From contig DRGC01000032.1 in the NCBI GenBank assembly GCA_011050235.1, positions 30,042-94,041 of the forward strand: 64,000 bases of DNA, read 5' to 3'. Position numbers and translations under genes: made by a program. Positions 1 to 64,000 of the stretch are shown piece by piece. Within the stretch, counting starts at the first letter, position 1. Every line of letters begins with the position of its first letter. The notes beneath the pieces were generated by a model that saw nothing but the letters and a program-made list of their open reading frames with translations, ran no database searches and was not told where the DNA came from. Origin of the DNA: Phycisphaerae bacterium (GTDB lineage: Bacteria > Planctomycetota > Phycisphaerae > SM23-33).

Positions 1-103
1 TTGGCCCAAAGCCTCGTACATTGCTTGAGTCACTGTGGTCTGAAATCGAAGAAAGCCTGTATCCCTCTTGAGATCGCTGATCTTCTCGAATAAGCGCATC
101 ATG
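1..103 (-). CDS. 5' end of a small ORF running off the left window edge (hypothetical)
   Basis: An ATGATG start at 98..103 on the minus strand is in frame to the window edge (MMRLFEKISDLKRDTGFLRFQTTVTQAMYEALGQ...). It sits in the low-GC island downstream of the peptidase gene. Partial. Confidence 0.3.
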
Positions 104-187
104 ATGGGTCTTTCTCCTTCTCTTTCTGCCGAACGCTTTGCCGCTCAACGGGAGGGAAGTCCGTAGAGCGGCCGGTCGAGCGCCTGG

Positions 188-958
188 TTAGAAGCTTTCT
201 ATCAATTCGTGAACATAATACGAAGGTGTTACCATGGCTATTTTCCCCCCAGTCTTGTCTGAGATAGTGCCATGCATAACGCCATAGAAACATGTACCAT
301 TCCCCGTCGTTGTCATTGAGCCTGCCTTGAAAACGGACAGATCAACGATTGGACAACCACTATATCCTCCAACGGAAGGGTTCTCTAAAGCAAAGAAAGT
401 CTGTGGTGTCCTGGTGTCACCCCTAGGCAATGTTAGAAAGCCACTGGAAGCCTTTGATTCAAATGTAAGGGGACTAAAGTATCCTTGAGTACCTAATCCC
501 AGCGGGAATCCAATTGATGTCAGAATTAGTTCTCTGGCTGGCGCTGACTTCTCTTCAGAAAAGAATTCTAACGGAAGAAATCTGTTTTTCAGGGAAGCCC
601 CTGTTTGTGAATCCTGTGGGAACAGTTCAAATGCAGCCAAATCAGCTTCACTATGAGCTTTCCAGTCTAAGGAGGACTTTTCCACCAGCTTCTTAATAGG
701 AATCGTAAGCGGCCTATCGTCGTCGTCCTTAACAACAATATTGTCATTGATGGATATGTCATCAGCAACATGCTTTGCTGTTAAGACAAATGGCCGATCA
801 CTGCAAGCAACAAGAGTTCCTGTTCCACCTATATCGCTACTACAAACTTGGTCTCTCAGATTAACTACCATTCTAGCGATCAGTTCAAGAGGCAGTATGT
901 TACCCATCGTTCTCTTTCCAACAGTTGATCGAACGGAATTCCGTTGAGCCTTGGTCAC
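188..958 (-). CDS. trypsin-like serine peptidase (S1/Trypsin_2-like), no signal peptide
   Basis: All three catalytic-triad elements are present: His in TAKHV, Asp in DLAAFEL, and a GDSGGP-like GYSGCP serine motif. No N-terminal signal peptide. About 45% GC against about 67% elsewhere. The start may be the internal MGNIL. Confidence 0.6.
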   Translation of the reverse strand: MTKAQRNSVRSTVGKRTMGNILPLELIARMVVNLRDQVCSSDIGGTGTLVACSDRPFVLTAKHVADDISINDNIVVKDDDDRPLTIPIKKLVEKSSLDWKAHSEADLAAFELFPQDSQTGASLKNRFLPLEFFSEEKSAPARELILTSIGFPLGLGTQGYFSPLTFESKASSGFLTLPRGDTRTPQTFFALENPSVGGYSGCPIVDLSVFKAGSMTTTGNGTCFYGVMHGTISDKTGGKIAMVTPSYYVHELIESF

Positions 959-1097
959 GGGCCAGGCTATGCAGGATTCAGCATAACAAGGATATGGCCA
1001 TGCTCAACGGAAAAAGAAAACGTCCTGCCGACCCGACTCTTGGGCAGACCGGCGGGCCGGCTGATGGGCCTGCCCGCCGTAGGCGGGTGTGAGAGTT

Positions 1098-1970
1098 TCA
1101 GGCGTGGTCGGCGCGGAGTAGGGCTTGGTCGGTGGCGTGTTGGCGGAGGGTGGAGAGGTCGGCGGCGGCTGGGGTGTGGGTCAGGTCGGGGAACTCGTTG
1201 GCTCGAAAGCATGGGCGGTATTGGCCCATGATGTTGATCGCGCAGCCGGGGGCGGCTTGGGCGACGGTGTCGATGACGCCGCGGCTGTTGGCGAGATCGT
1301 TGGGCATGACGAGGTGCCGGACCAGAACCCCCCGGGTCGCAACACCGCGCCGGTCGGTCTGCAGCTTGCCCGTCTGCCGATACATCTCAGCCAGGGCGGC
1401 GGCGGCGACGGCCGGGTAGTCGCTCACGCCCGAGTACGTCCGCCCGCGGGCGGGGTCGGCCCATTTGAAGTCCGGCATGTAGATCTCGATCAGCCCGGCC
1501 AGCAGCTCCAGCGTCTCGACCCGCTCATAGCCGCCGCAGTTGTAGACGACGGGCACGCTCAGCCCGCCCGAGCGGGCGATGGCGATCGCCTCGGCGACGG
1601 CGTGGGCGACGTGGGTGGGCGTCACGACGTTGACGTTCTCGCAGCCGTCGCGCTGAAGACCCAGCATCATCTCGGCCAACTGCTCGGCCGTCACCGCCCG
1701 GCCGCGGTCGCTGTGGCTGATGTCGGCGTTCTGGCAGAACACACAGTCGAGGTTGCAGCCGGCGAAAAAGATCGTCCCGCTGCCGCCGCGGCCGACCAGG
1801 ACGGCCTCTTCGCCGAAGTGCGCCCCCGCCGAAACCACGACCGCCCGCTCGCCGATGCGACACGCCCCCACCTGCCCGGCCGTCCGGTCCACGCCACACG
1901 CCCGCGGACACAGCCCGCAATCGCGGATAAGCTCCCGAAGCTGATGCACGTTGTCCGCCAAGGCAGGCAT
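1098..1970 (-). CDS. radical SAM protein, PflA/PflX-like (glycyl-radical activase / AmmeMemoRadiSam-type) family
   Basis: A CxxxCxxC cluster is embedded in AGCNLDCVFCQN, and the N-terminal CGLCPRAC motif is typical of this subgroup. About 290 aa. Confidence 0.7.
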   Translation of the reverse strand: MPALADNVHQLRELIRDCGLCPRACGVDRTAGQVGACRIGERAVVVSAGAHFGEEAVLVGRGGSGTIFFAGCNLDCVFCQNADISHSDRGRAVTAEQLAEMMLGLQRDGCENVNVVTPTHVAHAVAEAIAIARSGGLSVPVVYNCGGYERVETLELLAGLIEIYMPDFKWADPARGRTYSGVSDYPAVAAAALAEMYRQTGKLQTDRRGVATRGVLVRHLVMPNDLANSRGVIDTVAQAAPGCAINIMGQYRPCFRANEFPDLTHTPAAADLSTLRQHATDQALLRADHA

Positions 1971-1983
1971 GGCGCTAGTGTAG

Positions 1984-2105
1984 CAAAGCTAAAAGCTGAA
2001 AGCTTAAAGCTGAAATTCAAGAACGACCGCCGCGACACGATACCGATTCTTGTTTTCAGCTTTTGTCTTTCAGCTTTAAGCTTTCAGCTTTAAGCTTTTG
2101 TTTCC
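1984..2105. repeat. inverted pair of heptanucleotide tandem arrays (NAAAGCT)x5 ... (TTTNAGC)x7 around a ~35-nt spacer
   Basis: CAAAGCT AAAAGCT GAAAGCT TAAAGCT GAAATTC, then a spacer, then TTTCAGC TTTTGTC TTTCAGC TTTAAGC TTTCAGC TTTAAGC TTTTGTT. It overlaps the stop of the DUF502 gene and lies upstream of the radical SAM gene. Confidence 0.8.
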
Positions 2106-2770
2106 GCTCCTTTGTCGAAGTTCATGTGTTCTGGCGTGACGGCGCCGCCGGAGACGATGAACGTCATCGCTTCGTCGACCGTCCAGTCGGTGGCGGTGAT
2201 CTTTTCGATCGGGACGATCTCGAGATAGCCCGAGGTCGGGTTGGGGGTGGTGGGCACATAGACGGCCGCGAGCTTTCGGCCGGTGTCGGAGTCCTCGAAC
2301 GTTCGCGTCACCAGGCCAACCGTCTTCATCTCCGGCGACGGGAAGTCGATCAGGACGACGCGTTGTACGTCGTCGGGGCTGGTCTGGAAGGTCACTAGCA
2401 GCTTCTTGGTCGCACCGTAGATGATCTTGACGATCGGGACCTGCTCCATCACCCAGTCCAGCAGGCCGATCAATTGCCGACCGATGACCTTGGTCGCCAT
2501 CCAGCCCAGCACCAGCAGGACCAACACGACCAGCACCACCGCCACGGCCGAGAGGAAGAACGGGTTGGTCACCGTCTCGGCCAGCCAAGGCGCGTGCGGG
2601 CGGATGGCCTTGGCCAGTTGCTCCACGGGCGGCCCGCCGACGGTCGTCAGGATCCGCACGACGAACGCCACGATCACCCACGTCACCGCCAGCGGGATGA
2701 TCGTCAGGATGCCGGCGATTAGGTACTTCTTCATGGCGGCGCCGAACGGGTTGGATTTCTTCCTGGCCAT
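2090..2770 (-). CDS. DUF502 family membrane protein
   Basis: The N-terminus MKKYLIAGILTIIPLAVTWVIV..., a second TM segment, and a YVPTTPNPTSGYL C-terminal region match the DUF502/COG2928 pattern. An alternative start lies at 2734. Confidence 0.65.
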   Translation of the reverse strand: MARKKSNPFGAAMKKYLIAGILTIIPLAVTWVIVAFVVRILTTVGGPPVEQLAKAIRPHAPWLAETVTNPFFLSAVAVVLVVLVLLVLGWMATKVIGRQLIGLLDWVMEQVPIVKIIYGATKKLLVTFQTSPDDVQRVVLIDFPSPEMKTVGLVTRTFEDSDTGRKLAAVYVPTTPNPTSGYLEIVPIEKITATDWTVDEAMTFIVSGGAVTPEHMNFDKGAETKA

Positions 2771-2851
2771 TGGGGCCCCTTTCTATGTGTGGTCGCCCCG
2801 AAGTCTACGCGCCAGCGCCGGCGGCTGAAAGCTTAAAGCGGCCGGGCGGAC

Positions 2852-2908
2852 GGCCGGGCGAGTGCGCCGGCGAGTTGGGGCAATATCTCGGTCGACAATA
2901 CCAACCGG
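2852..2908 (+). repeat. ~57-nt dispersed repeat, copy 1 (upstream of PEP-CTERM gene)
   Basis: The core GCGCCGGCGAGTTGGGGCAATATCTCGGTCGACAATACCAACCGG matches 3904..3948 at 43 of 45 positions. GGCCGGGCGAG lies upstream in both copies. Confidence 0.8.
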
Positions 2909-3209
2909 TGGGTGGCGGCGAAGGACACCATGAGGATGACGCATCCTGCCAAGAGTCTTGCCAAGAACGATGTTTTTTGATTGAACCCCCCCCGAATTTG
3001 AAGTAAACTACGCGTGTTGTGTAGAAACCAGCAGGCAATTCCTCGTGCTTTTGACAGAAACACTTCTGTTCCACTCGAGGAAGAGGAGGAGGCCATCTTG
3101 TGGAGGGCAAGCAAGAGAACCGTGACGGTGGCCCGCTGTATGAAGAACATCCATTGCGATGCGAACTTGAGACGAAGCGTTTACCAATACCAAAGCGAGG
3201 AGAAGCACG

Positions 3210-3875
3210 ATGAAGACGATTCGGACCATTCTGCTTGGCTTGGCGCTAACCTGTGGGCTTTCGACCGTAGCTTTCGGCGCCACGTTCGTTCAGACAACCC
3301 CGTACTTTAGCGCCGGTGACAGCCCGTTCAACACGGCGGCGCCCGGGTACCAAATCGAAGACTTCGAGGACTTGACCTTGAACACCCTCGGCATTCTTTC
3401 GTGGAGCACCTCCTTTGGCTCAGGGATATCTACGTTCTCGGTCGATGCTGATGACGGCGTCATCGACGGGTCAGGGGCTGGGGGGAAGTCGCTGTCGGTT
3501 GTCACCAGTGCAGGGGTCACCGGGTTGTTTATCAACTTCGATAGTGTCACATTTGGGCAATTCCCACAGGACGTCGGCATTGTGGTCACCCTTGCCAGTG
3601 CATTTCCTCTGGTCATTGAGGCGTTCGACCCTCTGGGCTTCTCGCTGGGAACGACCACGGCAAACTTGGCCTTGTCATCGCCGACCGGCGATGATGTGTT
3701 CTTCGGCGTAACGGACGTCGGCGGGATTTCGAAGTTCCACGTCTACTCAAACAGCGCGGCCACGTTCCTCCATGTGGACCACCTGCAGTACGGCCCTATC
3801 CCCGAACCAGCCACGATGAGCCTGCTGGCCCTGGGCGGCCTGGCCTTGCTACGGCGCAAGTCGAAGACCCCCTAG
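3210..3875 (+). CDS. PEP-CTERM sorting-domain secreted protein
   Basis: N-terminal signal peptide. The C-terminus is PEPATMSLLALGGLALLRRKSK: a PEP motif, a TM helix and a basic tail. Confidence 0.7.
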   Translation: MKTIRTILLGLALTCGLSTVAFGATFVQTTPYFSAGDSPFNTAAPGYQIEDFEDLTLNTLGILSWSTSFGSGISTFSVDADDGVIDGSGAGGKSLSVVTSAGVTGLFINFDSVTFGQFPQDVGIVVTLASAFPLVIEAFDPLGFSLGTTTANLALSSPTGDDVFFGVTDVGGISKFHVYSNSAATFLHVDHLQYGPIPEPATMSLLALGGLALLRRKSKTP

Positions 3876-3879
3876 GGGC

Positions 3880-3948
3880 GGCCGGGCGAGCGCGCAGGCG
3901 GGCGCGCCGGCGAGTTGGGGCAATATCTCGGTCGACAATTCCGACCGG
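3880..3948 (+). repeat. ~57-nt dispersed repeat, copy 2 (downstream of PEP-CTERM gene, upstream of PEBP gene)
   Basis: Same core, with a 12-nt insertion. Same orientation as copy 1, so the PEP-CTERM gene 3210..3875 is bracketed by direct repeats. Confidence 0.8.
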
Positions 3949-3993
3949 CAGGTATATAGTAAAGGTGTTCAGCCGTGGCAAGGAGATCGTGCT

Positions 3994-4587
3994 ATGACAC
4001 GGATCCGAACTATCACCGCGTGCGTCGCCGTTGGGTTGGCACTGGCGATGTCAGCGTGCAACGACAGCCCATCTCAGGCCGCCAACCCAGCCGAATACCA
4101 GCCACCCGAAGAGGCCGCCATGACCATCACATCCACCGCCTTCGCCAAGGGTCAGGCCATCCCGGAGAAATACACGGGCGAGGGCGAGGACGTCTCGCCG
4201 CCGTTGGCCTGGTCGGACGCGCCGGAAGGCGTGCGGCAGTTCGCGTTGATCTGCGACGACCCCGACGCCCCCAGCGGCGACTGGGTCCACTGGGTGATCT
4301 ACATGATCCCCGCCGACGCAGCCGGCCTGCCCGAAGCCATTCCCCCCGGCGAAAGGCCCGCCACGCCCAAGGGCTCGGCCCAGGGGGTGAACTCCTGGCC
4401 CGGGCGCATCCTCGGCTACAAAGGCCCCATGCCCCCACCCGGCCGCACGCATCACTACCACTTCAAGCTCTTCGCCCTCGAGGTGGTGTTGGACCTCGCG
4501 CCCGGCCTGGACAAGCCCGCCCTGCTGGCGGCCATGGCAGGCCACATCCTAGCCAAAGCCGAACTCGTCGGCACCTACGAACGCTAG
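3994..4587 (+). CDS. YbhB/YbcL (PEBP/Raf-kinase-inhibitor-like) family lipoprotein
   Basis: Lipobox AMSAC. PEBP motifs DDPDAP...WVHW and GPMPPPGRTHHYHFKLFAL are present. Confidence 0.75.
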   Translation: MTRIRTITACVAVGLALAMSACNDSPSQAANPAEYQPPEEAAMTITSTAFAKGQAIPEKYTGEGEDVSPPLAWSDAPEGVRQFALICDDPDAPSGDWVHWVIYMIPADAAGLPEAIPPGERPATPKGSAQGVNSWPGRILGYKGPMPPPGRTHHYHFKLFALEVVLDLAPGLDKPALLAAMAGHILAKAELVGTYER

Positions 4588-5107
4588 GTGGTCTTACGTA
4601 AGTCCGTAGCGATCGAGCCGTCGATTCAGGCCCCGGGGGGCCGTCTTGCTTAGCCCGGGGCGAAGCCGTAAGCGTGAGCGCAGCGAGCAGTCGAACGGCG
4701 AGCCCTGGGGAGTGAACCGACCCATGGGAAAGCCCCAACGGGGCGCCTTGAGGGGTCCGATAGCCCTGGCTCGTGTGATGGCACGGCCTCAACAATGGTC
4801 TCAAGCGCGTGGCTGACAAAGCCAAGACACCCCTTGCGGGGCTTGCCGCAATACCGACGATAACCCAGGGCTTGGCCTGACGGCCTACGCCCTGGGCTGA
4901 GCAAGGGACCCCGTTGGGGCCCAACAATCAACAAGGCCGCGCAAGAACTACCCGGGCAGGTCGCACGCCCGCCGGGCGGACACCTGCCATCCAAACGCTA
5001 CAGACTGATGGTAGGACGCTTAGTCGAGGCGACCAATATACGATGCGTTGTATAATGGTCGTGACTATTTTACGATGCCTGCGGGAACGGGGACCCAACC
5101 CGCGCTT

Positions 5108-5500
5108 CTAGTCGATCCCACCACCGCCACCACCACCCATCGCAACCAAGAACAGAAAGCTTATCGCCAGTAAACAGATGGCGATAATCACGGCGATGAC
5201 ACTGGTACAGGCCAACCTCATCGTCTGAAGAAAGACCCCTTCTTGTGGCGCACACGCTACGTATATCGGTCTATCGGCGCGTGGCTGTGGCATATCGCCC
5301 GAAATGCCTGTCTCAAGACTCATCCTGCAGAAGCGGCACACGAGGGCCACATACTTGATCTCTTCGCCGCAATATGGACATGCCTTCATGGCTGCCACAG
5401 TATTTCGCGTGCGGCAAACCGGGCATAATTCGATTTCACCCGCCAGCGAATCCGGCGCCTCCATAGGCGACCAGCAATCGGTGCACCGATAATAGATCAT
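5108..5500 (-). CDS. zinc-ribbon membrane protein (hypothetical)
   Basis: Four CxxC pairs (CTDC, CPVC, CPYC, CRFC) are followed by a TM helix and a poly-Gly tail. Start assumed at MIYYRCTDCW. Confidence 0.4.
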   Translation of the reverse strand: MIYYRCTDCWSPMEAPDSLAGEIELCPVCRTRNTVAAMKACPYCGEEIKYVALVCRFCRMSLETGISGDMPQPRADRPIYVACAPQEGVFLQTMRLACTSVIAVIIAICLLAISFLFLVAMGGGGGGGID

Positions 5501-5600
5501 CGCTTGCCCTTTCGATGTGAGCCCACATGCGCACATTGCCCCCGCGATAGGCACAACTCAAGAGGCGCTTTGACGGGCGCGGCGGGTTGATTAGAATGGG

Positions 5601-6368
5601 TTGATGCAGGTCGTGTCCCTTCAGTCCGGCAGCAACGGTAACTGTTACGTCGTCGAAGGCGGCGGGGTTCGCGTGTTGGTCGACGCCGGGTTGAGCGGGC
5701 GCGAGGCGCGGCGGCGGCTGGCCTCGGTCGGGCGCGATATCGACGACACCGACGCCCTGCTGGTCTCCCACGACCACAGCGACCACAGCCGCTGCGCGGG
5801 GATCTATCACCGCATGTTCGGCGTGGAGATCCACGCGACAGCGGGCACGATGCGGACGGCGTCGCGGAAACTCTCGCTGGGCCGCCTGGGCCCGGTGCGG
5901 CGGTTCCCGCCCGGCCGGGACCTGCACATCGGCGAGCTGCGCGTCGAGACGATCCCCACGCCGCACGACGGGACCGATCCGGTCTCGTTCGTCTTCGATG
6001 ACGGCCGGCGGCGGCTCGGCATCCTGACCGATCTCGGCCACGTCTTCGACGGCCTGGCCGACCTGATCGCGTCGCTGGACGCCGTCATCATCGAGAGCAA
6101 CTACGACGAGCGCATGCTCGAGACCGGCCCCTACCCGCGATTCCTGAAACGCCGCATCCGCGGGCGCGGCGGGCACATTTCCAACATCGAGTCGGCCCGG
6201 CTGATCGACCAGGCCGGCGGACGGCTGACCTGGGCGTGCCTCGCCCACCTCTCGCAGACCAACAACTCCCCCGATACGGCCTTGCGAACCTTCCGCGACG
6301 TGCTGGGCGATGGGCCGGCCCTGCACCTGGCCGGGCGGCACGCGGCCACCAAGATCATGACCGTGTAG
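5601..6368 (+). CDS. MBL-fold metallo-hydrolase
   Basis: The HxHxDH motif (VSHDHSDH) sits in a beta-lactamase-like fold. The N-terminus is typical of the YycJ/PhnP-like group. Confidence 0.7.
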   Translation: MMQVVSLQSGSNGNCYVVEGGGVRVLVDAGLSGREARRRLASVGRDIDDTDALLVSHDHSDHSRCAGIYHRMFGVEIHATAGTMRTASRKLSLGRLGPVRRFPPGRDLHIGELRVETIPTPHDGTDPVSFVFDDGRRRLGILTDLGHVFDGLADLIASLDAVIIESNYDERMLETGPYPRFLKRRIRGRGGHISNIESARLIDQAGGRLTWACLAHLSQTNNSPDTALRTFRDVLGDGPALHLAGRHAATKIMTV

Positions 6369-6393
6369 ATCCGTGTAGATCCAGGAGAACCGA

Positions 6394-8166
6394 ATGGGCG
6401 CGCTTGCGATCGTTGTGGTCACCTTTGTCGGCTATCTGGTCGTCTATCACACCTACGGGCGATTCCTGGCGCGCAGGATTTTCCGCCTGCGGCGCGACGC
6501 CGAGGTGCCGTCGAAAGTGTTCGCCGACGGCATCGACTTCGTCCCGACGCGCCGGAGCGTCATCTTCGGGCATCACTACACGTCGATCGCCGGCACGGGC
6601 CCGATCGTGGGCCCAGCGATCGGCATCATCTGGGGATGGGCGCCGGCGCTGATCTGGGTGTTCGTCGGTTCGATCGTCATGGGGGCCGTGCACGATCTGG
6701 GGGCGCTGGTGATCTCGCTCCGAAACGAGGGCAAAAGCATCTCGGAGATCGCCGCCCGCTACATCAGCCGCCGCGTGCGAACGATCTTCTTCCTGATCGT
6801 GTTTTTGGCGCTGCTGATCGTGATCGCCATCTTCGGCGTGGTCGTCGCGACGATCTTCAAGATCGCCCCCAAGTCCGTGATCCCCATCTGGTGTCAGATT
6901 CCCATCGCCATGATGCTGGGCGTGGCGGTGTATCGCTGGCGGGCCAATCTGGTGCTGGCCACGGTCGTCGCGGTGGCGGCGATGTACGCAACGATCTGGC
7001 TGGGCGCCGCCGGCGGCGACGTCGTCATGCCGGATCTGACGGTCGGGACGTTCGTCCTGCCGGCGACGGGTGTGTGGGTGCTGATCCTGCTGGCGTACGT
7101 GTTTGTCGCCTCGACGCTGCCGGTGACGCTGTTGCTGCAGCCGCGAGACTACATCAACGCGTGGCAGTTGTTCATCGCGATGGGCTTGCTCGTCACCGGC
7201 ATCGCGGCCGCGGCGCTGGGCGAGGGGGGCCTGCCGATTGTGGCGCCGGCGTTTCGCGCCGCCCCGCCGGGGGCGCCGCCGATTGTCCCGTTCCTGTTCG
7301 TGACGATCGCCTGCGGGGCGATCTCGGGCTTTCACTGCCTGGTCGCCTCGGGCACGTCCGTCAAACAGATCCGCTGCGAGACCGATGCGCTGTTCGTCGG
7401 CTACGGGTCGATGCTGCTGGAAGGCGCCCTGGCCGTGCTGGTAATCGTGGCCGTGGGGGCCGGCATCGGAATGGCCTATTCACAGGGCGGACAGACGCTG
7501 ACGGGCACGGCCGCGTGGGACGCCCACTACGCCACATGGTCCGGCGCCAAGGGCCTGTCGGACAAGGTCAACGCGTTCCTCTTTGGAGCGCGGAACCTGC
7601 TGGTCTCGCTGGGGCTCAAGCCCCAGTTCGCACTGGCGCTGATGGGCGTGTTTGTCGCGTCGTTTGCCGGCACGACACTCGACACGGCTACGCGCATTCA
7701 GCGCTATGTCATCAGCGAACTGGCCGGCGACCTCAAGCTCAAGCGCCTGGCCAATCGCTGGGTGGCCACCGCCATTGCGGTAGGCTCGGCGGCGGCGCTG
7801 GCCTTCACCGCGGGCGCCAGCGGCACGGGCGCGATGACGCTGTGGCCGATGTTCGGCGCGGTCAACCAGCTCCTGGCGGCCCTGGCGCTGCTGGTGGTGA
7901 CGATCTATCTGCGCCGCCGCGGCGGGTGGGGGTTCGTTCTCACGCTCGGGCCCTGCCTGTTCATGCTGGTGATCACCATGTGGGCCATGATCAGCAACGA
8001 GATCAACTTCCTGACCATGCCGGTCGCCGAGGGCGCGCTCGCCTATAAGAAATGGGTTCTCGTGATCATAAACGGCGCCATGCTCCCCCTGGCGGCCGTG
8101 GTCGCAGCCGAGGCCCTGACAACGCTGGTCAAGCCCAACAAGCCCCCCGCCGAGCAAGCGGCCTGA
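6394..8166 (+). CDS. cstA: carbon starvation protein A
   Basis: A 590-aa polytopic membrane protein. The CstA signature VIFGHHYTSIAGTGPIVGPAIG is present. Confidence 0.85.
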   Translation: MGALAIVVVTFVGYLVVYHTYGRFLARRIFRLRRDAEVPSKVFADGIDFVPTRRSVIFGHHYTSIAGTGPIVGPAIGIIWGWAPALIWVFVGSIVMGAVHDLGALVISLRNEGKSISEIAARYISRRVRTIFFLIVFLALLIVIAIFGVVVATIFKIAPKSVIPIWCQIPIAMMLGVAVYRWRANLVLATVVAVAAMYATIWLGAAGGDVVMPDLTVGTFVLPATGVWVLILLAYVFVASTLPVTLLLQPRDYINAWQLFIAMGLLVTGIAAAALGEGGLPIVAPAFRAAPPGAPPIVPFLFVTIACGAISGFHCLVASGTSVKQIRCETDALFVGYGSMLLEGALAVLVIVAVGAGIGMAYSQGGQTLTGTAAWDAHYATWSGAKGLSDKVNAFLFGARNLLVSLGLKPQFALALMGVFVASFAGTTLDTATRIQRYVISELAGDLKLKRLANRWVATAIAVGSAAALAFTAGASGTGAMTLWPMFGAVNQLLAALALLVVTIYLRRRGGWGFVLTLGPCLFMLVITMWAMISNEINFLTMPVAEGALAYKKWVLVIINGAMLPLAAVVAAEALTTLVKPNKPPAEQAA

Positions 8167-8189
8167 ACGTCGACAGTTGGACCGGGAAA

Positions 8190-9536
8190 CTAGCTCTTTC
8201 TGGTCTTCTTCTTCGTCGCCTTCTTCCGGGCCGTCTTCTTGCCGACCGCTTTCTTACCGGTGGCTTTCTTGCGGGCCGTTTTCTTGTGGGCGGGCCTGGC
8301 GGCGACGCGGGGCTCGAGGATGTACTGTCCGCGGCCGAGGTCGAACGCGTCGTGCACGATGCGCAGGGCCTTCTTGGCGGACCTGGCCTCGACCAGACAG
8401 GAGATCTTGATCTCGCTGGTGCTGATGTTCTCGATGTTCACGCCGGCCTTGCCCAAGGCGCTGAACATCTTGAAGGCGACACCCGCGTGCGTTCGCATGC
8501 CGCCGCCAACGATGGCAACCTTCGCGAGGTGATCTTCGTAGACGGCCTTGCACTTGAGCTTCTTCGACAGATCGTTGACGACCTTCCGGATGTCCGGCAG
8601 GTCGGTCAGGTCGATGGTGAACGACACGGTGGCCGTCTTTCGGTCGACGACGGTCTGGATGATGTCGTCGACAATGATGTTGTGGTTGGCGACGACCTGG
8701 AAAATCTTTGCGACGATGCCGGGCCTGTTGGGCGTTCCGGTCAGGGTCACGCGCCCAAGCTTTTCCTTGAGGGCCGCGCCCACGACGACGATTCTCTCCA
8801 TGGCTTCGGTGGCAGGCACGATCAGGGTTCCTTTCCTGTTATGGTTGGTGTTGCGAACGTGGATCGGGACGTTGTGGTGCATGGCGAGTTCGACGGCGCG
8901 GTCCTGCAGGACGGCGGCGCCGAGGCCGGCCAGTTGGAGCATCTCCTCGTAGCTGATGCGGTCGACCTTGCGGGCGTTGGGGACGATTCGCGGGTCGGCG
9001 GTGAACACGCCGTCGACGTCGGTGAAGTTCTCGCACACGCCTCCCAACGCGGCCGCCATCGCCACCATCGACACATTGCTTCCGCCGCGCCCCAGCGTGG
9101 TGACGTGCCCATCGGGCGTGATGCCCTGAAAGCCCGCCACGATCACGATCCGTCCGGCGCGGAGATGTTCGCGGACGCGTTCGGCGTCGATGCTCTTGAC
9201 GCGGGCCCGCATGTGGACCTCGTCGGTGATCAGGCGAATCTGCGCCCCGGTCAGGCTGATCGCATCGACGCCGCGCGTGTGCAGCGTCATCGCCATCAGG
9301 GCGATGGTCACCTGCTCGCCGGTGGCCAGCAGTTGATCCATCTCGCGGCGCGGCGGGTCCTTGGTGATCTGGTGGGCCAAGTCGATCAGGGCGTCGGTCC
9401 TCTTGCCCATGGCCGAGACCACCACCACAACCTGGTTGCCCGCACGCCTGCACCGGATGGCCCGGTCCGCCGCCCGCCGAATCTTGTCGGCGTCGGCGAT
9501 ACTCGTGCCGCCGAATTTCATTACGACCACGCTCAT
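8190..9536 (-). CDS. lysC: aspartate kinase with an unusual Lys-rich C-terminal tail
   Basis: MKFGGTSIADADKIRRAA..VVVVSAMGKRTDALIDLA, plus ACT domains. Start placed at MSVVVMKFGG; the upstream extension in the ORF track is rejected. The C-terminal ~40 aa are KK(T/A)ARKKATGKK repeats. Confidence 0.85.
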   Translation of the reverse strand: MSVVVMKFGGTSIADADKIRRAADRAIRCRRAGNQVVVVVSAMGKRTDALIDLAHQITKDPPRREMDQLLATGEQVTIALMAMTLHTRGVDAISLTGAQIRLITDEVHMRARVKSIDAERVREHLRAGRIVIVAGFQGITPDGHVTTLGRGGSNVSMVAMAAALGGVCENFTDVDGVFTADPRIVPNARKVDRISYEEMLQLAGLGAAVLQDRAVELAMHHNVPIHVRNTNHNRKGTLIVPATEAMERIVVVGAALKEKLGRVTLTGTPNRPGIVAKIFQVVANHNIIVDDIIQTVVDRKTATVSFTIDLTDLPDIRKVVNDLSKKLKCKAVYEDHLAKVAIVGGGMRTHAGVAFKMFSALGKAGVNIENISTSEIKISCLVEARSAKKALRIVHDAFDLGRGQYILEPRVAARPAHKKTARKKATGKKAVGKKTARKKATKKKTRKS

Positions 9537-9538
9537 CG

Positions 9539-10726
9539 TTATCTCACCGTTAGAAAGTATTCCATTAGTTCGCACCCGGCCTTGATGTGGATGTCCGCCT
9601 TGGCGGCGGCCGCCTCGCTGAACGGCAGGTGCAGGACGCTCTTGACGCGCTCGCCGGCGACCACGAACGGCACGGCCGCATTGGTTCGCTGTCGCGATTT
9701 GCACACCGTCGAGCGGCTGGGCGCCACCAGCATGCGCCAGTGGCCTTGCTCGCCGCGCAGCCGGCGAATCGCGCCGCCGACCACATCGCGGTCGATGGCC
9801 TCGATCGCGGCGATCTTGCCGGTCACGTCGCCGGCCAGGGCGGCGTCATCGGGCCAACTAACGTGCACGCACACGATGTCGCAGGTATCGATGGCTTCGA
9901 CGGCCGCCTCGGCCAGGGCCGACAAATGCGTGTCCGTGTAGCCCTCGCCTGTGGGAATATCGATCACGTCCCACCCGACCAGCCGCCCGAGCCCGCGAAC
10001 AAGCGGATCGGTAGCCAGGATCGCCCCGCGACAGCCAAACCGCTCGGCGAACGGCTCGACCGGCTGGAGCACCCCTTCGCCCCACAGCCAGATGCCCGTG
10101 ATGGGGCTTTCGCCGAGTTCCCGGCGAATGGCGTTGATCTCGTGGCCCTTCAGCGCCTCGGCCGCCAGGGCCATGATCTCCTGCAGCCGCGAGGCATCGG
10201 GGCCCTTGGGGGCGCCGCGGCGGATCGCCTTGCCCACCACCTCGTAGGGGCACGTGGTCTGCACGTCCAGCGACTGGGCCGACGTCATCAGGTGCCGGTG
10301 TCCGCTGCCCACGTGGAACGTCAGTTGCCCGGGGGCCAACTGCTCGTTCAGCAGGCCGATCACGGCGACGGCTTCCTGGGGCGAAACGGTCCCGGCCGTT
10401 GCGTCGGTCAGCGACTTGCCCGCAACGGTCACCAGGTTGCATCGAAACACCTGCTCGCCGGTCGGCAGGTCCAACCCCAGCCCCAGCGCCTCCAGGGCCC
10501 CGCCGCCGAGGGCGAAGCTGCCCGGATCGTAGCCCAATAGCGCCATCAGCGCATCCTGCGGCACGTGCGGATGGCGCCGGTCGGTGAACCGGACGGTCCC
10601 GCATCGGCCCTGCACCGCCAGCCAATCCATGTTCGGCGTATCGGCCGCGGCCAGCGGCGTGGTGTGGGCCAGTTCGGCTATCGGCTGGTCGGCAGCGCCT
10701 TCGGGGATGACGATTACGTATTTCAT
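9539..10726 (-). CDS. cofactor-independent phosphoglycerate-mutase-like (ApgM/COG3635) protein; candidate non-orthologous homoserine kinase
   Basis: The N-terminus MKYVIVIPEGAADQP is typical of ApgM-family AlkP-superfamily enzymes. It lies immediately downstream of aspartokinase on the same strand, with a 2-nt gap. Confidence 0.65.
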   Translation of the reverse strand: MKYVIVIPEGAADQPIAELAHTTPLAAADTPNMDWLAVQGRCGTVRFTDRRHPHVPQDALMALLGYDPGSFALGGGALEALGLGLDLPTGEQVFRCNLVTVAGKSLTDATAGTVSPQEAVAVIGLLNEQLAPGQLTFHVGSGHRHLMTSAQSLDVQTTCPYEVVGKAIRRGAPKGPDASRLQEIMALAAEALKGHEINAIRRELGESPITGIWLWGEGVLQPVEPFAERFGCRGAILATDPLVRGLGRLVGWDVIDIPTGEGYTDTHLSALAEAAVEAIDTCDIVCVHVSWPDDAALAGDVTGKIAAIEAIDRDVVGGAIRRLRGEQGHWRMLVAPSRSTVCKSRQRTNAAVPFVVAGERVKSVLHLPFSEAAAAKADIHIKAGCELMEYFLTVR

Positions 10727-11745
10727 GGCTCGCGTGGCGAATCCTCATCCTCCGCCGCCGGTACGATCCACAGCGGCGAGGATGGTCCTTCGCTGGTCAG
10801 CACCAGCGTCTTGCCGTCGGCGTCATAGCAGATGCTCTCGCCCTGGCGACGACGTGGCAATTGTACACGCCCGCCGCCGCGGCGAAAGGCCCCAGCCCAA
10901 CTCTCTCCGTCACGACGGACATATTCGGTCGCATTGCCGTAGTCGGCCACGATCGCCCGCCGCCCATCCGGCGATATGTCCATGGCCGTGACCATCGGGA
11001 TCCAGGGACTTGCGATACGGACCGGCACATCGACCAGGCCCGGCAGCCTGAGCATACATCCGCTCAGCACGGCCTTCACGCGCCCGCGATGCGACGCCGG
11101 AGGCAGGGGCAAGATGTAGACCCCGCAAGGCCCCAGGACCGTCTTGCTGACCAGGCAAACGACGCCCGCGGAGACTTGGACGGGCATTGACGACGGGGCC
11201 ACGAGAGAGAAGCCGAATGGCCGGACGCTGGTCGTGTCCACGGCGACCGCCTCGCAGTCGCGGGGGCCGTCGGGATAGCGAAACTCGATGGTCGTCTGCA
11301 CCTCGGCCGAGAGTTCCCGGCCGACCTGGGCTGGATCGACAGCCGGTTCGGGCACGATGTACAGTTGGCAACGATCGCGCTGGGCGTTGTTGTCGCCAAC
11401 GTCGGCAATGAGAAGGTACGCCTGGCCGTGCAGTTCGTAGCTGGCGAGGTCCTCCCAATCGACGTTCTCGGCCCCGGTGATCGTGACGGTCGCCAGCGTT
11501 CGGCCTTGGCGGTCGATGGCGAACAACTGCGGCGGATCGCCCGAATCGTTGTGCGTCCAGAAGACCCCCGGCGTCCGCCGACTGACCGCCAGGCCGCTAC
11601 TTTCATGGATGCGGGGATCGGTCAGCGTCGCCTCGCGCCGGGCCGGCCCGTAGGCAACGCCCCCGGGCTGGGGCCCGCAGGCCCCGATCAGAGCGCCCGC
11701 GGCGACAGCCGCGAACAGTCGACAGATTGATCTGAGCCTTCTCAT
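10723..11745 (-). CDS. lipoprotein, possible beta-propeller (phytase-like/SdiA-regulated-like) family
   Basis: Start at MRRLRSICRLFAAVAAGALIGAC (lipobox). Motifs WTHNDSGD and ADVGDNN are present. The family assignment is weak. Confidence 0.45.
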   Translation of the reverse strand: MRRLRSICRLFAAVAAGALIGACGPQPGGVAYGPARREATLTDPRIHESSGLAVSRRTPGVFWTHNDSGDPPQLFAIDRQGRTLATVTITGAENVDWEDLASYELHGQAYLLIADVGDNNAQRDRCQLYIVPEPAVDPAQVGRELSAEVQTTIEFRYPDGPRDCEAVAVDTTSVRPFGFSLVAPSSMPVQVSAGVVCLVSKTVLGPCGVYILPLPPASHRGRVKAVLSGCMLRLPGLVDVPVRIASPWIPMVTAMDISPDGRRAIVADYGNATEYVRRDGESWAGAFRRGGGRVQLPRRRQGESICYDADGKTLVLTSEGPSSPLWIVPAAEDEDSPREP

Positions 11746-11762
11746 AGGATCGGTCCCGTGGG

Positions 11763-12524
11763 CTAGATGTCGAACGTCGCCATGACCGGCGCGTGGTCGG
11801 AGGGTTTTTCGCCTTTGCGTTCGTCGCGGTCGACCTCGGCGGCGCTGCAGCATCTCGCCAGCGGGTCGGTGGCGAGGATGTGGTCCAGCCGCAGTCCGTC
11901 GCCCTTGGGAAAGGCCAGACGGCGGTAGTCCCACCAGGAGTAGATGCGGCCGTCGGGGTGATGCTTTCGAAACACGTCGACCAGCGGCCAATCGAGCAGG
12001 CCCCGGAAGAGCTCCCTCACCCGGTCATGGCAGAGAACCGAGTCGGCCCATTCGTCCGGATGGGCGACGTCGCTGTCGTCGGGGGCGACGTTGAAATCCC
12101 CACAGACGGCCAGCAGATCGGTCGCCTTGGCGGTCTTGGCCAGCCAGGCGGCGAGGGTCTTGAGCCAATCCAGCTTGTAATCCCAGTGCTCGCAGCCGAC
12201 CTCTCGGCCGTTGGGGACGTAGACGTTGACGATCCGCACACCGTCGACCGTCGCGGCGATCAGGCGGGCGTGCTCGTCGTCGCCGAGGCCCTTGTGGATG
12301 TCCGTGGGCTCGGCGCGGCTGAGGATGGCCACGCCGTTGTAGGTCTTCTGGCCAAGGACGGCTGCGTGGTAGCCGGCCTGCTGGATCGCATCGAAGGGGA
12401 ATACGTCCTCAGCCCCTTTGAGCTCCTGCAGGCAGACGACGTCGGGCTTGTGGCGGGCCAGCAAGGCCAGTAGCCGCTCCAGCCGCGAGCGAATCGAATT
12501 GACGTTCCAGGTGACGAGCTTCAT
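11763..12524 (-). CDS. xthA: exodeoxyribonuclease III
   Basis: MKLVTWNVNSIRSRL...VVCLQELKG and the C-terminal SDHAPV motif are present. The ORF-track N-terminal extension is rejected. Confidence 0.8.
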   Translation of the reverse strand: MKLVTWNVNSIRSRLERLLALLARHKPDVVCLQELKGAEDVFPFDAIQQAGYHAAVLGQKTYNGVAILSRAEPTDIHKGLGDDEHARLIAATVDGVRIVNVYVPNGREVGCEHWDYKLDWLKTLAAWLAKTAKATDLLAVCGDFNVAPDDSDVAHPDEWADSVLCHDRVRELFRGLLDWPLVDVFRKHHPDGRIYSWWDYRRLAFPKGDGLRLDHILATDPLARCCSAAEVDRDERKGEKPSDHAPVMATFDI

Positions 12525-12712
12525 GACCCGGCCATGGCCCAATCGACGTCGAACCGCGCCGAACAGCTCGGGCAAATCAGCACGATCCGAACTCCCCCGC
12601 TCTCGCGCCGCACGAACGAGACGTGAAATCCGTTGGTGTAGTCGCACTCGGGGCACGCCCGCAGTTCGTCAGCGATCTCAAGGCGTTTGGGTGTCTTCGC
12701 TTGGCTCATCAT
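12521..12712 (-). CDS. small zinc-ribbon protein (hypothetical)
   Basis: A 63-aa ORF has CPEC...CPSC zinc-ribbon pairs. A GGAAGGA Shine-Dalgarno sits upstream. Its stop overlaps the xthA start (ATGA). Its 5' end overlaps the 3' end of the upstream giant gene by about 35 nt. Confidence 0.45.
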   Translation of the reverse strand: MMSQAKTPKRLEIADELRACPECDYTNGFHVSFVRRESGGVRIVLICPSCSARFDVDWAMAGS

Positions 12713-15700
12713 CCGATCCTTCCGCTGCATCGGTGGCCGGGGCTGGAGTGTCCGCCCCCTCGCCGGGGTTGTGGTCCCACTGACAGATGAAGCCATACGC
12801 CCTCGCAGCCGGCACAGCCCGCCACTTGCCTCGCGTTCTCGGCCCCTCATACGGCACTTCGAACAGGATCGTCGCCGCCGGCGGGCCATAGATGCCGGCC
12901 CCCTCGTTGGTGGTCAGCCAGTTGGTGTAGTCGAGCGCCTTGCCTTGGGCCGTCTCCCACGCTTCGTCGGTTGGTCGGTGCGCGTCGATCCACATCGGCT
13001 GGCTTTGCCGGGTGAACATGGTGGCCAGATCGTTGGTCGCCTGCGAATCGATCTGAATCAGCCGCCCGCCCAGCCGGGCGCATATCTGATGGGCCTGGTC
13101 CCAGGTGACGGCTTCGTAGTAGGCCTTGTACCATTGGCCGCTGTGGCCGATCGCATCGGTGATCGCCCCGGCGGTTTCGGTGACGATCGCATCGAGCCCC
13201 AGTTCGGTCGGCTCGTCGGCGCTATCCCATTCGCACAGGAACACCGTGACGCCCGTGGGCGCGACGTCGTCCCACTCGGCCGCGCCGCCGAAGCCGATCA
13301 GGGCCACGTGCTGATACCCGTCCGTATTGTTCGGTTCGCCCGCAGCCCAGTTGGCATGGGTGACGGGCCGGCCGTCCACCCATCGCCAGTCTCCCTCGAC
13401 CTCGTCGTCGCTGGCCCCGATGAAGGTCAACTGCCCGCCGGCGAGAATAAAAGCGACCGTGTTCTCCTCGTCGCTGTCGATCGTGATCAAATGCCCGCCC
13501 CACGATTTGCAGATGGCCTTGGCCCGCGCCCAGGTGACGCCCTGGTTGAACAGCCGATAGCGATGGCCCTTGTAGATCACATCGTCGCCGCTCACGTCTA
13601 TCGCCAGCCCAGTCGCCTTGCGACGATCGGGCGGGCGGGGATCGTCATCCCACTGGCAGATGAAGCCCAACAGATCCGATTCCCGGGCGGGCTCCCACGC
13701 CCCCGTTCCGCGCCACCCGACGTAGGCGAACGCGTCAGCGGCGTCGACGGCCTCGGCCCCTTGCCGCCAATGGCCGCCCTCGGCGACCCGGCCGTCCAGC
13801 CACTGCCATTTGTCGCGCCCCGCCGGCTTGCTCAGGCCGATCCAGCCGGCCCTGCCGCCCGCGAGGTACAACAGGTAGCTGTTGACCACGCCCGAATCGA
13901 ACACCGCCAGACGCCCGCCCATCGCCTCGCAGCGGCGTTTGGCCTGAGCCCAGGTCAACGGAATGTCGACGTAGCGGTAGTAGCTGCCGCCCAGCTTGGC
14001 GACATCGCCGCCGGGGCGAAGGATGAACTCGGGTAAGGGCTCGCGGGCCAAGGGGGCCGGAGATTCGTCCACACACATGCCGGCCAGGTTGAGCGTCTCA
14101 GCCGTCACCACCCCCAACGCACTGACGCCCTCGCCCATGCGTCCAGCCAGCCCGACAATCGCTCGCCCGTCGCCGCCGAGCGTCTTGCTCACCTCGCCCC
14201 AGCCGTAGACGGCGCTCGTGCGGGCGCTGCCGGCGTCCAGACGCCCGTCGGCCAGAACGCGCATGAACACCACGCTGACGCCTGTGAGAGTTTTGTCGCC
14301 ATGAATGCGCAAGGCCCCGACGGCATAGCCGGCGGGAGCGGCGATCTCCAGCACCTCGCGGTCGCTTCGGCCGGCCGTCGGGCCGAGATGCCGACCCGTC
14401 GGTGTCCGATAGACCGGCTGGATGGTCGTGATCGGCGCATCGGCCGACGCCTGCAGGCCCAGCCGCACGCCCGCCAACCAGCCCGGGCCGCGCAGAACAT
14501 CCTCAAACGGCATGCCCTCGTCGCTGCCGATCGGCGTCGTTCGATCCAATTCGCTCTCGGCCGGCACGTCATCGTAGCCGGCAAACATGGGCCCGGCCGG
14601 CTGGGTCGACGGGTCGCCGACGCCAATCTGTCCCTTGGGCGGCATACGATCCAGTGTGCGGTAGTGAAGGTCTGTGAACTGACAGATCGCACGCCTCCCC
14701 CCCCCGTGACAGGTCAGTGTCAGTTGCGATTCGGAATCGAGCGGCGGATCGATCAGGTCTTTCTTATAGACCACGAGCTTGCCGTTGACATAAATGGCGA
14801 CCTGTTTGTCAAAGATCTGCAGGCAGAAGGCATTCTTTTCGCCCAGCGGAATCATGATCGTCTGACTCCTTTCATTCCGGTTGTTCTCATGATTTCGGTC
14901 GAACCGAACGAGGCCGCTCCGGGAGAAGCTGAGCTTGTAGGATGTCCTTCCGTCGTCGGTCTCCAGGGACAGGCCGCCTTCGCACTTGGTAACCTTCCGG
15001 TCGGGCAAGATCACCTGTCCGTGCACTGAAAAATGCGAGCCCACCGGCTGCGTTCGGGTCAGGCTGACGGCCCCTTTCGTTGCGTCCATCACGATCGCGC
15101 TGCCGGAGCCCCTGCGGGCGGCCCCCCGATCCAGCCGCCATCCGGCCAGGTCTGCACCCCCCGTCAGAGCCTGCCATCCGCCGCCGGCGAGAGTTTCAGT
15201 CTTCACCACCTGGGCCATGGCCTCACGCAGATAGGCCATCACTGCCCCCTCCTGGTGATACTGGCGGGCGATGGCGCGCAATGCTGTGGCGGCCCGGTCA
15301 TAGCGTTCGTTGCGGAAGGCTGCCCGGGCGCGGGCCAGCGCGTCGGCGTGCGGGCCTGTCTCGACGATAATACGCCCCACGGCCACCGGCGCCGCGGTGT
15401 CGGAATCGGTGAAGATCTCCTCCGCCGTCGCCCACCACGGGCCGACGTCGTCCAGATCGAACAGCCACTGCTGCGCTTGGGGCCAGGCGTGCTGCTCGTA
15501 GGCAACGCGAAGGCCCGCCAAGCGGACCCTCGCGGCGAACGAGCCTGTCGCGTGGGTGTCGGCGTAGCGTTGGAACATCCGACGAATCTGGCCCTGTTCG
15601 AGGGAGGGTTGCGACCAGAGCGGCCGCCCCTTGTGCCGGCCGGCGGCGACGATTGCCTGATAGGCGACCAGCGGCACGGCCGTGTCGTATCGCTCGGTCT

Positions 15701-16730
15701 GCAGGCATTGCCCGGCGAAGGTCCGCAGGTCCTCGACGACCGGGCGATTATGGGTGCGCTCGATCATCGCGATGCGGTTAGCGTATGCCGGTGCGTAATC
15801 AAACTGGGCGGCCAGGGCCCGTTCGAACCAGGCATGAGCGTCCCGGCTGTCGTAGAACAGAAGCCCCAGCATCTCGGCCGCCGCCTCGGGCCGATCGGGA
15901 CGGTCGTAATAGGCGGCCTTCAGGAGCCGGCGCGCCTCGGGGTACGCGGGGTGCCGGTCCGACGTGCGCCGCACGGCCACGATGCCGCCACGCTCGTCGA
16001 CGACGCCGACGTGATAACGGGCCGTCAGCATCTTGACCGTCCACGGGGACGAGTCGCTCTGCCGGCCGGACGCTTTGGCGAAACGCCACCTTCCGGCGGC
16101 CCCCAGGTTAGCGAACCATGGGTCGGTCACAATGGCCAGCAGCGCCCGCTGGTCGTCCTGGCCATAGGCCGCGCTGCCGACGGCGCGGAGGAAATGGTCG
16201 TGGGCGATCTCGTCGTAACGCTTGGAGACCGTTGCCTGCCCCCACACTCGCATGAGTCTCGCCAGCCTGGCGGCGGCCGAGCCCGCCAGGAGATCCGGAC
16301 CGGCCGGTCCGTTCAGGTGGGCGACCCCTTCGCGCAGATAGGTCATGGCTTCACCGTCCAAGCCCGTCTCGTCCAGAGCAATACCATACGCCGTCCAGAC
16401 GATCGGGTCGTCGCAGCCGGCGACGAGGAGTTCTCGCCCGGCTGCGGCCAGGTCGTCCCAGGGCGGGGCCTGCGTGGGCACATCACGATGGGCGGCCAGG
16501 CGCGCGGCGACGGCGGCAAGAAAGGCCCGAGCGTCGTCATCCCAGGCGGAATTGGCTTGGCCGCCGGCGGGGTAGGCGTCTGCGAGGTTGCGGGTCCACA
16601 GCGTCTGCCGGCCGGCGACGACGTCGGCCATGCTAACGGTGTTGGGAACGTTGGGGACGCGTTGGCCCCAGGCGGCCGTTGCCCACACGAGAACCAACGC
16701 GACGATTGCGATTGTGTTCTGTCTTGTCAT
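12678..16730 (-). CDS. 1350-aa secreted multidomain protein: signal peptide, TPR-like helical region, DUF1080/LamG-like domain, three tandem C-type lectin-like domains
   Basis: Signal peptide MTRQNTIAIVALVLVWATAAWG. The DUF1080-like stretch is (...GKLVVYKKD). CTLD repeats start at WAQAKRRCEAMGGRLAV, WARAKAICKSWGGHLITI and WDQAHQICARLGGRLIQI. The second CTLD carries EPN...E...WDD. Confidence 0.7.
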   Translation of the reverse strand: MTRQNTIAIVALVLVWATAAWGQRVPNVPNTVSMADVVAGRQTLWTRNLADAYPAGGQANSAWDDDARAFLAAVAARLAAHRDVPTQAPPWDDLAAAGRELLVAGCDDPIVWTAYGIALDETGLDGEAMTYLREGVAHLNGPAGPDLLAGSAAARLARLMRVWGQATVSKRYDEIAHDHFLRAVGSAAYGQDDQRALLAIVTDPWFANLGAAGRWRFAKASGRQSDSSPWTVKMLTARYHVGVVDERGGIVAVRRTSDRHPAYPEARRLLKAAYYDRPDRPEAAAEMLGLLFYDSRDAHAWFERALAAQFDYAPAYANRIAMIERTHNRPVVEDLRTFAGQCLQTERYDTAVPLVAYQAIVAAGRHKGRPLWSQPSLEQGQIRRMFQRYADTHATGSFAARVRLAGLRVAYEQHAWPQAQQWLFDLDDVGPWWATAEEIFTDSDTAAPVAVGRIIVETGPHADALARARAAFRNERYDRAATALRAIARQYHQEGAVMAYLREAMAQVVKTETLAGGGWQALTGGADLAGWRLDRGAARRGSGSAIVMDATKGAVSLTRTQPVGSHFSVHGQVILPDRKVTKCEGGLSLETDDGRTSYKLSFSRSGLVRFDRNHENNRNERSQTIMIPLGEKNAFCLQIFDKQVAIYVNGKLVVYKKDLIDPPLDSESQLTLTCHGGGRRAICQFTDLHYRTLDRMPPKGQIGVGDPSTQPAGPMFAGYDDVPAESELDRTTPIGSDEGMPFEDVLRGPGWLAGVRLGLQASADAPITTIQPVYRTPTGRHLGPTAGRSDREVLEIAAPAGYAVGALRIHGDKTLTGVSVVFMRVLADGRLDAGSARTSAVYGWGEVSKTLGGDGRAIVGLAGRMGEGVSALGVVTAETLNLAGMCVDESPAPLAREPLPEFILRPGGDVAKLGGSYYRYVDIPLTWAQAKRRCEAMGGRLAVFDSGVVNSYLLYLAGGRAGWIGLSKPAGRDKWQWLDGRVAEGGHWRQGAEAVDAADAFAYVGWRGTGAWEPARESDLLGFICQWDDDPRPPDRRKATGLAIDVSGDDVIYKGHRYRLFNQGVTWARAKAICKSWGGHLITIDSDEENTVAFILAGGQLTFIGASDDEVEGDWRWVDGRPVTHANWAAGEPNNTDGYQHVALIGFGGAAEWDDVAPTGVTVFLCEWDSADEPTELGLDAIVTETAGAITDAIGHSGQWYKAYYEAVTWDQAHQICARLGGRLIQIDSQATNDLATMFTRQSQPMWIDAHRPTDEAWETAQGKALDYTNWLTTNEGAGIYGPPAATILFEVPYEGPRTRGKWRAVPAARAYGFICQWDHNPGEGADTPAPATDAAEGSDDEPSEDTQTP

Positions 16731-16884
16731 GACCCCGCCGGAAGCCGCCCGGCCATCGCTGGTGACGGCGGATGCGCAGCCTGTGCGATCGACTCGGGGG
16801 AATTATACCGCGGAAGACAAGATGATACGAGGACTTGATGTCAGCCCAGGCGCACAGCGGAGGAAGGGCGATGGGGCCGGCGGA

Positions 16885-17019
16885 TCAGGCGGCCGCGGCG
16901 CGGGCTTCGGCCTTGGCGGCCTTGCGGGCGCGCTCGCGGGCCTTGCGCTTGGCGTTCTTACGGCGGGTAATGATCTGGTTTTCGCGTCGTTTGTTCAGAC
17001 GGTCTCGTCGGCGTCCCAC
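16885..17019 (-). CDS. small (44 aa) highly basic protein, GTG start (hypothetical, possibly ribosome/nucleic-acid associated)
   Basis: Translation VGRRRDRLNKRRENQIITRRKNAKRKARERARKAAKAEARAAAA. Third-position GC bias is strong and codon usage matches the genome. AAAGGA lies 6 nt upstream of GTG, and a TATACT -10-like box is upstream. Confidence 0.35.
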   Translation of the reverse strand: MGRRRDRLNKRRENQIITRRKNAKRKARERARKAAKAEARAAAA

Positions 17020-17185
17020 GGCGGTTCCTTTCGGACAGACTATTATGAACCCCGCAGTATACCGTCTCCCCCGGCCGAGAACAATGCCCCAAATGGGTTT
17101 GCCACGCCCGCCGGCGACCACCCTTGACGGCAGCGGGCGCGGCGGGCTATCTTGCGACTTCAGTTTTCTCCAAGGGAGTCGGACC

Positions 17186-18634
17186 ATGGCCAAAGCTGCC
17201 GCACTGATCAAAACCAAGATTGTCGCCACCATCGGACCGGCCAGCCGGGACCGGCGGATGCTGGAGAGGCTTATGGCGGCTGGGGTGGATGTGTTTCGCC
17301 TGAACTTCTCCCATGGCGCGCGGGCCGAGCACGAACAGGCGCTGCGGACGATCCGGGCCCTGGCCGGTCGGCGGGGCGACGGGCCGGCTGTGATGGCCGA
17401 CCTGTGCGGGCCGAAGATTCGTGTCGGGCAGATCGCCGGCGGCGGCGTGCTGCTGGTCGAGGGCGCCGAGGTCACGATTCAGCGCCGCACCGTGGTCGGG
17501 ACAGTCAAGCGGTTCAGCACGACGCTGGCCGAGCTGATCGACGACGTGCGTAAGGGCCAGCGGATCCGCCTGGACGACGGCAAAATCGAGCTGGAGGTCA
17601 TCCGGCGTCGCCTGCCCCAGGCGATCGTCTGCCGCGTCCTGACCGGTGGAATACTGAGCAGCAGCAAGGGCGTCAACCTGCCGCAGACGGCCCTGAAGCT
17701 GTCGGCCCTGACGGAAAAGGATCGCGCCGACGCTCGCTGGCTGGCCAAGCAGGATATCGACTACGTGGCGCTGTCGTTCGTTCAGCGCGCCGCCGACGTC
17801 GAGGCCCTTCGAAAGATCCTTCGCGCCGGGGGCAGCGACGCGCACATCATCGCCAAGATCGAAAAGCCCCAGGCCCTCAAGAATATCGACGGCATCCTGG
17901 CCGCCGCCGATGGGATCATGGTCGCCCGCGGCGATCTGGGCGTGGAGATGTCGCTGCCGGAGGTGCCGCTGGCCCAGAAGCGCCTGGTCCGCCTGGCCGC
18001 GGCGGCGGGGAAGGTCTGCATCGTGGCCACCCAGATGCTCGAGACGATGACGGAATCCGCCTCACCCACGCGGGCGGAGGTCTCCGACGTCGCCAACGCC
18101 GTGCTCGACGGGGCGGACGCCGTGATGCTGTCGGGCGAGACGGCTATCGGAAAGTATCCTGAGAAAACGGTCCGCATGATGGACAGCATTCTGCGGGAGA
18201 CCGGGCAGTACCACGACGAGCTGCGCCGCGAGGGGACCGTCCGCATCGTGTTGCCGGAGGCCTCCGCCGTCGGCGAGGACCTGCTGGCCGTTGCGCGGGC
18301 GGTGGCGGCGCTGGTTGACGACGAGCGCGTCAAGGCGGTGGCGGCCTTTACGATCTCGGGCGAGACGGCGCGGGTGCTGTCGCGGATGCGTCTGCCCGTG
18401 CCGATTCTGGCGCTGACGCCTTCGCGCAGGGTCGCCCAGCAGATGTCTCTGCTATACGGCACGGTTGGGCGCGAGGCGCCGATCTGCACACACACGCGGG
18501 AAATCCTGGCGGTCGCGGCCGATCAGGCGCGCCGCCTTCGCTGGGCGAGCAAGGGCGAGAAGATCGTCGTCGCATCCGGCCGGCCGTTGGGCGTCAGCGG
18601 CACGATCAATACGCTCGTGGTGCACACCGTGTAG
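17186..18634 (+). CDS. pyk: pyruvate kinase
   Basis: MAKAAALIKTKIVATIGPAS...FRLNFSHG...MVARGDLGVE are present. The long N-terminal extension in the ORF track is rejected. Confidence 0.85.
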   Translation: MAKAAALIKTKIVATIGPASRDRRMLERLMAAGVDVFRLNFSHGARAEHEQALRTIRALAGRRGDGPAVMADLCGPKIRVGQIAGGGVLLVEGAEVTIQRRTVVGTVKRFSTTLAELIDDVRKGQRIRLDDGKIELEVIRRRLPQAIVCRVLTGGILSSSKGVNLPQTALKLSALTEKDRADARWLAKQDIDYVALSFVQRAADVEALRKILRAGGSDAHIIAKIEKPQALKNIDGILAAADGIMVARGDLGVEMSLPEVPLAQKRLVRLAAAAGKVCIVATQMLETMTESASPTRAEVSDVANAVLDGADAVMLSGETAIGKYPEKTVRMMDSILRETGQYHDELRREGTVRIVLPEASAVGEDLLAVARAVAALVDDERVKAVAAFTISGETARVLSRMRLPVPILALTPSRRVAQQMSLLYGTVGREAPICTHTREILAVAADQARRLRWASKGEKIVVASGRPLGVSGTINTLVVHTV

Positions 18635-18761
18635 GCCCGCGGGGCAGCGGCGCCGGGAGGCGACGTGATCGCCAGCGAAACCGACAGGTGACGCTGCAAC
18701 GGCGGGACGATATACTCCCGGTGGTTTGCGGCCGCCGCTGAGCCGTTTGGAGACGAACGTC

Positions 18762-19178
18762 ATGGCATTCAAGATCGAGCGAATAGAGGTGTGGTCGTCC
18801 AACCTCCACGACAAGCCGGGCGCGCTGGCCCGGAAGCTGACGGGCCTGACGGAGGCGGGGGTGGACATGGACTTCCTGCTGTGCCGCCGGACGTCCGCGC
18901 ACGCCGGGTTGGTCTTCGTAGCGCCGATCAAGGGCGCCCGCCAGATTCAGGCCGCCAAACGGGAGAAGTTCGAGCGAGATAGTAGTGTGTCCGTTCTTCG
19001 CGTCGAGGGCCCCAATAAGCCCGGGACCAGCGCGATGATTTCCCAGAGGCTGGCTCAGGCGGGGATCAACATCGCCGGGGTATCGACAACCGGGACTGGG
19101 CGAAAGTTTGTCGCGTACCTGGCCTTCGACGACACGCACGACGCCGCGCAGGCCCTGCGCCTGCTGCATAAGCTTTAG
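18762..19178 (+). CDS. ACT-domain protein
   Basis: Two ACT-like halves: MAFKIERIEVWSSNLHDKPGALARKL and SVLRVEGPNKPGTSAMISQRLAQAGINI. It lies downstream of pyk. Confidence 0.55.
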   Translation: MAFKIERIEVWSSNLHDKPGALARKLTGLTEAGVDMDFLLCRRTSAHAGLVFVAPIKGARQIQAAKREKFERDSSVSVLRVEGPNKPGTSAMISQRLAQAGINIAGVSTTGTGRKFVAYLAFDDTHDAAQALRLLHKL

Positions 19179-19228
19179 AACGCCGCACGGGGCTGTTGTG
19201 CGTGCCCTTGTCGGCGGGTGATTGATCT

Positions 19229-19894
19229 ATGATGCCTGGACTCATCTTTCTGTTTGTGGCTGTCTTCATCGTGATCGCGGTGGTCGGGGCCCATATGGCG
19301 GGCCAGCGGCGGAAGGTGGTGCGCACCTGGGCCCAAGGCAAGGGGTGGCGGTTCAGCCAGGACAAAGACCACGACCTGCACGAGAGGCACGATTTTGACT
19401 GCCTTCAGCGCGGGCGTAGCCGCTATGCCTACAACATCTGCCAAGGGCAGTGGGACGACCTGCCCGTCAGGGCGTTCGACTATCACTACACCACCGGCAG
19501 CGGCAAGAACCGCACCGACCATAACTTCTCCGCCGTGATCCTTGGGACTCTGGTGCCTCTCAAGCGGATGCTCATTCGGCCGGAGGGGGTGTTTGACAAG
19601 CTGACCGCGTTCTTCGGCCTCGACGACATCGATTTCGAATCGGCGGAGTTCAGCCGGCGGTTTTTCGTCAAAGCCGACGATCGCCGCTGGGCCTACGACG
19701 TGATCCACCAGCGGACGATGGACTTTCTGCTCTCGTCGCCGCAGTATTCGATCGCATTCGACCGGGATTGCGTCATTGCCTGGCGCGATCGGCGGCTTCA
19801 GCCGGAGCAGTTCGACGAGGCCATGGAGCTGGTCAAAGGTATCTTGGACCGCCTGCCGGACTATCTGATCCAGCAGCAGAGACAGGAGGCGTGA
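19229..19894 (+). CDS. membrane-anchored protein, DUF3137-like (LemA-associated)
   Basis: A single N-terminal TM helix. It lies immediately upstream of lemA, where DUF3137 proteins are often found. The family call is tentative. Confidence 0.4.
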   Translation: MMPGLIFLFVAVFIVIAVVGAHMAGQRRKVVRTWAQGKGWRFSQDKDHDLHERHDFDCLQRGRSRYAYNICQGQWDDLPVRAFDYHYTTGSGKNRTDHNFSAVILGTLVPLKRMLIRPEGVFDKLTAFFGLDDIDFESAEFSRRFFVKADDRRWAYDVIHQRTMDFLLSSPQYSIAFDRDCVIAWRDRRLQPEQFDEAMELVKGILDRLPDYLIQQQRQEA

Positions 19895-19929
19895 GCGTGG
19901 CTGGCCTGACATTGTTGGGTTTGGAATCG

Positions 19930-20487
19930 ATGGCGCCGGTGATTGTGCTGGCTGCGGTCGTTCTGCTTCCGTTGGTCTGGTTGATCGGGACGTACAACGG
20001 GCTCGTTCGGCTGCGGACGCACTGCCGCGAGTCGTGGGCCGGCATCGACACGGAACTGCGGCGCCGCTATGACCTGATCCCCAACCTCGTTGAGACGGTC
20101 AAGGGCTACGCCGCCCACGAGCGGCAGACGCTCCAGGCCGTCGTCGAGGCCCGCAGCCGGGCGGCCGGGTCGACCGGGTCGCCCGCCGACCAGGCGCGCG
20201 ATGAGAATATGCTCGTTGGCTCGCTGCGACAGTTGTTCGCGATTTCGGAGAACTACCCGGACCTCAAGGCCAGCGGGAACTTCCTGCACCTCCAGCAGGA
20301 ACTGGCCAACACCGAGGACCGCATCCAGGCGGCCCGGCGTTTCTACAACGCCAATGTCCGCGACTTCAACACACGCACGGAGATCTTCCCGTCGAGCATC
20401 ATCGCCGGGCTGTTCCGCTTCCGGAAGCAGGAGTTCTTCGAGATCGAAAGCGCCGCCGCGCGGGCCGTCCCAGCCGTCGACGTCTAG
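19930..20487 (+). CDS. lemA: LemA family protein
   Basis: The N-terminal TM then YNGLVRLRTHCRESWAGIDTELRRRYDLIPNLVETVKGYAAHE is the LemA signature. An alternative GTG start at 19891 overlaps the upstream stop. Confidence 0.75.
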   Translation: MAPVIVLAAVVLLPLVWLIGTYNGLVRLRTHCRESWAGIDTELRRRYDLIPNLVETVKGYAAHERQTLQAVVEARSRAAGSTGSPADQARDENMLVGSLRQLFAISENYPDLKASGNFLHLQQELANTEDRIQAARRFYNANVRDFNTRTEIFPSSIIAGLFRFRKQEFFEIESAAARAVPAVDV

Positions 20488-20542
20488 GGCATCTTCCATT
20501 TTCAGCTTCTCGCACGCGGCGTGGAGCTTTAAGCTCGTGCCC

Positions 20543-21184
20543 ATGCCTTCGACCCACCCGCCCCTTACACGCCGTCAGCGTCGGCGTCGGTACGTGGTGC
20601 GGCGGCTCCGCGGCGCGCTGCTGGTGGTCGCGGTGCTGGCGGCGCTGGTCCTGGGCGACCACTGGGGCCTGTTCGCCCGGCGTCCGACCAGCGACCCGGT
20701 CACCTACGACGGCAAGACGTTCACGGTCGTTCGTGTTGTGGACGGGGATACGATCGACGTGGATGTTCCCGACAAGCGGCGCCAGGCCACGCGCGTTCGC
20801 CTGTGGGGCGTCGACACCCCCGAGATGGCCAGGCGCGACAGGCCGGGCGACCATTTTGCCCGCGAGGCGACCGAGTTTGTCGAAGCTCTCGCGGGCAACA
20901 AGTCCGTCACGCTGCACCTGGAGCCCGGCCGGCGAACGCGCGACAACGACGATTACTATCGCCTGCTGGCGTTTGTGATCCTGCCCGACGGGCGAATGCT
21001 CAACCGCGTGCTGGTCGAAACCGGCCACGCCTACGCCGACCCGCGCTATCCCCACCATCTGCGCGACGAGTTCCTGCGCCTGCAGGATCGCGCCCGCCAG
21101 GCCCGCCTGGGCCTGTGGAAGACAGTGACGCAGGATGACCTGCCCTACTACTGGCGCAACACGCTCGACCTCGACCCGCCCTAG
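20543..21184 (+). CDS. thermonuclease (SNase-like), TM-anchored
   Basis: Start at MPSTHPP. TM helix. The SNase core is VVDGDTIDV...RVRLWGVDTPE...YYRLLAFV. Confidence 0.7.
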   Translation: MPSTHPPLTRRQRRRRYVVRRLRGALLVVAVLAALVLGDHWGLFARRPTSDPVTYDGKTFTVVRVVDGDTIDVDVPDKRRQATRVRLWGVDTPEMARRDRPGDHFAREATEFVEALAGNKSVTLHLEPGRRTRDNDDYYRLLAFVILPDGRMLNRVLVETGHAYADPRYPHHLRDEFLRLQDRARQARLGLWKTVTQDDLPYYWRNTLDLDPP

Positions 21185-21342
21185 TAGTCCGTAACTTGGT
21201 GGGTGGCACAGGTTGCTTGCAACCTGTGTTGCTACACCTACACGGCTTGCAAGCAAGCCGTGGCACCCAGCTTTCCTGCGGACCGGAGGCGAGTCGCGTC
21301 GAAACTCATCGGGGCGATCGGCCGATAAGTAAGTACCCCCCC

Positions 21343-21828
21343 ATGCCCAATCTGATCGACGGAAACAACGTGCTTCACGCCCTGGCGGAAGTCGGCCCCG
21401 AGCTGGGCAGATCGGGCCTGTGCGCGCTGCTGGCGCGGGTGGCCGACCCAAAAGATCCGACCTGCATCGTCTTCGACGGCCCGCGGCGAGGGGAGCTGCC
21501 GGAGGGGCTGGCCGAGGTCGGTATCGAGGCCGTCTTCTGCCCCGGGCGAAAGGCCGACGGCGTCATCATCGAGCGACTCCAGGCCGACAGCGCTCCGCGA
21601 CGGCTGGTCGTCGTCAGCACCGACCGCGAGATCCGCCGCGAGGCCCAACGGCGGCGCTGCCAGTCGGTGACCAGTGAGCAATTCTCCCGGACGCTGATGC
21701 GCGACCTGCGCAAGGCGGCCGCCCGAAAGGACCGGCGCGAGCCGCCCGAGAAGCACCAAGGCCTAGCCGACGACCAGACGGACCAGTGGCTGACATACTT
21801 CGGGCTCGGCGGCGACGGTTCGGACTGA
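21343..21828 (+). CDS. NYN-domain (YacP-like) predicted ribonuclease
   Basis: MPNLIDGNNVLHAL....IVFDG....VFCPGRKADGVIIE...VVVSTDREIRREAQ matches the YacP/NYN pattern. Confidence 0.6.
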   Translation: MPNLIDGNNVLHALAEVGPELGRSGLCALLARVADPKDPTCIVFDGPRRGELPEGLAEVGIEAVFCPGRKADGVIIERLQADSAPRRLVVVSTDREIRREAQRRRCQSVTSEQFSRTLMRDLRKAAARKDRREPPEKHQGLADDQTDQWLTYFGLGGDGSD

Positions 21829-21901
21829 TTCATCTTGTTGAAGCTCACACCCCGCATTGCAGCCGGGCGAGCAGAGGGTTGTCTCGGCCCATCGCCGAGG
21901 G

Positions 21902-22288
21902 TCAGTTCAGCTGGGGGGTTGGCTCTTCGGCTGGTTCGGTGGTTGGCTGGGTGGTCGCGGTTGTGAGGGGCGGGATGTCTTCGCCGATTTTCAGCAGCGT
22001 GATGCGGCGGGACCATTTCTTGATGAATGGCACGGTGGTGGTCCGGTAGCCGATCTTCGCCACGGCGATCAGTTTTGGCGGCTGGGGATAGTACCAGCCG
22101 AGCAGCATCGTTCCGTTCGGGCCGGTCCAGGCGACGACGTCGCCGGCGGCGTAGGGGTCGATGTCGGCATCCACCTGGGCCGCGTACAGCAGAATGCCGC
22201 TGGCGCCCGAGATAGGCCGGCCCTGGGTGTCTTCGACGATCAGGCGCGTGCACCCCGCCGACATCAGACACGTCGCGCAGATCCCCAT
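21902..22288 (-). CDS. lipoprotein (hypothetical)
   Basis: Start at MGICATCLMSAGC (lipobox). Thr/Pro-rich C-terminal tail. Confidence 0.4.
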   Translation of the reverse strand: MGICATCLMSAGCTRLIVEDTQGRPISGASGILLYAAQVDADIDPYAAGDVVAWTGPNGTMLLGWYYPQPPKLIAVAKIGYRTTTVPFIKKWSRRITLLKIGEDIPPLTTATTQPTTEPAEEPTPQLN

Positions 22289-22382
22289 CAAGAGCCAGCC
22301 CGCCCGTCCCCCCCGACAACGTGCGCCTGATTGCAGGAATTGTCCGTTCATCGTCTTGGCGCCCCAGCGCGCGGGCGGGCGG

Positions 22383-22898
22383 TCACAGGCCCAGATCGCT
22401 CTTGGTCAGAATCGCCTCGAACGTGTAGCCGGCCTTATCGACGTTTTCCCGCGCGCCTTCCATGCGGTCAATAGCGAACACGATGCGTTTGACGGTCGCC
22501 CCAGCGGCCGTCAGGGTCTCGGCCGCGGCCAGAGCCGCCCCGGCGGTCGTGCCGACGTCCTCAACCAGCAGCACGCACTTGCCGTCCACGGGCGTGCCTT
22601 CGATCAGCTTGGCCGTGCCGTAGTCCTTCTGCGCCTTGCGAACGATCACGAACGGCTTGCAGGCGGCCATGGACGTGGCCGCCGCCAAGGCAACCGCGCC
22701 CAGTTCGGGCCCGGCGATGAGATCCACGTCATCGGCGTAAGCGGCCAGGCACGTGCCCAATGCGGCCAGGATGTCCGGCTGGGTCTCGAAGAGATACTTG
22801 TCGAGATAGTACGAACTCCGCTGCCCGGAGCGCAACACAAAATCACCCTCCAGATAGGCCACATCGCGAATTCGCCGGGCAAGGTCGGCCTTGTCCAT
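22383..22898 (-). CDS. pyrE: orotate phosphoribosyltransferase
   Basis: Short-form OPRTase. The PRPP-binding loop VLLVEDVGTTAGA is present. Confidence 0.8.
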   Translation of the reverse strand: MDKADLARRIRDVAYLEGDFVLRSGQRSSYYLDKYLFETQPDILAALGTCLAAYADDVDLIAGPELGAVALAAATSMAACKPFVIVRKAQKDYGTAKLIEGTPVDGKCVLLVEDVGTTAGAALAAAETLTAAGATVKRIVFAIDRMEGARENVDKAGYTFEAILTKSDLGL

Positions 22899-23031
22899 GT
22901 GGGTCTCCTGTCGCCGGTGTGCGGAGTCACTCTATCGCGGCGGCGGCGATGCGTCAAGCCGCCCGCCGGCGGGGGGAAATCTCCACCAGCCCCTTGGCGA
23001 CGACGGCAAAAGAGACTATCTTGGCGGCCCC

Positions 23032-24732
23032 ATGACACGAACATCCAGCAGTGCAGACGCGTGGAAGGCGGAGGTCGCCTCCATCCGCGACACGGTGGAG
23101 AGCATCGGCATCGCAATCGTGATGGCGTTCCTGCTGCGCGCGTTCCTGATCGAGGCGTTCGTCATTCCGACCGGTTCGATGGCGCCGCGGCTCATGGGTG
23201 AACACTACAATCTTCGCTGCCCTTACTGCGGGTGGGAGTACGATCATGGCCACCAGGTGGTCGCCAAGATCGAGCGAGCCGAAAAGTACCCGCCTCGCGG
23301 CGCCACCTGCCCCAATTGCCGCCGCGAGTATCTTCTCGACGAGGCCCACGAGGCCCACATCGACGGTGGCGACCGCGTGCTGGTGATCAAGTACCTCTAC
23401 ACCTTCATCGACCCCAAGCCCTGGGACGTGATTGTCTTTCGCAACCCGCAGAACAACCGCGAGAACTTCATCAAGCGCCTCGTCGGCCTGCCGGGGGAGA
23501 CGCTGGAGATTGTCCGTGGGGACCTGTGGGTCAAGCGCCCCGGCAGCGACACCTGGTCCATCCGCCGAAAGCCCCATCACGTCCAGAAAGCGATGTGGCA
23601 AATCCTCCACGACAGCGACTATCCCCTGGTCAATCCCCCCCAGGCCCCGCCGCGATGGATCGCACCCACTGATGACGACGGGCGATGGGACCTGACGAGC
23701 CAGCACACCCGGCGGATGCGGTTCAAGGGCGGCGATCGCGGAACGATCGTTTTCGACGGCGCCAATGGGGGCTTTTTCCCCTTCTACGGGTACAACAAAC
23801 GCGACCAAGTCAGAAGTCAAATCCGGTATCAATACAACTACGATATCTGCAGCGATCTGAAGCTGTCGCTGGTGTTCACGCCCGGCGAGGCGGATAGTCG
23901 CATCGCGCTGGTATTCGATGTGCTGGACCAGCGTCTGGCCGCCGACATCAGCGCCGACGGGGTGGTCCGCCTGTGGCAACAATCTCGCCGGCCCGCCGAT
24001 GGGGCCGATGGGACGGCAGGCCAGCGGGCTGCCCAGTGGTTCGCCGATGGGCCATGGACGCTCTGGGAGCAGGGCTTGATCGCCCCCCTCCAGCCCGGCC
24101 GGGGCTACGAACTGGCCCTGACGAACGTGGATTTCCGCCTGACGCTTCGGATCGACGACGAGGTCGTCCTGGAGAGCACCGACCAGGACTATCCGGCCGA
24201 CTATGTTGCGGTCAAGGCACGGCTGGCCCCGCGGATATTGGCTGACACCCCCCTGCCCGACACCAAAGTCGCCATCTCGGCCGGCGGCGGCCCGTCCGAC
24301 CTGCTGCACGTGAGGCTGTCCCGTGACGTGTACTACACAGCAATGTTCCGCAGCCGGCCACAGGGCACGGCCGGGCAATACGCCCGAGACGATCCAGAAT
24401 ACAAGCGATTGCCGGAAGCATGGGACGCCAAGCCCGGCTGGGCCGTCACCGGGAACCCGATCAAGCTGGACGACGATTCCTTCTTTGTCCTGGGCGACAA
24501 CAGCCCCCAGAGCCTCGATTCGCGGCGATGGATGCAGGCGGCGCCAACCCTGCGTCTTTACGACAAGGGTCCGGGCGGCAAGACGTCGCGGCGGTACCAG
24601 CTTGGCACCGTTCCGCGGTACAACATCATCGGCAAGGCCGTTTTCGTCTACTGGCCGGCCGGGCTGCGCGTGCCCGGGCTGCCAAGCTTGCCGCTTGTAC
24701 CCAACGTGGGTAAAATGCGGCTCATTCGGTGA
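23032..24732 (+). CDS. lepB: signal peptidase I with large internal insertion
   Basis: Start at MTRTSSS. The TM is followed by IPTGSMAPRL (catalytic Ser box). The C-terminal FVLGDNSPQSLDSRRW has the GDNRxxSxDSR motif. A large insert (~300 aa by eye) separates the two boxes. Confidence 0.75.
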   Translation: MTRTSSSADAWKAEVASIRDTVESIGIAIVMAFLLRAFLIEAFVIPTGSMAPRLMGEHYNLRCPYCGWEYDHGHQVVAKIERAEKYPPRGATCPNCRREYLLDEAHEAHIDGGDRVLVIKYLYTFIDPKPWDVIVFRNPQNNRENFIKRLVGLPGETLEIVRGDLWVKRPGSDTWSIRRKPHHVQKAMWQILHDSDYPLVNPPQAPPRWIAPTDDDGRWDLTSQHTRRMRFKGGDRGTIVFDGANGGFFPFYGYNKRDQVRSQIRYQYNYDICSDLKLSLVFTPGEADSRIALVFDVLDQRLAADISADGVVRLWQQSRRPADGADGTAGQRAAQWFADGPWTLWEQGLIAPLQPGRGYELALTNVDFRLTLRIDDEVVLESTDQDYPADYVAVKARLAPRILADTPLPDTKVAISAGGGPSDLLHVRLSRDVYYTAMFRSRPQGTAGQYARDDPEYKRLPEAWDAKPGWAVTGNPIKLDDDSFFVLGDNSPQSLDSRRWMQAAPTLRLYDKGPGGKTSRRYQLGTVPRYNIIGKAVFVYWPAGLRVPGLPSLPLVPNVGKMRLIR

Positions 24733-25100
24733 ACCTTGCGAAACGGGCCAGCCCCTCTGCGCGATGGAGATTCTACAAGGGCCATACGAGGCGTTATACA
24801 CAATCGAAACTGTCTATTTTCCCCCTACCAATTTTGCCGGTTCATCTGGGACGGCTGTCTGCTCCGTAGAAATCATTGACAGCCGAGCCGGGAACACAGG
24901 CGGAAAGCAAAACGGCAAGACCTTATGTTAAAATGTGTTACAGGGACAAACATCCATGGCCAACTGAGGATTCCAACAGACCGCAACGCCAGTGCTTGGC
25001 TGATGGGTCCGGACCGGATGCATCGGCGCTTGCCCGCCCCTGAGTTTTGCACACTTTATCCACAAAGAGCGATAGGACCGAATAACGGAAATAAAGCCAA

Positions 25101-25838
25101 ATGATCCTGCTCCAGGCAAAGGGATTGGTCAAGCGGTACAGCGGGCGAACGGTCGTCGACAATGTGTCGCTGACGGTCAACCAAGGCGAAATCGTCGGTC
25201 TGCTGGGCCGAAACGGCGCCGGCAAGACGACGGCCTTCCGCATGATCATCGGCATGGTTACGCCCAACGGCGGCCGTGTGACCTTCGACGGGGTCGACGT
25301 GACGCACATGCCCATGTACAAGCGTGCGCGGCGCGGTATGGGGTACCTCTCGCAGGAGCCCAGCATCTTCCAGCGGCTGACGGTCCGCGAGAACATCATG
25401 GCCATCCTCGAGCTGATGCCGCTGCCCAAGGCCACCCGCAACGAGCGGTGCGACCACCTGCTGGAGCAGTTTGGTCTGACGGTCCAGGCCCGCCAACTCG
25501 CCCGGACGCTGTCCGGCGGCGAACGCCGCAAGCTGGAGATCGCCCGAGCCCTGGTGACCAACCCGACGATGATGCTGCTGGACGAGCCGTTCTCCGGCGT
25601 CGACCCGATCGCCGTGCAGGACCTCCAGAGAGAGATTCGCGCCCTGCGCGACCGCGGGATCAGCATCCTGCTGACCGACCACAACGTGCGCGAGACGCTC
25701 TCCGTCACCGACCGGACCTACATCATCGATTCGGGCAAGGTCCTGCGTGAGGGCCCCCCGCAGGATCTCGTCAACGACGAACTGGTGCGGAAGACCTACC
25801 TGGGCCACACCTTCCGCGGCGACGAGTTCGACGGGTAG
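25101..25838 (+). CDS. lptB: LPS export ABC transporter ATP-binding protein
   Basis: MILLQAKGLVKRYSGRTVVDNVSL..GLLGRNGAGKTT, an ABC signature LSGGERRKLEIARAL, and a length of about 245 aa. Confidence 0.85.
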   Translation: MILLQAKGLVKRYSGRTVVDNVSLTVNQGEIVGLLGRNGAGKTTAFRMIIGMVTPNGGRVTFDGVDVTHMPMYKRARRGMGYLSQEPSIFQRLTVRENIMAILELMPLPKATRNERCDHLLEQFGLTVQARQLARTLSGGERRKLEIARALVTNPTMMLLDEPFSGVDPIAVQDLQREIRALRDRGISILLTDHNVRETLSVTDRTYIIDSGKVLREGPPQDLVNDELVRKTYLGHTFRGDEFDG

Positions 25839-25870
25839 TCCCCGCTCCTCCCTGATCGCCGCGGCGGGCC

Positions 25871-26722
25871 TTAGGTCTCGACGATTTCGGGGATGAGGAT
25901 CAGCAGCGTCTCCACCGGCAGGCCGCCTTTGGTTTTGACCAGGAATTGATGGCCGACGGTGTTCGGTTCGCTCGCCCGCCCGCTGGGCCCGATGAGGATG
26001 AAGCTTCCGGTGGAGATCGTCAACTGGAACGTCATGCTCTCCAGGCCCGTCAGCGTCGGCCGGCGGGCCACCGACGTCCGGCCCTGGACGTTTCTGATAC
26101 GCGCGCGGCGGCGCCGGCTGCGGATCTGCGGCTGACCGGTGATGGTGAGCTGGTTCAGCTGGCCGGGCTTGGTCGCACACAGCATCGCCAGCAGATAGTC
26201 GCCCGCAGGAATGTCCCTGCCGCTGAGCGTGCCGTCTCGGTGAACGATGAACAGCGTCTTGGGCCCCTGGCGCTCCTTCAGCGCCACCGTGATGGGCTGA
26301 GACAATGCCCCGATGGTGATGGTCTGACGGACAGGCCGCCCGGCCAACTCCCCCAGCGCGCCGGCAAGTCGGTCCCACTGCTCCAGCGAGCCGACCCCCA
26401 CGCGAAGCCCGTTGGCCGTGAAATTGACCGATTGCACCGGCGAGACAACGTCCTCATCGACCGTGCTCCAGACGTCCTCGGAGGCGCTTGAAAGGCCGAT
26501 CGGCACGTCAACGACCGCCACACGCAGCCGTAGGACCCGGACGCCCTGGTGCTCATCCCGTCGATTTTCCCAACGGGCCTTCATCATCTCTTGCCCGCTC
26601 ACGAACAGAGGATCCTCGCCCTCATCGCCTTTGCATCCAAACAGCGCCACCGCCGCGACGAGCGCAAGGGCGGCGCTGGGGGAGATGCTCTTTCGGATCA
26701 AGCGTCGGGCGTTGAATCTCAT
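25871..26722 (-). CDS. lipoprotein (hypothetical)
   Basis: Signal/lipobox ALFGC. No recognisable family. Confidence 0.4.
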   Translation of the reverse strand: MRFNARRLIRKSISPSAALALVAAVALFGCKGDEGEDPLFVSGQEMMKARWENRRDEHQGVRVLRLRVAVVDVPIGLSSASEDVWSTVDEDVVSPVQSVNFTANGLRVGVGSLEQWDRLAGALGELAGRPVRQTITIGALSQPITVALKERQGPKTLFIVHRDGTLSGRDIPAGDYLLAMLCATKPGQLNQLTITGQPQIRSRRRRARIRNVQGRTSVARRPTLTGLESMTFQLTISTGSFILIGPSGRASEPNTVGHQFLVKTKGGLPVETLLILIPEIVET

Positions 26723-26791
26723 TCCATCACTGGATATCGGCTAAGTCTACGGGCCCTCTAAAGCGTGTTGCATTGGGGTGTGTCGCGCGGC

Positions 26792-26811
26792 GTCCCGATG
26801 TACATCGGGAC
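26792..26811. repeat. 20-nt perfect palindrome GTCCCGATGTACATCGGGAC
   Basis: A related copy TCCCGACGTACATCGGGA lies at about 51777..51794. It is adjacent to the REP-like element. Confidence 0.7.
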
Positions 26812-26830
26812 TGTCCCGCCGCGCAGCCAA

Positions 26831-26876
26831 GCCAGGCAAGAGCAGGCGGGACAGGAGCCCCGCCTGCCGACGCTAT
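26831..26876 (+). repeat. REP-like dispersed element, copy 1
   Basis: CCAGGCAAGAGCAGGCGGGACAGGAGCCCCGCCTGCCGACGCTATG holds the internal hairpin GCAGGCGGG/CCCGCCTGC. It lies 3' of a minus-strand gene. A second copy is at 58029..58074. Confidence 0.8.
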
Positions 26877-26942
26877 GAGCGAACGTCACACGCTCTAAAG
26901 CCGGGCAAATCGGCGCCGCTCCATGGGAAAAGCGATGTCTTC

Positions 26943-27701
26943 CTATGCCTGACCGGCCGGCGCTACCGGCACGGCCATGACACGGTGTTTCAACGGTCGA
27001 AAGCCCCGGCCGAACTTCGCCGCAACCACCAGTACAATCAGCACCGCCAGCGCCGGGTAGGCGATGAACCGAGCGTAGAAGAACACCACCGCAAGCCATC
27101 CCGGCTTCTCGCCGTCGGCGCCGGCCTGGATGGTTTCCCGCAGGCGTTCCAACTGGTCCAGATTGAACGTCGCCCCGCACGCGATGGCCGAGTTTATGAT
27201 CGCCTGCCACGGCGTCATCACCGCCAGCAGGATCAACGACCAGTAGAAGGCGCCCAGAAACCCCGATGGCGCGCCGAGGCGGCCGAGCAGGGACAGCTTG
27301 ACGCTGAACATCACCGTCAGCACCAGCAGCAGCGCCAGCACAACGCCAAAGAATTTCGTCCCCGCCAGCGCCCAGGTCATGGCGTCGCGCAGCTTCGCCC
27401 GGGTCTCGCTGTCGGCTGTCTCGGCCGACGCGGCCGGGGTCGCGTCCGGGTCGACGGGAGCGGTATCCTCCTTGACCGCTATCTCGGTCTTTTCGCCCTC
27501 GGCCGGCGCTGCCGGCTGGGTCGTCGCCGCATCCGCGGCCGGCTCGTCAAGTCCGCCGCCAAAATGCACGAACGCAAACACGCCTACCTGAACCGCCAGG
27601 ACCAGCAACAGGCCCAGCAGCAGCCAGGTCTTCGCACAGCCAACGGACCTCAGTGCGTCGTGGAACTCCAGGGTATCGATTTGACCGGTTGTCGGTTCCA
27701 T
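26943..27701 (-). CDS. polytopic membrane protein (hypothetical)
   Basis: Start at MEPTTGQ. Four or more TM helices. Acidic, Ala/Pro-rich loop. Confidence 0.4.
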   Translation of the reverse strand: MEPTTGQIDTLEFHDALRSVGCAKTWLLLGLLLVLAVQVGVFAFVHFGGGLDEPAADAATTQPAAPAEGEKTEIAVKEDTAPVDPDATPAASAETADSETRAKLRDAMTWALAGTKFFGVVLALLLVLTVMFSVKLSLLGRLGAPSGFLGAFYWSLILLAVMTPWQAIINSAIACGATFNLDQLERLRETIQAGADGEKPGWLAVVFFYARFIAYPALAVLIVLVVAAKFGRGFRPLKHRVMAVPVAPAGQA

Positions 27702-27823
27702 AGCGGGCGCCTTTCCAACATCGTTCGAGGGGCCGCCCCGCATCGGTCCTGTCGATGCGGGGGCGTCGATTCTGTCGATGCGTATGATATCGACCGGCCC
27801 GGCCTCGGTTGTGTATGTTTTCC

Positions 27824-30619
<2,796 letters not shown>

Positions 30620-30850
30620 CCGTCATACCTCATGACACACATCGACCCGCCCGGACCGTGGGTTTCGTGGGACCATCATGTAACACATCGGCAAAACGGT
30701 CACCACAAAAAACATTCGCCCCCGCCCGAACCGCGGCCGCCCGTGAGCCGTAGGAACTGCAGCAACTATCGTCGGGGTCGTCCAGTGGGCCGCCCACGCG
30801 CGGCCCGCCCGCCCGTGCAGCGTCGAATAGGACCCGATCGGAGTCAGCGC

Positions 30851-31840
30851 ATGATCGCCAACGTTTTCCAGGGAATGCCGACTCGAGACGTGATGGTCCT
30901 TTTTTCGTTCCTGGCAGCGATCGGCGTGGTCTACGCGGCGACGGGCGTCATTGTGATCCGCTATCTTTGGCGATTGGCGATCGGGTCTAAGAAGCGCCCA
31001 ACGTCCGCTTGGCTGAAGTGGGGCCGGCGGGTCATATTGACTCTGGCCGTGGTGGGCGTGCTCTGCGGCCTGTACGGATGGCTGGTCGAGCCCTATTGGC
31101 TGGAGACGACGCACGCGCAGGCGCCGACCGCCAAGCTGCCGCCAGGCGCCAAGCCGATCCGCATCGTTCACATCAGCGACCTGCACTGCGACCCCAAGGT
31201 CCGCCTGGAAGATGAGCTGCCCCAAGCCGTCGCCGAGTTGAGGCCCGACATCATCTGCTTCACCGGCGATGCGGTCAATTCGCCCGCCGGCCTGGCCAAC
31301 TTCCGGCGATGCATGACGGCATTGGCCAAGATCGCGCCGACCTACGCCGTCTGGGGCAACTGGGAACACTTTTTCCCCACCCTCGACTACTACGGCGGCA
31401 CGGGCGTCCATCTCCTCGACGATACCTCGATCCAACAGACCATCGACGGCCAGCCTGTGACCATTGCCGGAATCCGTCACCGGCGTGACCTTCGATCCGG
31501 CATGCAGCGCGCCCTGGCGAGCATCGAGGGCGAAGGCCCGGTGGTGCTTCTGTGCCACATGCCCAGCATCATTCTCGAGCTGCCCGGCCGGGGTGTCGAC
31601 CTGTGCCTGTCCGGCCACATCCACGGCGGCCAGGTCGCCCTGCCGATCTATGGCGCGATGGTGACACTGACGCCGACGGGCAAGCGTTTCGAGCGGGGGC
31701 TATACAAACATGAGGACACGCACCTGTACGTTAGCCGCGGCTTGGGCATCGAAGGCGGCGGCAACGCGCCGCGCCTGCGATTCTGCGCCCGCCCGGAAGT
31801 GACGCTCATCGAACTGGTCCCCGACCGCCCGGCCCCCTAG
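30851..31840 (+). CDS. membrane-anchored metallophosphoesterase (calcineurin-like)
   Basis: Two N-terminal TM helices. Motifs IVHISDLHCD, FTGDAVN, GNWE and LSGHIHGGQ. It is the only genuine part of the 1343-aa ORF in the track. Confidence 0.7.
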   Translation: MIANVFQGMPTRDVMVLFSFLAAIGVVYAATGVIVIRYLWRLAIGSKKRPTSAWLKWGRRVILTLAVVGVLCGLYGWLVEPYWLETTHAQAPTAKLPPGAKPIRIVHISDLHCDPKVRLEDELPQAVAELRPDIICFTGDAVNSPAGLANFRRCMTALAKIAPTYAVWGNWEHFFPTLDYYGGTGVHLLDDTSIQQTIDGQPVTIAGIRHRRDLRSGMQRALASIEGEGPVVLLCHMPSIILELPGRGVDLCLSGHIHGGQVALPIYGAMVTLTPTGKRFERGLYKHEDTHLYVSRGLGIEGGGNAPRLRFCARPEVTLIELVPDRPAP

Positions 31841-34800
31841 GCCTGTGCGCCCCCTTGCCCCTCAGCCGACGACGTTCGCCGCGGCGCCTTCTGCGGCCAG
31901 GGGAGAATGAAGTCCAGGGCCATGGTCCGCAGCGAGCCCGTCTGCTGGGCGTTGGCGTGACGGCGGGCGATCTTCGCAAACTCCGGGAACCGGGCCTCAT
32001 CGGTATAGAACTCGATCATCGTATGCCCGTCGTCCAAACCGGCCTGTGTCCCATCGCCCAACAGCCAGGGCATCACCCAGCGCCCGTGGAACTCCCGTTG
32101 AATGCCCATGCGCGTGACGGCGAATGTCTCCGGGCTCTTTCGATAGCCAAGGAAGACGGCGACGATCGTCTCGCCCCTGAGCATCACGCGCGGGATGTTC
32201 GGGCTGAACTGGCGAGCCGGCGCCCCGGCCCCGTCGGCAAACCACTGGCGCAGGAACTCGTCCACCTGTTGCCAGGGCACGTCTCCAAGCGGCACGAGGC
32301 GGACGTCCTCGGGGATTTCCTTGCGGCGCCGATAACGGTCGACGATGCCCATGCACAGATCTCTGAACGTCACCCCGTCCATTATGTAGATCGATTCGAC
32401 CGTCGTCGTCTCGAAACTCAGCCGTTCCAGGCATTGCCGGAGCACCACCTGGCTCTCATCCTCGACAAGTGTCGACACCATCCGCTTGGCCCCGCCGGCG
32501 GCCGCCCGGGCCACAGCCGCGCGCATCAGGCGTGTCAGGAGCAGCGCCTCTTGCCCATCGCCCTGGGGAGCATCTGTTTGCTGACGCACGCTCAGTTTCA
32601 ACTTGATCGTATTGCCTGTGGGATCTTGAAGCTGCAGGACCACCGCGCCATGGACGTCGTTGACGCCGGCCGGATGTATCACCAGGACCTCCCGGTTGTA
32701 GGGATCGATGAACGGATTCTCGAACATTTGGCACAGCACGGGTTGATCCGAAGGCAACGTCGGCCGGACGATCCAGGTCGTCTGGCCCGGCGCGCCTTTG
32801 GCGGGGGCCCCCGCTTCGCCTGCGCCAGCCTCCGGCGAGAATGTCACCTCTCGTGCGGCGGCGTTTTCCGCCACGTAGTCGTCCAGGCACTCGTCGGCGG
32901 CGGCCAGGTCGTCGATGAACTGGCGCTGCCACTCGGCAATCTCCCGTTGGGCTTGTTGGATATGAGCATCACTGGCGGGAGGCGGCTCATCCAGGCCGCC
33001 ATCCGTTGAGGCCGACTTGCGCTGTGAAGGGCTGTCCCCGGCCTGCATCCGAGCCAGCGCTTCTTGTGCGGCCGTATGGTTCGGATCGATACCCAAGGCG
33101 GTCTCAAAGGCCTGTTTCGCGCGGTCGCAGTCGCCCAGCTCAGTCAGGGCCCTGCCCAGCGCCACGTGTCCGGCCGGGCGGGCGAAATCCACCCCCACAG
33201 CCTGCAGCGCCGCCTCGGCGGAAGGGGCGAACTGTCCCCAGCGATACAGGGCCTCCGATAGGCCCATGTGGCCCGGCCAGAAACCGGGGGCCAATTCGAC
33301 CGATCGCGTAAAGGCCTCAATAGCCCGCGGCAGGTGATCCGTCAGCAGACAGGCCCGGCCAAGATGGTAGAACAGTTCGGGAATCGGTGGGTCGTCCTCC
33401 GCCGCCTGTTCCAACAGGTCCATCGCCTGGTCGGTCTGTCCGCTGTGCAAGGCGATCAGGGCGGCCATCAACTTCCCGACCGGCTGGTCAGGGAACGACC
33501 GGGCGATCGGCGCCGCCAAGGCGAGGGCCTGGCGGACCTGCCCCCCGACATAGAGCGCGTGCGTTGCGGTCAGGGCCCTGGCTACGTGCAACGGATGGGT
33601 GTAGTACAGGCGAAGCAGCAGCGGCAGGGCCATCCTCTCGCGCGAAGAGCCCAGAAACGTTCGAGCCAGGTTCCACTCACGGTCCGTCCGGACGCCCGTC
33701 GCCGCCCGGTCCGCGTGGGCGGCGAAAAAACCGATCTCCTCGATCCATGAAGCCGGGGCGGCCAGGTGATCCGCCGGCGGGCGATGCGGCGGGGCCTGAT
33801 CCCACGACGCGGCCATCTGGATCGACAAAGGCGGCTGGCTGAAGGCCTCCGTTAGCACTCGCCCGTCCATGTCATCGCCCGGGGCCAGGCCGCACAGATG
33901 CAGAACGGTCGGACAGAGGTCGAGGCTATGGACGTTGTGAATCAACTCGCCTTCGACCACGCCCGGCGCCCGCATGACGAAGATACCTTCGCCTCGATAG
34001 ACCGAATCGAGCGGCATCAGTTGCGCTGCTCTGCGCCGAGGCCGTCGGGCAGGCGGCGCAAAGCTGCAGGCCGAGTACAGCACGATCGCAGCGTCGTCGC
34101 CGGCCAACTCCAACAGCCGTCCGAGGAGCAAATCACACAGCCGCACCGCAGCCGCCGCCACGCCGCTGAACAGTTCAAATCCCCGCATGTCCACCCACGG
34201 TAGGCGCGGGGGATGGTATTTCAGAAACTGCATCCACAACGCCTCAATAGCGGGATAGGTCACCGACGTGACGTCCCAGTCGGTCTTCTCCATCAGCCTG
34301 GTCACGACCGCGTGGATGGACAGGGTCTGGGAGACGATGGCGGCAATGGTCACCAGCCGCGGGTCGTGCGCATCGAACTGCCCGAAACGCGGGACGAACA
34401 GGGCCATCGTCTCGGCATCGATCTCTTCCAGGGAGACGACGAACTCCTTGAGGGATCCGAGATGATTGGCCGGCAGGACGCTGCCGAACGGCACGACGAA
34501 CGATGATTGATAGCTGGCGGGGATGTTTCGGAAGAACTCCGGGCTGACGAAGACACCGTTGACGGGCTCGGCCGGCGCGGTGGCGGGGAAACTGACGACG
34601 TTGCAGCGGCGCCCGCTCTGCGAAACGATCTCCCAGAATGCCTTGGCCCGGCGCGACAGGCTGTTGACGGCCTGCACCGCCCCGTTGCTGCGGACCTCAC
34701 TGGGCCCCAGAACGCCGTGTTTGTCGGCGCGCTTGCCGGTCGCGACGGTGTTATGCACGATCGGAGCGATCAGGGGTCCCTGGGTCAAGGGGGTCCCCAT

Positions 34801-34941
34801 CACCCCCTGGTCGACGAGGCGTTGGAGATTGGGCAACTGCCCGCTATCCAGCATCGGGGTGATCTGGCGCCACCCGGCTGAATCCCAGCCGACCATCAAG
34901 ATCCTGGTGCACTTGGCCTGACTCGAACTCATCATTTGCAT
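31837..34941 (-). CDS. 1034-aa protein: N-terminal AlkP-superfamily NPP/type-I-phosphodiesterase-like domain + TPR repeats + unassigned C-terminal domain (paralog A)
   Basis: ILMVGWDSAGW...TPMLDSGQLPNLQRL...HNTVATGKRADKHGVLG resembles the NPP motif around the catalytic Thr, but the Thr position is not conserved. Central TPR repeats. The C-terminal ~350 aa are unassigned, possibly GNAT-like. Confidence 0.6.
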   Translation of the reverse strand: MQMMSSSQAKCTRILMVGWDSAGWRQITPMLDSGQLPNLQRLVDQGVMGTPLTQGPLIAPIVHNTVATGKRADKHGVLGPSEVRSNGAVQAVNSLSRRAKAFWEIVSQSGRRCNVVSFPATAPAEPVNGVFVSPEFFRNIPASYQSSFVVPFGSVLPANHLGSLKEFVVSLEEIDAETMALFVPRFGQFDAHDPRLVTIAAIVSQTLSIHAVVTRLMEKTDWDVTSVTYPAIEALWMQFLKYHPPRLPWVDMRGFELFSGVAAAAVRLCDLLLGRLLELAGDDAAIVLYSACSFAPPARRPRRRAAQLMPLDSVYRGEGIFVMRAPGVVEGELIHNVHSLDLCPTVLHLCGLAPGDDMDGRVLTEAFSQPPLSIQMAASWDQAPPHRPPADHLAAPASWIEEIGFFAAHADRAATGVRTDREWNLARTFLGSSRERMALPLLLRLYYTHPLHVARALTATHALYVGGQVRQALALAAPIARSFPDQPVGKLMAALIALHSGQTDQAMDLLEQAAEDDPPIPELFYHLGRACLLTDHLPRAIEAFTRSVELAPGFWPGHMGLSEALYRWGQFAPSAEAALQAVGVDFARPAGHVALGRALTELGDCDRAKQAFETALGIDPNHTAAQEALARMQAGDSPSQRKSASTDGGLDEPPPASDAHIQQAQREIAEWQRQFIDDLAAADECLDDYVAENAAAREVTFSPEAGAGEAGAPAKGAPGQTTWIVRPTLPSDQPVLCQMFENPFIDPYNREVLVIHPAGVNDVHGAVVLQLQDPTGNTIKLKLSVRQQTDAPQGDGQEALLLTRLMRAAVARAAAGGAKRMVSTLVEDESQVVLRQCLERLSFETTTVESIYIMDGVTFRDLCMGIVDRYRRRKEIPEDVRLVPLGDVPWQQVDEFLRQWFADGAGAPARQFSPNIPRVMLRGETIVAVFLGYRKSPETFAVTRMGIQREFHGRWVMPWLLGDGTQAGLDDGHTMIEFYTDEARFPEFAKIARRHANAQQTGSLRTMALDFILPWPQKAPRRTSSAEGQGGAQA

Positions 34942-35034
34942 TGACGCCTTCGGTCACCGGACGGGGGGCCGCCGTCACAACCACTGCAGCCGCCGACGGA
35001 TGGCCGGGGAGCGCTCGAGCCAGGCCCGCTGAGG

Positions 35035-38000
35035 CTATGGTTTCTTCTGGCCCGGCTGCGACCAAGGCACGACGATATCCAGTGTCATGATCCACGTCCG
35101 GGCGAGTTCTTTGCCGCCCGTCCGACGGCCGATTCGGATCATGTCAGGAAAGACGCTCTCATCGGCATACAAGTGGATCGTCCGCAGACCGCTGTCGTAG
35201 CCGGCCTTGGCCCCGTAGCCGACAAGCATCGGCGTCGCCCAACCGTTCTGGTATTCGTCCAAGACGGCAAGACGCGGCGAAATCCATATGTCATCTTGCA
35301 CATGACCCACGTAGCCCGCGATGATCTCATCGCCGCGCAGGATCACCAGCGACAGACGCTCATCCAGGCCCAGTCGTCCGGGCCCCACACCGTCGTCGAA
35401 GAAGCCTTGGAAGAACTGGTCGACCTTGTGCATGGGCACATCCCGAAACGACACAACCCGGACGTCGTCTGGGATCACCTGCCGCTGCCTGCAGCGCTCG
35501 ACGACCCTCAGACACCGATCGCGTGTTGCGGCCATGTCCATGCCAAAGACCATCTCGCGTTTCTTGACCCGGAAGCCCACTCGTTCGAGGGATTCTCTCA
35601 GTTGCCCTTGTCCTTCAGGGGAAAAGGCGTACGAGACCGCCGTTGCCCCGGAGGCGACCGCACGAATGATGCCCGCACGAATCAGCGCCCATCGCGCGGT
35701 GTTCTCGTCTAGGCCGACATCGGCCGCCGCGGCGAGGGAGGCGAGATAGGGCACAAGCGCGATGCGCTTGCCGGTGTTGTCGCCTGTCCGCAGGGATACG
35801 GCGCCGATCAATGGGATTTCGCCCTCCCGGTGAAGGACAAAGACGTCATGGCGATGGTGTTCCGTCAGCACCCGGGAGGTGATTTCGCTCACCTGGCCAA
35901 AATCAGCAGGCATGATGGGGCGTACGACAAGCCCCATGTCGGTCAGCATCGGCCCGGATATCTCGCTCGATTCCGCCGGCGGCGCCTGGTCGTCCTGGTC
36001 GGCCAGTTGGCTGGCGTTGGTGGCAAGATACGCATCCAACTGCTGATCCGCTTGTCGGAAGCAGTCGATAAAGTTGTTGGCCCAGATCGAGACCTCTCGA
36101 CGGGCGCCGGCGACACCCAGGCGCAATTGGTCCACATCCCAGCGTGACGGCCCCTCACCGGCCAGGGGCAGGGCGTCCTCCTCTTCGACGTCCTCAAGCT
36201 CCCCACCGGATTGCAGGTGGGCCAGTCGGTTCTTGGCCAGCGTGAAATTCTCATTGAACCTCAGGGCGTTGGCGTAGGCCTGCTTGGCTTGCTCCGGATC
36301 GTCGAGTTTTTCCAGACACATGCCCAGCATATAGTGGGCCGGCGCGCTGGAGAAGTCCACCGACAGGGCCTGCAGCGCCTCGTCGGCGGCCGCTTCGTGC
36401 TCTCCCGACGCGAGGCGCACCCGACTGCGTCCCAGATACCCGGGGATGCAGGTCGAATCGATCTCGATGGCCTGGGTGAAGCAGTCCATGGCCCGGCCCA
36501 GTCGGTGCGCTCGCCGATGGACTTCCCCCAGGTAGAGGTACAACTGGGGGATCGGCGGATTGTCTTTAGCGGCATCCTCGAACAGATCCAGGGCCTCATA
36601 GTCGCGGCCTTCGCTCTGGGCGATGACGCCGGCCATGCACTTCCCAGCCGGGGACTGGCCATGAACGGACACAAAGTTCCGCATGACGGTGATCGCTTCT
36701 TCGGTGAGGCCGTGGAGATATAGCGACTCGGCCACCAACGGCGCCATCTCCGTCCAGAACGGGGTGACATAGTATAACCGGGTCATCAGAGGCAGGGCCA
36801 GATCGGGGCGCGAGGAGTTCAGGCAGGCTTCGGCCTGGTTCCAGTCGTTCTGCATCTGCACCCATAGCGCATTCCGACCGCCATGCGCTGAAGTAAAGGA
36901 CATCTGCTCTGTCCACGGGATCGGCTGGCGGTCCTCGGGCAACGCCGGTCTGACGGGCGGACGTGTCTCCCAGGTCTTGATGGTCTTGGCCTGAGGCAGT
37001 GGTTGAGCGAACGCGTCGGTCAAGACGCGACCGTCCATATCCTCCGGCACGGCGACATTGCACAGGGCCAGCACCGTCGGACAGAAGTCCGTCTCTCGGA
37101 CGCCATGAATCAACTCATCACGTCGCGTGCCGTCGGCCCGCATGACGAAGATGCCCTGCGGCCGATGCAGCTGCGCTTCCGTCCGAGGCCCGGACACTGG
37201 GGTCTGTGACACCCGATGATGCGCCTGATACGCCCGCGGGGAATAGATAATGACCGCGGCATCCTCGCCGGCCAACGCCAGCACGCGCCCCAGAAGCAAG
37301 TCACACAGGCGGACCGAACTGTTGACGACGTCCTTGAACAGGTCGAACTCCTCTGGGTCCACCCAGTCCAGACGAGGGGGATGGTACTGCAGGAATTTTC
37401 GGGAGAACACCTCGATGGCGGGATAGTTGACGCTCATGACGCGCCACTGCGAGTTTTCCATCAGCCACGTCGCCACCGCATGCACGGACAGCGTTTGCGT
37501 CACGGCGCTGGCAATCTGAGCCAGGCGATCGTCACGGAACGACAACTCGCTCATCCGCGGCACGAACAAGCCGACGGTGGGCGGATCCAGATCTTCCAGA
37601 GCGACGATGAACTCCTGAAGCGTCGACGCCAAATCAGCGGGCCAGACACTGTCTTCCGGCACGTGCACCGGGCTCCAACTGCTGGTCCGCTGGCTGCCAA
37701 AGAATGCACGACCGACAAAGCTGCCGCTCGTTTCTTCGGCGGGCTCGGCCGTGGGAAAATTGACCACGTTGCATAGAACGTCATTCTGCGAGAGGATCTC
37801 CCAGAACGCTTTGGCGCGGCGTGATAGGCTTGTGATCGGCCGGAACGACTGCCCGTAGCTGCCCATCTCGTGGGTGCCGAATATGCCATGCTTTTCCGGA
37901 TACTTGCCAGTCGCCAGAGAGGAGTACACCATCGGCTCCATTACAGGTCTGACCGATGTCATCGACCCCATCACCCCTTGCTCGAGGACCCGGGCCAGAT

Positions 38001-38145
38001 TGGGCAGTTCGCCACGGTCCAGCAGAGGGGTGATCACGTCCCAGCCGGCCGCATGCCAGCCAACCAGCAAGACTTTTTGATCCTTCGGATTACTCTTAGG
38101 CGCCACGGTGGTACTCCTGTACGAGGTGCACTCGGCGTGCTTCAT
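35035..38145 (-). CDS. 1036-aa paralog B of the NPP-like/TPR protein
   Basis: Same architecture. LLVGWHAAGW..TPLLDRGELPNLARV...SSLATGKYPEKHGIFG is a very NPP-like block. About 45-50% identity to paralog A over the N-terminal domain, by eye. Confidence 0.6.
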   Translation of the reverse strand: MKHAECTSYRSTTVAPKSNPKDQKVLLVGWHAAGWDVITPLLDRGELPNLARVLEQGVMGSMTSVRPVMEPMVYSSLATGKYPEKHGIFGTHEMGSYGQSFRPITSLSRRAKAFWEILSQNDVLCNVVNFPTAEPAEETSGSFVGRAFFGSQRTSSWSPVHVPEDSVWPADLASTLQEFIVALEDLDPPTVGLFVPRMSELSFRDDRLAQIASAVTQTLSVHAVATWLMENSQWRVMSVNYPAIEVFSRKFLQYHPPRLDWVDPEEFDLFKDVVNSSVRLCDLLLGRVLALAGEDAAVIIYSPRAYQAHHRVSQTPVSGPRTEAQLHRPQGIFVMRADGTRRDELIHGVRETDFCPTVLALCNVAVPEDMDGRVLTDAFAQPLPQAKTIKTWETRPPVRPALPEDRQPIPWTEQMSFTSAHGGRNALWVQMQNDWNQAEACLNSSRPDLALPLMTRLYYVTPFWTEMAPLVAESLYLHGLTEEAITVMRNFVSVHGQSPAGKCMAGVIAQSEGRDYEALDLFEDAAKDNPPIPQLYLYLGEVHRRAHRLGRAMDCFTQAIEIDSTCIPGYLGRSRVRLASGEHEAAADEALQALSVDFSSAPAHYMLGMCLEKLDDPEQAKQAYANALRFNENFTLAKNRLAHLQSGGELEDVEEEDALPLAGEGPSRWDVDQLRLGVAGARREVSIWANNFIDCFRQADQQLDAYLATNASQLADQDDQAPPAESSEISGPMLTDMGLVVRPIMPADFGQVSEITSRVLTEHHRHDVFVLHREGEIPLIGAVSLRTGDNTGKRIALVPYLASLAAAADVGLDENTARWALIRAGIIRAVASGATAVSYAFSPEGQGQLRESLERVGFRVKKREMVFGMDMAATRDRCLRVVERCRQRQVIPDDVRVVSFRDVPMHKVDQFFQGFFDDGVGPGRLGLDERLSLVILRGDEIIAGYVGHVQDDIWISPRLAVLDEYQNGWATPMLVGYGAKAGYDSGLRTIHLYADESVFPDMIRIGRRTGGKELARTWIMTLDIVVPWSQPGQKKP

Positions 38146-38286
38146 TCGACACAGACAGAATCGGCATCAATCGGACCTTCCTTAAAGAAATCCTTCTCAG
38201 CGCGACCACAACACCTCTTGTAAGCAGTCACTACATCGCTAGCGGCGCCGGGGGGAGAGATCTGCCTCGCGCCGGTGGGCCCGGGC

Positions 38287-40266
38287 CTATGGGCCGCGAC
38301 GTTTGTGAAGCTCTGCCCAGTCGTTCGTGAAACTCTTGAGTATAACCGGAAGCAGCAGAGTCGGTTCGACCATATAGCGAAGGATATCATACAAGAAGAC
38401 ATTGGGGCTGGCGCTCGCGTTCCGCAGGCGGAACCGACGGTAGCCGAGGTCGTAGACACGCTTGAGTTCCATGACGGTGAAATTACGGGATCGCGGGCCG
38501 GGCGCCAACCTGGCCCTCGGTGTTGACGATTCGTCTTGACCGCCCTCTGGCGTGCTGCCCCAGGGGGCGTCGTCGTTGACCACGATCTCGATTCGGTCGC
38601 GATCGAGTCTGGCCAGCAAATCCAGATCGAACCCGTCTGAGGGAGATACGGCAACGACGTCGAATCGTTCGGCCAGCGCGTTGTAATGCTCCGCTTGTCC
38701 GCAGCCGCCTTCGGCGATCGTCTTGGCCAGCGATGCCGAGAGCCTCAGCTCCGGATGTCGAGATCGAATGTGATCAGCCAGCACGTCGCTGGCGACCTCT
38801 ACGCCGTTGAGGCGACTTTCGTGATCGAGGATCTCCAGGATGCCATTGCCCGACTCATCGCCAAGATCGGCCGATTGGAGTTGGTGGCTGTTGAAGATGC
38901 AGAACACCCCGATATCCATCTTATTGAAACGCCCAACGACCTCAGCCCACCCCGCCAAGTTCAGCCTGGATCTTGCCGATCGGGGCAGCCCGTTCCAACG
39001 CACCTGAAGTTCACCGTAAACGCCATCGACGCTCGTCTGACACTTGAGCTCTTCAGTCAACACACCAAGGACGTTACGGATCACCTGTCCGTGGGCGGTC
39101 AGGCCCTCGATCGACCAACGACCATCCGGCCATAGCGGATGTCGACCCTCCATTCCGGTCGGCAGGCCGGTTCCAGCCATGATGGCCGGGCCCACGACTG
39201 TCGGCAGGGCTGGCGCAGGCTCTGCGGGGCATGCCTCGACGGCGGTCGACGCGGGGACACCGGTCTTCGCTTCCTGCAGGTGGGCGCGGCGGACATTCCT
39301 GACCGATTCCAGGGCCTGGCGGGTGACTTGGCCTGAAACGAAGGCCTTGAAGATGACGGGCGTAAGGAGTTCCGGCTCGACCGAGAAGCGAAGCAGGTCG
39401 AACAGGAATGTGCCCGGCATGTTCTGACGCCCCTGCAGCTTGAAGCGGCGGAAGCCCATCTCGTAGACCCGCAGCAAATGCGCCATGGAGAAGTTGCAGG
39501 ACCGCACGACCGGCGTAAGCCGCCCCCCGGGCGCTCGGCAGTACTTCTTTCGCGTGTATTCGTACTCCAGATCGGAGGCATCGGGTAATCCGGACTTTAT
39601 CAGCTCCGCCATCACCTGGTAGTCGTTTATGCGGTGCGTGCACAGATAGGCACAGTCCTCATTGACCATGATCTCGGTCTTCTCGCGGTCGAGCTGCTCC
39701 AGCAGGTCATACTCAAACCCGTCATCGGGATGCACCATGACGCCGTCGTACCGCTTCAGGACCGAGCGATAGTAGCCCAAATCGCCGCGCCCCTCTTCTT
39801 CGGTGACTTTGACGATCGAGGCCGTCAGCCTCAACTCCGGGTGCCTTTGGCGAACGTAGTCCAACAGCAGATCACTAGCCAAGATCACACCGTTGAGGCC
39901 CAGACCATTGTCGATGCCCTCCAGCAGCATGTTGCAGTTGGCGTTCGCCAGATCGCTCTTGTCCAGCAAGTGATTGCTGAAGGTGAAGTAAACCCCGATC
40001 CCCACATCGTTGAATGACCGCACCATTGCCTCCAGGGCTTCCGGTGTCGGTACCCGCACGGTGCTGATCCGACCGCAATTCCACGGGACCTCAGGCGCTC
40101 CATGAATGCTGTCAAGATTCAAGTGGCAGCCGTACCGATCCTCAAGGACGCTGTAGACCTGGAGGATCAACTGGTCATGCACGAACAGGCCGGTGAGGTT
40201 CCAGTGCGCCTCCGGCCAAAGAGGATTCCTCGCTTGATAACCGAATGGCAGTGAGTCCGTCATCAC
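38287..40266 (-). CDS. 659-aa protein made of two tandem copies of an uncharacterised ~300-aa module (paralog 1)
   Basis: Module hallmarks are NPLWPEAHWN / HPLWPDGRWS, FNDVGIGVYFTFSNHLL / FNKMDIGVFCIFNSHQL, HPELRLTAS / HPELRLSAS, VNEDCAY / VNDDAPW, RVYEMGFRRFKLQ / RVYDLGYRRFRLR and EPELLTPVIFKAF / EPTLLLPVILKSF. A beta/alpha pattern suggests a TIM-barrel-like fold. Confidence 0.55.
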   Translation of the reverse strand: MMTDSLPFGYQARNPLWPEAHWNLTGLFVHDQLILQVYSVLEDRYGCHLNLDSIHGAPEVPWNCGRISTVRVPTPEALEAMVRSFNDVGIGVYFTFSNHLLDKSDLANANCNMLLEGIDNGLGLNGVILASDLLLDYVRQRHPELRLTASIVKVTEEEGRGDLGYYRSVLKRYDGVMVHPDDGFEYDLLEQLDREKTEIMVNEDCAYLCTHRINDYQVMAELIKSGLPDASDLEYEYTRKKYCRAPGGRLTPVVRSCNFSMAHLLRVYEMGFRRFKLQGRQNMPGTFLFDLLRFSVEPELLTPVIFKAFVSGQVTRQALESVRNVRRAHLQEAKTGVPASTAVEACPAEPAPALPTVVGPAIMAGTGLPTGMEGRHPLWPDGRWSIEGLTAHGQVIRNVLGVLTEELKCQTSVDGVYGELQVRWNGLPRSARSRLNLAGWAEVVGRFNKMDIGVFCIFNSHQLQSADLGDESGNGILEILDHESRLNGVEVASDVLADHIRSRHPELRLSASLAKTIAEGGCGQAEHYNALAERFDVVAVSPSDGFDLDLLARLDRDRIEIVVNDDAPWGSTPEGGQDESSTPRARLAPGPRSRNFTVMELKRVYDLGYRRFRLRNASASPNVFLYDILRYMVEPTLLLPVILKSFTNDWAELHKRRGP

Positions 40267-40441
40267 AGGCGGCCCTTTCTCAACACGTAACCTACCGTCA
40301 TCATTCCCTTAAAGGCAGCTAGGCCCAAGCCGGCTTGGACGGCTCAGTGAATTATAATGTCCTGCCCGCCTGCCGACAAACGAGAACCCATCCCCGGGTG
40401 CATCGGAATGGGTCGACGGCGGCCGGTCCGCCCCGTCGTCC

Positions 40442-42472
40442 TCACGGCGATTGGCTCGCCTGCAAGCCAGTCCCATCGAGGGCGACGGACGCCTGCTCGC
40501 GCGCCCAGTCGTTCGTGAAGCTCTTGAAGACCACCGGCAGCAGCAGGTTTGGCTCGAGCGTATAGCGAAGGATGTCATACAAGAACAGATTGGGGTTGCG
40601 GCCGGCGCTTTGCAGGCGAAACCGACGATAGCCGAGGTCGTAAACCCGTTTGAGTTCGGCGGTGGTGAAGTTGCGCGATCGGACGTCGGCGTCCAGAGCC
40701 GACATCGGCATCGCCCGGCGGTCGGCCGACCCCTTCGGGGCGCCGTCCGCCGCGCCGCACCACGGGGCGTCGTCGTTGACCAGGATCTCGATTCGGTCGC
40801 GATCGAGTTGGGCCAACAAGTCCTCGTCGAAGCCGTCCTCGCTGCATAGGGCGACCGTGTCGAACCGTTTGGCCAGTGACTGGTAATGCTCCACTCGCCC
40901 GCCGCCGCCTTCGACTATCGTCTTGACCGCCGAGGCCGTCAGCTTCAGTCCCGGATGTCGAGATCGAATGTGATCGGCCAGCACGTCGCTGGCCAGGCCC
41001 ACACCGTTGAGCCCGGATCCGTCATCGAGAATCTCCAGAATGCGATTGCCCATGTCGTCGTTCAGGTCGGCCGATGCGATCCGGGTATCGTTGAACAGGC
41101 AACGAACGCCGACGCCCATGTCATTGAATTGTCGGACGGTCCGAGCCCACAGTTCCATGTTCATTCCGCCCGCCCCCGACTGACGCGCCCCGTTCCAGCC
41201 TGCACCAGGCCCGCCGCCGCACACGCGCTCAACATTCGGGCGACCGTCGAACCGATCGGCCAACAGCGCCAGCATTTCGCGGATCAGACGTCCGTGGGTG
41301 GCCATGCCCTCAATCGTCCAACGCGCATCCGGCCAAAGCGGGTGTCGAGTTTCGGCGCCGGTCGGCAACCCATCGCCGGCCACGACGGGCGCCTGCACGA
41401 TCATCGGGCGGGGGGGCGCCAAATCGCCCTGGCGCGCCTCGTCACCGCCGGCCGCGCGAGCCGCATCGGGCGCCCGCTGGTAGGCGGCCCGGGTCTTGGT
41501 GACCGCTTCGGCGGCCAGACGGCTGACGCGCCCGGAGATGAAGGCTTTGTAAATGACCGGCGCGAGGATGTCCGGCTCGATGGCGAAGCGAAGCAGCGAG
41601 AACAGGAACGTCGCCGGCATGTCTTGTCGCCCCTGCAGCTTGAAGCGGCGAAAGCCCATCTCGTAAACGCGCACCATCTGCGCGGTGGGGAAGTTGCAGG
41701 ACTGAATAGCCGACGTGAGCTTTTTCAGCGGCATGCGGCAATGGCGGCGCTCCATTACCATGTAGGGATTATCGGGCCCGGGGAGCCCGCCCGCCTTCAG
41801 CACCTGGGCCATCACCTCATAGTCCTTGACGCGGTTGGGGCACTGAAAGGCGCAGTTCTCATTGACCATGATCTCGATCTTGTCGCGGTCGAGCTGGTCC
41901 AGCACCTCGCAGTTAAACCCGTCGTCGGGGTGGACCATGACACTGTCGAACCGCGGAAGGACCGACTGATAGTAGGCGACATTGCCGCGCCCGCGCTCCT
42001 CGGTAACCTTGATGATAGAGGCCGTCAGCTTCAGCTCCGGGTGCCTCCGGCGAATGTGATCGTACAGCAGGTCACTGGCCAGGATCACGCCGTTGAGGCC
42101 CAGGCCGTTGTCGATCGACTCCAACAAGCGGTTGCACGCCCGGTCGTCCAGATCGTTCTTGTCCAGCAGGTGGTTGCTGAAGGTGAAGAAGACCCCGATC
42201 CCCACGTCGTTGAATGTCCGGAGCATTGCCTCCAGAGCCTGCGCTGTCGGCGCCGGCGTGAAGCTGAAGCGACCACAGTTCCACGGAACATCCGGCGCGC
42301 CGTGAATGCTGTCGAACTTCAGAGGACACCCGAATCGCTCATGGAGGAGGCTGAACACCTGGAGGGTCAGCAGATCATGGACGAATAGCCCCGTCAGATT
42401 CCATCTGGCCTCTGGCCAGAGAGGATTGCGGGCGGCCAGGCCGGACGGCAATTGGGAAATCATTGGCAACAT
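40442..42472 (-). CDS. 676-aa paralog 2 of the duplicated-module protein
   Basis: About 65-70% identical to 38287..40266 over the first module, by eye. Same two-module architecture. Confidence 0.55.
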   Translation of the reverse strand: MLPMISQLPSGLAARNPLWPEARWNLTGLFVHDLLTLQVFSLLHERFGCPLKFDSIHGAPDVPWNCGRFSFTPAPTAQALEAMLRTFNDVGIGVFFTFSNHLLDKNDLDDRACNRLLESIDNGLGLNGVILASDLLYDHIRRRHPELKLTASIIKVTEERGRGNVAYYQSVLPRFDSVMVHPDDGFNCEVLDQLDRDKIEIMVNENCAFQCPNRVKDYEVMAQVLKAGGLPGPDNPYMVMERRHCRMPLKKLTSAIQSCNFPTAQMVRVYEMGFRRFKLQGRQDMPATFLFSLLRFAIEPDILAPVIYKAFISGRVSRLAAEAVTKTRAAYQRAPDAARAAGGDEARQGDLAPPRPMIVQAPVVAGDGLPTGAETRHPLWPDARWTIEGMATHGRLIREMLALLADRFDGRPNVERVCGGGPGAGWNGARQSGAGGMNMELWARTVRQFNDMGVGVRCLFNDTRIASADLNDDMGNRILEILDDGSGLNGVGLASDVLADHIRSRHPGLKLTASAVKTIVEGGGGRVEHYQSLAKRFDTVALCSEDGFDEDLLAQLDRDRIEILVNDDAPWCGAADGAPKGSADRRAMPMSALDADVRSRNFTTAELKRVYDLGYRRFRLQSAGRNPNLFLYDILRYTLEPNLLLPVVFKSFTNDWAREQASVALDGTGLQASQSP

Positions 42473-42694
42473 CTCTGTCCTACGACGGGTTCGTGTCTAT
42501 TGTAGGAAATGCGGCCAGCGCGAGCAAACGAGATTCAACTCGCCAGGCCCTCGATGGCCGGGCCGGGGCATCGGTGAGAAGAAAAAACCGCAGGCGTCGG
42601 GTGATAACACCCGACGCCTGCGACCAAATCTTCAGATTGCGAATCCATCCTCAGCCTCTATCGCGCCAAGGATAACCCGCAACCGGAGCTAGAG

Positions 42695-43990
42695 TTACGC
42701 ACGCTTCCTTCGGTGCAGCAGCCCTACGGCGCCCAGGGCCAGCACAGTCAGCGTGGCCGGTTCGGGGACACCACCAGCGCCCGGTCCCGACGAGCCAAAG
42801 GCCTGCTTAAGAATCGCAAGGTCCGTGGCGTCGATAGTGCCGTCGCCGTTGGCATCGCCGAGCTCGAAGCCGGGCAGGATGGGCCGGCTGCCGTCCTCGG
42901 GGAAGTAGCCTCCGGTCCCGAAGTTCGCCTTCAGGATGGCCAGGTCCGTGCCGTTGACGGACATATCGCCGTTGAAGTCGGGGACGATTCGTATCACATC
43001 ATCCCCAACAAGCTCCGTGCCGTCAAGCAGCTGGCCGGTCAGTTCCAGATCGGTCATTCCCGGCAGGATTCCCAGCGACTGCGTCAAAAACTGCATGACC
43101 AAGTCATCGATCCCATCGTCATTCACGTCCTCGAAGTCGGCCTGCCATATGCCGTTGGAGTTCTGAACGACGTTGGCGTCGTTCAGCTCAACCGTCGACA
43201 CGTCGATGTCAGCCACGTCCAGGTCTTCGGTGCCGAAGATAACAACAGGCGTCTTGCCGATCGACTTGAGGTTGATGGGGTTCTCATCGCTGTCAGGCTT
43301 GATGTCTATGTCTATTGGTATGAACGGCGGCGGGACTTCGCCACCACCGGCATAGACAGCCCGACCGGGAATATCCGAGAACGCGAACTCATTCAACCCG
43401 ACGGCCCAGTACGCCGTCATGCTGATGTCCGCCCAGCCATAGAAGCGGTCGGCGCCGACATCGGCGTACAAGCCGATGGTGCCGCCACCGCCAAAGGGCC
43501 ACTCGCCATGGAACCAGAAGTACCAGCCGCCCAGGCCGCCCGTGTCAGTCACGGAATCATCGGACCAATTGCGACCACCAGCCAACGTGTCGCCGATTTC
43601 GTAGCCTCCGCCAAGCCTGCCGACGTTCCATACATTGCCGCCAGCGACGTAGCCTACGTTGGAATTGGTGCCGTCACCGACCTGAAGGGTCGTGGCGTCT
43701 TTCCGGTCATATCCATACCAATAGAAGTCCTGTTCCTGGAAGGTGAAACTGTCGGCATCCTGCCCTAACGACAGAAGTCCTGTGTTGGCGGTGTTCACCA
43801 CGACCGTCCCGTCCATCTTGAACGAGAGCATGTCCTGTCGCCAGTTGCTCGTGCCGTCCCACCAGCCCGCGCCGCCATTGTTGAAGACGTTCATGGCAGC
43901 GTTGGCGGGAACAGCCTGGGTGGCCAAAACGGCCGCACCAGCCGCCAGGGAGTAAGCTCCCAGCTTCTTTGCTAAATTGCCTTTTCTCAT
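42695..43990 (-). CDS. PEP-CTERM protein with dockerin-like Ca-binding repeats
   Basis: Signal peptide. Two DxNGDGxIDxxDLAILKxxFG repeats of dockerin/EF-hand type. The C-terminus is VPEPATLTVLALGAVGLLHRRKRA (PEP-CTERM). Confidence 0.65.
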   Translation of the reverse strand: MRKGNLAKKLGAYSLAAGAAVLATQAVPANAAMNVFNNGGAGWWDGTSNWRQDMLSFKMDGTVVVNTANTGLLSLGQDADSFTFQEQDFYWYGYDRKDATTLQVGDGTNSNVGYVAGGNVWNVGRLGGGYEIGDTLAGGRNWSDDSVTDTGGLGGWYFWFHGEWPFGGGGTIGLYADVGADRFYGWADISMTAYWAVGLNEFAFSDIPGRAVYAGGGEVPPPFIPIDIDIKPDSDENPINLKSIGKTPVVIFGTEDLDVADIDVSTVELNDANVVQNSNGIWQADFEDVNDDGIDDLVMQFLTQSLGILPGMTDLELTGQLLDGTELVGDDVIRIVPDFNGDMSVNGTDLAILKANFGTGGYFPEDGSRPILPGFELGDANGDGTIDATDLAILKQAFGSSGPGAGGVPEPATLTVLALGAVGLLHRRKRA

Positions 43991-44561
43991 AATCCTTCTC
44001 CTTCTCTGCGGATACGGGAAGGGGTTGTCTGATCAGAACAACGTACCCGAATCCTTAATAGTAACACTCTCGTTGTGATCTGCTCCTTCTGCCAATGACC
44101 ACCCGCGTGGCCACTCGACACTTCTTGCCCGCTACCTCATAGAAATGCTAAGCAAACGACAAGAAGGTAATGTTTCTGAGATCTGCGAAACAGCCACTCC
44201 ACGAGGCTGTCCTCTCGATTGAATAGATTAACACAAACTTGTACAGCGCGTCAAGCAATTAACCCGCGATCGGCAAAAAATTACACTGATTTACAAGACG
44301 ACGTATCTTATTGATGTATCAACCCTTATCGATCACCCCCCCCCTTCCCATGAACGCTTTTGGTGAGAAGAACCCGCCTTTTCCTTTAAGGTTTTCCTCT
44401 CAGACAGCTCAAACCGCGCCGCGAGCCCCGACACCCACTGACGCAGCCGCCGGCGGCCCGGCCGGGAATGAAACGGGCCCTTCGAACTCCGCGACAAAGC
44501 AACGCGGGCGGATGTGATCGCTCCGCGCCCGCTCGTATCGGTTTGTGAGTGTGCGATGAGT

Positions 44562-45800
44562 TCATCGACGACGTGACACCTTGCCGCGCTTGACCTTCTT
44601 CCCCCTGCCCTTCGCCATCAAGCGGCGGAAGTCGGCGTTGGCCTTGCGGCGGACGCCCTGCCCCTTGCCCGTCGAAAGCTTCCGCTCCAGGCGGTTCATC
44701 AGGCGCTCCATCTCGGCCGCATCGACCGGCAGGTCGACGGTCTTTTCGCTGTAGCCCGCCAGATGCATCGCGTTGGACAGCTCCAGCTCGTTCAGCGCCT
44801 GTCGGCCATCGGCGAAGTCGAAGGGCTTCTTGCCCGTGAGGATCAGGTGCACGAAGCCCCGCGTGATTTCGATGTGCCCGTCCGGGCGATTCTTTACCGG
44901 CACGTCGGTCCACGTGATGCCCTGCTCCGCCCCGCCAGCCATCGCGTTGGCCGAGGTGAAGATGTGCTTGCTGACCGGCATCTTGAGCTTGCCGAGTTTG
45001 ATCTTGCCCCACTCCTCCAGAACGATCGTGCCCTTGTCGCCGCAGATCATGAACTGCTCGTAGCCGGGCTCCTCGGCCGTGGTCGCATAAATGTAGCCCA
45101 CCTTGCCCTTGCCGTAGTCCAGCAGGAAGTTGGCGCAGTCCTCCACCTCGATCTTGTGGCGCCGCGTGGAGATCAGCCCCAGCACACGCTTGGGCATCCC
45201 GACGATCCACTGATACAGGTCCAGATGGTGCGGGGCCTGGTTGATCAGCACGCCGCCGCCCTCGCCGTCCCACGTGCCGCGCCACGCGCCGCTGTCGTAA
45301 TACGCCTGCGTGCGGAACCAGTTCGAGCAGATCAGCTGCGCCCGAAAGACCTCGCCGATCGCGCCGCGGTCGATGAGCTTCTTGACCGTGATCATGTCGG
45401 CCCGCGCGCGCTGGTGGAGCATTACGCCCAGGTGCACCCGGCGCTTCCTGCATTCGGCGATCATCGCGCGGGCGTGGCCGACCGTGCTCGATAGCGGCTT
45501 TTCGCACATCACGTGCAGACCCGCGCGGGCGGCGCGGATCGTCAGCGGCGCGTGCCAGTAGTGCGGCGTCGCCACGATCACGGCGTCGCACAGGCCCGAG
45601 TCGATCATCTCCCTGCCGCTGGCAAACCAGGCAACGTCGTACTTCTCGCCGAAGGTCTTCGCCCTATCGGCGTCGATGTCCGCCACCGCTGTGAAGCTGA
45701 AGCGCCGATCCTTGTCGGCGGACATGATCTCGGCGTGACAGCCACCCATCATGCCCAGCCCGATGATGCCGAAACGAACGTGCTTGAGTTTCTTCGCCAT
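44562..45800 (-). CDS. Gfo/Idh/MocA family oxidoreductase with Lys/Arg-rich C-terminal tail
   Basis: Start at MAKKLKHVRFGIIGLGMMGGCHA. Rossmann GxGxxG, EKP motif and a C-terminal alpha/beta domain are present. The tail is KGRGKKVKRGKVSRRR. Confidence 0.8.
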   Translation of the reverse strand: MAKKLKHVRFGIIGLGMMGGCHAEIMSADKDRRFSFTAVADIDADRAKTFGEKYDVAWFASGREMIDSGLCDAVIVATPHYWHAPLTIRAARAGLHVMCEKPLSSTVGHARAMIAECRKRRVHLGVMLHQRARADMITVKKLIDRGAIGEVFRAQLICSNWFRTQAYYDSGAWRGTWDGEGGGVLINQAPHHLDLYQWIVGMPKRVLGLISTRRHKIEVEDCANFLLDYGKGKVGYIYATTAEEPGYEQFMICGDKGTIVLEEWGKIKLGKLKMPVSKHIFTSANAMAGGAEQGITWTDVPVKNRPDGHIEITRGFVHLILTGKKPFDFADGRQALNELELSNAMHLAGYSEKTVDLPVDAAEMERLMNRLERKLSTGKGQGVRRKANADFRRLMAKGRGKKVKRGKVSRRR

Positions 45801-45891
45801 CAGTGGCTCCTGTCTGCGGATCAACTCGTTGCGAGGCGGCCAGTCTAGGTCTCGCCCCCCAGGATTGCAAGACGCCCCGCCCGCACCTAGT

Positions 45892-47082
45892 ATGGCGGCC
45901 ATGAGCAACGTCTGGGTCAAGATCGAGAGGCTCACCCGCCCCGAACAAGCGTTGAAAGTCGCCGCCATGGGGGCCGACGCGATCGGGTTGGTCTTCGCCG
46001 AATCGCCGCGGCGCGTGACAATCAAGCAGGCCCAGGCCATTGTCGCCCCCCTGCCGCCGGCGACCCAGACCGTCGCCCTGTTCGTCAACACCGAGGTCGC
46101 CGAGATCAACCGCATCGTCGAACAGCTCCATCCCACGTTCGTCCAACTCCACGGCGACGAGCCGCCTGAGATCGTCCGGTGGATCGACGCGCGGTGCATC
46201 AAGGCCTTTCGCATCCGCAATGCCGCCTGGGCCGACGAGGTGCAGAGCTGGCTGGACGGCCTGCTCGATATCAACGATGTCGCCGCCATTGTGCTCGACG
46301 CCTACAGCCCTAAACGCCGCGGCGGAACGGGCAAGCGGTTCAACTGGCAGTGGGTGGCCGCTGCCCGCGACGCCCGCCGGCTCGAACACTGGCCGCCCAT
46401 AATCCTCGCCGGAGGTCTGAACGCCGACTGCGTCGCCGACGCCGTCCGCGGGCTCCAGCCGTTCGGCGTCGATGTCGCCAGCGGCGTCGAACGTTCGCCG
46501 GGCATCAAGGACATGAAGAAAGTCGCAGCCTTCATCGCCGCCGCCGGCAGCGTCCACCCGCCCCCCGGCGATACAGCCATCGACCGATGGCTGCGCAGCG
46601 GCCGGCGGACGAAACTGCTGCGACACCTCGACGCGCATCCGCAGTTGAAACGCCGACGGCCTTGGGGCCCGTCCGTGCTACACCGAGCTTCCCGCGCCAA
46701 GAAGCGACAGGCCCTGACACGGATGTTGATCGCCCACGGCGTGTGTGTTGACCAACGAGACGGCCTGGAGATGACGCCGCTGATGACGGCAGCCTCCGAC
46801 AACGACGTCGAGATGATCAGACTTCTTCTGGCACAAGGGGCCGACGCCAACGCCTGCAACTGGTCCAGCGAGACGGCCTTCAGCTACGCCTGTTGTTACA
46901 ACTGCTTCGAGCCAGCCAAACTCCTCCACGAACATGGTGTCGAGATCAACCGCCCCGACACGCACGGCGCCACGCCCCTGGACTGGGCTAAGTACCACGC
47001 CTCGAAGCGATTCTACGACTGGCTGATAAGCATCCACTGCGTCCACCGCGCCGAACCCCCCGGCCACTGCCCGCGCCGATAA
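45892..47082 (+). CDS. trpF: phosphoribosylanthranilate isomerase fused to C-terminal ankyrin repeats
   Basis: The N-terminal ~210 aa (MSNVWVKIERL...GADAIGLVFAESPRRV...ILAGGLN) match TrpF. The C-terminal ~170 aa contain 3-4 ankyrin-like repeats (TPLM.AA..N..EMIRLLLAQGADANA, GATPLDWA). An alternative start lies at 45901. Confidence 0.65.
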   Translation: MAAMSNVWVKIERLTRPEQALKVAAMGADAIGLVFAESPRRVTIKQAQAIVAPLPPATQTVALFVNTEVAEINRIVEQLHPTFVQLHGDEPPEIVRWIDARCIKAFRIRNAAWADEVQSWLDGLLDINDVAAIVLDAYSPKRRGGTGKRFNWQWVAAARDARRLEHWPPIILAGGLNADCVADAVRGLQPFGVDVASGVERSPGIKDMKKVAAFIAAAGSVHPPPGDTAIDRWLRSGRRTKLLRHLDAHPQLKRRRPWGPSVLHRASRAKKRQALTRMLIAHGVCVDQRDGLEMTPLMTAASDNDVEMIRLLLAQGADANACNWSSETAFSYACCYNCFEPAKLLHEHGVEINRPDTHGATPLDWAKYHASKRFYDWLISIHCVHRAEPPGHCPRR

Positions 47083-47240
47083 GCCGATGCGTAGGGCGTG
47101 CAGCTTTGCTGCACGGCGAGCTTGAATATTCCATGTGCAACACTACGGTTCTGCAATAACCGTCCATGGTTTTCGTCATTGATACGGGCGGGTATACTCG
47201 CACGGGATATTGGTAAACCAATGAAAAGGGAGCAATCGCT

Positions 47241-48071
47241 ATGGGACGCATGAAAAAGGTGTTGGTCGTAATGGGCGTGTTGGCCTCGTCGTTCGCCGGC
47301 GGGATGGTTGGGCATGTAGTGCTGGGCCCATCAACGGCGCAAGCGAAGGACGCGGCCATGCCGAATATCGTCGATGCTGAGGCCTTTCGCGTGGTCGACG
47401 CCGACGGCAACGTCCGCGCAGCGCTGGCGATGGGTGATGACGGGGCTGTGCAGTTGGAAATGCTCGACGCGAAGGCTCAATCGCGAATGGTGATCGGTCT
47501 GGACGCCAAGGGCATATCGAGCATAGCCATGGCTGACGGCGACGGCTCGATCCGCTGGAAGGGGGGCCTCGTGCCGGGCGAGGACGGCAAGATGCTGGCA
47601 GGCGCCCTTGCGGTTCAGGTAATCGATGCGCGGACAATGCGCATCGGCGATGGGCGGGGCAACCACCGCGGCGTGTTCCGCGCCACTCCGAGCGGCCCGT
47701 TCCTGGTGCTGATGGACAAAGAGGGCAAACCCGTCACCGTCATGGGCGTCCAGGACAGGGACGGCTCGGCCGGATTCAAGGTCCAGGATTCCACGGGTCA
47801 GGAGCGACTTCACCTGGGCATCGTCAAGGACGGCGGCGTGTCCCTGGTGATTCGCGACAAGACACGCAAGGCCTGCACCGCCCTCGGCGTCAGCGCAGCC
47901 GGCGACCCCGAACTCATCGTTCGCGACAAAGCCGGCAACAAACGCATCCTCCTCGAACTGGACAACGACGCCACCGGCCGGCTGCACTTCCTGGACGCCG
48001 ACGGCAAGCCCATCGCCCAGGCGCCGCCGACGCCCGACAAGGAAGACACCGCCACGACCGAGGACGACTAG
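47241..48071 (+). CDS. secreted repeat protein (hypothetical)
   Basis: Signal peptide. Reiterated (V/F)(V/L)DADG(N/K) beta-strand-like repeats. Acidic C-terminus. Confidence 0.5.
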   Translation: MGRMKKVLVVMGVLASSFAGGMVGHVVLGPSTAQAKDAAMPNIVDAEAFRVVDADGNVRAALAMGDDGAVQLEMLDAKAQSRMVIGLDAKGISSIAMADGDGSIRWKGGLVPGEDGKMLAGALAVQVIDARTMRIGDGRGNHRGVFRATPSGPFLVLMDKEGKPVTVMGVQDRDGSAGFKVQDSTGQERLHLGIVKDGGVSLVIRDKTRKACTALGVSAAGDPELIVRDKAGNKRILLELDNDATGRLHFLDADGKPIAQAPPTPDKEDTATTEDD

Positions 48072-48189
48072 CGCCGCGGGCCAGCCCCGTGGGAGCCAGC
48101 CCGCTGTATTCAGAAGGATGGCGGCCCGGCAGCTTCAAAGAACCGCCTAAGAATCATGCGGGTCAATCGTAATAGAGGATAGGGAGAAC

Positions 48190-48663
48190 ATGGCGATGAG
48201 ACGGATTGCAGCCATTTGTGTCGTTGGGGCCGTCTTGCTCTGCGTAGGGTGCGGGCGGAGCGTCGCGCCGGGGTTGACCGTGCTGGAAGGTATGCGGGAT
48301 CACGATCTGGTCTTTCGCGGCCGCGTCCTTGAGGTCGGCGAGTCCCCGGGGTACTGGAGCGGCATCCTGGCCGCTCGCCAGGAAGTGATCTACAAGATCA
48401 TCGACATCTACAAAGGCCAACTCCCGCTGGACACAGACCAGGTGCGGGTGGCGCACATCCTTGTCGGTAGCGGCCCCACGGAGGACCGTAACGTGCCGCA
48501 GTTGGACCCCGGCGTGATCGGCCCAGGCCGAGAGGCGGTTATCTTTGCCGCCACAGATTTCGCCAACGAGAAGGGCATCTTCGTCTTCGGCGATGATCCC
48601 ATCGGCGTGCTCTTCATCGACGGGCGGAATCTGACGACGCCATCACGCCTGCACGCTCCTTGA
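48190..48663 (+). CDS. lipoprotein (hypothetical)
   Basis: Lipobox LLCVGC. 157 aa. Confidence 0.45.
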   Translation: MAMRRIAAICVVGAVLLCVGCGRSVAPGLTVLEGMRDHDLVFRGRVLEVGESPGYWSGILAARQEVIYKIIDIYKGQLPLDTDQVRVAHILVGSGPTEDRNVPQLDPGVIGPGREAVIFAATDFANEKGIFVFGDDPIGVLFIDGRNLTTPSRLHAP

Positions 48664-48838
48664 AATCGCACGGCCGCCCCTCCCCCCCCGCCAGGCGACG
48701 AACAGCATTGCATTTGCCGTAGCCAATCGGGACAATGTTGGGTGATTTGGTTGAGCGACAGCCGTCGCCGTCGTGTGGCGGCCGCCGGGCCGTGTGAGGC
48801 CGGGCTGGCCGTTGCGGCACGCACCGAAGGAAGGACCC

Positions 48839-50275
<1,437 letters not shown>

Positions 50276-50276
50276 A

Positions 50277-50405
50277 GATTGCGGATTGCGGATTGGCGAT
50301 TGCGGATTGAAAAACAAAGTGCGGCGGGTCACTGACTCCGCCGCACGTCGTTTCTTCTATCTTCTGTTCAATCCGCAATCCGAAATCCGAAATCCACAAT
50401 CGCAA
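50277..50405. repeat. inverted pair of heptanucleotide tandem arrays (GATTGCG)x5 ... (CGCAATC-type)x5 flanking the ahcY terminator hairpin
   Basis: GATTGCG GATTGCG GATTGGC GATTGCG GATTG, then the terminator, then CAATCCG CAATCCG AAATCCG AAATCCA CAATCGC. It fills the 130-nt gap between convergent ahcY and the REC-GAF regulator. Confidence 0.85.
50319..50368 (+). terminator. rho-independent terminator of ahcY
   Basis: A perfect 9-bp GC stem (GTGCGGCGG...CCGCCGCAC) with a 10-nt loop is followed by the T-rich tract GTCGTTTCTTCTATCTTCTGTT. It lies 44 nt after the ahcY stop. Confidence 0.6.
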
Positions 50406-51404
50406 TTATTCGTTTCGCCGGACGGCGACCGCTGTTGGGCGGGCGGTCATTTCGGCCAGCGATATGTCCAGATCGGTGAAAGGCTGTTCGCCTTTGCGAT
50501 AGAGGACCACCAGGCCGATCAGTTCGCCCGGCTCGGGGACCAGCGGCAGCAGCAGAACGCTCAGGCCGGGCAGGTAGCGGCGGATCTGCTGGGGGAACTG
50601 CTCAGCCTCGTCGCCGGCATCCATCACCATGCACTGAGGGCTGGTCAGAGCGATCTCGACCAAGGGGAGACAAAGGGCCTGGCAAAACTCCAGTTGGTCG
50701 GGGGTGGGCACACCGAACCGCCCCATCACGTGCAGCTCGGCGTCTTCGTTGCAGACCAACGCTATGCCGTGGACCGGGCCGCTGCGACGAACGAACAACT
50801 GGAACAGCGAGCGGAACACGTCGTCGTCGCACTTGGCCCCGATCAACTCTCCCTGGTAGCCGATCACGATCTGCTGGAGGGCCATCTGGCTGCTGAGCGC
50901 CTTGTAGGCGGCCGTCAGGTCGGCGCACGTGCTGTCGAGCTGTTGGCCTATCTGCTTGCGTTCGATGTTGACCCCCCGGGCCAGGTCGCGCAGTTTCAGT
51001 GTGCGTTGCTTCGTGCGGTGTCGGGCGCTGCGGCGCTCGAGTTCCTGGCGAACCGTCATTCTCAGGCGGTCCATGTCCAGCGGCTTGGTCATCAGCTCGA
51101 CCAGGCCGATCTGGGTCGCCTCGGCGACGGCCTCGGTGTCGTCGCAGCCGGTGATGACGACCGCCGGAATGTCGCCGATGGTCTCGCGCAGGTGCGCGAT
51201 GACATCCAGGCCGGTGTGGTCACCCAGCCGAAGGTCCGCGACGATCAGGTCGACCGGACCATCGGCCGCCAGGGCCAGCGCCTCGTCTTCCGAGGCCGCG
51301 GCCAGCACCTGAAGGTCATCGGCGGCCAGCGCGTCGGTCAGAAGTTCCCTGAGCTCGGGTTCGTCGTCGACCACCAATACGCGTGCGGTCTGATTGCCTG
51401 CCAA
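50406..51404 (-). CDS. response regulator, N-terminal REC domain + C-terminal GAF-like domain
   Basis: VLVVDDEPELRELL..DLIVADLRLGD..G is a CheY-like receiver with a phospho-acceptor Asp. The C-terminal ~170 aa are GAF-like. Confidence 0.6.
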   Translation of the reverse strand: MAGNQTARVLVVDDEPELRELLTDALAADDLQVLAAASEDEALALAADGPVDLIVADLRLGDHTGLDVIAHLRETIGDIPAVVITGCDDTEAVAEATQIGLVELMTKPLDMDRLRMTVRQELERRSARHRTKQRTLKLRDLARGVNIERKQIGQQLDSTCADLTAAYKALSSQMALQQIVIGYQGELIGAKCDDDVFRSLFQLFVRRSGPVHGIALVCNEDAELHVMGRFGVPTPDQLEFCQALCLPLVEIALTSPQCMVMDAGDEAEQFPQQIRRYLPGLSVLLLPLVPEPGELIGLVVLYRKGEQPFTDLDISLAEMTARPTAVAVRRNE

Positions 51405-52043
51405 CGTCAGTCCTCCTGCGCCCCATCGAGGGCGCTCGGGTCAAATAGACGATCCACCGAAACGCTCAAGCGTCATTGGCGAGCGGGCGGCCCAGGTGTC
51501 AGGGCGGCCCGCCTGTCGCCTCCGTTCTAGATATCGGACTCGCAGGAAGCATCTTGAGTTTGCGCTGCGGAACTTTTCAGCCTAAATATCCCACCGTAAG
51601 GGCCGTCCAAAGAAAAACTTACAAGGGCCCGCTCTGCCCCTAGAGTGATGGGCACAGTCGTGTAGGCACGCCGGGGCTCTGCCAGCCGATGGCACAATGA
51701 TCGGGTGCCACGCTCTTGCGCTGTGTGCAAAAGCGTGAAGGGACCTGAACAAACACGCTTCTGCAAGTCCCGACGTATCCCGACGTACATCGGGAGGATG
51801 GCGCCCCCACCTGAGCTATGTAATATCGGAATCTGCCCTTAGCGGTCTTACGTAAGTTTGTAGCGGTTATGGTGGAAGATGGGCAAGTCGTGGCCTTACC
51901 CGTTGCCTCCCACCCGAGCTCAGCATATCAGAGCCCAACTGTCGCGGCCGGCCGATACCTCATGTGCCGATGTATCGTTCCGTTCGACCGAGATACCCCC
52001 TTTCCCAAGACCGGCAAGCGTGCCCCCACCTGCAGAGCCGTTG

Positions 52044-52078
52044 CATTGGACATTGGACATTGGACATTGGGCATTCGG
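52044..52078 (+). repeat. heptanucleotide tandem repeat array (CATTGGR)x5
   Basis: CATTGGA CATTGGA CATTGGG CATTCGG CATTGGG, immediately 3' of the minus-strand regulator gene. Seen directly in the sequence. Confidence 0.8.
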
Positions 52079-52113
52079 CATTGGGACGCCCCCCCGTCAA
52101 CCGGCCCCCGCCC

Positions 52114-52707
52114 CTAGGGCCGCACCAGGGCGACGATGCGGTCGACCACCTGCTCGATATTGAACGGTTTGCGGATGAACTCGTCCGCCCCCGCCTCCGT
52201 GAGGCGCCGGACCTCCGATGCATTGGCCACGCCCGATATCATCAGAATCTTGATGTGCGACAACTCCGCATGCCGGCGAATGGTCGTACAGACGACATTG
52301 CCGTTGACGTCCGGGAGCATGTAGTCCAGCACCAGGATGTCCGGGCGGAACTGCTGGGTCAAAACGCCGGCGTCGTAGCCGGTCGTCGCGGTGACGACCT
52401 CGAACCGATCATCCCCATCGAGGACATCCACGAACAGATCGATGATCTCCGGATCGTCGTCCACCACCAGGACGCGAATCTTGTCGCCTTCGATCTGGTC
52501 CAGTGGGATCTTGTTCGCCCTCATGAACGTGATGAGGCTATCGCGCGGGATGCGACGGAACTTGCTGCCGGGCACACGGAATCCTTCGAGCTGCCCGCTA
52601 TCGAAGCAGCGAATGATCGTCTGTTGAGACAGATTGCAGATCTGGGCGGCCTCGCCCGTGGTGTACACTGCCTTGTGTCGCACGCCTGCATCTCCTTTTT
52701 CGTTCAT
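52114..52707 (-). CDS. response regulator with N-terminal excisionase/MerR-type HTH (HTH_17) and C-terminal REC domain
   Basis: YTTGEAAQICNLSQQTIIRCFDSGQLEGFRVPGSKFRRIPRDSL is the HTH_17 region. RVLVVDDDPEII..DILVLDYMLPDVNG is the receiver. Confidence 0.6.
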   Translation of the reverse strand: MNEKGDAGVRHKAVYTTGEAAQICNLSQQTIIRCFDSGQLEGFRVPGSKFRRIPRDSLITFMRANKIPLDQIEGDKIRVLVVDDDPEIIDLFVDVLDGDDRFEVVTATTGYDAGVLTQQFRPDILVLDYMLPDVNGNVVCTTIRRHAELSHIKILMISGVANASEVRRLTEAGADEFIRKPFNIEQVVDRIVALVRP

Positions 52708-52903
52708 CGCTCGGCCGGCGCCGCTTCGATCCGCGGCGCCAAGGTAACCGAACGCCACGACAGCCTGACGCCGTAATGCGTCTGCTGATGAATCGACACA
52801 GTGATTGGCGAAACTTAAGTTTTCAAGCCCCCACCTTCCCCATTTTCTTCATCTTGCCAAGAGCGCCCCCAAGAGCTCGAAGCGCCACGTTATCGGACGT
52901 AGG

Positions 52904-52936
52904 TAAAGAAAAGGGGCGCCCGTTCGGGGTGCCCCT
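52904..52936 (-). terminator. rho-independent terminator downstream of flgM
   Basis: On the minus strand, the hairpin AGGGGCACCCCGAACGGGCGCCCCT is followed by TTTTCTTT. Confidence 0.5.
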
Positions 52937-52963
52937 GAGTGTTCGCAGATGGCGGTCTCGCCG

Positions 52964-53281
52964 CTAGTGTCCGATAAACTTTCCCTTGGTTTCCGGCCCG
53001 TCGACAGGAAGGTCCTTGGCCAGCGACTCGATCGCTCGATCGATCTTCTCCGGTGTCTCGTAGGTCCCCTCGGCGATCTGGCGGCGAACGCCGGTGACCA
53101 GTTCGCGTCGGACATCGGGAAGATGCCTGGCCATCTCAAGCAAGCGCTGGGCCGTTGCGGTCTCCGCCTCGGTCCGCAGCTTGGGAAGGGATACGGACTT
53201 CTTACCCGTCTTGATCGCAGTGGCTGTCGCCTTGGCTGCGCCCTTGCCTTTGCCCGAACCGCTACGAGATGAATAAGCCAT
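52964..53281 (-). CDS. flgM: anti-sigma-28 factor FlgM family protein
   Basis: Start at MAYSSRSGSG. The C-terminal VRRELVTGVRRQIAEGTYETPEKIDRAIESL matches the FlgM pattern (xxxLxxxIxxGxYxxDxxKIAxxLI). Confidence 0.55.
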   Translation of the reverse strand: MAYSSRSGSGKGKGAAKATATAIKTGKKSVSLPKLRTEAETATAQRLLEMARHLPDVRRELVTGVRRQIAEGTYETPEKIDRAIESLAKDLPVDGPETKGKFIGH

Positions 53282-53620
53282 TGTCTGCCGCCAGTTCAAC
53301 CGTGCGCATAGTCGCACAGATATCGAACCCGATGGGCCGGCCAATTGGGTCATCCTCCGTGATCTCCGTGTCTGGCACTGCACACAGGCTCGCAAGGTAT
53401 CAAACGTCTGATCTGTCGACCTGTCGAAGGTCGATGTGTGTGCGTCCTTGCACTATTAATATCGAAATACGGGGCCTTCCACCTTAAGAAAATGCTTACG
53501 GCGCTTCCTTCGACAACTCGTGCTTATATATATACTTGAATGGCTTATGCCGATCAAGACCAAAGTTTGAAAAGTTTTTCCCCGCCCTGGGGGCCGCATA
53601 GGTTCTCCACTGTTCATAGC

Positions 53621-55513
53621 TTACCCATCTTTACCGGCGGCGGCCGGTTGGCCGCGATTTTCGGCGCCGGCCAGGTAAATGGCAAGGACCGTCACATCGG
53701 CCGGCGTGATGCCGCTGACCCGCAGGGCCTGGCCCAGGGTGCGCGGGCGGATGTCGGTGAGCTTCTCCCCCGCCTCGCGCCGCAGGTGGCTGATCGCGGC
53801 GTAGTCGACCTCCGGCGGGATGAGCTTGGCGTCCAGGTCCTGCATCTGCCGCAGGGCCGTCTCCTGCTTGGCCAGGTACCCGGCGTAACGCAGATCGATC
53901 GTCAGCGATTCCACCGCATCAGGCTCGGCCTCGGCCAGTCGCCGCAATCGATCGGCCGTCGCGTCGTCGGCCTTGGCGAAAACTCGCTCGGCCGTCATGT
54001 CGGGCTGCTGGAAGTAATCGGCCAGCGTCTTGCCCTCGCACCGCGCAGCCGCCAGGAGGTCGCCGGCCTCATCGACGGCCGCCCCGCCCTGCTGGAAGCG
54101 CGCCCACCGATCGTCGGCCACCAGACCGACGGTCCGGCCGAGGTCGGTCAGCCGTCGGTCCGCGTTGTCGGCCCGCAGGTGCAGGCGATGCTCGGCCCGG
54201 CTGGTGAACATGCGGTACGGCTCGGTGACGCCCTTGGTGACCAGGTCATCGATCATCACGCCGATGTAGGCCTGGTCGCGCCGCAGGACCAGCGACTCGC
54301 GACCGGACGCGGCGAGGGCGGCATTGACGCCCGCGATCAGCCCCTGGGCGGCGGCCTCCTCGTAACCGGTCGTGCCGTTGATCTGCCCGGCCAGGTACAG
54401 GCCGCCTGTGGCTTTCGTCTCGAGCGTCGCCTGAAGCTGTGTCGGCGGGGCGAAGTCGTACTCGATCGCGTAGCCGTACCGCACTATCTCCGCCCGCTCC
54501 AGCCCGGCGATGTGATGGACGATGATCTCCTGCACATCCTCCGGCAGCGACGTGGAGATGCCGTTGACGTAGACCCAGTTGGTGGTTCGGCCCTCCGGTT
54601 CGATGAAGATCTGATGGCTCGTCTTGTCGGCGAAGCGCTGGATCTTCGTCTCCAGCGACGGGCAGTACCGCGGGCCCACGGCCTGAATCTGGCCGGTGTA
54701 GAGCGGGGCGCGGTGGAGGTTGGCGCGAATGACGTCGTGGACTTTCTCGTTGGTCGCCGTGATCCAGCACGGAATCTGATCCACGGCCAGCCGGCCGGTC
54801 ATGAACGAAAACGGCCGGGGGTGATCGTCGCCATCCTGCCGCTCGCAGCGGTCGGTGTCGATGGTCTCGGCCGCCAGCCGCGGACACGTACCGGTCTTGA
54901 GTCGCTGCAACTGGAGCCCACAGCGGACCAGGCTGTCGCCAAGCTTCTCGGCCGCCGGCTGGCCGTAGCGCCCGCCGGGCCAGGTGGTCTCGCCAAGGTG
55001 CATCAGGCCGCTCAGGAAGGTGCCGCTGGTGACGATGACAGCTCGGGAGCGGAATGTTGAATGCTGAATGCTAAATGCTGAATGGTCATCGCCACACGCC
55101 AAGCTAACACCGCAGACGCAGCCGCCTTCGGTGAGGATGTCAGTGACTTCCCCGGCAATGATCGTCAGGTTGGGCGTTTGGCGCAGGGCATCCTGGACCC
55201 ACGCGGCGTAGGCGTGGCGGTCGGATTGGCAGCGCGGGCCCCAGACGGCCGGGCCTTTCGAGCGGTTGAGCATGCGGAACTGAATCCCCGTCGCGTCGGC
55301 CGCCAGCGCCATCAGCCCACCGAGCGCGTCGATCTCTCGAACGATCTGCCCCTTGCCCACCCCGCCGATCGCCGGATTGCACGCCATCGCGGCAATCTCG
55401 GCCTCATCGAGAGTAATCAGCGCCGTCTGCGCCCCAAGCCGCGCCGCCGCATGGGCGGCCTCGGCCCCGGCATGGCCGCCGCCGATGACGATGACGTCAA
55501 AATCACAAGCCAT
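53621..55513 (-). CDS. mnmG: tRNA uridine 5-carboxymethylaminomethyl modification enzyme MnmG (GidA), with in-frame insertion encoded by a heptamer repeat
   Basis: MACDFDVIVIGGGHAGAEAA..., an FAD-binding fold and a length of 630 aa. The extra segment DDHSAFSIQHST is encoded by 55053..55086. Confidence 0.85.
   Translation of the reverse strand: MACDFDVIVIGGGHAGAEAAHAAARLGAQTALITLDEAEIAAMACNPAIGGVGKGQIVREIDALGGLMALAADATGIQFRMLNRSKGPAVWGPRCQSDRHAYAAWVQDALRQTPNLTIIAGEVTDILTEGGCVCGVSLACGDDHSAFSIQHSTFRSRAVIVTSGTFLSGLMHLGETTWPGGRYGQPAAEKLGDSLVRCGLQLQRLKTGTCPRLAAETIDTDRCERQDGDDHPRPFSFMTGRLAVDQIPCWITATNEKVHDVIRANLHRAPLYTGQIQAVGPRYCPSLETKIQRFADKTSHQIFIEPEGRTTNWVYVNGISTSLPEDVQEIIVHHIAGLERAEIVRYGYAIEYDFAPPTQLQATLETKATGGLYLAGQINGTTGYEEAAAQGLIAGVNAALAASGRESLVLRRDQAYIGVMIDDLVTKGVTEPYRMFTSRAEHRLHLRADNADRRLTDLGRTVGLVADDRWARFQQGGAAVDEAGDLLAAARCEGKTLADYFQQPDMTAERVFAKADDATADRLRRLAEAEPDAVESLTIDLRYAGYLAKQETALRQMQDLDAKLIPPEVDYAAISHLRREAGEKLTDIRPRTLGQALRVSGITPADVTVLAIYLAGAENRGQPAAAGKDG
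55053..55086. repeat. heptanucleotide tandem array (GAATGCT)x5 inside the mnmG coding sequence
   Basis: GAATGTT GAATGCT GAATGCT AAATGCT GAATGG. On the minus strand it reads in frame as HSAFSIQHSTF. Confidence 0.8.
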
Positions 55514-55575
55514 ACACCGATTCTAGCACACAGGCCCGGCCTGGTCATCTCCATCAGTTGCGGGCAGATAGTCCA

Positions 55576-56445
55576 TCATCTCGCCATGGGTGCGATCCCG
55601 GTTGGGCCCGCCACGGGCGCGCCCGAGTCGCCTGCGCCGGCCTGGCGCAGGTCCTCATGGAAATGAGCGACGGATGCCGCCATGTAGGGACTCAGCCACA
55701 AGAAACCAATGCCCAACGTCAGCATGCACAACAGCGCCCAGCCGAAGAAACGAAAGTACAGACAGAACAGCTTGCCCTTGTGTCCCTGCATCAGGGCCTT
55801 GCTCTTGCGAATCGCTGCCAGCGGGTCCAGCGAAGAGTCTTCGGCCATGAGGTAGAATGTCTGCGAATAGGCCAGTGCGGCGATCAGGCCCGGGATGATG
55901 AGCAATAGCGACCATAGAAATATAAAAATGCTCATCAGGATGCAGGCCCCAAGGGCATTGCCGAAGTTCTTGAACCCGACGAACAGCATCCCCATCTCCG
56001 TCTTCCCGCCACGAACGAGTGTCAGGAAGAACACTGCCCCTCCCAGTGCGAACGGACCCGACACGATCAGAGCGATCAGCGGGCTCACATACGGAACGCC
56101 GCCGCCGGACAGCAACACCCCCAGCACCAGAGAGAATGCGATGGGCAAGCCCCATCGCCCCTTGAGCAGGGCGCGCGCCCTTGACGTGATGTCACGATTG
56201 GGGGTCTCCCCACCCGTTCCCGTCAACGGCGGCGGAAGGATGGCAAACCCCGCTACCGGCGGTGGGGCCTCTCCGTCGCCGCGGAATAGATTCTCCAGCG
56301 AGCCCGCTCGCACCCAATCGGACATTCCGTCGGTCCAGACAAGGTGCTCCTCAAGCAGGCGTCCCTGGCCGATCCATTCCCGCAGCGTGGCCTCATCGAT
56401 CGGGCCATACTGCTTATCGCCAACGTAAACATACCACGTTGCCAC
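55576..56445 (-). CDS. membrane protein, N-terminal DUF4339 (GYF-like) + DUF975-like TM domain
   Basis: MATWYVYVGDKQYGPIDEATLREWIGQGRL... is DUF4339-like. Four TM helices resembling DUF975 follow. Confidence 0.5.
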   Translation of the reverse strand: MATWYVYVGDKQYGPIDEATLREWIGQGRLLEEHLVWTDGMSDWVRAGSLENLFRGDGEAPPPVAGFAILPPPLTGTGGETPNRDITSRARALLKGRWGLPIAFSLVLGVLLSGGGVPYVSPLIALIVSGPFALGGAVFFLTLVRGGKTEMGMLFVGFKNFGNALGACILMSIFIFLWSLLLIIPGLIAALAYSQTFYLMAEDSSLDPLAAIRKSKALMQGHKGKLFCLYFRFFGWALLCMLTLGIGFLWLSPYMAASVAHFHEDLRQAGAGDSGAPVAGPTGIAPMAR

Positions 56446-56481
56446 AGGCGCTCACCCATCATCACTACGTCAGACCGTCGA

Positions 56482-56874
56482 CTAGGCCGCTGGAGGTGCG
56501 GATGGCGCGGGTGGCGCGGGTGGCGTTGCCGCCGCAGCCGCAGCGCCCTGATATGTCGCGCTGCCGAAGCCCAGGATCGGGTAGAAAATGAAGGGTAAAA
56601 AGATAAGCCCAATGCCGAAGCCGCCCTCTTTGCCGAACTTCGCGGCAACGGCGAAGCCGACCTTGAAGGGCGGGATAAGGAAGACGATGGGAACGAAAGA
56701 CAAAATGAACCACAGAATAGGCAGTTTGGCGATCTCGACCGTTACAATGTACCCGTTGTAGACCGGGACCAGGCACGCCCAGCCCGGCTGGCCGGCCTTG
56801 ACGAACACCTTCCACAACCCTGCAATCATCAACACCATCAAAGCGAGGCAAAGCACAGGAAGAAGTATTGCCAT
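56482..56874 (-). CDS. small membrane protein (DUF5684-like)
   Basis: Start at MAILLPV. The VYNGYIV motif is followed by TM helices. Pro/Ala-rich tail. Confidence 0.4.
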   Translation of the reverse strand: MAILLPVLCLALMVLMIAGLWKVFVKAGQPGWACLVPVYNGYIVTVEIAKLPILWFILSFVPIVFLIPPFKVGFAVAAKFGKEGGFGIGLIFLPFIFYPILGFGSATYQGAAAAAATPPAPPAPSAPPAA

Positions 56875-57027
56875 CGATTTCCCTTTCCATAAAGTGCGGA
56901 CAGAACTGACCGGCCCATGCCTATGCAATGGGCAACCCCGTGCCTGGACCTACCGTCCCTGGCGAGGTCGACATCAATATCCCACAGAATCCTTTGCTGT
57001 GTCAAGAACTTAAGAATATTCGCCAGC

Positions 57028-57933
57028 TCAGGCGAACAGCGCCTCGACGAAGCTGTCCGGGTCGAACGGCTCGACGTCTTCGTAGGTCTCGCCGAGACCG
57101 ACGAACTTGACCGGCAGGTCGACCTCGTGGCGGATGGCGACGACGATGCCGCCCTTGGCGGTCCCATCGAGCTTGGCCAGGAAGATGCCCGAGACATCGA
57201 TGGCCTTGGCGAACGCCCGGGCCTGGTCGATGGCGTTTTGGCCTGTGGTGGCATCGAGCACCAGCAGCACCTCGTGCGGGGCGCCGGGGATCTTCTTGGC
57301 CGCGACGTCGCGGACCTTGGTCAGTTCGCGCATGAGGTTGTCCTGCGTGTGCATCCGCCCGGCGGTATCGACGATCAGGACATCGGCCTTGCGGGCGATG
57401 GCCGCGTCGCAGGCGTCGAAGACCACCGAGGCCGCATCGTTGCCGCCCCCGGTGACGATGTCCACACCGATGCGGTCGGCCCAGATTGTCAACTGCTGGA
57501 CGGCCGCCGCCCGGTAGGTGTCGGCCGCGGCCAGACACACCTTCCGCCCCTCCTGCTTGAACCGATACGCCAGTTTGGCCACCGAGGTGGTCTTGCCCGT
57601 GCCGTTGATGCCCGTCATCATCACCACCGTCGGCGGGCTGTCGGCGAAATGCACCGACCGGTCCGACTCGGGCCAGTACGTCACGAGCTCGGCCTTGAGA
57701 AACTCGATCACGTCCTCGCCCCTGGCGATCCGCTTGTCGCGGTGGGCGGCCTGGAGGTCGTCGCAGATCCGCATCGTAGCCGCCACGCCGAAGTCGGCCT
57801 GGATGAGGATCTCCTCCAGATCGTCCAGCAGCGCCGCATCCAGTTGCCGCCCGGCGAGCAGGCTCCGCAACGAACCGACAAACTTCTCCCGCGTCCTGGC
57901 CAGACCTGACAGCAGTCGTTTCAGTATTGCCAT
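57028..57933 (-). CDS. ftsY: signal recognition particle receptor FtsY (short form)
   Basis: NG domain: VVMMTGINGTGKTTSVAKLA, DTAGR, and an SRP54-type GTPase. Confidence 0.85.
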   Translation of the reverse strand: MAILKRLLSGLARTREKFVGSLRSLLAGRQLDAALLDDLEEILIQADFGVAATMRICDDLQAAHRDKRIARGEDVIEFLKAELVTYWPESDRSVHFADSPPTVVMMTGINGTGKTTSVAKLAYRFKQEGRKVCLAAADTYRAAAVQQLTIWADRIGVDIVTGGGNDAASVVFDACDAAIARKADVLIVDTAGRMHTQDNLMRELTKVRDVAAKKIPGAPHEVLLVLDATTGQNAIDQARAFAKAIDVSGIFLAKLDGTAKGGIVVAIRHEVDLPVKFVGLGETYEDVEPFDPDSFVEALFA

Positions 57934-58028
57934 GGCATCTTCTTATTGGCAGGGATGCATGCGATGCAAGCGATTACTTCTCCGCGGGCTTGCGGAGCGC
58001 TTGTTCGCTTTCCGCCCATCGATCTTTC

Positions 58029-58074
58029 TGCAGCGAGACCAGGCAAAAGCAGGCGGGACAGGAGCCCCGCCTGC
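58029..58074 (+). repeat. REP-like dispersed element, copy 2 (3' of nusB)
   Basis: 45 of 47 positions match 26831..26876. Same orientation. Again just downstream of a minus-strand gene end. Confidence 0.8.
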
Positions 58075-58103
58075 CGACGCTATAGGCTACATCCCTGTCC
58101 TTG

Positions 58104-58535
58104 CTACTGGTCTTCGCTGCCGCCGGCGATCTCCCCATAAAGGTCCCTGGCGACGGCGTCCAGGATGCCGTTGACGAAGCGGGGGCTCTCAGCGGTGGAG
58201 AACTCTTCGGCAAGCTTGAGCGCTTCGGCGATCACCACGCGGGGCGGCGCCGATTTGGCGCGCAGCTCACAGACGGCCAGGCGAAGGATGTTGCGGTCCA
58301 CCAGCGCCAGGCGATTGAGCTGCCAGTGACGCGCATACTCGGCTAGAGTCGCGTCGCATGCCTCCAGGTCGGCCCGAACGTCGGACAGGAGTTGGCGGGC
58401 CAGTTGATGGGTCTGGGCGTCGCTGCGGCTTTCGGCGATGAACCCCTCGGCCATGTCGGCGGCCCGATCGCCCTGGACGTCCAGCAGGCATAGTCCCTGC
58501 AGCGCCAGACGTCTTGCGCGGTGAATGCGGCTCAC
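58104..58535 (-). CDS. nusB: transcription antitermination factor NusB (GTG start overlapping ribH stop)
   Basis: [14 protein letters not shown]...[17 protein letters not shown]...[13 protein letters not shown] are present. The GTG overlaps the ribH TGA (GTGA), the classic ribH-nusB arrangement. Confidence 0.7.
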
Positions 58536-59014
58536 GATTCCGACGGCAGCTGCGACAGGAGATTGGCCATTTCGACGGCCGCCGTCGCCGCATCGGCGCC
58601 CTTGTTGCCCGCCTTGGCGCCGGATCGCTCGACGGCCTGTTCGATCGTGTCGCACGTCAGGACGCCGAAGATGCAGGGCACGCCGGTCTGCAGCGACGCC
58701 TGGGCGACCCCTTTGGCGACTTCCGAGGCGATGTATTGGTGGTGGTCGGTTCCGCCGCGGATGACGGCCCCCAAGCACACCACGGCGGTGTAGACGCCGC
58801 TGGCGGCCAGCCGGCGGGCCAGCAGCGGGATCTCGAAGCTGCCCGGCGACCAGACAACGTCCAGGTCCTTCTCCGCGACACCGTATCGCTTGAAGGCGTC
58901 TGTCGCGCCGGCCAGCAGCTTACCGGTCACGAACTCATTGAATCGGCTGACCAGCATCACAAAGCGGGCCCCGGTGGGCGCCGTCAGTTTTCCTTCGTAT
59001 GTCGTCATGGCCAC
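58532..59014 (-). CDS. ribH: 6,7-dimethyl-8-ribityllumazine synthase
   Basis: [20 protein letters not shown]....SPGSFEIPL...[15 protein letters not shown] is present. 160 aa. Confidence 0.85.
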
Positions 59015-59120
59015 AACTCCTCGTCATCGGCCCGGGTCAGCAGGTCTGGGCCGGTCCGTGCGGCGACCAGTATAAGGCCAACGGCCGCCGGTTGGCAAGC
59101 GGCTCACCGCCACCGGCCGC

Positions 59121-59909
59121 TCAGATGCGATTGGCGATGTAGGCCAGCAGGAACGCCGTCTGCGTCAGCAGATTCGTCGCCAGCAGCACCTCCCGCGTCA
59201 AGCGCCGGCCTCGCCGCGAAAACACCAACCCCGCGATCACGGCCGCCACAATCGTCACGCCCGAGATCGTCACCTGCATCCAGGGCAGGTAGTTGAAATA
59301 CCAGATCGACAGCGTCAGAACGCCCCCCATCACCGCCGCCGTCGCCAGCGGGCCGCACCGGTCCGCATACGCCAGAACGGCCGGCTGGCTCGTGTAGGTC
59401 CGCCGGCAGAACAGGCAGGTCGCCATCATCGCCCACGCCCCCCACAGCGGCGCCAGCAGCAGCGGGCGGAGCACACCGTGCGGCCGAAGCCACACAAGCC
59501 ACCACGGATTCTCCGCCGACGATTGCTCATTCCACCCCCGAAGGGTCAGCAGGATCAGCGCCCACACCGCCACGATGACGGCCATCCCAAGCGGGCGGTC
59601 GGGCCCGCCAACCACCGCGTCGGCCAGTGCGGCCGCCGCCCGGCGATAGACCCACAGGAATGTCACCCCCAGGACCGCTACGACGGGCATAATGGGCAAG
59701 GCCGCCCGTCCCTGCGGGGCGTTCCACGCCAACGCCCACAGGCCCGCCTGACCGACCCCCCATGCCGCCGACAGCGCCAGCACCTGCCACCACGCCCCGC
59801 CGAGCCGCTCGGGCGGCGCGCTCTGAAGGCGCGTATTATCGGCGATCAACATCAGCCACCCGGGCCGATTGACCAGCCAGTTCACCAGTGACGTAAAGAT
59901 CTTCTTCAT
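59121..59909 (-). CDS. polytopic membrane protein (hypothetical; CobS-like not confirmed)
   Basis: At least six predicted TM helices, Trp-rich. No diagnostic motif recognised. Confidence 0.4.
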   Translation of the reverse strand: MKKIFTSLVNWLVNRPGWLMLIADNTRLQSAPPERLGGAWWQVLALSAAWGVGQAGLWALAWNAPQGRAALPIMPVVAVLGVTFLWVYRRAAAALADAVVGGPDRPLGMAVIVAVWALILLTLRGWNEQSSAENPWWLVWLRPHGVLRPLLLAPLWGAWAMMATCLFCRRTYTSQPAVLAYADRCGPLATAAVMGGVLTLSIWYFNYLPWMQVTISGVTIVAAVIAGLVFSRRGRRLTREVLLATNLLTQTAFLLAYIANRI

Positions 59910-59960
59910 GATTCTTCGCCCCCGTCGGGAGATCGTATGGCCGTCGATGACGGGCCGCCG

Positions 59961-61001
59961 CTACGGCGGGTTGTCGTCCGGGCCCGCCGGGGTCCCAAGC
60001 TCCAGCCGCAGTGCGTCCGCTTCGGCGCCAGCGGTCTCGGCCGCGGCAGTCTGCGGGTAGCGACGGACGACGTCCTCATAGTACTTCAGGGCCTTGGCCA
60101 GCATGCCGCCCTTGTGATACAGCCGCGCTCGCTTCAGCGCCCGCTCTGCGTCTTCGGCGTGGCGGGCCCTTCGGACGGGCCCCATAAACTCCTCATCGCC
60201 GGTCAGTGCGACCCGTTCGTCGGCGATCCGCCCGGCGACCGCGGTTTTTCCGTAGTCCCGTTGGATCTTCTCCATGATCCCGATCACGGCCACCTGCTTG
60301 TCCACAGCAAGCAGCTTGATCGCGGCGACCCGCCCGCCGGGGTCGGACGGGCGAGACGACGGGCCCGGACGGGTGGCGGCCCCGTCGTCAGGGCGGTCGC
60401 TTGATTCCGATGACGCCTCGGCGATGATCCTGTCGATCTGGCGATCCAGCGCCGCCGCCCGCATCGCCGCATAGTGCGCCTTGATCTGCGGGTCGGCCTT
60501 GGCTGTTTGCAGCGAGGCCTGCGCCTCCTTGGCGGCCGGGAGGCCCTTCAACACGTGGGCGACCTGCTGATACAAGTCGATCGCCTCGGCGTAGCGCTTC
60601 TGGTCGTACGCTTCGTTGGCCTGGGTCAGGACGCTACGGCCGTAGTTCTCCAACTGCTGATAGAGGTTTCGCAGCCGCGGGACATCGGCCTTACGGTCCG
60701 TCACCAGTGTCCGCGCCGTGTCCAGGCTCTGACGGGCCCGCAGCCATTTTTCATCGGCGATGAGCTTCTGAGCCTTGGTGATGAGTTGATCGAACCGCTT
60801 TTTCCTCCGCTGCTTTTCCTTTTCGGGGTCTTCCCCGGCCGGCCCCATACCGACACGCGTCCCGCTGGGAAGATTCGCCCCGCCCTGGACCTGTCCCCGC
60901 GCAACCGGCGCCGTCAGGGCCACACATGCCGCCAGGGCTCCCACGGCCCAGAGGCCAAGGGGCTTTCTGATGGCGTCATCCTGTTGCGCCCGCTCGGTCA
61001 T
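59961..61001 (-). CDS. secreted TPR-repeat protein
   Basis: Signal peptide. TPR-like helical repeats. Its start overlaps the upstream gene stop by 4 nt. Confidence 0.45.
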   Translation of the reverse strand: MTERAQQDDAIRKPLGLWAVGALAACVALTAPVARGQVQGGANLPSGTRVGMGPAGEDPEKEKQRRKKRFDQLITKAQKLIADEKWLRARQSLDTARTLVTDRKADVPRLRNLYQQLENYGRSVLTQANEAYDQKRYAEAIDLYQQVAHVLKGLPAAKEAQASLQTAKADPQIKAHYAAMRAAALDRQIDRIIAEASSESSDRPDDGAATRPGPSSRPSDPGGRVAAIKLLAVDKQVAVIGIMEKIQRDYGKTAVAGRIADERVALTGDEEFMGPVRRARHAEDAERALKRARLYHKGGMLAKALKYYEDVVRRYPQTAAAETAGAEADALRLELGTPAGPDDNPP

Positions 61002-63415
61002 TCGCCCCGATCCTCTTGACCGCCATCGTCAGCGGCAGCGTCGGCGGGCTGGGTATGGGCCGGCTTGATGAAGGCCGACGCCATCTTGGCGACCAGCGCA
61101 TCCTCATCGTTAGCCAACTGCCGCAGGCGCGGGTCTTCGGCCTCCTTCGATGAGCGGCCGAGGAACACGGCCCCCTCCGCCGACAGGCCGAGCAACTCGG
61201 CCTCCCTCACCCGCACGAGCGGGGAGACATCATCCAGGACCAGGCCCATCAACTGCAAACGGTCGGCCCGTTCGGCCTGGCGCAGTGCATTGAGCATTTC
61301 GGCCCGAACGACCGCCGACCGGTCCTGCAGAAGACGGCGCGTCATCGCCAACAGGTCCGACCGCATCCGTTCAGGGGGAATTTGCTCGGGCAACGAGGCC
61401 CGTTTGGCATCCACTTCGGCCAGCAGCGCCAGCAACGAGCCGATTCGTCCGGCCGTCCGCATCCGGTCGGATGGATCGTCACTGTCGAGACCTTTACGCA
61501 AAAGCGCGTCGAGTGGGTCGTATCCGCCTCCCTTGGCGAGGTCCGTCAACAGGCTCGTTCGGACAATCGTCGCCGAAGCGACCTGGACGCTGGGCAGGGC
61601 GCTGACAAGCTCCTCGCCCCGCTGGACCGGATCGAGAATGCCTGTCACCACCAATGTCAGTTTGCTCATAGGCCGAGCGGACAGGTAGTCCCTTAGCGGC
61701 CCGACATCCAAACGAGTTTCGCACGATAACGTCCGCCCCGGGCCCAGGTAGCGCGGCGCGTGCCAGACCGCCATCGGCAGCAGCACAAACGTCGCCTCCG
61801 GGTCCTCAGCCACGGCAACCCGCAGGGCCATCACGGGCGAGCATACCCCGGTCTGCCCGATGGGGATGTCCACAGGTCCGATGTTGGTCAGACGGGCCGT
61901 GATCGTGATCGGGTCGCCCACGGCGACCGTCGGGGCGGCGGTGAGGGAGGCCTGGACAAACCGTTCGGGCTGACGGCCCATCTGAAAGGTCAGTGTGCCG
62001 AACTTGGTCATCAGGGCCTTGATCTGTCCGGTTCCGGGCGCCGGCTCGATGGGGATCCGATGCTTCCTGGCCACCATCGCCAACAGCCGATACGCCGGTC
62101 CGCTGCGCCCCAGCGCGACGCCCGCACCGAGGGCCTCGGTGGCTGGCTGATCCTGCGCGGCGCCGAAGTAGTATTCCGCGAGGAAGTACGCAGCATACGC
62201 ATCCTCCGACGAGATCGTCGCCAGCCGTTTGACGCCGGCTGCAATGGCGCCGCTGGCGACTTCCGCCGCACCCAGCAATCGCATCAACAGAACGCTCTCG
62301 CCGGCATCGGGGCCCGCCAGTTGGACCGCTTGCCGCGCGTGGCGCAGCGCCCGCGTGGCGTCCGGGCGGGCCGTCAGGTAGAACATGGCCATCTCGATGT
62401 TGTACTGCAGAGCATCCGGGCCGGTCGGCGTGCCCTGATAGGCCGCTTCAATCTGACGGATCAGATCCCGCACCTCGCCCGGCTTGTTGAGTTGCCCATA
62501 CGCCTCCATCAGCAGTATCTGCAGGTCCAGGCTGTCGGGAAAGCGGCCGCGCATAGGCGAGAACATTTTGACCGCCCGCTCGGCCTGCCTGGCATCGAGC
62601 ATGGCATTGCAGTACCGCATCAACCAAACGTGAGGGAACGCCTCGGGCCCCATGTCGCGTCGGCCTACCTCCCAGGCATAGTCGAACACCGCGATCGCGT
62701 CCTTCCACAGCCCCATCGATCCCAGCAACACGGCCACATCGCTCGCGGCGTTGAGGTCCATCGGACTGCCCCGCAGGATCCGCAGAAGCATGTTGCATTG
62801 GTCCACGGGGCTGATGGCCTCCTTTTGAAGGCTTAGCCACCCGGTCAGACCGCCGCGATGATATGGATCGAACGCCAGCGTCTGCAGAAAGAGCCGCCTG
62901 GCCTCGTCCGTCAGCCCCTGGCCGACGAGGATCTCCGCATAGCGCACCATGGCCTGGGCCCGAACGGCCGACGGGATGGCTTGGTCCTTGATCACCCGGT
63001 CGAAGAACTCCCGGCGATCCTCAGAGGATTGCAGCGTAGCCGTCTTGTTGACCAGCCATTGGCGCCAGATCGCCTGATCGTTGTCGGCCGTTTTCAGGCA
63101 GACGTCCAACGCTCCGACGGCCTGAGCGAAATCGTCCTGGCCCTGATAGACGTCAGCCAGAAGGCGGTTGGCGTGGTAGTTGTCGGGCGCCAATCGACGG
63201 GCAAGTTCGGCCAGCACGATCAGCCGCCGCACGCGCGCCGGGGCATCGGGGGTCAGAAGAATACCGCCAGCCGAGCGAGCGAGGCTCTCGGCGGCGAGCG
63301 TCCGTTCGGCCTTGGTCAGATCGGCTGGCGCCGCAGCCGGTGGCTGTGCCGACACGCCGGCCCCCGTGCACGCCAGCACGATGGTGAGCATCCGTGCGCA
63401 GATCATCGTCACCAT
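60998..63415 (-). CDS. 805-aa secreted TPR/HEAT-like repeat protein
   Basis: Signal peptide MLTIVLACTGAGVSA. Long alpha-helical repeat architecture. Translationally coupled to the downstream TPR gene. Confidence 0.45.
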   Translation of the reverse strand: MVTMICARMLTIVLACTGAGVSAQPPAAAPADLTKAERTLAAESLARSAGGILLTPDAPARVRRLIVLAELARRLAPDNYHANRLLADVYQGQDDFAQAVGALDVCLKTADNDQAIWRQWLVNKTATLQSSEDRREFFDRVIKDQAIPSAVRAQAMVRYAEILVGQGLTDEARRLFLQTLAFDPYHRGGLTGWLSLQKEAISPVDQCNMLLRILRGSPMDLNAASDVAVLLGSMGLWKDAIAVFDYAWEVGRRDMGPEAFPHVWLMRYCNAMLDARQAERAVKMFSPMRGRFPDSLDLQILLMEAYGQLNKPGEVRDLIRQIEAAYQGTPTGPDALQYNIEMAMFYLTARPDATRALRHARQAVQLAGPDAGESVLLMRLLGAAEVASGAIAAGVKRLATISSEDAYAAYFLAEYYFGAAQDQPATEALGAGVALGRSGPAYRLLAMVARKHRIPIEPAPGTGQIKALMTKFGTLTFQMGRQPERFVQASLTAAPTVAVGDPITITARLTNIGPVDIPIGQTGVCSPVMALRVAVAEDPEATFVLLPMAVWHAPRYLGPGRTLSCETRLDVGPLRDYLSARPMSKLTLVVTGILDPVQRGEELVSALPSVQVASATIVRTSLLTDLAKGGGYDPLDALLRKGLDSDDPSDRMRTAGRIGSLLALLAEVDAKRASLPEQIPPERMRSDLLAMTRRLLQDRSAVVRAEMLNALRQAERADRLQLMGLVLDDVSPLVRVREAELLGLSAEGAVFLGRSSKEAEDPRLRQLANDEDALVAKMASAFIKPAHTQPADAAADDGGQEDRGE

Positions 63416-63456
63416 CCTTTCATCCGGCCGAGGGTCCGTCCGCGGTCGCTCGCGTC

Positions 63457-64000
63457 CTACGGCATCGGTGGCTCGGGTGTTGCGGATATCTTCAGGCTGA
63501 AAGCAATATCCTGCCCACTTCGGCTAATCGCCAGATCGACGGGTTTCCCCTCCTTCAACGCGCGTTCGATCAGCTTCTTGAAGGCCTCGATGGTCGTAAC
63601 CTTCTCGCCGTTGACTGCAGAGATCGTGTCGCGCACTTCCACCCCCGCTCGTTCGGCGGCGGTGTTCTGCCCGATCCGCAGCACCAACAACCCCGGCGTC
63701 TTTCCGCTGGAGGTCTTATCGATGTATTGGTCGATATTGATTTTTTCACGAATGATGACGCCGACCTCCTGCGAGATGTGGCGCAGGGCCTGGGTGGGCT
63801 GTTTCGGCGCAGCCTCGAGGGTCAGTACGGCCTGCATCGGCTTGCCGCCGCGAATCACATCGATCTCGACGGCGGCCCCGACCCCATAGCCGGCCATGGT
63901 CCGCCCGAAATGCTTGACCATCTGCTGGACCAGTGGGAACTTCGGCAAGGGCTTGCCCTGGATGCCCACAATGATGTCTTCGTCCTCCAAGCCGGCCTTG
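63457..64000 (-). CDS. 3' part of an HtrA/DegP-like serine protease (two PDZ domains), 5' end beyond window
   Basis: PDZ-like segments GLEDEDIIVGIQGKPL and GVEVRDTISAVNGEKVTTIEAF are present. The ORF is open to the right edge. Confidence 0.5.
   Translation of the reverse strand, partial: KAGLEDEDIIVGIQGKPLPKFPLVQQMVKHFGRTMAGYGVGAAVEIDVIRGGKPMQAVLTLEAAPKQPTQALRHISQEVGVIIREKINIDQYIDKTSSGKTPGLLVLRIGQNTAAERAGVEVRDTISAVNGEKVTTIEAFKKLIERALKEGKPVDLAISRSGQDIAFSLKISATPEPPMP

Follow-up and report, generated by a model that had tools for sequence, protein, structure and literature searches.

Inverted heptamer arrays around a predicted terminator hairpin in the ahcY/REC-GAF gap of a Phycisphaerae bacterium

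In many bacteria heptamers outnumber all other long simple repeats, and no function is generally accepted for them. In the window analysed here, a stretch of 64,000 nucleotides from an uncultured Phycisphaerae bacterium, ahcY and a convergent gene for a REC-GAF response regulator have their stop codons 130 nt apart, and an array-hairpin-array element fills this gap completely. This raises the question of what these arrays are: the two arms of a single palindromic element, part of a mobile sequence, a by-product of replication slippage, a platform for a DNA-binding protein, or modules that belong to each gene and face each other because the genes converge. A sequence-only reading of this DNA had described the gap as one large palindrome of a recurring, and perhaps mobile, type.

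The gap between ahcY and the REC-GAF gene

The gene ahcY, which codes for S-adenosyl-L-homocysteine hydrolase (478 aa; Pfam AdoHcyase, E 1e-145), lies at 48839..50275 on the plus strand and ends with a TAA stop codon at 50273-50275, and the gene call of the 358,602-bp source contig, which belongs to a JGI metagenome, gives an identical 478-aa AhcY. On the minus strand, the regulator gene (Pfam Response_reg and GAF) extends over 50406..51404, from a TTG start at 51404 to a stop codon at 50406-50408. The left heptamer array, (GATTGCG)x4.7 at 50277..50309 on the plus strand, was detected by Tandem Repeats Finder (TRF) with a period of 7, 84% matches and a score of 52. It begins 1 nt past the ahcY stop and reads GAUUGCG in the sense of the ahcY mRNA, with more G than C on the sense strand. 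The right array, located at 50369..50406 on the minus strand (x5.6, TRF unit CAATCCG, period 7, 84% matches, score 48), reads TTGCGATTGTGGATTTCGGATTTCGGATTGCGGATTG on that strand. It is of GAUUGCG type in the sense of the REC-GAF mRNA, its sense strand also has more G than C, and it adjoins the REC-GAF stop (distance -1).

Between the two arrays, a terminator scan detected a GC-rich hairpin at 50319..50346, formed by GTGCGGCGG and CCGCCGCAC with an inner GTC/GAC extension. On the plus strand, AAAAACAAAG stands directly 5' of this hairpin and GTCGTTTCTTCTATCTTCTGTT directly 3' of it, and the scan of this strand gave 10 pairs, 8 of them GC, with the tail GTCGTTTCTT; on the minus strand, the stem is followed by CTTTGTTTTT. 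From direct reading, the A-rich tract AAAAACAAA at 50310..50318 could take the role of the T-tract for minus-strand transcription, and the T-rich tract at 50347..50368 could serve ahcY transcription as an interrupted U-tract, with no clean run. The hairpin resembles bidirectional intrinsic terminators in its location between convergent stops, with A-rich sequence upstream and T-rich sequence downstream, whereas ordinary bidirectional terminators do not have tandem-repeat arms that extend the complementarity to both stops. The 130-nt gap contains one predicted bidirectional intrinsic-type terminator hairpin common to ahcY and the REC-GAF gene, and each of these convergent genes has a (GAUUGCG) module in its own sense, of about 5 units and 32-38 nt, directly after its stop.

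This structure is in agreement with the sequence-only reading in that a hairpin terminator (50319-50346) lies between inverted heptamer arrays (50277-50309 and 50369-50406) at convergent genes. The gap had been described as (GATTGCG)x5, a perfect GC hairpin with a T-tract, and a CGCAATC-type array x5, and arrays and hairpin are indeed present, but both arrays are imperfect (x4.7 and x5.6, with the variant units GGC, TTTCG and GTG) and the T-tract is interrupted.

The window contains six period-7 arrays with a TRF score of at least 45, and none appeared in 30 shuffles that preserved the local composition. Isolated GATTGCG heptamers show no enrichment in the window (12 vs 15.9 expected), and a dispersed single-heptamer binding motif was ruled out for this reason. 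The covariance models of Rfam 15 gave no match at the gathering score in the whole window, and in the region 50200-50480 they gave chance-level matches alone (E>1).

The two arms of the gap form a 35-nt inverted repeat, 86% complementary and 55 nt apart, which is the second-longest in the 64-kb window. The centre of the gap (50310-50368) is itself palindromic, and so is the loop of the ahcY hairpin. Folding of a 143-nt stretch gave -66.6 kcal/mol (z -8.5) for the plus strand and -73 kcal/mol (z -9.3) for the minus strand, and 0 of 200 shuffles folded as well. Such stable predicted stems would be expected if the palindrome itself were the functional unit, with its arms pairing in RNA or in a cruciform to form a stem of about 50 bp that could reinforce bidirectional termination, protect the 3' end or mark the RNA for an RNase. 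The retroregulation at lambda sib is a model for the latter, with a read-through RNA marked for a double-strand-specific RNase. However, the arms are only 86% complementary and the variant units of one are not mirrored in the other, and an RNA terminated at the inner hairpin never includes the distal arm. With the data from relatives and from other arrays given below, we consider it unlikely that the palindrome is the functional unit.

The related loci, 166 in number, were fetched through homologues of the regulator that are annotated as belonging to Phycisphaerae or Planctomycetota MAGs. REC-GAF orthologues with 44-98% identity are found throughout the Phycisphaerae, and the closer relatives retain the gene order mnmG, flgM-like, HTH-REC, REC-GAF and convergent ahcY. 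The 710-nt gap at 51405-52113 was also examined for remains of a HisKA gene, and it shows no similarity to the gene of L003. In L002, whose regulator is 98% identical, the 130-nt element is identical. GATTGCG-type arrays are present on both sides of a GC hairpin in L003 (regulator 65%, AhcY 85% identity) and in L004-L007 (regulator 62-63%, AhcY 84%), and the hairpin stem carries one compensatory change in L003 (G-C to A-T) and three compensatory double changes in L004. Fourfold degenerate sites are only 54-67% identical between the window, L003 and L004 genomes. As third positions are nearly always G or C, such values are near saturation, and the GATTGCG unit is nonetheless unchanged. The left array is preserved in L003 but degenerate in L004. 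The right array is retained in both, and no other part of the gap is conserved as well among the three genomes. The decay of the left arm of L004 next to a preserved right arm is a further argument against the palindrome as the functional unit.

In L016, L019, L021 and L023, which share the convergent arrangement, the gap contains a plain A-tract/hairpin/T-tract terminator without arrays, and these hairpins are unrelated in sequence to that of the window. In L087, L098 and L128, a CGATTGY array without an inverted partner follows the stop of the orthologous regulator gene, and in L098 and L128 this array is followed by a hairpin; in L065 there is an array of opposite polarity downstream of the orthologous regulator. 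As the distant relatives have a plain terminator without arrays, the terminator is the older feature, and the arrays are a later addition to it that has been maintained in part of the clade.

According to the sequence-only reading, relatives with the hairpin and without arrays would speak for recent local slippage. Relatives of both kinds exist, the arrays being kept in L003 and L004 and absent from the four loci with a plain terminator, and the persistence of the GATTGCG unit in L003 and L004 at this degree of fourfold-site divergence contradicts a recent local origin. More generally, the arrays could be functionless by-products of a lineage-specific 7-nt replication slippage, tolerated only in dispensable DNA such as 3' intergenic sequences and permissive protein loops. 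In many prokaryotes, heptamers were reported to surpass all other long simple repeats in abundance, and slippage of the polymerase has been given as the cause (Mrazek 2007, summarised in PMC4679880). In line with this, several relatives have no arrays in the ahcY/REC-GAF gap, many different units are in use, and unit numbers differ between close strains. The unpaired (CATTGGA)x5.9 array at 52044..52084 (TRF), 29 nt downstream of the stop of the HTH_17-REC regulator gene, has 6.1 units in the window and 5.1 in the 98%-related strain L002, and the AAAGCTG arms of another locus of the window are 21 nt shorter in L167. However, slippage does not predict that the same unit is retained across near-saturated divergence, and other properties of the arrays given below are not predicted either, so that we regard it as the least probable of the explanations weighed here.

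The sister locus and the possibility of mobility

The window has a second inverted pair of arrays (1984-2105), located between two minus-strand genes, one coding for a DUF502 protein and the other for a radical-SAM protein. The arm proximal to the radical-SAM gene (1985..2015) is of AAAGCTG type on the plus strand (x4.4, TRF) and is followed by a spacer (2016..2053). The arm proximal to DUF502 (2054..2098, minus strand, x6.4, TRF) reads AAAGCTK in mRNA sense, overlaps the last codons of the DUF502 gene (2090-2770, minus strand) and supplies its stop. The inverted repeat 1985-2020/2063-2098, with 36 nt and 92% complementarity, is the longest in the 64-kb window.

The sister element has 119 nt in the window and 98 nt in L167. 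The flanking genes of L167 and L168 are about 94% identical to those of the window, and the AAAGCTG unit is shared. In L169 the DUF502 and radical-SAM genes are only 2 nt apart and in L170 they overlap as ATGA (4 nt), and the spacer has no counterpart in either of them, so the sister element is a lineage-specific gain. In L167 and L168 the 23-nt core of the spacer is inverted, since 21 of its 23 positions match when flipped (score 36, vs 9 in the same orientation), which suggests that the arms can act as DNA inverted repeats and recombine. The window strain is represented by seven independent assemblies, which agree completely at this locus and have one spacer orientation, so this inversion is a fixed difference between strains and not a visible hypervariability. 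Furthermore, neither a sigma-70-like promoter nor a terminator-like site was found in the sister spacer in either orientation, and therefore not every array pair encloses a terminator. An invertible switch (inverton) would be expected to contain such an oriented signal and to have an invertase nearby, and no invertase is among the Pfam annotations of the neighbouring genes.

The presence of a 98-119-nt element, including its spacer, at a site where the genes abut or overlap in L169 and L170 would fit a foldback, MITE or REPIN-like element, small and non-autonomous, that moves or inserts itself into gene ends; a small non-autonomous mobile element was among the proposals of the sequence-only reading. 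In the same direction points L065, where two element copies share 72% identity over 178 nt with their non-repeat inner arms included, and copies related to them are present in L064 and L024; near-identical copies that include internal sequence, as in a MITE, are found in this subfamily and not for the gap element. In the case of mnmG, an in-frame 33-nt array of CATTCAG type (55052..55084, minus strand) encodes HSAFSIQHSTF in a surface loop. An identical array is present at the identical site in L003, and about 8 other lineages have other units there, so that a single permissive loop has received in-frame arrays of differing units in about 10 lineages in all. Arrays are also present in viral contigs.

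However, the spacer and hairpin of the ahcY/REC-GAF gap have no second copy in the 64 kb or in any fetched locus by BLAST, and a BLAST search with the full gap element matched only orthologous loci and same-unit arms elsewhere. No target-site duplication was found at the DUF502/radical-SAM junction when compared to the empty sites of L169 and L170. Moreover, the arm units differ by locus and there are consequently no shared termini, no transposase is linked to the elements, and the element is identical in the seven independent assemblies of the strain. Mobility is unsupported at the ahcY/REC-GAF gap, but for this class of element it has some support from the presence or absence of the sister element and from the two L065 copies. 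As an explanation of the arrays, a mobile element seems very unlikely to us.

Heptamer arrays in related and viral DNA

A survey of the 166 related loci (1.84 Mb) and of 48 viral stretches (460 kb) detected 84 period-7 arrays in the former and 151 in the latter. Outside ORFs, there are 31 period-7 arrays with a TRF score of at least 44 in the 1.84 Mb, vs at most 12 tandem repeats for any other period, the in-ORF flag being derived from stop-free flanks, which are unreliable in high-GC DNA, and verified by protein alignment in the mnmG cases only. The arrays of the window have 4.4-6.4 copies. L154 carries an 11-unit array at the extreme end of its contig. Units vary by locus (AAAGCTG, CATTGGA, AATGTCT, CAGGGAC, GTAGCCG and others), and the CGCAATC family, with at most one mismatch, represents 17 of 64 arrays vs 1.9% expected and is spread over many genomes. 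Exact (GATTGCG)3 is present in the 48 viral-contig stretches, often several times per contig, and searches of this kind with a shuffled unit, with AAAGCTG and with CATTGGA gave 12, 29 and 0 stretches, respectively. The viral stretches, whose host is unassigned, share the architecture seen in the window, including the inner ends GGATTGAA.

The length of the period-7 arrays has a second mode at 29-33 nt in the related loci as well as in the viral stretches, with its maximum at 32 nt, and repeats with periods of 6, 8, 9, 10 and 11 decay monotonically in length with no mode. Runs of 2, 3, 4, 5 and 6 GATTGCG units were counted 15, 23, 48, 8 and 4 times, respectively. Slippage alone predicts a monotonic decay of length and not a mode at 32 nt.

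The arrays are also non-randomly placed. With genes called by a simple GC3-based caller, which was checked against one JGI gene table only, 19 of the 48 non-genic arrays lie at most 10 nt from a facing stop or overlap it, vs 8% for random intergenic placement, and arrays are rare between divergent genes. Read in mRNA sense, 42 of 52 distinct stop-abutting arrays have more G than C, 8 have less and 2 have equal amounts. In the viral stretches, all the GATTGCG arrays that abut stops outside called ORFs have GATTGCG in mRNA sense (21 junctions listed, some of them from near-duplicate contigs), and the sole stop-abutting GATTGCG case in C-sense, L212 8489, is inside a called ORF. The CATTGGA array at 52044-52084, which is C-rich in the sense of the HTH_17-REC gene, is an exception to the strand rule. 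As the G-side of an array can create TGA, TAA and TAG, the orientation bias may partly be a coding constraint. Neither the strand specificity relative to genes nor the start of arrays at stop codons is predicted by slippage.

These properties also bear on the possibility that an abundant protein, architectural or regulatory, binds the arrays as double-stranded DNA and polymerises along their 7-bp repeats. The heptad operators of omega and other ribbon-helix-helix proteins are a precedent for such polymerisation. A discrete preferred length of about 4.6 units, the abundance of the CGCAATC family with several arrays per viral contig, and the conservation of the unit despite near-saturated synonymous sites would be in accordance with it, and the paired "global regulator sites" of Geobacter metallireducens have been interpreted in this way (PMC2700814). 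However, a duplex binder would be indifferent to which strand is in mRNA sense, and a G-rich sense strand was found for 42 of 52 arrays. Moreover, many unrelated units are in use, the arrays lie at the 3' ends of genes and seldom in the promoter-bearing space between divergent genes, and isolated GATTGCG is not enriched. We consider this explanation quite unlikely.

With respect to pairing, of 51 non-genic arrays 18 are accompanied within 220 nt by an inverted partner and 5 by a second direct array. The claim of the sequence-only reading that paired inverted heptamer arrays are a recurring type is borne out by these pairs, by the two of the window and by those of viral contigs. Inverted pairs are also found between co-directional genes (window 1984-2105, L003 11549, L065 3422 and L225), so that pairing has some cause of its own. 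A hairpin is present at most 60 nt after the array in 33% of cases vs 18-20% in controls, and the link between arrays and terminators is thus real but modest. The excess of inverted over direct partners and the pairs between co-directional genes, which convergence cannot create, are in favour of the palindrome as functional unit, and so are the L065 copies, which are 72% identical to each other yet fold near-perfectly at -84 to -86 kcal/mol each. In contrast, most arrays are unpaired. The gap resembles one large palindrome, but the basic unit is the single array. The heptad module is a lineage-wide feature of the Phycisphaerae that is also present in some viral contigs.

Our preferred reading, to which we give about an even chance, is that the gap consists of two sense-oriented 3' modules that face each other over a shared terminator and act at the single-strand level. 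The convergence of the genes makes each module the reverse complement of the other, and for this reason the gap resembles one palindrome. The strand specificity and the fixed size of the arrays suggest that they act as single strands, in RNA or while transcription proceeds, and we have moderate confidence in such an action at gene 3' ends as the mechanism. Transcripts that stop at the inner hairpin would carry a single-stranded proximal array followed by the hairpin, and the arms would pair into a stem of about 50 bp only in read-through RNA or in extruded DNA. The array could be bound by a protein whose subunits each cover about 7 nt, or the pair of arrays could turn read-through transcripts into a long duplex. 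The differences in unit between loci (AAAGCTG, CATTGGA, AATGTCT and others) argue against a single sequence-specific binding protein. Most likely, arrays would have originated by 7-nt slippage or by an insertion-like gain, and would have been retained afterwards.

Some observations stand against this reading of the arrays as gene-linked 3' modules. The convergence of such modules cannot explain the pairs between co-directional genes, the skew is reversed in 8 of the 52 arrays that abut a stop, and in the L065/L064 family the C-rich arms come first.

Relation to known heptamer repeats

The closest counterparts of the Phycisphaerae arrays are the G-rich heptamer repeats (GGGAATC)n of Xanthomonas, described together with (GGGGAYT)n of Nostoc (Rehm et al. 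2015; PMC4692102). Xanthomonas has about 185 GGGAATC arrays per genome, mostly of four units, with 70-75 convergent inverted pairs. They are intergenic, with a minority inside genes, are depleted between divergent genes, and lie at most 50 bp from a stop or overlap it with the G-rich strand as coding strand. Between two species 83% of them are positionally conserved, the single or paired type being kept while the unit number varies (PMC4692102). The Phycisphaerae arrays share with them the 7-nt unit, the number of about 4 units, the intergenic location with a minority inside genes, the rarity between divergent genes, the stop-adjacent position, the G-rich sense strand and the frequent inverted pairs, and the array pair of the ahcY/REC-GAF gap is conserved in L003 and L004. 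They differ in the host phylum, which is Planctomycetota here, in the conserved terminator hairpin that sits between the arms, and in the coexistence of many non-G-rich units. G-quadruplex formation, the one mechanism of heptamer repeats that has been investigated closely, has been proposed for the Xanthomonas and Nostoc repeats (PMC4692102). As GATTGCG gives GG doublets only, at unit junctions, a three-tetrad G-quadruplex cannot form, and the units AAAGCTG and CATTCAG have no G-runs. The recurrence here of the positional rules of Xanthomonas, though the G-quadruplex is inapplicable, points to a more general cause.

In intergenic regions of Geobacter metallireducens, 3-5 tandem repeats of 7-9 nt are paired on opposite strands around a spacer that varies, each class comprising 8-24 pairs, and a separate family with four heptanucleotide repeats is located between and within genes (Aklujkar et al. 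2009; PMC2700814). The paired repeats were interpreted as putative sites for IHF or HU. Their units are unlike those of Phycisphaerae, and the portion of that paper considered here reports no relation to stop codons or to strand sense (PMC2700814). The heptanucleotide STRR of cyanobacteria and the TAACTGA repeats of Beggiatoaceae are also intergenic tandem heptamers typical of their lineages, with 2-6 copies per set (MacGregor 2015; PMC4679880). The TAACTGA repeats are located just upstream of start codons and hardly ever form inverted pairs, with one indirect repeat among 170 sets (PMC4679880), whereas the arrays of Phycisphaerae follow stops and are often paired. The single-strand binders S1, Csp and CsrA have been proposed as ligands of such repeats (PMC4679880). 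In tblastn searches with the CsrA and Hfq proteins of E. coli and B. subtilis, we found no homologue in the window or in the fetched loci. To our search, the literature offered no paper that links heptamer repeats to Phycisphaerae.

A broader proposal is that stop-abutting heptad arrays of about 32 nt, G-rich in sense, constitute an unrecognised cross-phylum cis-acting module of gene 3' ends, shared by Planctomycetota, viral contigs of unassigned host and, with a different unit, Xanthomonas. The module would act on single strands and could be a platform for an oligomeric protein (about 7 nt per subunit) or control R-loops or read-through, with spacer inversion as an additional property of inverted pairs. 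We put this forward as speculative and rather doubtful. The length mode at 32 nt, the strand rule and the spacer inversion are features of the arrays that can be tested. Arrays are also relevant for annotation, as they can supply stop codons and C-terminal residues and can insert in frame into proteins, as in the mnmG loop.

REP units are imperfectly palindromic, have a conserved sequence and are mobilised by a RAYT transposase, and the heptamer arrays differ from them in having no internal dyad. The arrays are similar to REP and REPIN sequences (Bertels and Rainey 2011; PMC3116915) in that these, too, are short extragenic repeats at the 3' ends of genes, present as singlets or as inverted doublets, the latter folding into long hairpins. 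The window also contains, at 21200-21269, a REP-like double hairpin that belongs to a family distinct from the heptamer arrays.

In-frame heptamer arrays in the MnmG loop

Heptamer arrays are not only found between genes. In the window, one lies in frame inside mnmG (55052-55084, within the region 55040-55110, minus strand). Comparison of about 50 Phycisphaerae relatives revealed a hypervariable insertion site in MnmG: one surface loop, flanked by the 'GV' strand and 'AVIVTxGTFL', holds anywhere from 0 to about 50 additional residues. In-frame heptamer arrays occupy the identical position of this loop in at least ten lineages and their units differ, for example CATTCAG in the window and in its diverged relative L003, CGACCTT in L035 and L136, CAATTTC in L025, AAATCCG in L078 and L054, and AATCCRC in L101. 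Among these relatives the insertion is absent from L004, L093, L020, and L023. The sense strand of the mnmG coding arrays is mostly C-rich, opposite to the arrays that follow stop codons.

Change in unit number and the regulator gap

Downstream of the HTH_17-REC regulator there is an unpaired (CATTGGA)n array (window 52044-52084; 961-996 in L002, the strain with 98% regulator identity), which has 6.1 units in the window versus 5.1 in L002. This is slippage by one unit. Unlike this array, the ahcY element shows no difference between the window and L002. The HTH_17-REC and REC-GAF genes are separated by 710 nt in which no gene is called (window 51405-52113). In L003 this place is occupied by a gene for a HisKA/HATPase_c kinase, and L004, another diverged relative, has just 275 nt there. 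No remnant of the L003 kinase was detectable in window 51405-52113.

Array-dense viral contigs and possible assembly breaks

Some IMG/VR viral contigs are dense in heptamer arrays, with approximately one every 1-3 kb; two of them, L219 and L212, hold 11 arrays in 13 kb each, and further arrays lie in L215 (4547-4695) and L216 (781-864). Among the arrays of these contigs is one of 21 GATTGCG units. The contigs could be misclassified host DNA. In the relative L154, an 11-unit array (2967-3046) is located at the extreme contig end, and in L024 the repeat region runs at about position 11110 into a series of Ns, which represents either masked sequence or a gap in the assembly. These two cases suggest, although they do not show, that long heptamer arrays break assemblies, in which case array abundance would be underestimated in metagenome-assembled genomes.

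Extragenic palindromes and repeats of other periods

Long palindromes of 180-210 nt were found in three relatives, L065 (3410-3610 and 10972-11160), L064 (5640-5850), and L024 (11033-11295), with (CGAAATC)n as outer arms, the C-rich arm coming first, and non-repeat inner arms common to the copies (GAAACAAAYTCCAAAG...). The two copies within the 21-kb L065 locus share 72% identity and, despite this, each of them folds almost perfectly (-84 to -86 kcal/mol). One copy of this type is placed immediately 3' of the stop codon of the orthologous REC-GAF gene. These palindromes look like a dispersed family.

A second family of extragenic palindromes may exist in this lineage. Directly past a stop codon, the window carries a REP-like double hairpin (TGGGTGGCACAGGTTGCTTGCAACCTGTGT ... 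ACACGGCTTGCAAGCAAGCCGTGGCACCCA; 21200-21269), and related GGGTGCC(A/G)(C/T)GG palindromes are found downstream of genes in the relatives L032 and L069 and also in the viral stretches L183 and L224, where they are immediately 3' of a GATTGCG array.

In the relative L172, a DUF502 orthologue (74% identity) is followed downstream by a palindrome (1600-1700) with arms made up of 10-nt tandem repeats (ACGCAGATGA / ACGCAGATAA), and therefore repeat-armed palindromes are not strictly confined to period 7. Separately, TRF reported a period-15 tandem repeat in the window (CGCTTTCTTGCGGGC x5, 73% matches, 8217-8291).

Follow-up and report, generated by a model that had tools for sequence, protein, structure and literature searches.

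The phase-variable contingency tracts of Haemophilus and Neisseria, built of tetra- or heptanucleotides, are long, perfect and variable between strains, and they lie in surface or restriction-modification genes. Dispersed heptanucleotide arrays are also on record, as the cyanobacterial STRR sequences and with the units GGGAATC in Xanthomonas and TAACTGA in Beggiatoaceae; these are mostly intergenic, sometimes inverted, and have no established function (PMC4692102, PMC4679880). In Geobacter metallireducens, blocks of four or five heptanucleotides in tandem recur as multicopy elements both within and between genes (Gmet_H4##, class-3 'global regulator binding sites'); a regulatory role was proposed for them, neither the translation nor the evolution of the elements being analysed there (PMC2700814). 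Rickettsia palindromic elements (RPEs) are short hairpin-forming repeats found between genes and also in frame within housekeeping genes, to which they add a peptide segment while the fold is kept (PMC10969869). Multicopy families of RPE-like or MITE elements are recognised by a conserved full-length consensus, target-site duplications, terminal inverted repeats and a transposase of their own. Finally, REP and REPIN sequences consist of an imperfect palindromic unit of 20-40 nt with a GTAG or CGTC tag and are associated with a RAYT transposase (PMC3733652).

The window, that is, the whole 64-kb stretch of Phycisphaerae DNA analysed here, carries on its minus strand (53621..55513) an mnmG (gidA) gene, an intact ORF of 630 aa for the enzyme of tRNA uridine-5-carboxymethylaminomethyl synthesis. 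The predicted protein covers positions 1-390 of 391 in the Pfam GIDA profile (PF01134, E=2e-157) and includes SAM_GIDA_C and GIDA_C_1st (PF21680, PF13932), such that the full-length FAD/NAD domain and the C-terminal helical domains by which MnmG/GidA proteins are recognised are both present. It matched the E. coli MnmG structures with E = 4e-179 (phmmer against PDB), and its model aligned with 2ZXH and 9HIP at a Foldseek TM of 0.86-0.87. Two cysteines, C45 (in CNPAIGG) and C284 (in GPRYCPS), are invariant in a 59-sequence alignment (A1) and correspond to C47 and C277 of the E. coli enzyme, which are important as catalytic cysteines (PMC12397908). An identical protein in public data (P0121), from a marine sediment metagenome, is annotated as MnmG [Phycisphaerae].

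Within this gene, a heptamer array of five 7-nt units lies in frame at 55051..55086, reading CATTCAG, CATTTAG, CATTCAG, CATTCAA and CATTCCG on the coding (minus) strand. Tandem Repeats Finder (TRF) reported it at 55052-55084 with period 7, 4.7 copies, 88% matches and the plus-strand consensus GAATGCT. The first-pass annotation had described five GAATGCT-type units in frame inside mnmG, and both statements are borne out by TRF, by the sequence itself and by the intact 630-aa ORF with its GIDA domain; the translation around the array, ...CGVSLACGDDHSAFSIQHSTFRSRAVIVTSGTF, is the one given there. The peptide encoded by the array, (D)HSAFSIQHSTFR, occupies residues 143-155 of MnmG. The array has 39% G+C compared with 64% for the window, and its units are imperfect, with 3 mismatches to their own consensus. 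When regions with at least 24 of 28 matches were sought at lags 4 to 15, the window gave two at lag 7 and the same two at lag 14, the remaining lags giving none, and none arose in 200 first-order shuffles, which places the array far beyond chance.

Since 7 and 3 have no common factor, successive units fall in different reading phases, all three being used, and the peptide has a period of seven residues (HSAFSIQ-HSTF...). MacGregor pointed out for other heptanucleotide repeats that only a stop-free orientation can enter coding sequence (PMC4679880). The CATTCAG unit is stop-free in all coding-strand phases and its complement contains TGA, so only the CATTCAG orientation could survive inside a gene. 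The array is heptanucleotide-repeat DNA embedded in the mnmG frame and would be transcribed and translated as part of MnmG. By itself it has no significant RNA fold (z = -0.43), and neither a partner arm nor a recognisable remnant of one was found. An 11-nt inverted repeat brackets it (55029-55039 / 55085-55095), encodes conserved residues and gives no significant fold, and was treated as a chance occurrence. A six-frame scan of the window for 7-aa periodicity returned only the known intergenic arrays and Arg-rich noise, and Rfam gave no match across the window at gathering thresholds and none in 49900-55600 at E<=1.

Alignment with the E. coli structures 3CES and 9HIP (phmmer against PDB) opened one gap of 10 residues exactly opposite DDHSAFSIQH, residues 142-151 of MnmG (55061..55090, minus strand); the opening residues of the following beta-strand (STFR) come from the array's last two units. 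The net insertion therefore amounts to 10 codons; an insert of 10-12 aa relative to a shorter E. coli segment had been anticipated, and the shorter segment was found while the upper figure of 12 was not. In the AF2 model (pLDDT 87, pTM 0.90), residues 140-151 form the loop that links strand 132-139 to strand 152-161, and pLDDT falls below 50 at 145-148. The equivalent position in E. coli is, by alignment offset, around G143/L144, in the FAD-domain segment 100-160, and the published MnmE-contact residues exclude positions 135-150 of E. coli MnmG (PMC12397908). The model supports assignment of the insert to a predicted flexible surface loop that caps a beta-hairpin of the FAD-binding domain. How exposed the loop is, and how far it lies from the dimer and tRNA surfaces, was judged from secondary structure, pLDDT and published residue lists. 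The ten extra residues would extend the hairpin tip and the last units would supply the start of the following strand. This agrees with the earlier proposal that a real in-frame insertion is tolerated in a surface loop, the loop having low pLDDT and the rest of the model being confident. The enzyme with its floppy extra loop is almost certainly functional; everything else in it, including both catalytic cysteines, is intact.

The same loop differs widely in length within the Planctomycetota clade, where 121 members have 12 to 86 aa, compared with 13 aa in E. coli, Brocadiales and Campylobacterota. In P0030, which carries a full module of the type described below, the extra segment was modelled as a disordered excursion (pLDDT 41-51) with the remaining fold intact. 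We propose that the insert persists because this loop tolerates almost any insertion.

The first-pass annotation left it undecided whether the array was an assembly artefact or real. The window, array included, was matched at 100% identity over 4,893 nt by five assemblies: NCBI GCA_011050225.1, ENA ERZ940452/SRR1555744, two from JGI, and Logan SRR7786958. They derive from different samples and assemblers and from at least three data sets, and show no copy-number polymorphism of the array. Orthologous five-unit arrays are present in separate species, L081 and L095, with MnmG about 90% identical, and L082 (79%). These differ from the array of the window by point changes only, and all four share the alternating CATTCAG/CATTCAA pattern and the last unit CATTCCG, which indicates orthology at the level of single units. 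Five units are likewise found in L084 and L088, where the loop from GV to GTF also measures 32 aa. Apart from the repetitive nature of the site, nothing speaks for an assembly or sequencing artefact at a low-complexity position, and the identical assemblies, the orthologous arrays in other species, the intact frame and the full-length Pfam domain make it practically excluded.

The segment is absent in more than 70 of 80 species-level orthologues, and four relatives at 72-74% identity (P0007, P0008, P0009 and P0011) have no insert. The copy number, in which variation was to be looked for, is fixed at five in close relatives. Of the suggestion that a minisatellite had expanded or inserted in the gene, the real in-frame insert stands, and recent expansion does not: the array is old, vertically inherited and fixed at five units. 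It would have been present already in the common ancestor shared with relatives of 90%, 79% and about 74-75% identical MnmG, with vertical inheritance thereafter. Slippage should be rare, because a change of one unit breaks the frame and the units are imperfect. We consider it likely that heptamer-repeat DNA was genuinely inserted in this loop and is inherited, translated and tolerated there.

TRF detected six heptamer arrays at four loci in the window, three of these loci being intergenic. Two of these three are arranged as inverted pairs and form long hairpins. At 50277..50406, (GATTGCG)x4.7 and (CAATCCG/GAAATCC)x5.6, the TRF arms at 50277-50309 and 50369-50406, are separated by a spacer, and the module fills the gap between convergent stop codons at 50275 and 50406; its RNA fold has -66.6 kcal/mol and z = -7.95, and its unit families are those of the arms found inside mnmG in L083, L087 and L089. 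At 1985..2098, between two minus-strand ORFs, TRF found an inverted pair of (AAAGCTG)x4.4 (1985-2015) and (TTTCAGC)x6.4 (2054-2098), with a fold of -53.5 kcal/mol and z = -5.84; its right arm repeats CTTTCAG, which differs from the mnmG unit CATTCAG at a single base. The third locus is a single array, (CATTGGA)x5.9 at 52044..52084 (TRF, 91% matches), without a partner arm and unstructured (z = +2.08), about 30 nt beyond the stop of a minus-strand ORF (52114..52758); the same unit family also follows mnmG in L082. The claim that one repeat class recurs at three other, intergenic loci is accordingly correct as to the period of seven, while each locus has its own unit: CATTCAG, GATTGCG, CATTGGA and AAAGCTG share only a loose S-ATT-NNR theme.

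Comparison of mnmG genes revealed that the units change in concert along the phylogeny, through CATTCAG, CATTCGG, CAATCGG, CAATCCG and AAATCCG; the units in L084 are all CATTCGR and those in L088 all CAATCGR. The same specific change arising independently in five of five units has a probability <=1e-5, and the fact that all units change together in distant relatives suggests occasional homogenisation within the array (concerted evolution). Complete inverted heptamer pairs occur in frame at the same mnmG site in L083, L086 and L087. The L083 module, GATTTCG x4.6 / CGAAATC x4.4, encodes 37 residues and has arms that are 100% perfect and a fold of -71.6 kcal/mol (z = -9.5). Different lineages have in common the junction "array - x - C - R - A - V" as well as the phase in which the array is read. 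The array of the window may therefore be the surviving arm of a hairpin module composed of four to five heptamers, a short spacer and four to five inverse heptamers. We give an even chance to its being a remnant of such a full inverted-pair module and not a free-running minisatellite, a module origin that is read from the relatives, as the window array has no partner arm or recognisable remnant. For the CATTCAG array and the AAATCCG/CAATTCG arms of relatives at 66-67% identity, homology is argued from the graded series, the position and the phase, nothing in the arrays themselves being alignable.

Changes of loop length in steps of 7 aa, equivalent to three units, were found in 6 of 43 independent sister pairs, which is exactly the chance rate, and were discarded as a general pattern; the steps in P0021/P0037 and in P0005/P0010 are anecdotal.

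Modules of this type are not confined to mnmG. Among tandem-repeat periods, seven ranked first both across 663 kb of Planctomycetota loci, with 25 arrays, and across 117 kb from close relatives, with 20, and a metagenome scan returned at least 120 contigs with (GATTKCG)3-N-(CGMAATC)3. Among 83 modules, arms of four units accounted for 64 left and 58 right arms, and the spacers, of 9-45 nt, were unrelated, with few arm-proximal 12-mers shared. All ten candidate modules tested lay in frame inside real, Pfam-supported genes, with domains that span or flank the module; the hosts include kinases, RecJ, HypF, a DnaE-type polymerase, an amidohydrolase and an amine-oxidase. A stop-free frame scored as "in ORF" for 33 of the 83, a measure that over-calls in high-G+C DNA, and only the ten Pfam-verified cases are claimed. 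Restriction to Planctomycetota was rejected, as a search with the module peptide matched Verrucomicrobiaceae, Acidobacteriota, Nevskiaceae, Bordetella, Lentimicrobium and others. Literature searches on heptanucleotide repeats in Planctomycetes found nothing, and those with the module DNA or peptide strings found nothing relevant, the three matches being human primers.

A role of the modules as intrinsic terminators was likewise rejected, a T-run following only 6 of 83. The 50277-50406 pair of the window nonetheless encloses a terminator-like hairpin, nested between the heptamer arms at 50319..50346 on the plus strand, with a G+C-rich 10-pair stem (8 GC pairs) and the T-rich tail GTCGTTTCTT.

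Of the systems outlined at the beginning, the Geobacter elements have the nearest published anatomy, being multicopy sets of 4-5 tandem heptamers at intragenic and intergenic sites, as here. Their units, GGACCGG and MTYCTGA, do not match CATTCAG and GATTKCG, and the H4 element is G+C-rich, whereas the arrays described here are A+T-richer than their genome. Arrays of the STRR type resemble the present ones in their head-to-tail 7-nt units, present in at least three copies at several, mostly intergenic, loci, but use one or a few units throughout the genome, in place of one unit per locus. Their copy number also varies widely, while the arms here cluster at 4-5 units and the mnmG array is stable, without variation between strains (five identical assemblies, and five units in six lineages including the window). 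With contingency loci the array has in common a unit that is not a multiple of three inside an ORF, such that slippage by one unit shifts the frame; it differs from them in being short, imperfect, invariant between assemblies and located in a housekeeping gene. The modules are like RPEs, or intragenic MITEs, in standing in frame in mnmG (L083, L086, L087) and in other genes with the host fold preserved. Unlike RPEs, which measure about 150 bp and have a full-length consensus per family, they are conserved only in their arms, of about 28 nt or four heptamers, the short and unrelated spacers leaving no full-length consensus. Hairpin arms of the RPE type are seen in the L083 mnmG insert and in the intergenic pairs of the window, and not in the window mnmG copy, which is a single arm without a palindrome. 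The hosts differ as well, Rickettsia for RPEs versus Planctomycetota and other environmental phyla here. As for REPs, the module arms are by inspection heptamer arrays and not palindromic REPs.

How the array reached mnmG can be explained in ways other than descent from a single ancient module. The loop could be a hot spot for recurrent, independent insertions, the CATTCAG array being separate from the GATTTCG, AATTGCG and CAATCCG inserts of other lineages. The perfect arms of L083 would hardly be expected if the insertion predated 34% protein divergence, unless they have been renewed, and unrelated repeat inserts occupy the same loop in P0102, in P0074 and in P0062 with P0110. The close lineages P0007, P0008, P0009 and P0011 lack the insert, so that a single ancient origin needs precise losses. 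Two kinases of only 40% identity, L134 and L143, carry intact modules with unrelated spacers at the same site, which shows that recurrent insertion or strong homogenisation does occur, and could apply to mnmG. Spacers are unrelated across the 83 modules altogether. On the other hand, the subclade at 74-90% identity shares the five-unit length, the boundaries and the 14-nt alternation, which points to one event, and the 3' junction and the reading phase are common even to distant lineages. Recurrent insertion is, on this evidence, a possible explanation though a doubtful one.

Alternatively, a microsatellite could have been born in place, without insertion of any element, when a heptamer duplicated by chance in a length-tolerant loop was expanded by replication slippage; intrastrand template switching would then account for the inverted pairs of the relatives as a later development. 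An excess of heptameric SSRs is known from many bacteria and has been attributed to polymerase slippage (PMC4692102, PMC4679880), each locus of the window has its own unit, and the two closest array-bearing sister pairs, P0021/P0037 and P0005/P0010, differ by exactly 7 aa with visible 7-aa duplications. Free-running slippage would not, however, give arms tightly fixed at four units, and intermediate copy numbers that are not multiples of three units would frameshift mnmG. Moreover, the in-gene elements of L083, L086 and L087 have the full arm-spacer-arm architecture of the intergenic modules, and the same unit families recur across genomes and phyla. Birth in place is therefore regarded as unlikely.

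Whichever way it arrived, the insert probably has no function of its own and is most likely a tolerated passenger. A functional insert would act as a protein contact surface, as an mRNA or DNA signal, or as a slippage on/off switch making mnmG a contingency locus. Its length is constant in relatives over 79-90% protein identity, gain or loss of one unit would switch the gene off, the unit not being a multiple of three, and the full modules of relatives form very stable mRNA hairpins. The peptide is nevertheless poorly conserved, the flanking strand varying even at 90% identity, and the segment is modelled as disordered. Nucleotide conservation of the array is not elevated (8th percentile against L081, 87th against L082), and selection at the nucleotide level was dismissed, since neither overall nor third-position identity stands out. 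Faster evolution of the array was dismissed as well: L081 and L095 differ by 3 mismatches in 35 nt (nominal P = 0.04), a value reached by 12% of equal windows. As regards a switch, the imperfect units suppress slippage and the five assemblies show no copy-number polymorphism; as regards a signal, the window array lacks RNA structure. Several relatives live without the insert. A function is, in sum, very improbable.

Returning to the modules as a class, their arms are of fixed length and remain intact in hosts only 40% identical, and the units change in concert. These features would point to a dedicated mechanism in place of passive slippage, and a mobilising enzyme, templated repair or homogenisation, or a protein that binds 7-nt-periodic arrays may be considered for it. 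Our tentative suggestion, possible rather than probable, is that the mnmG array is one trace of a widespread and essentially undescribed family of hairpin modules of about 83 nt, with four-heptamer arms (GATTKCG and relatives), free spacers and such a mechanism behind them, which would occur between genes and in frame in mnmG, the NusB tail, Ser/Thr kinases, RecJ, HypF, a DnaE-type polymerase and others, in Planctomycetota and several further phyla.

For annotation, the mnmG call is correct and the odd low-G+C repeat is real. Heptamer arrays of this kind may explain many spurious small "hypothetical proteins" in environmental genomes, and the peptide with a period of seven residues many odd "DCGLRIA...NPQSAIR" or "HSAFSIQ" segments. 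Why the period is seven, and what creates and maintains the arrays, is an old question that can now be tested with existing metagenomes. In free-living bacteria the modules seem to be the counterpart of Rickettsia palindromic elements, with a concerted evolution that can be traced on a phylogeny at the level of single units. For MnmG itself, the hairpin tip offers a natural tolerance map, accepting from 0 to more than 70 extra residues, and the array demonstrates that a universal housekeeping gene can stably harbour a repeat whose unit length is not divisible by three.

The mnmG gene of the window (53621..55513, minus strand), a 630 aa ORF assigned to MnmG/GidA by Pfam and by structure-sequence matches, encloses a heptanucleotide array at 55051-55086 (minus strand) with the units CATTCAG, CATTTAG, CATTCAG, CATTCAA and CATTCCG. 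The array has 39% G+C in a window of 64.3% G+C, and Tandem Repeats Finder places it at 55052-55084 (period 7, 4.7 copies, 88% matches, consensus GAATGCT). A lag scan of the window at ≥24/28 matches gave two regions at lag 7, with a harmonic at 14, and none at the other lags from 4 to 15; as no region at ≥24/28 matches arose in 200 shuffles, the periodicity is not due to chance. The Pfam GIDA profile matched the ORF with 2e-157 over positions 1-390 of 391, both C-terminal domains were also matched, E was 4e-179 against E. coli MnmG structures, and both catalytic cysteines, C45 and C284, are kept. The translation of the array region in the first-pass annotation, ...CGVSLACGDDHSAFSIQHSTFRSRAVIVTSGTF..., is identical to that of the ORF, and pairwise alignment opens a single 10-residue gap in E. 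coli MnmG opposite DDHSAFSIQH (residues 142-151, 55061-55090).

The array could have been an assembly artefact or a real insertion, and the latter is the case: five contigs (NCBI GCA_011050225.1; ENA ERZ940452, run SRR1555744; two JGI assemblies; the Logan assembly of SRR7786958) are 100% identical to the window across 4,893 nt including the array, with no copy-number polymorphism at the assembly level. The exact window protein, P0121, is also present in public collections, under the labels Phycisphaerae bacterium MnmG and marine-sediment metagenome protein. The original finding was as a whole real and correctly read.

Features adjoining the array were also recorded. An 11-nt inverted repeat (55029-55039 / 55085-55095, GTGACGATGAC / GTCATCGCCAC, 91% complementary) flanks it exactly and is probably there by chance, because it codes for the conserved residues VIVT and GDD and its local fold is not significant. 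A 506 aa antisense ORF at 53540-55060 (plus strand), covering most of mnmG and ending at a TGA inside the array, was rejected as a gene, being a typical spurious open frame at 64% G+C.

The tolerated surface-loop insertion proposed in the first-pass annotation agrees with an AlphaFold2 model of the window protein (59-sequence alignment, pLDDT 87, pTM 0.90; TM 0.86-0.87 to solved MnmG structures). The model pairs strands 132-139 and 152-161 in a beta-hairpin tipped by residues 140-151, pLDDT falling below 50 at residues 145-148, and the last array units code for the start of the second strand (S152, T153, F154, R155). The array is translated, and the hairpin tip in which it lies is permissive. 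By alignment offset the insert site is near G143/L144 of E. coli MnmG, within the FAD-domain segment 100-160, a numbering that depends on what we take to be the native N-terminus. The site is absent from the MnmE-contact residue list of the cryo-EM complex (PMC12397908).

Orthologue alignment confirmed that the insert is lineage-specific and the loop variable in length. A short E. coli-type loop is present in more than 70 of 80 species-level representatives, including Brocadiales, Pirellulales and Campylobacterota, while in the few closest of the 80 (L001-L005) the inserts differ in length and are not made of heptamers; in a larger protein collection the loop (GV...CR) spans 12 to 86 residues in 120 homologues of 54-90% identity. 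The expected steps in multiples of 7 aa were not found family-wide. Long unrelated internal repeats occupy the same loop, which reaches up to 86 residues, in the homologues P0102, P0074 and P0062/P0110 (protein level; for example NGDRHILQTAKETERNGDRHIFQTTK; PRAASCTPYDA...PRATSCTPYDA; a shared ...RSQSPAP...LRCR). In another Planctomycetota MnmG (L039:3391-3450) a 12-nt repeat codes for TNDGANDGANDG in the neighbouring loop upstream of the hairpin; this region of MnmG tolerates other repeat types as well.

DNA states at the loop were compared for the nearest relatives only (loci L081-L089 and L095). The two with MnmG about 90% identical to that of the window, L095 and L081, carry five CATTCAG-type units in which CATTCAG and CATTCAA alternate; L095 shares the final unit CATTCCG with the window, and the last two units have diverged in L081. 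The same five-unit pattern occurs in L082 (79%), all five units are CATTCGR in L084 (74%), and five perfect units, every one CAATCGR, leave the total loop length unchanged in L088 (75%). The array is decayed in L085 (69%) and reads (CAATCCG/CAATCGA) x4.5 in L089 (66%). Three further relatives have a complete inverted pair in frame: (GATTTCG) x4.6 - spacer - (CGAAATC) x4.4 in L083 (66%), GATTGCG/GATTTCG arms in L087 (66%) and AATTGCG arms in L086 (67%); the same loop here carries full hairpin modules, namely two inverted arms of about four heptamers around a short spacer. In an AlphaFold2 model of P0030, the MnmG of L083, the entire module-encoded segment is disordered and the remaining protein folds normally.

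The relatives' inserts have in common the junction "array - x - C - R - A - V" as well as the reading phase, and the right-arm consensus changes one base per step following divergence (CATTCAG, CATTCGG, CAATCGG, CAATCCG, AAATCCG). One specific substitution would arise independently in all five units with a probability of ≤1e-5; the arrays of the 74-90% subclade are therefore orthologues that have undergone concerted evolution. The array is inherited, its copy number being fixed in close relatives and its units changing in concert at larger distances. Some relatives at 72-74% MnmG identity have no insert, so that a single origin would need losses as well. The window array would be the remaining arm of a former full module, and homogenization may have proceeded via slippage cycles, gene conversion or arm-to-arm template switching.

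The three other period-7 loci reported for the window are present, each with its own unit, and two of them are inverted pairs: AAAGCTG with its inverse (1985-2015 with 2054-2098) and GATTGCG with its inverse (50277-50309 with 50369-50406); the CATTGGA array at 52044-52084 is unpaired. Two convergent stop codons delimit the gap filled by the 50277-50406 pair, and inside the pair lies a terminator-like G+C hairpin (50319-50346). RNA folding gave -66.6 kcal/mol (z = -7.95) for 50268-50414, -53.5 kcal/mol (z = -5.84) for 1975-2110 and -71.6 kcal/mol (z = -9.46) for the in-gene pair of L083; the window mnmG arm alone has no fold (z = -0.43). Period 7 outnumbered every other tandem-repeat period in the fetched loci (663 kb; 25 arrays, all from Planctomycetota or unclassified loci) and again in the 117 kb surrounding mnmG of the close relatives (20 arrays); inverted pairs, with a unit particular to each, are frequent among the arrays. 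In L085 (7413-7454, NusB gene 6923-7456), (CCGAAAT)x6 codes for the last ~14 NusB residues, ...RPEIRNPNSEIHNPQ before the stop, a C-terminal tail on a protein of 177 aa versus 143-150 aa in relatives. In L082 (3810-3912) a (GAATGYT)x4.3 array, whose unit is inverse to the internal CATTCAG unit 1.4 kb upstream, runs over the mnmG stop codon and is followed by (CATTGGT)x4.4, of the unit family of window 52044-52084. Unlike this spacer, the equivalent one in the window (53396-53620, mnmG to a FlgM-like gene) has no heptamer array; it has 41-48% G+C and a TATATATATA run. Tandem repeats of other periods in the window are CGCTTTCTTGCGGGC (8217-8291, 15 nt, 5 copies, 73% matches) and GCGGGTGGC x3.1 (56498-56525, 9 nt), the latter coding for the Pro/Ala-rich C-terminus (...ATPPAPPAPSAPPAA) of a DUF5684-like ORF (56482..56928, minus strand).

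One metagenome scan with the pattern (GATTKCG)3-N15-45-(CGMAATC)3 matched at least 120 contigs. Among the matches listed, 83 modules in 80 loci had exactly four units in 64 left and 58 right arms, a median length of 83 nt, a median fold energy of -48 kcal/mol, mutually unrelated spacers and, in 6 of the 83 only, a following T-run. Ten candidates chosen for long open frames on either side were all real genes with the module in frame by Pfam; in-frame modules are common in other genes. One match spans the module in two Ser/Thr kinases, DNA polymerase III alpha (HHH_6 domain), an amidohydrolase and an amine oxidase; the module lies between matched domains in HypF, a GT4 glycosyltransferase and a molybdopterin oxidoreductase; in RecJ the DHH match is truncated, with the module at its C-terminal end and before DHHA1, and in an MMPL transporter the module is upstream of the reported matches. 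An MMPL-family transporter (L135:429-2840, minus strand) has two separate in-frame modules, LLDCGLRIADCGL...PQSAIRNPQSAI and ISHCGLRIADCGL...DDPQSAIEEG. The two kinases, both Ser/Thr kinase-TPR proteins and only 40% identical (L134:1041-3662, minus strand; L143:97-2664, plus strand; contigs of 59% and 43% G+C), have intact-arm modules with unrelated spacers at the same point of the kinase domain, which implies either recurrent insertion or active maintenance of the arms. In L139 a module at ~5112-5199 lies, with no stop codon, between apparent nuoI (4Fe-4S motifs) and nuoJ (MLELILFY... after the module); it may fuse the two frames or merely be an open intergenic module.

As the module is palindromic and its 7-nt unit is coprime with the codon length of 3, the GATTKCG type gives the same cyclic peptides in any frame or orientation (DCGLRIA or DFGFRIS, then NPQSAIR or NPKSEIR), and its units are stop-free in all six frames. 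A protein search with this peptide gave 257 matches, mostly 45-90-aa "hypothetical proteins", which are probably mis-called intergenic modules; the taxa named among the matches belong to several phyla. Many short module-derived ORFs (e.g. P0129, P0134, P0142) are labelled "major type 1 subunit fimbrin (pilin)" in JGI, almost certainly an error spread from low-complexity similarity.

As to function, every test was negative: the mnmG array showed no elevated nucleotide conservation, no rate excess, no RNA structure and no Rfam match, and no polymorphism among the assemblies pointed to an on/off switch; the insert appears selectively near-neutral and is, for mnmG, a benign, lineage-specific loop insertion.

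Heptameric SSRs are over-represented in bacteria (cyanobacterial STRRs, Xanthomonas GGGAATC, Beggiatoaceae TAACTGA), with slippage proposed as their cause and function not established (PMC4692102, PMC4679880). The nearest published anatomy is in Geobacter metallireducens, where 49 elements, each with four heptanucleotides in tandem, are "found within genes ... as well as between genes" and where paired sites consist of five heptamers in tandem (PMC2700814). The modules behave like Rickettsia palindromic elements, which enter housekeeping genes in frame (PMC10969869). The literature search, with most subscription journals outside its scope, found no report on Planctomycetes or these sequences, which is weak evidence of novelty. 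What the mnmG array points to is a class of hairpin modules with heptamer arms: conserved genes of free-living bacteria tolerate them, and the modules appear to be maintained there.
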